From NCBI GenBank assembly GCA_051382295.1, contig JBBCAW010000055.1:1-36715 (forward strand): DNA of 36,715 bases. The letters run 5' to 3'. The translations under genes were made by a program, and so were the position numbers. How positions within the stretch are numbered: the stretch's first letter is position 1; each line of letters starts with the position of its first letter. Below are positions 1 to 36,715 of the stretch, piece after piece. Source of the DNA: Bdellovibrionota bacterium FG-1. GTDB lineage: Bacteria; Bdellovibrionota; UBA1018. Below the pieces are notes generated by a model, which saw nothing but the letters and a program-made list of their open reading frames with translations, had not been told where the DNA came from and did not search any database.

Positions 1-7
1 GTGACGA

Positions 8-358
8 CTAACCGCCAATCTTAAATTGTCTCTTATTCTCGCAATCCACCAAAAAAACCACGTGTTGAGCAATCAGATCCACTGAGCTTTTCAGCGTAGC
101 CACGTCCGACTTGAGTGTAGCCACGTCAGCCTTAACCGTCCCCAACTCTGTTCTGATGTCACCGACTTCCGAACGCAAAGTCCGAAATTCGTACTGAGTT
201 TCCATCCGAAGCAACGCCAAACTTCCCATCGTTGCGGGAGCATTCGGGTTACCTGACAACAATTCACCTAACAAATCACTATGGCTCATTTCTCTGATAT
301 CCTTCCATTTTACAGGTATTTCAGAGTGAATTTGCAAAAGATGTTCCACTTGCGTCAT
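8..358 (-). CDS. Hypothetical protein with heptad-repeat coiled coil
   Basis: 116-aa ORF whose ATG overlaps the grxD stop (ATGA at 355-358); heptads EFRTLRS-EVGDIRT-ELGTVKA-DVATLKS-DVATLKS-SVDLIAQ. Confidence 0.6.
   Translation of the reverse strand: MTQVEHLLQIHSEIPVKWKDIREMSHSDLLGELLSGNPNAPATMGSLALLRMETQYEFRTLRSEVGDIRTELGTVKADVATLKSDVATLKSSVDLIAQHVVFLVDCENKRQFKIGG
96..127. repeat. Intragenic 21-nt-period direct repeat (gtagccacgtc x2) encoding DVATLKS heptads
   Basis: gtagccacgtc at 96-106 and 117-127. Confidence 0.7.
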
Positions 359-666
359 TTCAGCATTTCTTGAAGTTCGCCCCGCTCAAACATCTCGCAG
401 GTGATATCACAGCCACCGATGAACTGGCCTTTTACAAAAACCTGAGGAACCGTGGGCCACTGCGTAAACTCCTCGAGCGCCTCCCAAAGTGGATCGTCCG
501 AAAGGACGTCAATTCCACGAACATTTTTGACCCCAGCCTCCTTCAAGACTGCGATCGTGCGCGCGGAAAAGCCGCACATCGGAAAGTCCGGAGTGCCCTT
601 CATAAAAACCACGACCTGATCTGAACTGACGATTTCCTGAACTTTTGTGACTAGTGGGTGAGCCAT
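355..666 (-). CDS. grxD: Monothiol glutaredoxin, Grx4 family
   Basis: FMKGTPDFPMCGFS active site, WPTVPQVF and GGCDI motifs; next to bolA. Confidence 0.95.
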   Translation of the reverse strand: MAHPLVTKVQEIVSSDQVVVFMKGTPDFPMCGFSARTIAVLKEAGVKNVRGIDVLSDDPLWEALEEFTQWPTVPQVFVKGQFIGGCDITCEMFERGELQEMLK

Positions 667-669
667 AAA

Positions 670-921
670 TTACCTCGTAAATTTCTCGTATTGCTCGGGT
701 GTAAAGGTCTTCAATGATAAGGCATGGACCTCGTTGGACTCCATCTCAGCCTTAAAAAGACCATAGATCATCCGATGTTGCTCCATCATCATCTTACCGG
801 CGAACGCGGGTGATACCACGACGGCCTGGTAATGATCATAGGTACCCGTCAGGTCCATCACTTCTGCTTGAGTGCCCGGAGCGAGCAGCTCGATTCGTTC
901 CTTAATTTGAGCGGGAGTCAT
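670..921 (-). CDS. bolA: BolA/IbaG family protein
   Basis: DHYQAVVVSPAFAGK..QHRMIY and VHALSLKTFTP motifs; conserved bolA-grxD pairing. Confidence 0.92.
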   Translation of the reverse strand: MTPAQIKERIELLAPGTQAEVMDLTGTYDHYQAVVVSPAFAGKMMMEQHRMIYGLFKAEMESNEVHALSLKTFTPEQYEKFTR

Positions 922-1048
922 ATGGGCAAGCCTTTAACACGAGAAATTAAAGGAGGCATCAATAAATATAACTCATTGTATTTTATTGGAATTTTATATT
1001 TCAGACCCCTTACCATAAGCCATTTTCTCTCTGACCCAACAATATAAC

Positions 1049-1076
1049 GAAAGTTTTTTCCCCGTTCGGTCGAAAA
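1049..1076 (+). promoter_or_regulatory. Possible sigma-28 (FliA)-type promoter of motAB pair 1
   Basis: GAAAGTTT-N12-GTCGAAAA versus consensus TAAAGTTT-N11-GCCGATAA; followed by a GAGGAG RBS and the GTG start at 1100. Confidence 0.35.
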
Positions 1077-1099
1077 GCTACCTAGAGGAGAACACTCCC

Positions 1100-1960
1100 G
1101 TGCTTGTAATCATAGGTAGTATCATTGTTATCATCTCAGTCTTTGGCGGCTTCATTATGGAAGGAGGCAAGCTTCAAGTTCTGATTCAACCAGTCGAATT
1201 AATGATCATCGGTGGAGCGGCACTCGGTTCGCTAGTTACCTCTTCTCCTCTCCCACTCATCAAGCAAATCGTTGCGCAAATTTTAGGGGTCCTCAAAGGA
1301 AAAGACCCCACCAAAGAGGATTATAATGAGTTATTGCTTCTGCTTTTTGAACTGATCAAAACAGCCAAGGGCAATCCACTTTCCCTCGAGCCCCACGTCG
1401 AAAACCCAGAAAACAGCGAAATTTTCAAACGTTATCCCAAGGTTCTCGCCAATCACCATGCGATTCACTTTATTTGCGACACCCTAAAAGTTCAGGTCAG
1501 CTCTCCGATGAACCCCTACGATCTAGAGGACTTAATGAACGTCGATATCGCTACGGCGCATACCGAAGAATTGCGCGCATCGACTACCGTCGGCCGCATC
1601 AGCGACGCCATGCCAGGCTTAGGGATTGTGGCCGCCGTTCTCGGGGTCGTCATCACAATGGGTAAACTTGCGCAAGGTAAGGAAGTCATCGGTCACTCAG
1701 TTGCCGCCGCCCTCGTGGGTACGTTTCTGGGGATCTTGGGTTCTTATGGATTTATGCAACCTCTAGCCGCAAAAATGGAGGCCTCGATTAACGAAACGGG
1801 AGCCTATCTGGAAGTGATTAAAGGAGCGATTCTCGCTTATGCCAAAGATTCATCACCTAAAGTCTGTGTCGAATTTGCGCGACGAACAGTTCCACCGGCC
1901 ATCCGGCCTTCGTTTGCCGAAATCGACCAAGCAACTTCTAACCTCAAAAAGGCGGCCTAA
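1100..1960 (+). CDS. motA: Flagellar-type stator A subunit (E. coli-like MotA), pair 1
   Basis: QPVELMIIGGAALG, SLEPHVENPENSEIFKRYP, DAMPGLGIVAAVLGVVITM, AALVGTFLGIL, CVEFARR; 4 TM helices. Confidence 0.95.
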   Translation: MLVIIGSIIVIISVFGGFIMEGGKLQVLIQPVELMIIGGAALGSLVTSSPLPLIKQIVAQILGVLKGKDPTKEDYNELLLLLFELIKTAKGNPLSLEPHVENPENSEIFKRYPKVLANHHAIHFICDTLKVQVSSPMNPYDLEDLMNVDIATAHTEELRASTTVGRISDAMPGLGIVAAVLGVVITMGKLAQGKEVIGHSVAAALVGTFLGILGSYGFMQPLAAKMEASINETGAYLEVIKGAILAYAKDSSPKVCVEFARRTVPPAIRPSFAEIDQATSNLKKAA

Positions 1961-1986
1961 CCCCGAATTAACTAGGGCGATCAATC

Positions 1987-2706
1987 ATGGCGGATAAAAA
2001 AGCATCCATCATCATCAAAAAGATCAAAAGAGGGGGCCATGCGGCCGCCCACGGTGGGGCCTGGAAAGTTGCCTTCGCCGACTTTATGACTGCGATGATG
2101 TGCTTTTTTTTGGTGATGTGGCTCATGGGCGCTGACGAAGCCACCAAGGCCGCGATTGCCCACTATTTTAATAATCCCTCATCACCTGAGGCCTGGCGCC
2201 CGGATATGCATGACCGAGACGCAATCCCCTTAGGAAATCAAACCGGTGCCGGAGATAGTGTCTTGCGGGGGGCCAACGGCGAAGTGCCCGAAGACCTGGT
2301 TCAGCATCCTCAACCGATTCAAGAACGCAAGCCCGATAGCCAAGGGCCACTCGAATCAGAAGGGACCCTTTCGAGGGACGAAATCGCCTCGGCCGAAGCC
2401 ATCACGTTTTCGATCCCAGAAAAAGACCTCTTCGTGCCAGAAAAACCCGAGCTAACCATGGCCCGCGCTGAAATCGCACTCAAACGGATCCAAAAAGTCG
2501 CTCGAACTTTTAAAGGAAGTTTAGTGATTCGAAGTACCTATGACGACCTCAATAAATCCGATTACGAATTCCAAAATAGTCGGATCATCGAAATCAAAAG
2601 GCACATGGTTGAGGAACGTTGGTTAAGTGAGGACCTCATCAGTAATTCGCTGAGCAAAGGTGACACCAAAAACGGCCGCAATTACGAATTCAATTTCCAG
2701 AAATAG
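1987..2706 (+). CDS. motB: Stator B subunit (MotB), pair 1, with degenerate C-terminal OmpA-like domain
   Basis: HGGAWKVAFADFMTAMMCFFLVMWL TM with the essential Asp, plug region IAHYFNNP; C-terminus lacks GHTD and NWELS motifs. Confidence 0.9.
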   Translation: MADKKASIIIKKIKRGGHAAAHGGAWKVAFADFMTAMMCFFLVMWLMGADEATKAAIAHYFNNPSSPEAWRPDMHDRDAIPLGNQTGAGDSVLRGANGEVPEDLVQHPQPIQERKPDSQGPLESEGTLSRDEIASAEAITFSIPEKDLFVPEKPELTMARAEIALKRIQKVARTFKGSLVIRSTYDDLNKSDYEFQNSRIIEIKRHMVEERWLSEDLISNSLSKGDTKNGRNYEFNFQK

Positions 2707-2728
2707 ACGATCCAATCGCCACCTAGTC

Positions 2729-3601
2729 CTATTGGATAATCTCGATGTTTTTATCGCTCACGTCCTTCAAGTTCTCGGTTACACCACCCGACTTGAATGG
2801 CAGCAGTTGAAATTGGAACGGGCCCAAAAGCATCTTTCCGCCCGAATTCTCAACTTGCCAGATATAGTGATCATTCATCTTAAGGCGCGCCTCTGTAGTT
2901 TTTCGAGAAACTAACTGCGCTTGATGAATAATAGTCTTCGATCCATTTCGAATGACAAAGGTACCCGTCAAGGGATCCGGCCAAGCAAAGGGGATTTTTG
3001 CCTCGCCCCCCTTCAGTAAATAAAAGATCGTGTCTGCCTTGGGATAAACCGACAACTGCGTTACGTCCACCACCGGCGAGGGCCCCGGCAAAACAGGAGC
3101 ATCGGGACCACTCCCCAGGGGAGCATCCCGCGAATTGGACAAATCACTCTCCGGGCTAAAACGCTGATCCGTGCCTGCAACGAGTTTTTCGGAGGGACCT
3201 CCGCCAGAAGCTTTTAAATTCGCCTCGCCACGTAAAACTTCGATCGCTCCCTTTTTAATATCTTCACCCTTACGAGCCAGAAGAATCAAAAACGTCTTTT
3301 CTTGCATTTCTAGACGCGAACCATCACTAAACTCAATCGAGGCGTGCTGCCCAGCCCCTACCCAAATGGCGTCGCGGTGGTAAAGAGGCCCGCCTGTCTC
3401 TACCGGAGAAAATACCACCATTCCCACCCGTTTACGTTCAAGTCCACCAGAACGCACTTTTGCAATCGCTACTCCGACTCTTCCGCCCCCGACGTCGAGC
3501 GTGATTGCATTATCGGCAAACTGGTAAAAACACAAAAACGAGAGAAATCCAAAAAACAGGTTCGAGATAAAAGAAAATAATTTGCGCTTCTTTTCATTCA
3601 T
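2729..3601 (-). CDS. Membrane-anchored FecR-like domain protein
   Basis: N-terminal TM then LYHRDAIWVGAGQHASIEFSDGSRLEMQEKT (FecR-like pattern); Pro-rich linker; beta-rich C-terminus; ATGA overlap with the phosphatase gene. Confidence 0.65.
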   Translation of the reverse strand: MNEKKRKLFSFISNLFFGFLSFLCFYQFADNAITLDVGGGRVGVAIAKVRSGGLERKRVGMVVFSPVETGGPLYHRDAIWVGAGQHASIEFSDGSRLEMQEKTFLILLARKGEDIKKGAIEVLRGEANLKASGGGPSEKLVAGTDQRFSPESDLSNSRDAPLGSGPDAPVLPGPSPVVDVTQLSVYPKADTIFYLLKGGEAKIPFAWPDPLTGTFVIRNGSKTIIHQAQLVSRKTTEARLKMNDHYIWQVENSGGKMLLGPFQFQLLPFKSGGVTENLKDVSDKNIEIIQ

Positions 3602-5412
3602 TGCATTGCTCTCGAACAGAGTACAACCGTGACATCATCCTCGGCAGGCATCCCGACCGTGAGAAGGGCCCGCTCTGAAAGTACCTTTTCAAGCAACAGA
3701 CGACTGGAAAGCTGGCTATTCTTGAGCAAAGTCTTGGATAGCCTACGCCGGTCAAAGGAAGGCTGCCCCTCTCTGATCAGTTCGACCAACCCATCGGTAA
3801 AAAGAAAAAGTTGATCACCGTTTCTCCAAGGCCGCGTCACCAGATCCATGAATTCGGCCTTAGGATCGCCCAAAACGGGGCCGGGAGTGGCAATCGCGCT
3901 GACCACGCTCTGGTTAGGCTTGTCTTTGGAGTCCTGAGAACTAGAAATTAAGTAGGGCCAATTATGACCCGCATTCGCCGCAACCAGGGTGTCGGTATTC
4001 GGGTCCAAGACAGCCGCAAAAAAAGACATACTGAGCTCCCCACCAGAGGACTCGACAACGGTTTGATTGAATAACCGCAGAATATTTCTGGGGTCCCTTA
4101 AAATTTCTGGCGAGCTTTCAAGCCATTTTGAAAGGATGCTCGTGCACCCTTGAGTAGCCGCAGTCAAGAGGGCGGAGGAGATCCCATGCCCCGTAACATC
4201 TCCGATCATCACCAAGATAAGAGGCTTGTCGCCGGATTTTGGGGCGGGAACCTCGATATAGCCCCACCAATCCCCCCCGCATCTCGCTGCCATCTGCACA
4301 GAACTATGAAATTCGTGTCCAGCAATACTAATTTTTCTCTCCGGAAAAAACCACTGCTGAACCCGCTGGGCAGTCACGATCTCAGCCTCCATCAAGGCCC
4401 CTTGTTTCGTATCATCGATCAATTGGGAAATCCGATCGGCCATTCGATTAAAGGTCGATTGAACCACGGCGATTTCTTCCTCGCCCGTAACCTCAGCTCG
4501 AAAAGCCAGGTCCCCAGCGCCAAATTTTTCGGCTGAAGCCCGAAGAGCGCTGAGCGGTTCAGAAATTCTGGCTGCAAAAACCTTCCCCAAAACCAGGCAT
4601 AAAAACAGAAAACCGCCCCCGAGCAGGAGCATCTGTTTGACGATAAACTGCACAGGGTTCATGGCCGCCTCTAACAGCCCAAAAGAAAACAGCATTTTGT
4701 CGCCAAGAAGTGGCGCAAAGGCAATCACTTGTTTGGATTGCCCGCTGACCACGCCCGGCCCCCCGGTGGCGAGAGCTTGCTTCAAGTAGCGCTTAATTTC
4801 GGCTTCATTGTTATCTTTGTCAGCGGCATTTTCGAGGTTGCGCCAGATCACCTCACCGTTTTGATCAGTGACATAAAAAGAATTTTTTCCCGTAGACCCG
4901 CCCAGTGAATCCATATCGATCACCAACACCCGCTCTTTTTCTGGAGTTTTAACGAGGGCGGCCAGATAAGGGCCTTGAAACCTCACGGGTTGAGGTAGGA
5001 ACTCTATTTTGGGCGATGCACTCGTTTGGACGGAATGACAGCCAGTTTTGAACGCGGGCGACCAAACCAGACTCAGGGGCGGAAGATCAAGATATTGAAA
5101 AGCCTTGACGAAAAAATCCGAAATCATCACCACTGGATTGCGATGTTCCGCCATCGCCAAACAGGGTTGCTCAACCAGCAGAACGACATCTTTCGAGCGC
5201 ATCACGGTATTGGCATCAAAAATAGCCGAGGAAGCCAGCAAACTCTCGGCCCGATCAACGACTCGAGTCGTATTGTCCAAATCATGTTCATAGACCGCGG
5301 CCAATTTTTCGTTCACATAAAAACGGACAAAAAACCCTGCCGAACCAAGAACGGCGAGAAATACCAGGAGAAAAATAAGGACACTCAGTTTCGTGTGATA
5401 CCTTAAATGCAT
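3598..5412 (-). CDS. Membrane sensor PP2C/SpoIIE-family Ser/Thr phosphatase with HAMP domain
   Basis: TM-periplasmic-TM-HAMP (ISEPLSAL..GDL..EEIAVVQSTFNRM), then GGDWW, GDVTGHG, ANAGH, FTDGLVE, EDDVT. Start likely 5412 or 5460 rather than 5619. Confidence 0.9.
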   Translation of the reverse strand: MHLRYHTKLSVLIFLLVFLAVLGSAGFFVRFYVNEKLAAVYEHDLDNTTRVVDRAESLLASSAIFDANTVMRSKDVVLLVEQPCLAMAEHRNPVVMISDFFVKAFQYLDLPPLSLVWSPAFKTGCHSVQTSASPKIEFLPQPVRFQGPYLAALVKTPEKERVLVIDMDSLGGSTGKNSFYVTDQNGEVIWRNLENAADKDNNEAEIKRYLKQALATGGPGVVSGQSKQVIAFAPLLGDKMLFSFGLLEAAMNPVQFIVKQMLLLGGGFLFLCLVLGKVFAARISEPLSALRASAEKFGAGDLAFRAEVTGEEEIAVVQSTFNRMADRISQLIDDTKQGALMEAEIVTAQRVQQWFFPERKISIAGHEFHSSVQMAARCGGDWWGYIEVPAPKSGDKPLILVMIGDVTGHGISSALLTAATQGCTSILSKWLESSPEILRDPRNILRLFNQTVVESSGGELSMSFFAAVLDPNTDTLVAANAGHNWPYLISSSQDSKDKPNQSVVSAIATPGPVLGDPKAEFMDLVTRPWRNGDQLFLFTDGLVELIREGQPSFDRRRLSKTLLKNSQLSSRLLLEKVLSERALLTVGMPAEDDVTVVLCSRAMQ

Positions 5413-5572
5413 AACCAGAGTACTGGGTGAGAGTTCATTGAGTAAATATTCTATATTCATTTTCGATTTCCGAAACCCGGCAATATTTACCGATACCATG
5501 CCATTAACTGCTTGCCATGCCCCCACATCGACTGGATAATTAAACGAACGAAACAAGGAGAGCGCCCTCACC

Positions 5573-6358
5573 ATGAACATTTCGACGCCACTGGGTTTTA
5601 TTTGTGGAATCGCCGTCATTTACTATGCCGCCAATCACGGGATCAAAAACCCAGATGTCTTTTTCAGCCCTCATGCGGCGATCATCGTCATTGGCGGGAC
5701 GGCAGCCGCCGCCCTCATCTGTTTTCCGCTTTCTCACTTTTTCAACCTCTTTAAGATTTTTATCCGCACCCTTTTCGGCCAAGTGCTCGCTCAGCAAACT
5801 TTGACGATTAATGAAATCGTGAAACTTTCGGAGGTTGTCAATCAAGGACGACCTATTTCCAACGAACTCAGCCGCATCAAAAATCCTTTTCTCAAAGAGT
5901 CTTTGCTGCTCCTGACCCAAGGGGGCCTTACCAACGACGAGCTTGAGGAGATTCTGGAAAAACGGGTAGAGCTGCAAAACGAGAAGTACAAAAGAGAGGG
6001 CTTCACCTTTAAAATTATCGGAAAATTTCCACCCGCCTTCGGGCTGGTCGGCACCACCCTGGGTATGATCGTGCTGTTGCAAGGAATTGGATCGCCCGAC
6101 GCCTTTGATCATATTGGGCCCTCGATGTCCATCGCCTTAGTAGCGACCTTTTACGGCTTGGTTTTTGCGAACGTTTTTCTCATCCCGATGGGCGAAAATC
6201 TCACCCGCGCGTCCGAAGACGATCTCATTATGCGACGAATCGTCGTGGATGGAGTCCGGCTTTTGCGCGAACAAAAACACCCACTATTAGTGGAAGAGTA
6301 TTTAAAAAGCTACTTAGCTCCCGCCGAACGCACTAAAATGAAAAAGGCCTCCGTGTGA
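5573..6358 (+). CDS. motA: Stator A subunit (MotA/PomA/MotP-like), pair 2
   Basis: IIVIGGT, KFPPAFGLVGTTLGMI, IGPSMSIALVATFYGLVFAN..P; AAGGAG RBS. Confidence 0.9.
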   Translation: MNISTPLGFICGIAVIYYAANHGIKNPDVFFSPHAAIIVIGGTAAAALICFPLSHFFNLFKIFIRTLFGQVLAQQTLTINEIVKLSEVVNQGRPISNELSRIKNPFLKESLLLLTQGGLTNDELEEILEKRVELQNEKYKREGFTFKIIGKFPPAFGLVGTTLGMIVLLQGIGSPDAFDHIGPSMSIALVATFYGLVFANVFLIPMGENLTRASEDDLIMRRIVVDGVRLLREQKHPLLVEEYLKSYLAPAERTKMKKASV

Positions 6359-7203
6359 CCACTGGAAGAGTCGAGACTAAACCGGGCATGATACCCCCTG
6401 GGCCGCCCAAAGGCCCCCCCAAGGCGCCTCCTCAAACCTCTGCCCTGGCATCTGGAACGCGACGGAAGCGCTCCCGAGGATACAAGCCGGAACGCGTCGT
6501 TGTCCACGATGACGGAGATGGTAATTGGCTGGTTTCGTATGCTGATATGATGACCCTGCTGTTTGCCTTTTTCGTCATCATTGCGGCGTTTTCGACACCT
6601 GATGCCTCAAAACTTGAAAAACTCAAGGAATCCACAAGTAAATCGATGGGCGTCGATTACGTGAGGCCCTTTACCGATCTCTCAAACAATCTTAAAACCG
6701 TTCTTAGTCAAAGTGATGTTGGCAAGGAGGTCTCCGTTTCCGACACCTCTGATGGATTAGTCATCAGCGCCAGTGGCACTTTGTTTTTTGAATCGGGCTC
6801 GGTGGACCTGACCCCCGGAGCCGCAGTTCTGATCGATCACATCACTGACGTCTTGATCGCGAACGCAAAATCGTTTCGCATTTTTGTCGAAGGACACACG
6901 GACGATACCCCCATGCACTCAGAACACTATCCGAGCAATTGGGAGCTCTCCTCGGCCCGTGCGGGCACCGTAGTCCGTCGTCTCGAAGGCAAAGGTTTTC
7001 CTCACTCGATGCTCCGTCCACTGGGCCTAGCTGATGCAGAACCTCTTCTCCCCAACCGGGATGATTCTGGACAGGTTATCACTGAAAATCAGGCAAAAAA
7101 TCGGAGAATTGTGATTAGAATTCAGAAACAACTTCCCGATCGAATGAAAAAATTAAACCCGCCTCCGTCACGCTCTAAAACCCCAACACCAACCCCGCTA
7201 TGA
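6355..7203 (+). CDS. motB: Stator B subunit (MotB, OmpA-like peptidoglycan-binding domain), pair 2
   Basis: WLVSYADMMTLLFAFF, FFESGS, VEGHTDD, YPSNWELSSARA, KNRRI; GTGA overlap with motA2. Confidence 0.93.
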   Translation: MTTGRVETKPGMIPPGPPKGPPKAPPQTSALASGTRRKRSRGYKPERVVVHDDGDGNWLVSYADMMTLLFAFFVIIAAFSTPDASKLEKLKESTSKSMGVDYVRPFTDLSNNLKTVLSQSDVGKEVSVSDTSDGLVISASGTLFFESGSVDLTPGAAVLIDHITDVLIANAKSFRIFVEGHTDDTPMHSEHYPSNWELSSARAGTVVRRLEGKGFPHSMLRPLGLADAEPLLPNRDDSGQVITENQAKNRRIVIRIQKQLPDRMKKLNPPPSRSKTPTPTPL

Positions 7204-7807
7204 CATGAATCGGGGTAAAGGTCGTCTTACCGCTCGTCAACCATTCACCACCCACCCCGCCCGTCAGTGATATCAAATGCCCAATAGGGTATTCGTAAGA
7301 CAGCACGCCCCCCATCCCACTAAAGGGCAAAACCGTCACTGAACTATTAAACAGAAACTGCGAGGCCGAAAGCTGGAACCGAAAACCGCCCGAATTCTCA
7401 CTCTCTGCCGAGTAAACTTCGGCACCGCTCATGGATATAATTTCAGATTTCTGCACTAACGATCCGGTCAAAGCAAAAACGAAGCGAAGTTCAATGGCGG
7501 TGTAAATCGGCCACAACCCCGCACTCACATAAAAAGCCTGACTAAGTCTCGCGCCAAAGCCAAAACGATCCCAATACCCATAACTCACACCTAAACCGAG
7601 AGCGGTACCATTGATGGTTTTTCCCGCATTCGAAAAGGTGATGTATTCGGGGGTCACCGCCAAACTCACCCGATGACTCTCCTCGCGGGTAGCGATTTGC
7701 ATACTATCCTCAGCCAGAGCCTCGACGGTTCCGCTCCCTCCCATCACCCCGAACAGAAAAAGAAAGGCCCCGACATTCCTCATTTTATGCAGCCTTGGTT
7801 CCATCAC
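7175..7807 (-). CDS. Putative small outer-membrane beta-barrel protein
   Basis: Signal peptide (..VEALA), amphipathic Gly/aromatic strands, C-terminal IHVIAGLVLGF ending in Phe; exact start Met uncertain. Confidence 0.65.
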   Translation of the reverse strand: MMEPRLHKMRNVGAFLFLFGVMGGSGTVEALAEDSMQIATREESHRVSLAVTPEYITFSNAGKTINGTALGLGVSYGYWDRFGFGARLSQAFYVSAGLWPIYTAIELRFVFALTGSLVQKSEIISMSGAEVYSAESENSGGFRFQLSASQFLFNSSVTVLPFSGMGGVLSYEYPIGHLISLTGGVGGEWLTSGKTTFTPIHVIAGLVLGF

Positions 7808-9458
7808 GAATGGCTTCTCGGTTCATTTCAATCAAGCCGCTTTCTTCATTCAATCGATACTGATCGGGACCGGCCACTATCTTCGCGACATGCTCGTGAA
7901 TGGCGCGAAACACGGCCGAATTTCGGCTCGGTTGAATTCGTGAAGCATAACTGATGAGCAACTTAGCTTTTTTAGGCGGAATAACGGTCATGAGTTTCTC
8001 AAGGATTTCGGGAGGCCCGATCCAAGCCGTGGCCAAATCTCGCGCCGAATAAGTTTTAAGCACGGCCTCGGCCATTTTTGGATCAATCAACAGGAGCCAA
8101 CCCAGGGAGGGGGCTGCCTGCACGATCTCGGTCGTTACTTCAGCCAAGCCCAAGAGTCCGCGCTCCTCCTCAATCGAAATCGTATTCAGCCGGACCTGTT
8201 TGCGTAAACTACGAATTGCCGAAGGTTTTAGACCGGCAAAATCGGGCGGCTGAGTCAGGCGATCTACACCCCCTCTCGCCAGTTCAATACGCTCGAGGGC
8301 CGTAAAAGACATTGACTCAATTCGAAGACTCGAGAGCTTTGAAAAAAGGCTCTTATTTTTACGCACCACATCGGTCAATACCGCATTATCCAAATGCCAA
8401 ACCGGCAGAGGGAAAATATAGTAAGGGTCTTGATCGTTTTTTAGATTATTTTCAGCCTGATTTTGAAGGTGCCCTGCATAATCCTGCAAAAAAGGTGCAG
8501 CATCTAAAAGGGCCTTCTTTCTGGGAACAGGAATTCTGCGCCACAAATAGGCCCCATACTCGTCGCATTCGCTCCAGTAGCAATCAGTCAAAAGGGCCAG
8601 TAATCCTTCGTCGGTAAAGGAATTGTACAATTCTGAGCCGGTGGTGCCTGGCTCTCCAGACTGCGCCCCTTGTGATACCTGGGTATTTTCGGTCTCTCGG
8701 AAGGTGCCCGCCTCTGGGTTCCGTCCTCCACCGCCCTGCTCCATGGCCGCACCGAGACGCTCAAAACCGTCATTGAGAGCCTTCAGCATGGTGCTTTTTC
8801 CACGCATTGCACTCCATATAATCAACAAGAACAAAAAGACAAACAATCCAACTGCCGTTAAAATGCCTAGGCCAATCGGTCCAGTCACTAAGGCCCTGAG
8901 GTCATCGGTGATCACCTTGTAATAATCGACCTTGGGCACTGCCAACTTAGCCTCCAGGGCAGCGGCCTTTTTTTCCATTTCCAATTTTGCATCATTGGCT
9001 GACTTCAGTTCATAAGCCGTTCGGGCATCCATCGCGTTTTCGTCGCTATACAAAGCCTCCGGCAAAGGATCGACCTTAATCGTGGGACGTGGCCCCAGGT
9101 CTGCCAAAAGATTTTCGATCAACCGCAAAACCCCTTGGGGCACGGATTGTTTGCGAGTCACTAACCGGACGTCGACTCGAGCGATCGCCAGATCACCCCG
9201 ACCATCCTCCACGGAAACATTTTTCAACACAAAAGGAGTCATCGGCAACGCATGATCCTGTTGCTTAGCTTGCAAACTCACAAAGACAAAAGCCTGCCGG
9301 TCAAAACTTTTCACGATCGGAGAAATTCGCTCTTCGAGCTGCCGCTGCAGTCTGAACAACGTTTCGCGACTATCTGCGGCGGCTTCACGAATCCCGGCGG
9401 TGGCCGGTAAGAGCAAAATCAGAAAGATGAAAAGGGGCCTCAATTTGAGCTGACTCAT
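7785..9458 (-). CDS. Single-pass membrane protein, putative FliF-ring-motif/FliG-like fusion (module A rotor candidate)
   Basis: Signal peptide; periplasmic alpha-beta-beta-alpha-beta domain (about 9060-9368); TM (about 8814-8880); C-terminal segment (about 7875-8110) aligning by eye with FliG_C. Confidence 0.6.
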   Translation of the reverse strand: MSQLKLRPLFIFLILLLPATAGIREAAADSRETLFRLQRQLEERISPIVKSFDRQAFVFVSLQAKQQDHALPMTPFVLKNVSVEDGRGDLAIARVDVRLVTRKQSVPQGVLRLIENLLADLGPRPTIKVDPLPEALYSDENAMDARTAYELKSANDAKLEMEKKAAALEAKLAVPKVDYYKVITDDLRALVTGPIGLGILTAVGLFVFLFLLIIWSAMRGKSTMLKALNDGFERLGAAMEQGGGGRNPEAGTFRETENTQVSQGAQSGEPGTTGSELYNSFTDEGLLALLTDCYWSECDEYGAYLWRRIPVPRKKALLDAAPFLQDYAGHLQNQAENNLKNDQDPYYIFPLPVWHLDNAVLTDVVRKNKSLFSKLSSLRIESMSFTALERIELARGGVDRLTQPPDFAGLKPSAIRSLRKQVRLNTISIEEERGLLGLAEVTTEIVQAAPSLGWLLLIDPKMAEAVLKTYSARDLATAWIGPPEILEKLMTVIPPKKAKLLISYASRIQPSRNSAVFRAIHEHVAKIVAGPDQYRLNEESGLIEMNREAIRDGTKAA

Positions 9459-10162
9459 GGTTTCACCCGCTCGGTGATACGAATACTGAGTGATCGAGTA
9501 TGCCTCGAATGCTCACTCGCCCCTTCAGAAAAGACTCGGGCAGGATCGAATCCCATTTGCAACGCAATCTCGACAGCCCGGACTGCCCTCAGATTGGACA
9601 ATACCAAGTTGGAGTCAACCACTTGGGTATGCGCCCCCCTCGCAAAGGCCGATGCATCGGTATGGCCCACGAACGTGACCGAAATTTTATCGCGATAAGG
9701 CGTCAAAAGCTGCAATATGCGCGCAAGCTCGCCCTTAATTCGTCCGTCGAGATTATAATGACCCACCCCAAAGATGTCATCCGGCAGCTCGGCTACCATT
9801 TCTTCGCCAAATTGCCGAAGAGAAACTTTTTCCCCACTCAGCACCGAGGTCAACTGTTTGAAAAGCTCCCGTTTGGGTCCCCCCTCTCCCAGCGTAGCCC
9901 CTGGGGTTGCGGTCGGTGGGGGTTTGGCTGCCGCAACACCCATACCTCCGGCCGTGGCGTCCTTTTTAAGCGTCAAAATGATTTCTTTAATGGGTGAGTT
10001 CTCGGGCATATCGGACATTTCAAAATACATCACAAAAAAGCTCATCAGCACCATCAGCAAATCGCTATAAGAAATGGCCCATAAAAACTGCATAGGATCC
10101 TCGAAGATCTCTTCGCGGCGACGCTTGGGCAGAGGAAGATGGCGCTTGGATCTAGGCTGCAT
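9455..10162 (-). CDS. motB: Stator B subunit (MotB-like), pair 3
   Basis: WAISYSDLLMVLMSFF TM with Asp, FVGHTD, SNLVLSNLRA; ATG at 10162 has GAGGAG upstream (ORF track start 10189). Confidence 0.88.
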   Translation of the reverse strand: MQPRSKRHLPLPKRRREEIFEDPMQFLWAISYSDLLMVLMSFFVMYFEMSDMPENSPIKEIILTLKKDATAGGMGVAAAKPPPTATPGATLGEGGPKRELFKQLTSVLSGEKVSLRQFGEEMVAELPDDIFGVGHYNLDGRIKGELARILQLLTPYRDKISVTFVGHTDASAFARGAHTQVVDSNLVLSNLRAVRAVEIALQMGFDPARVFSEGASEHSRHTRSLSIRITERVKP

Positions 10163-10859
10163 GACCGCCGAGCTCCTCCTCAATGACATCAGGGCTTTCG
10201 CCTTGATGAATCAGCATCAACACCTGGCAGATATGCTCATTTTGCCGACTCTTCCGTAAATGTTGAACGTAGATTCGGTCGGCCAGTGGCATCAGAAAAA
10301 CGTTGGACAAAATCAAACCGTAAAAAGTGGCGGTCATAGCAAGGGCCAAACTCGGCCCCAACTGCCCCCTGCGATCCGGCGTCAACCCCGAGAACAAAGA
10401 CACTAACCCAATCACGGTACCGGTCATCCCGAGCGCTGGGGGATATTTAGCCAAATTCCGGATGGTCGCCACGGCCTGCTCGGTGGTTGAATTCAGCTCA
10501 TCTACTCGCTGTTGAAGTAGAATCCCGAAGATTTCCGGATCATGCCCCTCGGCCCAAAGATTTTGCGCGAAACCAATCAGCGAATGCGGTTTCTTAACGA
10601 CGGCATCTCGTTTGCGACTCAGCTGCCGCAACCCCTGATTGATCACTTGGCGCGATACATCCGGATTTTTAAGCGCCCAAAGACTCTTGAACAGACCGAC
10701 AATTTCAGTTCCAGGAGATGAGATCCCCAAGACTCCAATCGTCCCGACAAAAACCAGGATAATGGAATGCATGTTCAGCAAAGTCTTGGGGTTCATGTCT
10801 CCCAGAGCAAAAGCCAAGACCGCGGCCATAATCAATGAACCGAGCGGCAACGTGATCAT
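10152..10859 (-). CDS. motA: Stator A subunit (short divergent MotA-like), pair 3
   Basis: ILVFVGT, KYPPALGMTGTVIGLV, LGPSLALAMTATFYGLILSN..PLA; shortened cytoplasmic loop. Confidence 0.88.
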   Translation of the reverse strand: MITLPLGSLIMAAVLAFALGDMNPKTLLNMHSIILVFVGTIGVLGISSPGTEIVGLFKSLWALKNPDVSRQVINQGLRQLSRKRDAVVKKPHSLIGFAQNLWAEGHDPEIFGILLQQRVDELNSTTEQAVATIRNLAKYPPALGMTGTVIGLVSLFSGLTPDRRGQLGPSLALAMTATFYGLILSNVFLMPLADRIYVQHLRKSRQNEHICQVLMLIHQGESPDVIEEELGGHAA

Positions 10860-11521
10860 CTCTTCCCTCCGGGAACATTTGTTCGTTTGACCGCCGTGGA
10901 AGCTGGCCGGGACGCCGGCGTACGTTGGGGAGTCGACCCATCTTGATAATCTCGGCCGGAAAGGGACTTATAGAGCGCCAAGGCCGAGGCGTTATTAGGA
11001 AGTTCCGCAAGCGCACTTTCTAATAAAACCCGGGCGGATTTTCGGTCCCCCATGACGACGAGACAGCTTGCCTTCAAAAATTTAAGAAAACTCAAATTGG
11101 GGTATTTTTTATAGAGCTCATCGGCCTTGAACAAAGCCTCTTTGGGCTGATCCGACCCCAACGCCATTTGAATCTCGCTCACGGAGGTCATGACTTCATT
11201 GAGAATGAGATTGTTTCTTTTTTGCAACACCTCGCCTCCCCATTGCTCCGCGGGCCGTAATGCCACACGAATTTTAGAAGCCACACTGCGCGGCGGTGGA
11301 ATCAAAACGCCAACAAAACCCGGCGATTCAATATATACAGGGAGTGCTTGCACTTGGAGAATCGACCCCTTTTTCTTAGCCTGCGCAGGTCCCGACCCTA
11401 CTCGTACAAACGCATCCTGTTGCAACTCCACGTCCTGCCGCGGAACAGACGAGCAGCCACTCACAACCACCAGGGCTGCGGGGATGATCCAAATGCAATA
11501 TGAAAATCGGGACAAGACCAT
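10856..11521 (-). CDS. TPR-containing lipoprotein (module A)
   Basis: Lipobox LVVVSG-C; C-terminal TPR pair (EALFKADELYKKYPN..ARVLLESALAELPNN); ATGA overlap with motA3; start 11521 or 11539 rather than 11608. Confidence 0.75.
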   Translation of the reverse strand: MVLSRFSYCIWIIPAALVVVSGCSSVPRQDVELQQDAFVRVGSGPAQAKKKGSILQVQALPVYIESPGFVGVLIPPPRSVASKIRVALRPAEQWGGEVLQKRNNLILNEVMTSVSEIQMALGSDQPKEALFKADELYKKYPNLSFLKFLKASCLVVMGDRKSARVLLESALAELPNNASALALYKSLSGRDYQDGSTPQRTPASRPASTAVKRTNVPGGKR

Positions 11522-11755
11522 ACATTGTCCGATCGTCATTACTATGCTTTTTCTAAATGACTTTGTTTGCAACGGATCGGTCAAAAACATGACGCGAAAA
11601 CTGATCACTCATTGGTAGAAATCCATAGGCTCTGAAATTTAGCTGGAACCCTTAAAAATTAAGGCTTTTTTAAATCCTCTTGAACCAAAAAAAAAGGTCA
11701 AGTACTCTATCAATAGACATTCAATCTATTGATCCGTTTTTCAGAGGGGGAATCC

Positions 11756-12652
11756 ATGGGGCAAAAGAATTTTCAGATGAGTCTTGTTGCTGCGATTTTG
11801 GTCAGTGGCCTTTACGGAGGTGTGGCATTGGGCGAACCGTTAACCCCGAACTCCATAACGCTTCCTGGAGGTGCGGCCAAGCTGAACGCCCAGGTCTGCA
11901 TGTTGCCTGACTTTTATGTTAGCCAAGGCAAGCTCACGCCTAATCCAGACGGAAGTGTCCATCTGAGTTTCGAAGCTGGACTCCAGGGGCAATTCGACCC
12001 GGCACAAGTACACCCAACCTCTCTATCAGTCAAAATGACGTGCAAAACCGCCAGCAAGACCATCGAAAACAAAACCCCAGTAAACAACATCTACAATTTT
12101 TCACCCTCAGTAGGCGCCACTAAAAGTGGTTGGAAAAAAATCTATGCCGGAGATATTAAATTTCCGGGATGCATTATTCCCGCAGACAATGTGACCTTTA
12201 TTGCGGATGTTCAAATCAACCCTAAAAGCCCCCTAAAACAGGATGAATGTTTCTGGAATAATAATCAATTTCAGGTTCAGACGGTCGCCCATGCACAGAA
12301 ATCTAAGCCAGCGCCACCCGCTCCTGGAGCCCCAGCGAACTGCGACCTCGACACCAATATTAACCCAGCTTTTAAAATTATCCCCACACAGGGAATAATC
12401 GATTGTAGTAAAATTTTCGATTTAGGGTTTACCGTCACTCCAAATGCACTTCCCAAAAACAGCTCCCCTTTTGTTGGACTTAATGGCAAAGGTTATCAGC
12501 CGGCAATACCCCAATCAGGCCATTGGGTCAGCAAGAATTTTTCCGGGGCTCTTCTTAAAACAAACCCCACCGTGACGGGAAAAATCTGCTGCACCGATAA
12601 TCCTAACCTATGCACAAAAGAAGGAATCATTCACATTACTTGTAGCGATTAA
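11756..12652 (+). CDS. Secreted cysteine-rich beta-rich hypothetical protein
   Basis: GAGGGGG RBS before ATG 11756; signal peptide (..GVALG); 10 Cys; PAPPAPGAP linker between two domains. Confidence 0.75.
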   Translation: MGQKNFQMSLVAAILVSGLYGGVALGEPLTPNSITLPGGAAKLNAQVCMLPDFYVSQGKLTPNPDGSVHLSFEAGLQGQFDPAQVHPTSLSVKMTCKTASKTIENKTPVNNIYNFSPSVGATKSGWKKIYAGDIKFPGCIIPADNVTFIADVQINPKSPLKQDECFWNNNQFQVQTVAHAQKSKPAPPAPGAPANCDLDTNINPAFKIIPTQGIIDCSKIFDLGFTVTPNALPKNSSPFVGLNGKGYQPAIPQSGHWVSKNFSGALLKTNPTVTGKICCTDNPNLCTKEGIIHITCSD

Positions 12653-12658
12653 GCCCCC

Positions 12659-13303
12659 TCAAAGCACCTTCATGCACAGCCGCGCCACCGGGCACTCTTC
12701 ACACTTCGCCTGACGAGCTGTGCAGATCGCCCGACCGTGACTGATCAGAAGATGCCCGTAGTGCGTCCACGTTTGCTGTGGAATGAGTTCCATCAACTCA
12801 TGCTCGACTTTGACGGGATCGGTTTCTTTCGTGAACCCCAACCGGCGTGAAACCCGGCCTACATGCGTGTCCACGACCAAACCGGGCACGCCATAGGCCA
12901 CGCCGAGCACGACATTGGCGGTCTTGCGTCCCACCCCACGGAGGGCTGTCAACCCCTCAAGCGTTTGCGGAACTTTACCGCCGTGCTTTGCAACAATCTC
13001 GCTTGAGGCATGTTGAATCGACCGCGCCTTATTTCTAAAAAACCCCGTGCTCTTGATCAACTCTTCGATCTCGCTCAAGGGGGCGCTCGCCATCTCACGC
13101 GGGCCTGGGTAACGTTTAAAAAGCGGTGGTGTCACTCGATTGACCCGCTCATCCGTGCACTGCGCCGAAAGAATCGTCGCCACGAGCAACTGAAACGGAT
13201 TTTTGTAGCTCAGACTGCACTCTGATTCTGGATAGGCCAAATCCAAAATCCGCAACACCTCGGCGGCGCGCGCACGGTCCTTTACCGTCGGTTTTTTAGC
13301 CAT
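12659..13303 (-). CDS. nth: Endonuclease III
   Basis: LLVATILSAQCTD, HhH LRGVGRKTANVV, VDTHV, C-x6-C-x2-C-x5-C 4Fe-4S motif. Confidence 0.97.
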   Translation of the reverse strand: MAKKPTVKDRARAAEVLRILDLAYPESECSLSYKNPFQLLVATILSAQCTDERVNRVTPPLFKRYPGPREMASAPLSEIEELIKSTGFFRNKARSIQHASSEIVAKHGGKVPQTLEGLTALRGVGRKTANVVLGVAYGVPGLVVDTHVGRVSRRLGFTKETDPVKVEHELMELIPQQTWTHYGHLLISHGRAICTARQAKCEECPVARLCMKVL

Positions 13304-14943
13304 TTTTCGACCTCTTGAACACTTTTAGCGTTCACCACCTGGCGGGACGGCAGCAATGCCTTGCGCGCCATCGCCACTCCAAAACTCGTGTCTTCGAGCC
13401 CCCTCACATCATGTGCATCGGGATTGATCGAAACCCAAGTACCTTGTTCGCGCAATTGCGGGCCCCATCTCCAATCAATATCCAAGCGCTGCGGGTTGGC
13501 ATTGATTTCGATCGCTACTCCCACGCGGGCGGCCTCCTCAATCACCTGCTCCATTTCCAAATCAAACCCGGGCCGCCCCAAAAGCAAACGTCCCGTCGAA
13601 TGCCCTAAAAACCGCGTACTCGGATGACGAAGCGCCGTCAGCACTCGTTCCGTCATCGCTTCACGCTCCATTTGAAATCGTGAATGCACCGACGCAATCA
13701 CAAAGTCAAAACGAGCCAGAGTCTTATCATCGTAATCCAACGAACCATCCGCCAGGATATCGCTTTCGATTCCCCAAAAAATCCGGATTTCCGGATGTTT
13801 CTCCTGAATGTCCCGAATCTCGCGTTCCTGCACCAAAAGCTCCGCAGGCTTCAACCCTTGGGCATAATAGGCCGACTGACTGTGATCGGAGATGCCGATG
13901 TATTGATAGCCGAGCTTTTTTGCACCCACCACCATTTGCTCCAAAGTCGCCCGACCATCCGAAGACGTCGTGTGATTATGGAATACGCCCCGCAACCCAT
14001 CCCAGGCCAGCACCTCACGCAAAGCCCCAGTGCGCGATAACTCGACCTCGTCACCGGTCTCACGCATTTCGGGCGAAATCAGCGCGATTCCCAGTTTTTG
14101 ATAAAACTCGGCCTCGCTGGGCGCTTCAAAGGACGAGGGAGCGCCGATCGCCTTCCAATGCTCGGCGGTCGCCGTGGTCTTTGCTAATTCAAAACCAAAG
14201 CATTGAGGTTTCGCGAAATGAAGATGGATCGCGACGTGAACGCCATTTCGCTTTTTCCAATCTTGCACCGCTGTTTCAATTTTTTCACGGAACTGTGCTT
14301 CGTCTAAAATGGCCTCAGGAAGTTCAACCACAAAATCCAAACTCGAAACCGTCTCCAATCGGCGACGAAGCGCTCCGCTTTCGCTGACTCGCGCGCCTCC
14401 TGCAGCCTCCAGTAGCGTGGGCATCAGTTTTTCGGCCAAAACAAAAGCATCATTGAGCCGATGCTGCCCCTGGGTGGCTTTCATAAATTGAACCCCTTCG
14501 AGAATCTTATGCTGAATTTTTTCACCAAAACCTTTGATCTTCAAAAGACGATTTTCCTGGCAGGCATATTCGAGCTCACTCAGACTATGGATGCCCAACT
14601 CCTCGATCAAATGCATCGCTTTTTTGGGCCCTAGACCCAAAACCTGCGTCAGTTCCAACAACCCCGCCGGCAAGGATGCTTTGAGTTCATCCGGAACCCG
14701 CGACTTCCCTCGTAATAAAAACTCAGTCAACACCTCTGAAATGCCTTTCCCAATTCCAGGCAAATCAGTCAGACGGCCAGCCTTGGCGCGAGCCACCAGA
14801 TCATGATCGCTTTCAGAACTCTCGAAAAGCGTCTTCGCTGCCTTTTCAAAGGCTCGAATTTTAAAGGGATTTTCACCTTTCAATTCCATGAGCCGCTGAA
14901 TTTCTTCGAGCAGAGCGATCGCATCCAAACGGGATGAATTCAT
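13282..14943 (-). CDS. polX: DNA polymerase X/PHP family protein with non-canonical polymerase site
   Basis: GENPFKIRAF, LPGIGKGI, GLGPKK, GFGEK HhH motifs; PHP motifs HNHT, DHS, SVHS, GHSTGR, EINA, DAH; GGAGGAGG RBS before ATG 14943. Confidence 0.92.
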   Translation of the reverse strand: MNSSRLDAIALLEEIQRLMELKGENPFKIRAFEKAAKTLFESSESDHDLVARAKAGRLTDLPGIGKGISEVLTEFLLRGKSRVPDELKASLPAGLLELTQVLGLGPKKAMHLIEELGIHSLSELEYACQENRLLKIKGFGEKIQHKILEGVQFMKATQGQHRLNDAFVLAEKLMPTLLEAAGGARVSESGALRRRLETVSSLDFVVELPEAILDEAQFREKIETAVQDWKKRNGVHVAIHLHFAKPQCFGFELAKTTATAEHWKAIGAPSSFEAPSEAEFYQKLGIALISPEMRETGDEVELSRTGALREVLAWDGLRGVFHNHTTSSDGRATLEQMVVGAKKLGYQYIGISDHSQSAYYAQGLKPAELLVQEREIRDIQEKHPEIRIFWGIESDILADGSLDYDDKTLARFDFVIASVHSRFQMEREAMTERVLTALRHPSTRFLGHSTGRLLLGRPGFDLEMEQVIEEAARVGVAIEINANPQRLDIDWRWGPQLREQGTWVSINPDAHDVRGLEDTSFGVAMARKALLPSRQVVNAKSVQEVEKWLKNRR

Positions 14944-15037
14944 CACTAAGCCTCCTCCCATTGATCGGCGCAAGTTGACAACTTTTATTTTACAATCTCC
15001 AAAATTAATGCTACGCGTCAAATGAGGACATTTTCTT

Positions 15038-16750
15038 ATGATCCGATACGCTGTTTCTGCTTCATTTCTGGCTGCAGCTTTATTGGGCGGCAGCGGTTGT
15101 ACCTCCGAAGCGGCCGCTCCGGCGCCTCACTTTTCCCTCACTCAATCTCTTGACTCCATTCGTTTCCAAGATTTTTTGCGATCAGATCCAGGCACGGCCC
15201 ACCTCACTCAACCAACAACCCCCGATTCTGGAGCAACACCTCAGGTTTCAATCACCTCACCTTGTGATGCCACTTGCCGCCAACGCCGAACCGAATTCCG
15301 TTATGTGGTCTACGTCGGCAAAAAGATCTATGCTTATTGGGATGAGAAAAAAGCAGAGACCCACACCGACTTTGAAGCGCTCGCTTCCGAACTCGAGTTG
15401 GCAATTACCACCCAGACCTCCGCAACCGAGTATTTCTTAATTCTCCGCCGCTGGGCGGCCGCCTTTCACGATGGACACGTCAACGCGCTCGGAAAGGCCG
15501 ATGATTCGGATCTCGAAATTTATACCGCTCCCATTCGCCTAGAAACCCTCGCCCCCGCTACCGACCACGAGATGGTCATTATTTCCCAAGCCGGAAATTC
15601 TGGAAAATTCAACGTCGGCGACCAAGTCCTAGCGATCAACGGAAAACCCATTTCAGAAGCGCTGGACGAGGTCGAGAGATTCACGAGTGGCAGCACTCAA
15701 CGAATGCGCCGCTTTTTTGGGGCCCGCCGCCTCGTCGATGTCATGGGCGCTAGCGAAGGAGCCGAAACCCTGACGCTCACGATTCAAGTCTTTGACGAAA
15801 ATGGGGCCAAAAAGCCCGCCAATATTTCAGTTTTTCGACAAGTTGAACTTTCCCCAAAACCCGTGGGGTCGTCTTCTGAAGACGGTACGGACGACGCCAC
15901 CGGAGTCCATAACTTCAAAGCACTGATTCTTCCAGGAGGTCTTGGCTATCTTCGAATTGATGCCTTCAGCGGCTCCCAAAGCACCTTTCTTCTCGATCAA
16001 GCGATGTCCAGACTGCAAAATACCCATGGATTACTCATCGACTTACGAAAAAACGGCGGTGGCGATCAATCGGGCAACGCCGTCCTTTCGCGCTTGGCGA
16101 CTTCGACACTCACGCGATATGCCACCAGCGAACGCATGAGCGACTTTACCCTCGCGCAAAGAAGTAGTTATTTCTTTTTACCTTGGACCCCGGGCGATGA
16201 GTTTGCCATGTGGCACGAAATTCATGTCAGCGCCGCCGCGCCAGAAGATCAATACGGCGAAAAGCCGGTGATCGCGATTACTAGCCCCAACTGCTTCAGC
16301 GCCTGCGACACCTTTGCTTCAGCACTCAAAGTCAATCAACTCGCTACAATGGTAGGCGAAGCCACTGGCGGCGGCACCGGCACACCCCTCGTATTTGAAC
16401 TTCCTTACTCTGGGCAACAATTTCGCTATTCCGTGGTTCGTGGAGTCACGCCTGACGGCGACCCGCTCGAAGGGGTTGGTACCTCCCCTGATTTCGTGAT
16501 TGAACCTTCGGCCGAAGAACGAGCCAATGGCCAAGACCAGCAATTAATCACCGCACTGGCAATGCTCAGCCAGGCTGTCGAGGCACGTAAAGCTCCGGCT
16601 ACACCGAACTCATTGACCAGCCCGAGTGCTGCAATGGTTTCGTCAGCCACGCAGGACATGGGTAGCGCATGGTCACAGGACACCACACTCTCTCCGAGTC
16701 GCAGCGAAACGCGGCAAATTCGGCAAATGCGGATGATTGACGAACTTTAA
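15038..16750 (+). CDS. S41-family peptidase lipoprotein with PDZ domain
   Basis: Lipobox GGSG-C; HDGH; PDZ (VGDQVLAINGKP); GYLRIDAF, IDLRKNGGG, CFSACD, VGEATGGG, EGVGTSPD. Confidence 0.9.
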   Translation: MIRYAVSASFLAAALLGGSGCTSEAAAPAPHFSLTQSLDSIRFQDFLRSDPGTAHLTQPTTPDSGATPQVSITSPCDATCRQRRTEFRYVVYVGKKIYAYWDEKKAETHTDFEALASELELAITTQTSATEYFLILRRWAAAFHDGHVNALGKADDSDLEIYTAPIRLETLAPATDHEMVIISQAGNSGKFNVGDQVLAINGKPISEALDEVERFTSGSTQRMRRFFGARRLVDVMGASEGAETLTLTIQVFDENGAKKPANISVFRQVELSPKPVGSSSEDGTDDATGVHNFKALILPGGLGYLRIDAFSGSQSTFLLDQAMSRLQNTHGLLIDLRKNGGGDQSGNAVLSRLATSTLTRYATSERMSDFTLAQRSSYFFLPWTPGDEFAMWHEIHVSAAAPEDQYGEKPVIAITSPNCFSACDTFASALKVNQLATMVGEATGGGTGTPLVFELPYSGQQFRYSVVRGVTPDGDPLEGVGTSPDFVIEPSAEERANGQDQQLITALAMLSQAVEARKAPATPNSLTSPSAAMVSSATQDMGSAWSQDTTLSPSRSETRQIRQMRMIDEL

Positions 16751-16765
16751 TAATAAGTATAAAAT
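16737..16765 (+). promoter_or_regulatory. Sigma-70-type promoter of gap-pgk-tpiA
   Basis: TTGACG (16737-16742)-N17-TAAAAT (16760-16765). Confidence 0.6.
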
Positions 16766-16770
16766 GAGGC

Positions 16771-17784
16771 ATGCCTCAACCCATTCAAGTCGGAATCAAT
16801 GGATTCGGCCGCATTGGCCGTAAAGTCGCACGTCTTGCCCTGGAGCGAGACGGTATCGAAATCATCGGTATCAATGATCTCACCCATCCAGAAACCATTG
16901 CTCATCTCTTCAAATACGACTCGGTTCATGGAACTTTACGTGAAGACGTCCGCCTGGAAGGCAAGACTCTGATCGTCGGTCGCAACAGGATTCACCTGTC
17001 GGCCGAAAAGGACCCCACTCAACTGCCTTGGGGACAATGGGGCGCCGACTTTGTGCATGAGTGCACCGGAGTTTTTACCGACCGCGAAAAAGCCTCACTC
17101 CACTTAAAAGGGGGCGCCAAAAAAGTCATTATCTCCGCCCCTTCCAAAGATCCAGACGTCACTCTTTGCATGGGCGTCAACGAAAACAACTACGACCCTT
17201 TGAAACACACCGTGGTTTCCAACGCGTCCTGCACGACCAATTGCCTCGCTCCTTTGGTGAAGGTCCTCGATGACAACTTTGGGGTCGTCCGAGGAACCAT
17301 GCTCACCGTACACAGCTACACCAACGATCAACAATTGCTGGATTTACCTCACAAAGACCTTCGCCGGGCGCGCGCAGCCGCGATGTCTCAGATCCCCACA
17401 ACGACAGGAGCCGCTAAAGCTGTAGGTCTTGTTATTCCTCATCTTAAAGGAAAGATCGATGGGCTGGCGATTCGCGTGCCGACTCCAAACGTTTCACTCG
17501 TGGACTTTACGTGTGAACTCAAAAAATCCACGACCAAAGACGAACTCAACGGGGCTTTTCGCAAAGCAGCCGAAGGAGCCATGAAAGGTATCCTTGGCAT
17601 TTCGGTCGCACCTCTCGTGTCGATTGACTACAATGGTTGTGTCAATAGCTCGACCGTGGACATCGACTGTACCGCTGTTCTCGAGGGAAACTTTGTCAAA
17701 GTTATTTCTTGGTACGATAATGAGTCGGGATTCTCGGCTCGTATGCTCGATCTCACCGCCTTCATGGCTCGCAAAGGTTTGTAA
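16771..17784 (+). CDS. gap: Glyceraldehyde-3-phosphate dehydrogenase, type I
   Basis: GINGFGRIG, SNASCTTNCLAP, IPTTTGAAKAV, WYDNE. Confidence 0.98.
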   Translation: MPQPIQVGINGFGRIGRKVARLALERDGIEIIGINDLTHPETIAHLFKYDSVHGTLREDVRLEGKTLIVGRNRIHLSAEKDPTQLPWGQWGADFVHECTGVFTDREKASLHLKGGAKKVIISAPSKDPDVTLCMGVNENNYDPLKHTVVSNASCTTNCLAPLVKVLDDNFGVVRGTMLTVHSYTNDQQLLDLPHKDLRRARAAAMSQIPTTTGAAKAVGLVIPHLKGKIDGLAIRVPTPNVSLVDFTCELKKSTTKDELNGAFRKAAEGAMKGILGISVAPLVSIDYNGCVNSSTVDIDCTAVLEGNFVKVISWYDNESGFSARMLDLTAFMARKGL

Positions 17785-17786
17785 AA

Positions 17787-19016
17787 ATGAGTATCATCAC
17801 ACCCGCTGAAACGACGATCACCCCTCCGATCCCAACCACAACGGTCATTAAATCTATTCGTGACTTTGAGCTCAAAGGCCGCAAGGTGTTCATGCGCCTG
17901 GACTTTAACGTTCCTTTGAGTACTCCTGACGCAACAACCGGTGAGCGTAAAGTCGAGGACGATAACCGAATTGTCGAATCCCTTCCGACGATCAAATACG
18001 CGATCGAAAAAGGGGCCCGCCTGATTCTCGCCTCCCATCTAGGGAGACCAGATGGCAAGCGTAAGGCAGAATTTTCGATGGAACCTGTAGCCCATCGTCT
18101 TGCCGAACTTCTCGGTGTCGACGTCACCCTGGCTGATGATTGCGTCGGCGAAGGCATCGAAATGATGGCCAGCACCCTCAAGGAGGGGCAGGTAATGCTT
18201 CTCGAAAACCTTCGCTTCCATGCGGGCGAAGAAGCCAATGATCCCGAATTTGCAAGCCAGCTCGCCAAAATTGGACAAATCTACATTACGGATGCCTTTG
18301 GCACAGCTCATCGAAAACACGCCTCGACCTTTGGCGTGCCCTCGATCGTCCCGAATCGAGGAATGGGCTTTCTGATCGAAAAGGAACTCAAGTTTCTCGA
18401 CCCCCTCCTTCATGACCCTAAAAAACCCTTCTATGCCGTCCTCGGTGGGGCGAAGGTCACGGATAAAATCAACACCATCGATTCCCTCATGCGCAAGGTA
18501 GATGGGCTTTTGATTGGGGGCGCGATGGCGCACGCGTTCTGGGTGGCCCAAGGAGATACGATTCCTGCAAGGGCCAAAGCCCCCAAGCCAGAGGATGTCG
18601 AAGCCGCACGCGCGATCATGAAGAAAGCCAAAAAACAGGAACTCCTCCTTTTAGTTCCAAGCGACACGAACCAAGGCTTCGATATTGGTCCTCAGACAAT
18701 TGCCAAGTTTAACGAAACGCTGGCCCAAGCCCGGACCATTTTTTGGAACGGTCCACTGGGTTGGTTTGAAAAACCTGAATACGCAGTAGGAACCTTTGAA
18801 GTAGCCCGCAAAATCGCCACCTTTTCTGCCCTCAAAGTGGTTGGAGGAGGCGATACCGTTTCTGCCATCAAACAGTCGGGCGTGGCCGAAAAATTCGACC
18901 ATCTCTCTACCGGAGGCGGGGCAGTGCTGGAATATTTGGAAGGAAACGGTTTGCCTGGAATCGATATTCTTAAGCTGACTCCACGGCAACAGCAGCAAGC
19001 CGCAAACGCACTTTAA
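17787..19016 (+). CDS. pgk: Phosphoglycerate kinase
   Basis: RLDFNVP, SHLGRP, LLENLRF, DAFGTAHR, GGAKV, WNGPLG, GGGDT, STGGGA. Confidence 0.97.
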   Translation: MSIITPAETTITPPIPTTTVIKSIRDFELKGRKVFMRLDFNVPLSTPDATTGERKVEDDNRIVESLPTIKYAIEKGARLILASHLGRPDGKRKAEFSMEPVAHRLAELLGVDVTLADDCVGEGIEMMASTLKEGQVMLLENLRFHAGEEANDPEFASQLAKIGQIYITDAFGTAHRKHASTFGVPSIVPNRGMGFLIEKELKFLDPLLHDPKKPFYAVLGGAKVTDKINTIDSLMRKVDGLLIGGAMAHAFWVAQGDTIPARAKAPKPEDVEAARAIMKKAKKQELLLLVPSDTNQGFDIGPQTIAKFNETLAQARTIFWNGPLGWFEKPEYAVGTFEVARKIATFSALKVVGGGDTVSAIKQSGVAEKFDHLSTGGGAVLEYLEGNGLPGIDILKLTPRQQQQAANAL

Positions 19017-19021
19017 AACTC

Positions 19022-19867
19022 ATGACTAAAACACGCGGAGTTTTGATCGCCGGCAATTGGAAAATGAACCACACGATGGCAGAAACGCAGCAGTTTTTTG
19101 CCAAATTACAGACTGAATCCAAATCTCTGCTCGGTGATTCCGCCCGCGCCTCATTTAAGAATGGCAGTCTGAGAGCGGTTCTACTCCCCCCCATGTTGAG
19201 TTTAGAACGGGCGCAACGTCAGGTCGATAGCATGCCGTTTTTGATTGAATTGGGTGCGCAAAATGCCCATTGGGAAAAGAAGGGTGCCTTTACTGGCGAA
19301 GTATCGGGCCCAATGCTAGCTGAAATGCGCATTCACTGGGTTTTGGTAGGTCACTCCGAACGCCGCCAGCATTTTGGAGAAACAGACGAATCCACACGCA
19401 AACGCACGGAAAATTTACTGGAGCAGGGCTTTAAGGTCATTTTGTGTATTGGCGAGACGCACTCCGAACGCGAGGGCGATCAAATGGAAGCGGTTTTAAC
19501 CCGACAACTTTTGAGTGTACTCCCGGAAAGAGGCAAAGGCGCCGCAAACTATTTAGATGGCCGTCTTGTTATTGCCTATGAACCTGTTTGGGCCATTGGC
19601 ACTGGCTTAACGGCTACCCCTGCTCAAGCCGAAGAGGCCCATGCCTTTTTACGCGGAATCTTAGCCGCGCGCTTTGGAACTTCGGCCAGCGATCAAACGC
19701 CCCTTCTTTACGGGGGGAGCGCAACTCCCGAAAACATGGACTCCTTGCTTGCCTGTCCCAATGTCGATGGCGCGCTCGTGGGGGGCGCGAGCCTCAAGCA
19801 TGAAGGTTATCTTGCGCTATTGGCCAGTGGGGCGCGAGCACTTCACTCAATAGATCATCAAACTTAA
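19022..19867 (+). CDS. tpiA: Triosephosphate isomerase
   Basis: AGNWKMN, GHSERR, AYEPVWAIGTG, LYGGS, LVGGASL. Confidence 0.98.
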   Translation: MTKTRGVLIAGNWKMNHTMAETQQFFAKLQTESKSLLGDSARASFKNGSLRAVLLPPMLSLERAQRQVDSMPFLIELGAQNAHWEKKGAFTGEVSGPMLAEMRIHWVLVGHSERRQHFGETDESTRKRTENLLEQGFKVILCIGETHSEREGDQMEAVLTRQLLSVLPERGKGAANYLDGRLVIAYEPVWAIGTGLTATPAQAEEAHAFLRGILAARFGTSASDQTPLLYGGSATPENMDSLLACPNVDGALVGGASLKHEGYLALLASGARALHSIDHQT

Positions 19868-20791
19868 AAACCGAAAACCCGATCTAAAGTCTTTATAGGT
19901 CGCATCCGGTTTGAAAAATAACATCACCTCGGTGCGCACTCCGGGTTGAGAGGCAAAGACTAAACTGAGCCCCGACTGAATAATCCCTTTGAGACCCATA
20001 CTGACCGTTGGGTCATTGGCCGAAACTTTGGCCGAATCCGCCGGTAAGTTGCGCGCCAGTACATTCATCAGCACGCTCTTTTTAAGGGAGCCAAACTGAT
20101 CCGCGACACAAATTCCAATATAGTCAAAAATCGAGGCGACTTCGACGACCACGTATTCCTGTTCAATCAGCTCAAAATCCGCATTGCGATCCGTCCCTCG
20201 TCTGAGGGCCATTCCATTGGGCAAGACGGGAGCATCAAAGATGGCGTTCATTAAAAGTTCATCCACGGCTTGAGCCACCAATGCCGAAAGTCGAGTATTC
20301 ACGTTTTGCCGTACAAAAATATTTTGAATCGCTTCAACGGCGGCGCGCTTTTGCCCCGAACGCTTGATCACGATTTTTCGAATATCTGCTTTTTCCGGAA
20401 AATATCGGGCGATGCCAAAAGGATCCCCACGTAGGATGATTCCGGCCAAGCGGGCTAGAAGCATGGGCGCGGGTTCATCAAAGCGTCTAAATAAATGATG
20501 GCCAAAAACCGGAAATTTCGCCAAATGAGGACTTTCAAATAGGGGTTTGTCGGTGACGGCAAATACATGCAGGGGTGAAACCACATTAGCTAAAGCCGCC
20601 CCGACCGCCTCGCCCCGCACGGGATCATCAGCATCCCAAAAAATAAGGCTTTCGGTATTTTGCGCAAGTACGCCGGGCAACAAGTGCGGACTCACCGCCC
20701 GTTCCAAAGCAAGATCATTCGAAAATGCGACAAATTCGGCCATCTTTTGATCTTCGGGACGCTCTGAAATGAGTAAAACTCGACTCGCCAT
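19847..20791 (-). CDS. Hypothetical regulator with C-terminal HATPase_c (anti-sigma/kinase-like) features
   Basis: AVDELLMNAIFDA (N-box-like), ICVADQFGSL (G1-like), PGVRTEV (G3-like); N-terminus resembles a degenerate receiver domain; GGAGG RBS. Confidence 0.55.
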   Translation of the reverse strand: MASRVLLISERPEDQKMAEFVAFSNDLALERAVSPHLLPGVLAQNTESLIFWDADDPVRGEAVGAALANVVSPLHVFAVTDKPLFESPHLAKFPVFGHHLFRRFDEPAPMLLARLAGIILRGDPFGIARYFPEKADIRKIVIKRSGQKRAAVEAIQNIFVRQNVNTRLSALVAQAVDELLMNAIFDAPVLPNGMALRRGTDRNADFELIEQEYVVVEVASIFDYIGICVADQFGSLKKSVLMNVLARNLPADSAKVSANDPTVSMGLKGIIQSGLSLVFASQPGVRTEVMLFFKPDATYKDFRSGFRFLSLMIY

Positions 20792-20803
20792 TCAACCTCC
20801 GCC

Positions 20804-21625
20804 TTAAAAGGCCATCCCTATTTTGGTTCCCAGGGTGCTCGTTCCGGCCGTGTTATACGAAAATTCGAGCGTCATTCTTGCTCCGGAACGTGGGAGCTTG
20901 AGTGAGATCCCGCCAAAGGCCATCGCCCCTTGAGCAGTACCGGTTTTATGAAGCGACGGCAGCGGAATAGTGTCCGTACCAATGCCAGTCGCCGAATTCA
21001 CGATTCCGACAATGTCGGCATCCGCCACCCCTGTCGCATAAGAATAGGCAATTCCTAAATAAGGATCCGCAAATTCCATTTGCCGTGAAACCAAAAGCTG
21101 TGGGGAAAAAGTTTTAGTACTGATGTTGAGGCCGGCGGCTGACAAGTCCGTGTAGGTATAGCAAAAGCGAAATGCCCAGGTAGGTATTTCGTCACCCTGT
21201 AAAAAAACATATTTAGCGTCGGCTCCCAGGACTTTATTTCCAAGAAGCCAAAGAGCGGATCCACCGACGTCAACGCTTTCGCCCATCCCTTTGTGAAGAT
21301 GAATCCGCGCAACAGGAAGTGCAGTCAGTGCCGAGGCGTCCATGGGAAATCCCGCCCCCGAGAGCGCCGTAAAAAATGAATCTGGAACCTTAGCCAAGGT
21401 CGCTTCGATACTCAAATCGACCCCGACATGAATACCCAAGGGTGTGGCGGGCTCATAGGGCCGCTGCTGAAACCCCAGACCTATGAGCGAAGTGATGGCA
21501 TTCATGACATCGTCAGAAACAAGACTATTGGGTTGAATGGAAGGTAACCCGCCAAAATCCGCCTGAGCGGAAAGCGAAATACCCAATAGAAAACTGCTGC
21601 TAATAAAAACGCGAGCGAAACGCAT
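20804..21625 (-). CDS. Putative outer-membrane beta-barrel protein (DUF6588-like)
   Basis: Signal peptide (..SAQA), alternating beta-strand pattern, LPVARIHLHKG segment, C-terminal LGTKIGMAF. Confidence 0.65.
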   Translation of the reverse strand: MRFARVFISSSFLLGISLSAQADFGGLPSIQPNSLVSDDVMNAITSLIGLGFQQRPYEPATPLGIHVGVDLSIEATLAKVPDSFFTALSGAGFPMDASALTALPVARIHLHKGMGESVDVGGSALWLLGNKVLGADAKYVFLQGDEIPTWAFRFCYTYTDLSAAGLNISTKTFSPQLLVSRQMEFADPYLGIAYSYATGVADADIVGIVNSATGIGTDTIPLPSLHKTGTAQGAMAFGGISLKLPRSGARMTLEFSYNTAGTSTLGTKIGMAF

Positions 21626-21634
21626 TCACACAAG

Positions 21635-21643
21635 AGTATAACA
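21635..21643 (-). promoter_or_regulatory. Extended -10 promoter element
   Basis: TGTTATACT on the minus strand, 9 nt upstream of the ATG at 21625; no clear SD. Confidence 0.4.
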
Positions 21644-21664
21644 TGAGCCGCGCGCAAAACACGC

Positions 21665-23929
21665 TTACCTCACCGTCAAGACCCTGACGCCCCCACTTCG
21701 TCGTAAGACCTCGACAGTGGAGCTCCCTTGGGTTTTCCGTAAACGCAAATCCAGTTCCCAATCTCCGCCCTGTAAACCATAAACCTCCACCACATTAACG
21801 GACGGAGGCAAGACGGGTGTCCTCAAAACGACATAACCCGGGTCAATTTCCTTACTCAGACCCATCATCGCCTTAATCATCAAAAAGAGCGCTCCTGCCG
21901 CCCATGCTTGGGGCTTACAAGCCACCTCGTAAGGAACCGGCGGGGTGTCGGCCCTGCGCCTAAATCCACAAAAAAGCTCTGGAAGTCGAAAATCCTCACT
22001 GGTTTCAAGCAAACCCATCATCGCCAAAATTTGTCGATTCAGACCTTCCGTAAATCCATAATAACGGAACCCCTCCATAATCAGCGAGTTATCATGGGGC
22101 CATACCGACCCGTTATGATAACTCATCGGATTATAGGCTGTCTCATCATCAGCGAGCGTTCGAATTCCATACCCACTAAACATACTTTTAGACATGAGAT
22201 GATCCGCCACCTCGGCGGCTCGCTCGGGAGATAAAAGCTGGCTCCACAAACAATGCCCCATATTGGAAGATCGAACACTGCAGGGTTCACCCGCCCCATC
22301 CAAGGCGAGATAGACAAATTTTCCGTGAGGATTCCAAAATTTTTCCATAAAGAGCGACTTCAGTTCCAACGCCTCACTTCGCAGGGCCAAAGCCAAGGAC
22401 GAATCGCCCATCAGGCCCGCTAATTGCGACATTCCCAGTCGCGCTCGATACGCGTAGGCCTGAACTTCGCACAATCGAATCGGGGCTGAAGCCAAGCGAC
22501 CATCGATATGCATGATGGAATTGTGAGAATCCTTCCACCCTTGATTGACCAGCCCCGTAGGCGAAAGTTTGGCGTACTCCAAAAACCCGTCACCATCTGG
22601 GTCGCCCCATCGGCGCACCCACTCGAGCGCGTCGAGCGCCAGGGGCCACCACTCTTTCAGGCTCTTGAGGTCGCTGGTCCACCGAATGTATTCATGAAGT
22701 AAAATCAAGCATAACGGGGTTGAGTCCACTGACCCGTAATACGGAATAAACGGGACTTCACGGATGTTCGCCATTTCACCCCGTCTGAGTTCATGAAACA
22801 CCTTACCGGGTTGCTCCTCGGTGAAGGGGTCGACTTTTGAACCCAAGGCATTGAGACAATAATTCAACACGCCCCGAGCGACTTTTGGATACCAAGGCAA
22901 AAGCTGATATCCGGTAATCAAACCATCTCGCCCAAAAGGAGCCGAATACCACGGAATCCCCGCGTAGGGATAAAGCTCCCCAGATTTCTCGGAGGTCAAC
23001 AACATGGAGATATCCGTTTGAGCATTATGAATTGCACGAGTCAAAAGAGCATTATCACATTCAAACCTAAGCCCCCCTAAAGAGGATCGTTCTCCCCGGT
23101 CCTTGAGTAAATGCATGATGCCAGGGATCGAGATTTCCTGGAAAGGTGTGCCCCTCACCCTTCCATCAGAAATCTCGTTAAACGAAACGATGGTTTTCAA
23201 CGCGATGGTCTGCTTCGCCGCGATTTTAACGCGGGCAAAATGGCCGATCAGATGAGGAGACACCCGAATTTTTTCAACCGCGAAGAGCCGTTGAACCGAA
23301 GTGCTGCGCACCAAATGATCTAAACCATCGTACTGAAGTGTCGTGATTCTCCGATCACCGTCGATCATTTCAATCGGCGGAAGCAAGCGCCCGCGTTGGA
23401 CTCGCGAAAATCCTCGCACCTCAAAGACATCGTCAAACCTTCCGCCAGCCCATACTTCGATCTGAAGTTCTTCTTCAGTCGGACCGAAGTTTTTGATTTC
23501 AACGGTCTCAAACAACACATCATCGGAAAAAGAAAGTACTCGCCGAATCAAAAAAGTATCTCGGGGGATTCGACCTGGCTCACCGAGCCGATCCAAGTCG
23601 CGATTGGTCATCGAACAAACCAAAGCGCTCCCATCCAGCCTCAATTCATCCGAAAGTGCGACCGGAGACTTACCGTTGATCGTCATTTCCCACACAGATA
23701 AATGCCGGGTGTCATTGAAAAAGATCCCTAGCTCTGACGAAGCGTAAATTCGGGGCGCTTCGCCCTGCTGATCAGTTACCCCAAAGGCGCGATTATCCTT
23801 GAAGCTGAGCTTACGAATTCCTGTGAGTAAGGCGTTCGACGGGATGTAAGAAATTCCATCGATGATGACCGGACCTGTCTCCGCCCCTGGCTCGAGTGGC
23901 CCAGAACTCGGCGAGGTATCGATAGACAT
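21665..23929 (-). CDS. Amylo-alpha-1,6-glucosidase/glycogen debranching enzyme-like glycoside hydrolase
   Basis: GIFFNDTRHLS N-domain, AGIPWYSAPFGRDGLI, EEQPGKVFHE, YYGSVDSTP, NQGWKDS, SYHNGSVWPHDN, RLPELFCG, PQAWAAG; start 23929 (GGAGG RBS) or 23935. Confidence 0.93.
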   Translation of the reverse strand: MSIDTSPSSGPLEPGAETGPVIIDGISYIPSNALLTGIRKLSFKDNRAFGVTDQQGEAPRIYASSELGIFFNDTRHLSVWEMTINGKSPVALSDELRLDGSALVCSMTNRDLDRLGEPGRIPRDTFLIRRVLSFSDDVLFETVEIKNFGPTEEELQIEVWAGGRFDDVFEVRGFSRVQRGRLLPPIEMIDGDRRITTLQYDGLDHLVRSTSVQRLFAVEKIRVSPHLIGHFARVKIAAKQTIALKTIVSFNEISDGRVRGTPFQEISIPGIMHLLKDRGERSSLGGLRFECDNALLTRAIHNAQTDISMLLTSEKSGELYPYAGIPWYSAPFGRDGLITGYQLLPWYPKVARGVLNYCLNALGSKVDPFTEEQPGKVFHELRRGEMANIREVPFIPYYGSVDSTPLCLILLHEYIRWTSDLKSLKEWWPLALDALEWVRRWGDPDGDGFLEYAKLSPTGLVNQGWKDSHNSIMHIDGRLASAPIRLCEVQAYAYRARLGMSQLAGLMGDSSLALALRSEALELKSLFMEKFWNPHGKFVYLALDGAGEPCSVRSSNMGHCLWSQLLSPERAAEVADHLMSKSMFSGYGIRTLADDETAYNPMSYHNGSVWPHDNSLIMEGFRYYGFTEGLNRQILAMMGLLETSEDFRLPELFCGFRRRADTPPVPYEVACKPQAWAAGALFLMIKAMMGLSKEIDPGYVVLRTPVLPPSVNVVEVYGLQGGDWELDLRLRKTQGSSTVEVLRRSGGVRVLTVR

Positions 23930-24932
23930 GAACATAATCCTCCGTCATTCGCTCAAGCGAAAATCGCTCTTCCACCCACCGACGACAGCCGGCGCGATCC
24001 CAAGAACTCAGGGTCGAAACTCGTTTTGCCAACTCGCCGATATCCGCAGAAACAAAGCCAGTCACGCCGTCCTTTAAAACCTCATTTACTGAGCCACACG
24101 GTCTAGCCAGCACCGGCGTACCGCAAGCGAGTGACTCAACCATCACCAATCCGAAAGGCTCTGGCCAGTCGATCGGAAAAACCAACGCCAACGCATTGCC
24201 CAGAAAATCAGATTTTTCAGATTCAGAAATCTCGCCGACAAATTCAATAAATCGCCCGTCCACCTTGGGTTTGATCTGAGTCTCAAAATAAACACCATCC
24301 ACGGCCCTATCGATTTTGGCCGCCATTTTCAGCGGAACCCCCGAGCGATGCGCGATCTCGATGGCCCAGTCCGGTCTCTTTTCAGGCGACATTCGTCCCA
24401 AAAAAGCCAAGTATTTTCCAGGGGTCCCGACAAATTTGGATTTTTCCACATCGATCCCGTGATGCACGGTCCTGACCCAATTCAGATTTTTCAACGGTGC
24501 ACGCTGGGCGTCGCTAATCGAGACATAGGGTGCCTGAGCAAACCCATCAAATGCGGCATTCAACCCAGGAAAATCCAACCTCCCGTGGAGCGTGGTCAAT
24601 AACAGGGTAGGCGTCATTCGAGAAAGGGGCAGCATCCAATAATCGTGATGATTGTGAATCACGTCAAACTCATGGCTCCGGTCGGCAACCTCGGTCAGCA
24701 TTTTTAAATGGTACGGTACCGGATCTAAAATCGGCTGGGACGCCAAACGAATGGCCTCGGGAAGGATCGGTACCAAACGGCCTGCGGCTTTTGAATCTCC
24801 TGACGCAAAAAGGGTCACATCGTGACCCGCGGCAACCAGCCCCTGACAAAGATTGGAAACCACCCGTTCGGTGCCTCCGTAGAGGCGCGGCGGCACACTT
24901 TCAAATAAGGGAGAGATCAACGCAACACGCAT
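23811..24932 (-). CDS. Glycosyltransferase family 4
   Basis: VPPRLYGGTERVV, FLGRMSPEK, WPEPFGLVMVESLACGTPV. Confidence 0.95.
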   Translation of the reverse strand: MRVALISPLFESVPPRLYGGTERVVSNLCQGLVAAGHDVTLFASGDSKAAGRLVPILPEAIRLASQPILDPVPYHLKMLTEVADRSHEFDVIHNHHDYWMLPLSRMTPTLLLTTLHGRLDFPGLNAAFDGFAQAPYVSISDAQRAPLKNLNWVRTVHHGIDVEKSKFVGTPGKYLAFLGRMSPEKRPDWAIEIAHRSGVPLKMAAKIDRAVDGVYFETQIKPKVDGRFIEFVGEISESEKSDFLGNALALVFPIDWPEPFGLVMVESLACGTPVLARPCGSVNEVLKDGVTGFVSADIGELAKRVSTLSSWDRAGCRRWVEERFSLERMTEDYVHVYRYLAEFWATRARGGDRSGHHRWNFLHPVERLTHRNS

Positions 24933-24936
24933 TACC

Positions 24937-25959
24937 TCAATTACTTAGCGATTGTCGTGCCGAAAAAAAGACGCTGAGCACCTGTTCGGCCGGCTTACCC
25001 AAAGGCCCGAACCCCATCCAATATTCATCCGAGCCAGGTTCCTCCATAGAAACGGCCCAAATATTAGCGCGCACCAACGCTCGCTCACCCTGCCAAGCCT
25101 TACGAAAGGCCTCAAAACAACGCGCTTGCAAGCCAAAATCCGTGACCGCCGCCGGCGCTGGCACCCAAGGTTGAAGTGCGGCAGAACTCACGCTGGGATA
25201 GCCCACTTCAGTAATATGGAGCGGCCTCTTCCATTGTTCCGAAACCGCGATGAGCTGATCATGCACTGAAAGCCAAGCCGCATCCAACACAGGCTGTGTG
25301 GGTTGATTTTCACGACTCAGCGGATAGTAAGCTGAAACACCTATGGCGTCAGCCTCAGTCCAGAACGGATGATCAAGATCTCCCCAGTTGACGGTAATCA
25401 CCAACGGTCCGTCAAAATCAGCGCGCAGTTGATTGAGAAGCTTTTGCCATTGCGAGCCATACCGATACAGCGCCGTGGTCTCGCTGCTCACAATCAATTC
25501 TTTGAGGCCAAGCGCCTTGCTTTCTCGCGCAATCTTTCGAATCCAGACCCCGTACGTCTTAAACCAACCCTCAACATCTACGGGATCAAAAAATCCTCGC
25601 CATTGCCAATCAGGCGTCAAGACAATGGGTAAAAAAGAAACATTAAACCCCTTGGATAAGGCAAGCTGAGCCTGAATTTGGGGTCCCGTCCGATAATGAA
25701 CCTCGCATGCCCCCACATCAGACGAATAAATATCGGTTTGGCATCCCACATACGGAATGGACAGATGCTTCACGCCCGTCTGTTTAATCCGATCCAAAAG
25801 AGAGCTGACGTCATTTCGAGTGGCGTCATCCCAAATGACCAGCGTATACCCATCTTGATAGGCATCGGAAAAGCGAACCGCGTCTCGAATTCCCGACGAT
25901 GCTGCTTGAGCAGTTCCCCAGAAAATCGAACAAAATAAAAAAAACCTAAGCCACCGCAA
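24937..25959 (-). CDS. Secreted GH113-like TIM-barrel glycoside hydrolase
   Basis: Signal peptide; QWRG, WFKTY, VSSET (acid/base Glu), NW, DAIGVSAYYPL, ITEVGYPS (nucleophile Glu); TTG start. Confidence 0.8.
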   Translation of the reverse strand: MRWLRFFLFCSIFWGTAQAASSGIRDAVRFSDAYQDGYTLVIWDDATRNDVSSLLDRIKQTGVKHLSIPYVGCQTDIYSSDVGACEVHYRTGPQIQAQLALSKGFNVSFLPIVLTPDWQWRGFFDPVDVEGWFKTYGVWIRKIARESKALGLKELIVSSETTALYRYGSQWQKLLNQLRADFDGPLVITVNWGDLDHPFWTEADAIGVSAYYPLSRENQPTQPVLDAAWLSVHDQLIAVSEQWKRPLHITEVGYPSVSSAALQPWVPAPAAVTDFGLQARCFEAFRKAWQGERALVRANIWAVSMEEPGSDEYWMGFGPLGKPAEQVLSVFFSARQSLSN

Positions 25960-25974
25960 ATCAACGCACCTCGG

Positions 25975-26289
25975 TTAGTGCGCCGGAGTCCCAGAAGGCA
26001 CGGCAGGAGCCGCTGGCTGCGTCTTCGATTGAGCAGGTGTCGATTCAAAAAGACTTTTTTTGTTCTGGCCGCCCATCACCGTGAGGGTCAATGAGGTGAT
26101 CATAAACAATGCTGCGGCACCTTGAGTGAAGTGGGTGAAAAAGTTTGAGGCGCCTGAACTGCCGAAAACAGTTTGACTCGACCCACCAAAGGAAGCAGAA
26201 ATCTCAGCGCCCTTACCAGATTGAATCAAAATTACCAAAATCAAAAGAATACAGGTCGTAACGTGAATCACAGTGACAAGATTATGCAA
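25975..26289 (-). CDS. secG: Preprotein translocase subunit SecG
   Basis: LILVILIQSGKGAEISASFGGSSQTVFGSSGASNFFT; two TM helices. Confidence 0.95.
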   Translation of the reverse strand: MHNLVTVIHVTTCILLILVILIQSGKGAEISASFGGSSQTVFGSSGASNFFTHFTQGAAALFMITSLTLTVMGGQNKKSLFESTPAQSKTQPAAPAVPSGTPAH

Positions 26290-28398
26290 TTACTTGTTCT
26301 CCTTAGCTTTCTTTTCCTGATGTTTCTTGATCATTTCTTCTTGAACGTTACGAGGAACGGGAGAGTACTTCAAAAATTCCATCGTAAATTCACCCTTACC
26401 CTGCGTTGCAGAGCGAAGGTCAGTGGAATAACCAAACATTTCGTTCAGTGGAACTTCAGCTTCAATAATCGCGTAGCCCTCATTCGTGCCGCTATTAATG
26501 ATCATGCCGCGACGCTGATTGATCTGACCCATCACGCCGCCCTGAAACTCTTCAGGCGCTTGAGTTTCGAGCTTCATAATAGGCTCAAGAACCACCGGAC
26601 CGGCTCGTTCGTAAGCTTCACGGAAGCCCATCAAAGAAGCAGTCTTAAAGGCCTGCTCAGAGGAGTCAACGTCATGCGACGCACCGTCGTTGACAACCGC
26701 ACGAACCCCAACGATCGGGAAGCCGATCAGACGGCCTTCCTTGATGGCTTCTTGGAAGCCCTTATCGCAAGCTGGAATAAACTCACGAGGAATCGATCCG
26801 CCCACGATATCGTCAACGAATTCATAATTCGTGGCGGAGTCAGCAGGAAGGGGTTCAATATACCCACAAACCTTACCGAATTGCCCCGAACCCCCGGTCT
26901 GTTTCTTATGCGTGTAGTTGAATTCACCACGCTTGGTGATCGTCTCCCGGAAAGCCACCTGGGGCTTACCGACAACCACTTCGCAGGCATATTCACGCTT
27001 GATGCGCTCACAATAAATTTCCAAATGTAACTCGCCCATGCCTGAAATGATGGTTTGGGCAGATTCTTCGTCGCGATGAACGCGAAGAGTTGGATCTTCT
27101 TTAGTGAACTTATTCAAAGCCTTAGAGAAGTGAGCCTGCCCCGACTTGTCCTTAGGAGCGATAGCCAGAGAGATCACGGCGTTCGGAATGAACATCGAAG
27201 TCATGGTGTACTTGACGGTTCCATCCGTAAACGTATCGCCGGAGGCACAGTCAACACCGAAGAAGGCTACAATATCGCCTGCTTGACAGTCTTCGACATC
27301 ATGCATTTCGTCGGCATGCATTTGCACTAAACGTGGAATTTTTAGCTTCTTGTCGTTGGACGAATTGAAAATGACATCGCCCTTTGCAACACTCCCCTGA
27401 TACACGCGCATATAGGTCAATTGGCCATAACGGCCTTCGTCCAATTTAAACGCCAACGCCACAAACGGGAGTTTGGGATCGCTCTTGAGAATGACCTTCG
27501 CCTCAGCGTTATTTTGGTCGAGAGCAATGTTTTCTTTTTCGTGTGGATTAGGAAGGTAGTACGTGACCGCATCCAACAAAAGCTGAACGCCCTTATTCTT
27601 ATAAGCTGATCCCGTCATCACAGGGGTGAAATTCAAAGTCAGGGTTGCCTTACGAATCCCCTGACGCAATTCATCAACACCGATTTCTTCAGCATTAAGA
27701 TATTTTTCCATGATGGCGTCGTCGAATTCACCGATCGCGGCAACCAAGTCTTCACGGTATTTTTTGCACTCATCTAAAATATCCGCAGGAATAGCTTCTT
27801 CACGAACCATCTCACCATTGTCGCCATCGAAATAGAAGGCGCGCATGGTCACGAGATCCACTATGCCCTTGAATTGATCTTCGGCGCCGATCGGATAAGT
27901 GATCAAATGGGCATTATGGCTCAATTTTTCGCGCAGCATTTTAACGCCGCGGAAAGGATTCGCTCCGGCGCGGTCCATCTTATTGATGAAACAAATACGA
28001 GGGACTTTATAACGCTTCATCTGGCGGTCAACGGTAATGGACTGCGATTGCACACCGGCAACCGAGCACAAAACCAATACGGCGCCATCAAGAACGCGAA
28101 GGGAGCGCTCCACTTCGATCGTAAAATCAACGTGTCCAGGGGTGTCAATCAAATTGACGTTGTAACCTTTCCACTCGCAATAAGTCGCGGCGGATTGGAT
28201 CGTAATGCCTTTTTCACGCTCGAGATCCATAAAATCCATGGTGGCGCCAACGCCGGATTTGCCCTTCACTTCCTCGATCTTATGGATCTTGTTGGTGTAA
28301 AACAAAATACGTTCGGAAAGGGTCGTTTTGCCCGAATCGATGTGAGCAGAAATACCAATGTTGCGAACCATTTCGGTAGGAATACGAATGCGGGCCAT
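26290..28398 (-). CDS. fusA: Elongation factor G (spd/mtEFG1-like subtype), stand-alone
   Basis: [65 protein letters not shown]. Confidence 0.98.
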
Positions 28399-28426
28399 GA
28401 AGTGTCCTTTGTCGTGCCGAGCTAAA

Positions 28427-28455
28427 ATTATATCGGTCGGGTGTTTCTAACCGAA
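28427..28455 (-). promoter_or_regulatory. Probable sigma-70 promoter of fusA-secG
   Basis: Minus-strand TTCGGT-N17-TATAAT (TATAAT at 28432-28427), then AAGGA RBS. Confidence 0.45.
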
Positions 28456-28658
28456 AAGAACGGCTTCTATCAAGGGCTTTTTCTAAATGGGCCCAGAATC
28501 TAGGGGAAATGGCTCGACAGGGTTTTCTCTCCAATAGGTCGAGCCACTGAAATTGTTCAATGATAATAAGGAAATCATGACTCAAAAATGGCGGAGATAA
28601 GATCCGAAAATATTTGACGCCCCTCCCAAATCTGGATACCTTCGAAAACCTCAATACT

Positions 28659-29192
28659 ATGGCAAAACCTCTTCTTTGGATTGATCTCGAAATGACCGGA
28701 CTGGACGAAAAAACGGACGCCATTCTCGAGGTAGCAGCAGTCATCACGCCCTTTGACCTCACATCCGTCGAGGAATTCCACAGAGTCGTCTTTCAGACGA
28801 CCGATGTCCTCGAGCGCATGAACGATTGGTGCAAAAAAACCCATGGCGAAAGCGGCCTTTCTAAGGCCGTCCCCGAAGGGACTCCTCTCCAAACCGTCGA
28901 AAAGGAATTGCTGGCGGTTTTAGACAAACACTATTCAGCCACCGATCGAATTGTTCTAGCCGGCAACTCCATCAGTAATGACCGGCGATTCATTGACCAA
29001 TACATGCCCGAACTTGCCAAACGACTCCATTATCGAATGGTCGACGTCAGTTCCTTTAAAGAGATGTTTCGAGAACGCTATAACGTCAATTTCCAAAAGG
29101 GAAATGCCCACCGGGCCGTGGGCGACATCCATGAATCGATCCGAGAATTGGCTTATTATCTTTCGTTCGTGCAGATTGCGGCAAAAAAATGA
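28659..29192 (+). CDS. orn: Oligoribonuclease
   Basis: WIDLEMTGLD, THGESGL, LAGNSI..DRRF, HYRMVDVSS, HRAVGDIHESI; start probably 28659. Confidence 0.96.
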   Translation: MAKPLLWIDLEMTGLDEKTDAILEVAAVITPFDLTSVEEFHRVVFQTTDVLERMNDWCKKTHGESGLSKAVPEGTPLQTVEKELLAVLDKHYSATDRIVLAGNSISNDRRFIDQYMPELAKRLHYRMVDVSSFKEMFRERYNVNFQKGNAHRAVGDIHESIRELAYYLSFVQIAAKK

Positions 29193-29629
29193 CCCAAAAC
29201 CCGGCCCGTCCGAGTTTTCAAGAAATCTATTTGCAGCTCGCCAAAACACTCGCAGAACGCTCAACCTGTCGCCGCCTCAAAGTCGGCACCGTGATCACGA
29301 GCACCGACTTCAGAAAAGTCCTCGCCATTGGCTATAACGGCAATGCGACTGGCCTTCCCAACACTTGCGATCGCGACGAACCAGGCAATTGTGGGTGCCT
29401 TCATTCGGAAGAAAACGCCGTAATCAATTGCGACGCCCCTCGCTTAATCGAAAAATTTGTTTTTGTGACCCATTTACCCTGTGTTCAATGCGCCAAGCGC
29501 CTCATCAATCTCGGCAACGTCAAGGCGGTGTTTTACGCCCAGGATTACCGCGTTCGAGACTCGCTGCAGCTCCTTAACTCTGTGGGGATTCAGGTCAAGC
29601 ACCTCACCTGGGAGAAACCGGCTGAATGA
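29189..29629 (+). CDS. Deoxycytidylate deaminase/ComEB family
   Basis: RSTCRRLKVG, GYNG, HSEENA, PCVQC zinc motifs. Confidence 0.92.
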   Translation: MTQNPARPSFQEIYLQLAKTLAERSTCRRLKVGTVITSTDFRKVLAIGYNGNATGLPNTCDRDEPGNCGCLHSEENAVINCDAPRLIEKFVFVTHLPCVQCAKRLINLGNVKAVFYAQDYRVRDSLQLLNSVGIQVKHLTWEKPAE

Positions 29630-32376
29630 ATTCATGGAAACCGATCTTTAGTTCCGCTCTCATGATCACCCTGATCACTGCTTGCTCCACGTCACCCAAA
29701 AAAACAAGTTCCCCAGCGGAGTCCACCGCTCCAACCCCCGCCGCGACGAATGCACCACTCGTCTCTACCCGACCCACCGCTCTTTCCCGTGAAATGGCGC
29801 ACTCACGTTCCAAACAAGTTTCCCACGTTTCATACACGATGTGGTTTGGACTGGATGAGGCTCACGACGACTACGAAGGACGGATGGTCATTAATTTTGA
29901 ACTCCGTGCTCAAGCCCGAGAACTCACCAAAACCCTCGGACTAGATTTCGAAGACGGCACAATCCGTTCCCTTACCCTCAACGGTCAGGCGCTCGATACG
30001 CAAAGCATCGCCCAGCTTTATGACAGCCACCGCATCGTCTTTAAAACCACCGATCTTCTTTCTGGAAATAACCGAGTTGAAATCGCATTTACCCATGCCT
30101 ATAGCCACAACGGTACGGGCCTCCACCGTTTCAAAGATCCCGTCGATCAAAATATTTATCTTTATTCCAATTTCGAACCCTATGACGCCCACCGCATGTT
30201 TCCTTGCGTTGACCAGCCCGATCTCAAAGCAAGCTATGAACTGACGGTCGAAGCCCCCCCCGAGTGGGAAGTCATTTCAAACACCCCTGAAAGACAAGTA
30301 TCCAAAGTCGACGGGCGCAAAAGCTGGCAATTTCCGCCTTCACCCCTTTTTAGTCCTTATATTTTCGCGCTTCACGCGGGTCCCTTCGCGTCCTGGAAAA
30401 GCGATGCCAACGGCATTCCGATTCGGCTTTTTGCCCGCCAATCCATGAAGCCCTACGTCGATCAGGCAGAATGGCTCGATGTCACTCGGAGTGGCCTGGA
30501 ATGGTACGGGACTTATTTCGGCTATCCCTACCCCTACGCCAAATATGACCAGCTCATCGTGCCCGACTTTAACGCCGGTGCGATGGAAAACGTGGGCGCG
30601 GTGACTTTTTCAGAAAGATTTATCGATCGCTCCAAAGTAACGGCAGATCGCCATCGCGGGCGTGCCCACACGATTCTTCATGAAATGGCGCATATGTGGT
30701 TCGGCGATCTCGTCACGATGCGGTGGTGGAACGGTCTTTGGCTCAATGAGAGCTTTGCCACTTTTGTGTCAACCAAAGCCCTGGATCAAGCGACCTCTTT
30801 TAAAGGAGCCTGGCAAGATTTTTTTGGGGGCAAACAGGGCGCCTACTGGGAAGACCAACTTGTGACCACTCACCCGATTGAGGTCCCCGTTCTGGATACC
30901 GATCAAGCCTCAAGTAATTTTGACAGCATCACCTACGGAAAAGGCGCCGCCTCGCTGAAACAACTGGGATTTTTGCTCGGTGAAGAGGATTTTCGAGAAG
31001 GCTTGCAACGTTACTTTCAAAAGTTCGCGCTCCGAAATACGACCGTGACCGACTTTATAAAGACCCTTCAGGAGGCCGCGGGAAAAGATCTCACCCAATG
31101 GCAAAAGACTTGGCTGCAAACCGCTGGCGTCAACACCGTCCGCGCGGACTGGGCCTGCACGCCCGAGGGGAAGATTGCTAAATTCGTTTTACGGCAAGAG
31201 GCCGTGGAGCCCGGGGCCAAGCAGCTTCGTGCCCACCGCACCAAAATCGCACTGTATCGGCTGAAAAATGGAAAATTTCAGATTTTGAAACAGGTCACCA
31301 CGGCTTACCAAGGTCCAAACACTTCGATCGAAGAGCTGATCGGAGCGGCTTGTCCCGCACTCGTTTATCCCAATTACGAGGATTATGACTACGCCAAGGT
31401 CGAGCTCGATCCCGTGACACTCAAAGCAATTCAGGGTTCATTTTCCAAACTAGACGACCCTTTGATTCGGCAAATGATTTTATACAATCTTTGGGAAATG
31501 GTGACGGATGGCAAGCTTGCCCCCCAGGAATATGCCTCAGTTGCAGTAGGGCAGGCTTCTTCGGAAAAAAACACCCAGTTTTTATCGCGCATCTTGAGCA
31601 CATTGGTCGATCCGAACCCTAACCAGGACTCAATTCTCAAATATTTGGATGGCGATTCTCGAAAAAAATTTCGCCTAGAAATGGAAAAACTCGCCCACGA
31701 AGGGCTCCATCACGCCCCCCCCGGAAGCGACCTGCAACTCGTCTGGTTTCGCGCATTTTTAGAAGCGGCCAACACCCCTGGCGCATTTGAGTTTGAACGC
31801 CATCTCCTGGCTGGGCAAGCCAAATTGGCAGGCTTTCCCGTCGATCAAGAGCGTCGCTGGGAATTGATCGACGCCCTAGCACGCGGTGGAGACTCTCACA
31901 CCCAAGGATTGATTGAGAGCGAACTCAAAATCGATAATACTGATAGGGGGCAAAAAGCCGCCATTCACGCGCAGGCCGCTGTTCCGAATACCCAAAGCAA
32001 GCAGCTTTGGCTGGATCATGTACTCAAGCAAGACTTGCCGTTCCCCAAGCTTCGCGAAGCAATGAGGGGTTTTCACTTCATTGGACAAGAGGAACTGACG
32101 CGTAAGGCTGTTCATCCCTATTTTGAACTTGTTTCGAAATTGGGCACGGTTCAGGACGAGGCCTTCGTTCATCACTTTGTCAGAATCATGTATCCTGCTC
32201 TCTGCAATCAGGACACGATTCAAGAAACGACAGACCTACTCAACAGTCATCCGGATCTCCCCGTCTATGTCGTTAAATCGCTCAAGATCAGTCGGCAACA
32301 AGAAGAACGCTGCATGCGAGCACGCCAACAGGCGAATACGGCTCAGTCCCTCAAAGTCAGTGCCACCGGGCAATGA
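29626..32376 (+). CDS. pepN: Aminopeptidase N (M1), predicted lipoprotein
   Basis: Lipobox LITA-C; GAMEN, HEMAHMWFGDLVT..WLNESFA, FDSITYGKGA; C-terminal helical ERAP1-like region. Confidence 0.95.
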   Translation: MNSWKPIFSSALMITLITACSTSPKKTSSPAESTAPTPAATNAPLVSTRPTALSREMAHSRSKQVSHVSYTMWFGLDEAHDDYEGRMVINFELRAQARELTKTLGLDFEDGTIRSLTLNGQALDTQSIAQLYDSHRIVFKTTDLLSGNNRVEIAFTHAYSHNGTGLHRFKDPVDQNIYLYSNFEPYDAHRMFPCVDQPDLKASYELTVEAPPEWEVISNTPERQVSKVDGRKSWQFPPSPLFSPYIFALHAGPFASWKSDANGIPIRLFARQSMKPYVDQAEWLDVTRSGLEWYGTYFGYPYPYAKYDQLIVPDFNAGAMENVGAVTFSERFIDRSKVTADRHRGRAHTILHEMAHMWFGDLVTMRWWNGLWLNESFATFVSTKALDQATSFKGAWQDFFGGKQGAYWEDQLVTTHPIEVPVLDTDQASSNFDSITYGKGAASLKQLGFLLGEEDFREGLQRYFQKFALRNTTVTDFIKTLQEAAGKDLTQWQKTWLQTAGVNTVRADWACTPEGKIAKFVLRQEAVEPGAKQLRAHRTKIALYRLKNGKFQILKQVTTAYQGPNTSIEELIGAACPALVYPNYEDYDYAKVELDPVTLKAIQGSFSKLDDPLIRQMILYNLWEMVTDGKLAPQEYASVAVGQASSEKNTQFLSRILSTLVDPNPNQDSILKYLDGDSRKKFRLEMEKLAHEGLHHAPPGSDLQLVWFRAFLEAANTPGAFEFERHLLAGQAKLAGFPVDQERRWELIDALARGGDSHTQGLIESELKIDNTDRGQKAAIHAQAAVPNTQSKQLWLDHVLKQDLPFPKLREAMRGFHFIGQEELTRKAVHPYFELVSKLGTVQDEAFVHHFVRIMYPALCNQDTIQETTDLLNSHPDLPVYVVKSLKISRQQEERCMRARQQANTAQSLKVSATGQ

Positions 32377-33107
32377 TCCGAGCCCTTGACCTCGGACTGA
32401 TGAACCACGCTTTTAAGGCGATCCTGATGTTCTTGGTTGACGCAAAAATAATCTAAACGCCACCCAATATTTTTTTCACGAACCCCTGGCCGATAACTCC
32501 ACCAGGTATAATGGCCGCCGCCTTTTTCAAAATGCCGAAAAGCATCGACGTAGCCCTCCCCTAGAAAATCCGACATCCAGGCTCTTTCCTCAGGGAGAAA
32601 TCCCGCGTTGTTTTCATTGGCTTTCGGATTTTTTAAGTCAATTTCCCGATGAGCAATATTGAAATCGCCACAAATCACGACCGGTTTACCCGTCTGCCGC
32701 AAACCTTCCAAAAATCGGCTCATTTGTTTACAAAACTCAAGTTTATAACCGAGCCGAGCATGCTCGCGTTGGCTATTAGGAAAATAGGCATTCACAAAAT
32801 TCAACTCGGGATACTCCGCCAACAAAACGCGACCTTCAAGATCAATCTCGGGAATGCCAATGCCTACTTGAACTCGAAGAGGTTCGCGACGCGAGAAAAT
32901 CCCGACGCCGCTATAACCCGGTTTTTCGGCCGAATGCCAAAACGAATGATAACCAAGCGGGTGAAGGACCGCCTCCTCGAGCTGCTCGGGACGGGCCTTG
33001 GTTTCCTGAACCGCGATGATATCGGCATTTTGACTCTCAAACCATTGCGCAAACCCATTTCGGCTCGCCGCCCGGATTCCATTCACATTCCAACTCAGTA
33101 AACGCAT
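32343..33107 (-). CDS. xthA: Exodeoxyribonuclease III
   Basis: SWNVNGIRA, QETKA, GYSGV, YFPN, CGDFNIAH, YTWWSYR, GWRLDY, GSDHCP; start likely 33107. Confidence 0.97.
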   Translation of the reverse strand: MRLLSWNVNGIRAASRNGFAQWFESQNADIIAVQETKARPEQLEEAVLHPLGYHSFWHSAEKPGYSGVGIFSRREPLRVQVGIGIPEIDLEGRVLLAEYPELNFVNAYFPNSQREHARLGYKLEFCKQMSRFLEGLRQTGKPVVICGDFNIAHREIDLKNPKANENNAGFLPEERAWMSDFLGEGYVDAFRHFEKGGGHYTWWSYRPGVREKNIGWRLDYFCVNQEHQDRLKSVVHQSEVKGSDHCPVALTLRD

Positions 33108-33217
33108 GTCATACCCCCATAAGATGGCCATATTTGCCGACTTTGTTAGGCAAAATCAACCTATTTAGAAGAATGGAGATGAGGCCGAAGAGTAGGTAGA
33201 GGAAGGAACCTCAAACA

Positions 33218-34318
33218 GTGCTTCATGGATTAGGACGCTCAATCAAAATCACTTTTGGCCTCGCTTTCGCGATGGGAATAGCCTTGCCCCCTGCGTACGC
33301 GAAAGCCCCGTGGGAGCGAGACTTCTATGAAGTCGTCAAGGACGTCGTCGGTGATTTTGAATACGACCTCCGAGATGGATCAGCCAAGGGGGTTCAAAAC
33401 ATCTCCTTGAGGAATATCACGACCAGCGAAAACATCCCGGCATCTTTTCGCGACCACCTCGAAGTTTTGATCAATGAGAGCATCGTGAACAACACCAAAT
33501 CCAAGGTGATTCAATGCATCGCCTGTAGGGCCAAACGAGCCACCTTGACCGGCTCTCATTTTGTCGTAAAAACTCCCGAAACCAATCCTACCGAACTTGC
33601 GCGGATCGCCAAAGAAGCCGGTATTGAACACTTTTTAGACGCGGTTTTCACCTTTCAGTCCACGAGTATGATTCTCTCTCTCACGATTTCGGACCCAAAG
33701 GATGGGACCGTGGTCTGGACTCGAAATTACAACTCCGAAACCAGCCGCGCCGCCGCCTTTCGGCGCGGAATCGACTACTCGCAATCTGATCTCGCGCGCC
33801 GGGTGACCGAGTATGCGCCCTCCATCCAATATCGAGGCGTCGTTTATTATCTTTCTGAACCCAATGTCACCGGACTCAGCGGGTGCGTAGGCGCCGGTTT
33901 TAGGATGGTTCAACGTTATGACAACCGAAAAAAAGAAATTGGCTTCGAGGCCGACTACATCCGAAACGCCGCAACCTTAAGCGGCACAGTAACGGGCGCA
34001 TCTGGCGGATCCAGCTCAGATCCAGATCTCTACGGGATGATTAACTTAACGCTCCTTTTTGTTCACAGCTGGAACTTTATCGCCAACAAAGAGGACTTTG
34101 ACAAAGTTCGTGGCAATATTTTGGTTGGGGTGGGAGGAACCTACTCTGCCGGATATATGGGCGGACTCATCCGAACGGGTTGGGAATGGCGTTTAGCCAA
34201 ACATTTTGCGGTCAATGCCGTGGTGGGATTCAGACCCAGCTCGACCGCGATGATCGGGGCTAAAGGCACGACGATCTCCGGAGCGGAGATCGGCGCGGGA
34301 ATCAACTTACTTTACTGA
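33218..34318 (+). CDS. Exported protein with CsgG/TolB_N/FlgO-like N-domain and C-terminal outer-membrane beta-barrel (module B)
   Basis: Signal peptide (..PAYA); ELARIAKEAGIEHFLDAVF..LSLTISDPKDGTVVW pattern; CIAC; amphipathic strands ending AEIGAGINLLY. Confidence 0.65.
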   Translation: MLHGLGRSIKITFGLAFAMGIALPPAYAKAPWERDFYEVVKDVVGDFEYDLRDGSAKGVQNISLRNITTSENIPASFRDHLEVLINESIVNNTKSKVIQCIACRAKRATLTGSHFVVKTPETNPTELARIAKEAGIEHFLDAVFTFQSTSMILSLTISDPKDGTVVWTRNYNSETSRAAAFRRGIDYSQSDLARRVTEYAPSIQYRGVVYYLSEPNVTGLSGCVGAGFRMVQRYDNRKKEIGFEADYIRNAATLSGTVTGASGGSSSDPDLYGMINLTLLFVHSWNFIANKEDFDKVRGNILVGVGGTYSAGYMGGLIRTGWEWRLAKHFAVNAVVGFRPSSTAMIGAKGTTISGAEIGAGINLLY

Positions 34319-34333
34319 GAATAGGAGGAAAAA

Positions 34334-34945
34334 GTGAAAAGGATCATAATTGCAAGCGCTCTCACTACTTTGACCCTCTCAGGTTGTGCCTCCGTCAAGT
34401 CTTTCCTTGCGCTCAATGCTTATGACAACACGCCTCCCCCCATTCACAACCCCTTTGATGCGTACGACTCAAAAACCGACTCCACCGACAACATTATTAT
34501 GCGCACCCGCAAGGGCGAACGGTCCATGGAAGTCGAACTTCCAGGCGGAACCTCCCACCTCTCGGAACTCAGCATTCCGGTTTCAAGCGCGTTGCAGGAT
34601 ACCGTCGCGCGAAACCCAGCCTCGGTCTCCCCGATCGAAGATCCAGGCGCCAACGACCCTTCGGCCGAGGGTAACGAAAGTTACGTTTCTGCGCTCAAAC
34701 ATGTGCAATACCTCTATAAATCCCGCCGTTTTGAGGCCGCACTTATCGAAATCGATCACATCCTCAAACAATACCCTACCGCCTCTAAGCTGCATCAAAT
34801 GCGCGGGACTTTACTCGATAGAATCGGACAGCCGCAACTCGCCCTAAAAAGCTGGAGACATGCCCTAGAGCTCGACTCGGGCAATGTGACCTTACGGCGC
34901 TTTGTGGACTCACGCGAACAAAAAAGGAGCCTAGCCTCACCATGA
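34334..34945 (+). CDS. TPR-containing lipoprotein (module B)
   Basis: AGGAGG RBS; lipobox LSG-C; TPR pair (AALIEIDHILKQYPT..ALKSWRHALELDSGN). Confidence 0.85.
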   Translation: MKRIIIASALTTLTLSGCASVKSFLALNAYDNTPPPIHNPFDAYDSKTDSTDNIIMRTRKGERSMEVELPGGTSHLSELSIPVSSALQDTVARNPASVSPIEDPGANDPSAEGNESYVSALKHVQYLYKSRRFEAALIEIDHILKQYPTASKLHQMRGTLLDRIGQPQLALKSWRHALELDSGNVTLRRFVDSREQKRSLASP

Positions 34946-36715
34946 AAATCAGGACAGGCACCCTTCGATTATTCAAAGCCCTGAGTATCATGACGGCCGT
35001 GATGGCCATCAGCGCGACCCTGCCCACCGAGTCTTTGGGAAACTCCAACGCCAAATACAGCGCAGTGGAAACGGTTCAAAAAAACACTGAAGCTCAGGTC
35101 CGACGACTGATTGAGCCGATCTTGGATAAATATTGCCAAGAAAGCTGCAAACTCCTTTCAGTGAGCACCATCGTCGATATGGCCACCGCGGATGAAGTGG
35201 CCCCGGGTTTTGATGAAGTCGAAGGCACATCCAAGGCCGCGGAGCTTGCGCCGAGTTCGGCCCGTGTCAAGCTATTGATCGATGACAAAGTCGGTCCGAT
35301 CTCGCGCCAAAAACTCACGGAACTCGTACAACAATTTTTAGATACGCTGGATTTTCCAGTTAAGATCGACACTCAGTTGGCCCACTTCCCCCAGCCGGTC
35401 GGGGCTGAAAGTCGTGTTGTTGAACTCAGGGATAAAATCATCCGACAGTTCCGTGGAACCATGGACGAACTGTTTAAACAGTTCTGCCCCGAACAGTGCT
35501 TGCTTGCGGATTTTAACATCGTAACCGAAACGGTGAATCCCGAAGAGGCCCAGTATGGGAAGCCCGGCGAATTCATTCAAGACTCCGGCGTAGCCCTCAA
35601 GATCAAAGACATTACGGGTACCATCCTCGTAGACGAAGCCCTCCCCCCCACCGAACGCAACAATATCGTTGAAATGGCTAAGCTCAAAGCGAATGTCTTT
35701 AGAAATGTCAATTTAACCGGAAAAACCCTTAAATTTCCGCATCCTAATTTATTTGTTAACGCCCAAGGCTTAGCCGTCGCGAGTGGGCCCAATGGCGGAC
35801 CTATTTCCGAGAAGGAAAAGAACGATTCTCGGTCTTTAGCCTCAACGAGCGATTCTAAAGAAGCAAAAACGATCACCAACGAATCCCTTCATAAATCGAC
35901 CGCTACCAACGCCAATCAGAATTCAGAAAACAACCAACGCCAAGAAAAATACGAACGCTTTGAAAAAATCGAGCGCGTGGAAAATGGCGACGCGGTACAA
36001 GCTGAACTACAAAAGTTCAAGGTTTTTGGGCTGATTTTCGCTTGTGCGGTCATCTCGTTGCTTATTTTCTTGGCGATGGCAAGCTACCGGCCTCATGGCG
36101 GAGGAGGTAGCGACTCCTCGCCCATCACTCGAATCATTCAAACGATTGCTCAAGATCCCACAGGTGGGATGTCCGGCCCGGCAACCTTGGGCCCCCCCTC
36201 GGCGAGCGAACATCGTGGGCTGGTCGCCATGCGTTTTGAGATCGAGCGCCTGACCGAGGAACTTACCGCGGTCTTTGCCCAACATCCCAAAGTAGCCAAG
36301 CAGGTGTTTAGCCGAGTCCTGACGGAGGAAGGCGTCGAGACGACCTCGCAATACATTCAGATCTTTGGCGAATCCATCGTGATGGACATGCTTCGCGACC
36401 CCTCTTTGCAGAGCGATCTCTCCGAACTCATGGAATTTTACGCTAAAAACCCCTCTGAACTCAAAGACGAAGAGAAGCTCGATCTTCTGCGCAAGCTTCA
36501 CAATCGCACGATCGCGGGCAAGCTGCTCGTCATGGGCAATCGCTCCTCCAACCTCTTTGACTTCTTGGCCGAAATGGATGGCCTCCAGATTCTCGAACTC
36601 GTGCGCAACGAATCCCTTACGGTAAAATCAATCGTATTGACCCAGGTGGATCCGCAAAAACGGGCGGCCATCTACTCCCAACTGGACGAAGAAACCCGAA
36701 TGCAGCTCTTAAGCG
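34942..36715 (+). CDS. FliF/FliG-like fusion membrane protein, 3'-truncated by the window (module B rotor candidate)
   Basis: Absent from the ORF track; I translated it by hand from ATG 34942 (ATGA overlap) and found no stop before the window end. Signal peptide, two tandem periplasmic repeats, TM at 36022-36081, FliF-tail-like QHPKVAKQVFSRVLTEE, FliG_M-like LFDFLAEMDGLQILELVRNESLTVKSIVLTQVDPQKRAAIYSQLDEETRMQLL. Confidence 0.85.
   Translation, partial: MKIRTGTLRLFKALSIMTAVMAISATLPTESLGNSNAKYSAVETVQKNTEAQVRRLIEPILDKYCQESCKLLSVSTIVDMATADEVAPGFDEVEGTSKAAELAPSSARVKLLIDDKVGPISRQKLTELVQQFLDTLDFPVKIDTQLAHFPQPVGAESRVVELRDKIIRQFRGTMDELFKQFCPEQCLLADFNIVTETVNPEEAQYGKPGEFIQDSGVALKIKDITGTILVDEALPPTERNNIVEMAKLKANVFRNVNLTGKTLKFPHPNLFVNAQGLAVASGPNGGPISEKEKNDSRSLASTSDSKEAKTITNESLHKSTATNANQNSENNQRQEKYERFEKIERVENGDAVQAELQKFKVFGLIFACAVISLLIFLAMASYRPHGGGGSDSSPITRIIQTIAQDPTGGMSGPATLGPPSASEHRGLVAMRFEIERLTEELTAVFAQHPKVAKQVFSRVLTEEGVETTSQYIQIFGESIVMDMLRDPSLQSDLSELMEFYAKNPSELKDEEKLDLLRKLHNRTIAGKLLVMGNRSSNLFDFLAEMDGLQILELVRNESLTVKSIVLTQVDPQKRAAIYSQLDEETRMQLLS
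35080..35745 (+). repeat. Tandem protein-level duplication (about 116-117 aa period)
   Basis: YCQESC (Cys 35134, 35146) and FCPEQC (Cys 35485, 35497) are 351 nt apart; FPQP (35386) and FPHP (35734) are 348 nt apart. Confidence 0.75.

Follow-up and report, generated by a model that had tools for sequence, protein, structure and literature searches.

An open reading frame runs off the end of a contig of Bdellovibrionota bacterium FG-1, and the original prediction took it for a natural FliF-FliG fusion that joins MS-ring-like and torque-ring parts in one polypeptide. Is it such a fusion, and does it belong to the flagellum or to another machine? The window, i.e. the whole stretch of DNA analysed here (36,715 nucleotides), is the entire contig G000:C55, and its end cuts the fusion ORF. 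The frame is open for 591 codons from the ATG at 34942 to the window end at 36715 on the forward strand. Since it stays open to the end of the contig, a stop-to-stop gene list misses it, and its absence from the list had been pointed out correctly. The features are collected in Table 1.

Table 1. Features of the fusion locus and of module A in the window
Feature	Position	Strand	Basis or remark
Further motA/motB pair, module type	5573..7203	+	Pfam
Module A, probable small OM barrel	7175..7807	-	Signal-peptide-like start, alternating pattern, C-terminal Phe; read from sequence
Module A, divergent single-repeat paralog, 557 aa	7785..9458	-	Profile-profile probability 95.9, E 6e-9
Module A, motB	9455-10189	-	Pfam
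Module A, motA	10152-10859	-	Pfam
Module A, TPR lipoprotein	10856..11608	-	TPR_19 E 1.6e-4
OM protein: TolB_N/LpoB-type periplasmic domain with CxxC, and 8-stranded beta-barrel	33218..34318	+	AF2 model
TPR lipoprotein, stop overlaps fusion start	34334..34945	+	TPR_2 E 4.8e-5
FliF(RBM3 x2, TM, tail)-FliG fusion	34942..36715	+	Truncated at contig end
Probable signal peptide	34942..35040	+	Basic N-terminus, then hydrophobic stretch, read from sequence
RBM3-like repeat 1: CxxxC, short loop replaces beta-collar	35056..35391	+	Homolog model and periplasm-only profile, E 7e-16
RBM3-like repeat 2: CxxxC	35398..35742	+	Homolog model and periplasm-only profile, E 8e-10
Polar periplasmic linker	35743..35988	+	pLDDT <50 in homolog model
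Single transmembrane helix	36022..36084	+	Hydropathy; aligns with second TM of own FliF
FliF-tail-like helices	36229..36336	+	Own FliF residues ~512-545 fall in the same profile columns
FliG_N-like region	36337..36546	+	Homolog model aligned to FliG; Pfam FliG_N matches distant members
FliG_M start, EHPQ motif replaced	36547..36714	+	Pfam; structural match to FliG_M

The FliF and FliG parts of the fusion

The fusion ORF begins within the stop codon of the TPR gene (ATGA at 34942). The two periplasmic repeats described before align to each other (E 4e-5, 18% identity), and the single TM corresponds to the only hydrophobic segment after the N-terminus (residues ~356-384, Kyte-Doolittle 2.85). 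The 30-residue FliF-like tail quoted earlier was located exactly at 36241-36330, and the FliG_M-like block, which had been placed from 36550, begins at 36547-36550 on re-check. Pfam FliG_M matches residues 549-589 (E 1.1e-4), a score below the curated cut-off, as the contig end truncates the domain.

What is the missing part? The middle of the fusion gene is on no overlapping contig, and the window copy lacks its own C-terminus; thus, all statements about FliG_C rest on homologs. Of 8000 candidates scored, 226 are homologs at E<=0.001; those listed are nearly all 730-840 aa in length, and the named ones are from Bdellovibrionota/Oligoflexia. Full-length relatives (~750-840 aa) begin with a signal peptide and continue with two FliF-RBM3-like domains, a single membrane helix, a FliF-like tail and FliG N/M/C. 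Since 118/120 homologs among the matches listed carry FliG_C, the missing part is FliG_C rather than the CBS/TM domains of MgtE. An MgtE identity was rejected: the 120 homologs listed have no CBS/TM domains, and a weak MgtE_N overlap lies on the FliG region alone. A FliG_C with a charged ridge had been expected; the domain was found, and the ridge is present with remodelled charges.

A homolog, P0004 (65% identity to the window protein), was modelled with AlphaFold2 from an alignment of 110 sequences; the model has a mean pLDDT of 79 and a pTM of 0.39, so that its domain placement is unreliable. All top 20 Foldseek matches were FliG or FliF. Repeat 1 (model 36-146) matched FliF 232-438 with Z 10.2 (rmsd 2.9 over 95 residues), and repeat 2 (149-262) matched FliF RBM3 with Z 10.9 (2.2 over 97), the beta-collar of RBM3 being reduced to a short loop. 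The scores were Z 12.2 for FliG_M (1.6 over 80) and Z 11.8 for FliG_C (1.8 over 89). Model residues 467-761 align to FliG 4-323 with a high overall rmsd that comes from domain movement. The RBM-like repeats also match cation-efflux C-terminal domains with Z up to 9.8. Therefore, the fold alone is not decisive for RBM3, and this match counts against a motor.

Does sequence link the repeats to FliF? A profile of 19 distant single-repeat relatives, built without FliF, matched the FliF of the same genome among its ORFs (E 7.7e-7). It aligned FliF 233-545, i.e. RBM3, the second TM and the tail, with 25.9 bits against at most 4.6 bits in 500 shuffles. A periplasm-only profile at E<0.5 found two fusions and the own FliF (E 1e-7) and nothing else among the genome ORFs, and one distant member, P0245, scores above the Pfam cut-off for FliF_C. 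The double-repeat profile alone reaches neither the own FliF (E 0.052) nor the type-A proteins (E 0.04), so the double-repeat family is linked to both only through single-repeat members. On sequence grounds, these comparisons settle the FliF homology of the fusion. As for FliG, Pfam FliG_M and FliG_C were found on a full-length homolog and FliG_N on distant members. The FliG equivalog TIGR00207 gives full-length P0004 47.9 bits versus a curated cut-off of 226.7. PF01514 (FliF RBM1/RBM2) occurs in the genome on contig C1 only and has no match on P0001 and P0004. Thus, the natural fusion is borne out by sequence and predicted fold, with its FliF part narrowed to the C-terminal half: a doubled RBM3, the second TM and the tail stand, whereas the first TM and RBM1/2 do not. 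Unlike soluble FliG, the fusion is membrane-anchored by its TM helix.

The operon, its family and the flagellum

Is the fusion encoded among flagellar genes? I counted neighbours at 80 genome loci, each counted if at least 2.5 kb of DNA was available on the side in question. The operon reads barrel protein, TPR lipoprotein, fusion, cNMP-binding protein, motA and motB. The barrel gene lies upstream of the fusion in 61/61 loci and the TPR lipoprotein gene in 60/61. Downstream, motA and motB were found in 66/67 loci (the exception is L046), and a cNMP-binding protein gene accompanies 56/67. The AF2 model of the barrel protein has a mean pLDDT of 84; its barrel domain matches NspA (Z 16.4, rmsd 2.5 over 140) and its N-domain LpoB (Z 10.6, rmsd 4.0 over 129), with TolB among the top Foldseek matches and LpoB/CsgG among the Atlas neighbours. 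Cys18 of the TPR lipoprotein is invariant in 53/53 aligned sequences. At E<=1e-20, no fliF, fliG, fliH, fliI, flgB or flgC gene was found in any of the 80 loci; the claim that the fusion adjoins a TPR lipoprotein and an OM protein rather than fliH/fliI (0/80) was right. Separate canonical fliF and fliG genes, also anticipated, lie in a flgBC-fliEFGHI cluster on C1. The possibility that the fusion is the sole fliF/fliG of a flagellar cluster was rejected by this finding. The genome has one FlhA and one FliF, both on C1, versus five members of the fusion family. I regard the fusion and the operon as solid.

The 28-row profile, run over 301 genomes of the phylum, gave 274 positives, most of which are ordinary FliG; it also finds single-repeat members of 560-720 aa. 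In 16 single-repeat loci chosen from the best matches, whose DNA was fetched, motAB is present in 14/16 and a TPR protein in 15/16. Of eight large genes that flank single-repeat modules, seven code for proteins with fn3, Ig, FG-GAP, LamG or NHL repeats; no such adhesin-like neighbour was seen at double-repeat loci. Among Atlas clusters that carry FliG_C/M, in some cases together with FliF_C, the commonest phyla are Pseudomonadota, Balneolota, Elusimicrobiota and Bacteroidota, a lead that may extend the family to other phyla. Single-protein scans of metagenome and viral contigs found no members, and a plasmid scan gave 13 partial matches of the ordinary FliG type only.

One single-repeat member, the L126 protein, is identical to CAE80783.1, the 'FliG protein' of Bdellovibrio bacteriovorus. 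It has 577 aa and a single periplasmic repeat, and matches the window-family profile with probability 95.8 (E 8e-9). HAMP-type genes adjoin its gene. Since the Bd3021/Bd3020 primers (PMC11323537 supplement) match the motA and motB beside it, motAB2 is, judging from this match, the stator of the module. The other two motAB pairs of B. bacteriovorus have no fusion, TPR or barrel neighbours. In the Tn-seq data of strain 109J, as given in the accessible part of PMC6561027, the canonical fliG has no insertions, motAB2 scores 1.9-2.4 (no defect), and EP01_RS00400, which is taken as the fusion gene of 109J by gene order, scores 0.58-0.78, below its neighbours and far above the threshold of 0.1. According to the accessible part of 10.1101/2025.02.19.638989, most epibiotic relatives lack motAB2.

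Could the module be an accessory of the flagellum, with MotAB as an auxiliary stator, the fusion as a stator store, brake or alternative ring, and the OM proteins as a polar scaffold? The available portions of PMC3526173 and PMC13689555 report, citing Morehouse 2011, that all three B. bacteriovorus motAB pairs serve one flagellum, which favours this reading and counts against a separate motor. The same holds for canonical FliF in 60/61 related genomes and for flagellin genes within 8 kb of the fusion in 21/80 loci; with FliF so widespread, the group cannot test flagellum independence. The expression of motAB2 is also altered in fliL mutants (PMC11323537). However, FliL bound MotB3 and not MotA2 or MotB2 in two-hybrid tests (PMC11323537), and the canonical fliG had no insertions in Tn-seq in spite of its paralog. 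The double-repeat query matches 46/61 related genomes, and several flagellated relatives have no match, e.g. 0/6 in family f2. Moreover, the MAG G104 (91% complete, 380 contigs) has one operon with barrel, TPR, motA, motB and a single-repeat fusion, yet no flagellin, FlhA, rod protein or second FliG_C was found in this assembly. Its operon contig has the composition of its genome: the tetranucleotide distance is 0.0086, versus 0.007-0.012 for 18 other contigs of the bin and 0.016 for the nearest foreign locus. Flagellin was found in 0/9 genomes of the order of G104 and the fusion protein in 1/9, so that the non-flagellated carrier is one MAG, which weakens the case for a motor. On the whole, the accessory reading is improbable.

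The window copy and its paralogs

Two N-terminal parts of the fusion gene (C55 and C62) break off at an identical position, and two C-terminal tails (C123 and C147) likewise share their first base, with ~140 codons missing between. The broken fusion genes are a collapsed near-identical repeat. Between C55 and C62, protein identity is 93% for the fusion, 53% for the barrel and 42% for the TPR protein, and DNA identity varies in blocks from 75% to 100%. The C62 barrel is closer to relatives than the window barrel in 59/59 comparisons. As in most relatives, C62 has the usual upstream neighbours and C123 the downstream ones (cNMP, motAB, zinc-ribbon protein); C62+C123 is therefore likely the ancestral locus. 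The C147 tail has a zinc-ribbon/SH3 protein nearby and no motAB. I consider it quite probable that the window copy continues into C147, with C62+C123 as the ancestral locus. Thus, the motAB genes expected downstream exist in the family, while the window copy, a diverged paralog, probably has no adjacent stator.

Might the window copy instead be a decaying duplicate or a binning or assembly artefact? The coincident contig ends, a bin contamination of 5.01% and an exact 585-base tandem repeat in the C62 barrel gene would agree with this. Nevertheless, 591 codons are free of stops, the barrel and TPR genes are intact, and partners much less alike than the fusions, with different flanks, fit duplication and gene conversion better than two strains. 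The family also stands on many other genomes. This explanation is highly improbable; the window copy agrees with an old duplication in which the rotor gene underwent gene conversion.

The other members in the genome are those on C107 (610 aa) and C116 (544 aa) and that of module A in the window (7785-9458). Each is accompanied by a TPR protein and a probable barrel, and motAB adjoin the C116 and 7785-9458 members. The match of the module A paralog to distant members covers the FliG part; the protein has no Pfam or NCBIfam match, and the small barrel candidate beside it has no Pfam match. The further motA/motB pair of the window has the module MotA transmembrane motif without the canonical torque residues and might serve the window copy as its stator. 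Module A has SpoIIE/HAMP and FecR genes in its vicinity. In G051, the DNA directly upstream of the double-repeat operon holds a module-A-like set.

Rotor, stator and comparison with known systems

Are the residues that generate torque retained? Residue columns were mapped via the FliG and a canonical-type MotA of the same genome, with the numbering of E. coli and Vibrio; rotor counts refer to the loci whose product reaches 700 aa (73 of 80). EHPQ(R) of FliG, the FliM-binding motif, reads E-S/T-x-T in 73/73 close homologs: His is absent and Gln is replaced by Thr. The FliM-binding motif is thus lost, which is a further point against a flagellar accessory. The Gly-Gly motif reads Pro-Gly in 73/73. 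In the torque helix (Arg281, Asp288, Asp289 and Arg297), the first column is Asp/Glu in 72/73 close and 43/43 mid-distance homologs, the acidic pair is retained, and the last column is mostly Ser/Asn/Gly with a basic residue in the next column in 69/73. Single-repeat members (18 of 19 relatives aligned, P0264 left out) keep Arg at the Arg281 column in 7/18.

On the stator side, Arg90 and Glu98 of MotA are assumed to be the columns of PomA R88 and E96. At least 68 of the 69 cognate MotAs have a residue other than Arg in the Arg90 column, Glu is outside the five commonest residues of the Glu98 column, and a basic pair lies just upstream of the Arg90 column (69/69 and 68/69). The Thr158 and Thr186 columns are Thr in 69/69 and the Thr185 column is Gly in 68/69, a mixed sodium signature. 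The accessible text of PMC10374538 gives functional roles for PomA R88, E96, T158, T185 and T186. The MotB Asp motif is kept in 69/69, and cognate MotBs have the plug, the essential Asp and the OmpA domain, with best matches to MotS/MotD. In a MotA tree (21 rows, 14 of the 69 cognate MotAs), the branches are long and most forks are open. With its acidic helix, the rotor would face a shifted basic patch on the stator, which suggests an insulated pair.

Torque might also have disappeared together with its canonical charges; their loss, like the Arg in 7/18 single-repeat members, is a point against a motor. Would a non-rotating machine explain the data? In such an energised envelope machine or sensor, MotAB would pull on the fusion or be gated by it in a Tol/Ton-like manner, serving OM upkeep or surface sensing, with a signal through the cNMP protein or HAMP-phosphatases. 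The loss of these charges, the TolB_N-type domain of the barrel protein, the frequent cNMP gene and the SpoIIE/HAMP, FecR and HAMP-type genes near module A and the Bdellovibrio gene are in line with it. On the other hand, the stator is of flagellar type (PomA/MotP being its best NCBIfam match), its MotB has the plug and the OmpA domain, and all three FliG domains and RBM3 are kept across distant lineages. The charges of both partners changed complementarily, which also speaks against a machine that does not rotate. Such a machine is rather unlikely.

In these predatory-type bacteria, a fusion gene with its own ion-driven stator and OM partners points to a second motor apart from the flagellum, and on balance I favour a one-way, flagellum-independent motor acting on OM partners. 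I infer rotary action and ring formation of the fusion. Its copies would assemble into a ring in the inner membrane by way of RBM3 and FliG contacts, and the cognate MotA5B2, held on peptidoglycan by MotB, would turn against the all-acidic torque helix. Lacking a FliM/FliN switch, the motor would run in one direction. The doubled RBM3 head might transmit force to the TPR lipoprotein and the OM barrel protein, while the cNMP protein may gate the motor. The most likely output, and the weakest step, would be to move or pull complexes on the surface, for instance large adhesins; adhesin-like genes do flank single-repeat modules, but that none was seen at double-repeat loci counts against it. The window copy may be a second OM head on a near-identical rotor that probably borrows a stator encoded elsewhere.

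A wider reading, held more tentatively than the motor itself, is that the module is a third descendant of the flagellum and a mirror image of the injectisome: rotor and stator were kept, and export, rod and filament lost. A one-gene rotor ring with an insulated stator would drive OM partners that move or present adhesins, in several phyla including non-flagellated cells, in up to five versions per genome, and motAB2 would be its stator and not a spare flagellar one. FliG-driven torque is known from flagella only. If true, a MotAB-FliG pair without export gate, rod and switch would be a minimal natural rotary motor and would bear on the origin of the flagellar motor. Torque models could be tested on a matched rotor-stator pair with changed charges. 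Since B. bacteriovorus is genetically tractable and has a single-repeat member next to motAB2, it becomes directly testable why this bacterium has three stators.

How does the module compare with known systems? It was described nowhere in the literature searched, a scope that lay outside most subscription papers, and 'Bd3014' gave no match; the available parts of PMC12505986, PMC10225642 and PMC13277936 do not mention it. The Chlamydia FliF-FliG fusion (10.1101/023564, in the portion accessible) is likewise natural and outside a working flagellum. It has ~330 aa, two TMs and the FliG middle region only, and is a proposed type III partner; no FliG_C and no cognate stator are described in that portion, whereas the double-repeat family has both. 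Engineered or mutant Salmonella/Vibrio FliF-FliG fusions form MS-rings and rotate (PMC10941966, available part), yet they contain full-length FliF inside the flagellum, in contrast to the C-terminal FliF half of the module fusion. With the flagellar core (FliF, FliG, MotA5B2/PomA5B2), the fusion shares the RBM3 fold, second TM, tail and FliG N/M/C, and the MotA and the MotB (plug, Asp, OmpA domain) have counterparts in the module stator. Unlike that core, whose FliF MS-ring has ~34 copies, the fusion is one polypeptide without RBM1/2 or the first TM; its RBM3 is doubled with CxxxC, its beta-collar cut to a loop, its EHPQ and Gly-Gly motifs lost and its torque charges remodelled. Its loci have no nearby export, rod or switch genes, and a TPR lipoprotein and a barrel protein instead.

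Published work, in the parts available, treats motAB2 as a flagellar stator and leaves its neighbour CAE80783.1 unmentioned. The locus of the two has the same layout as the module, with motA, motB, barrels, a TPR protein and a membrane-anchored FliG, although CAE80783.1 has one periplasmic repeat versus two in the double-repeat family. Tol-Pal, Ton, Agl-Glt, GldLM/T9SS and Zorya are ion-driven 5:2 motors of the inner membrane, and the likeness to the module lies in OM partners, the TolB_N-type domain and TPR lipoproteins. None among them is known to use a FliG/RBM3 rotor. The stator of the module is of the flagellar type and not of the ExbB/TolQ type, following the stator classes in the accessible part of PMC12505986.

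Neighbours of the fusion-type genes

In the second FliF-FliG fusion locus, on contig C62, it was found that the barrel gene lacks the C-terminal barrel end. This odd form, together with the tandem repeat (see table), is probably an assembly artefact. A lipoprotein like the one upstream of this locus, belonging to no Pfam family, lies upstream in most double-repeat loci, usually in divergent orientation; it is absent from the window. Genes similar to the FecR-domain and SpoIIE/HAMP phosphatase genes recur next to single-repeat modules elsewhere. Two loci, L136 and L137, have a tandem pair of family-like genes (about 400 and 640 aa) followed by motAB. Separately, window 19785-21120 matches the whole of the small contig C145 at 90.6% identity.

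Features of the window and of the FG-1 genome (G000; Cn, contigs)
Feature	Location	Remark
Barrel gene, second fusion locus	G000:C62:109806-111521	exact 585-base tandem repeat
FecR-domain and SpoIIE/HAMP phosphatase genes	window 2729-5619	between stator pairs
Short stand-alone FliG_C proteins, second FliM-like gene	G000:C141:13758-14201, C86:9212-9661, C120:13312-14575	
Lipoprotein, no Pfam family	L179:2879-3670 (G000:C62:108878-109669)	upstream of double-repeat locus
motA/motB	window 1100-2706	E. coli type, with MotA_N domain
motB	G000:C33:29894-30613	adjoins canonical-type MotA
motA/motB, unusual MotB C-terminal domain	G000:C54:29141-34762	fn3/Ig lipoprotein adjoining

Stand-alone FliG_C proteins

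The second FliM-like gene is preceded by a gene for a 94-aa FliG_C-like protein. Bd0878, a stand-alone FliG-like gene, has a very low Tn-seq fitness (PMC6561027).

Stator genes

The C33 MotB has Gly at the expected position of the essential Asp and may belong to an inactive or regulatory stator. No fusion gene was seen near the C54 pair. The E. coli-type motA/motB pair of the window is likely the flagellar stator, and its layout resembles that of B. bacteriovorus motAB3.
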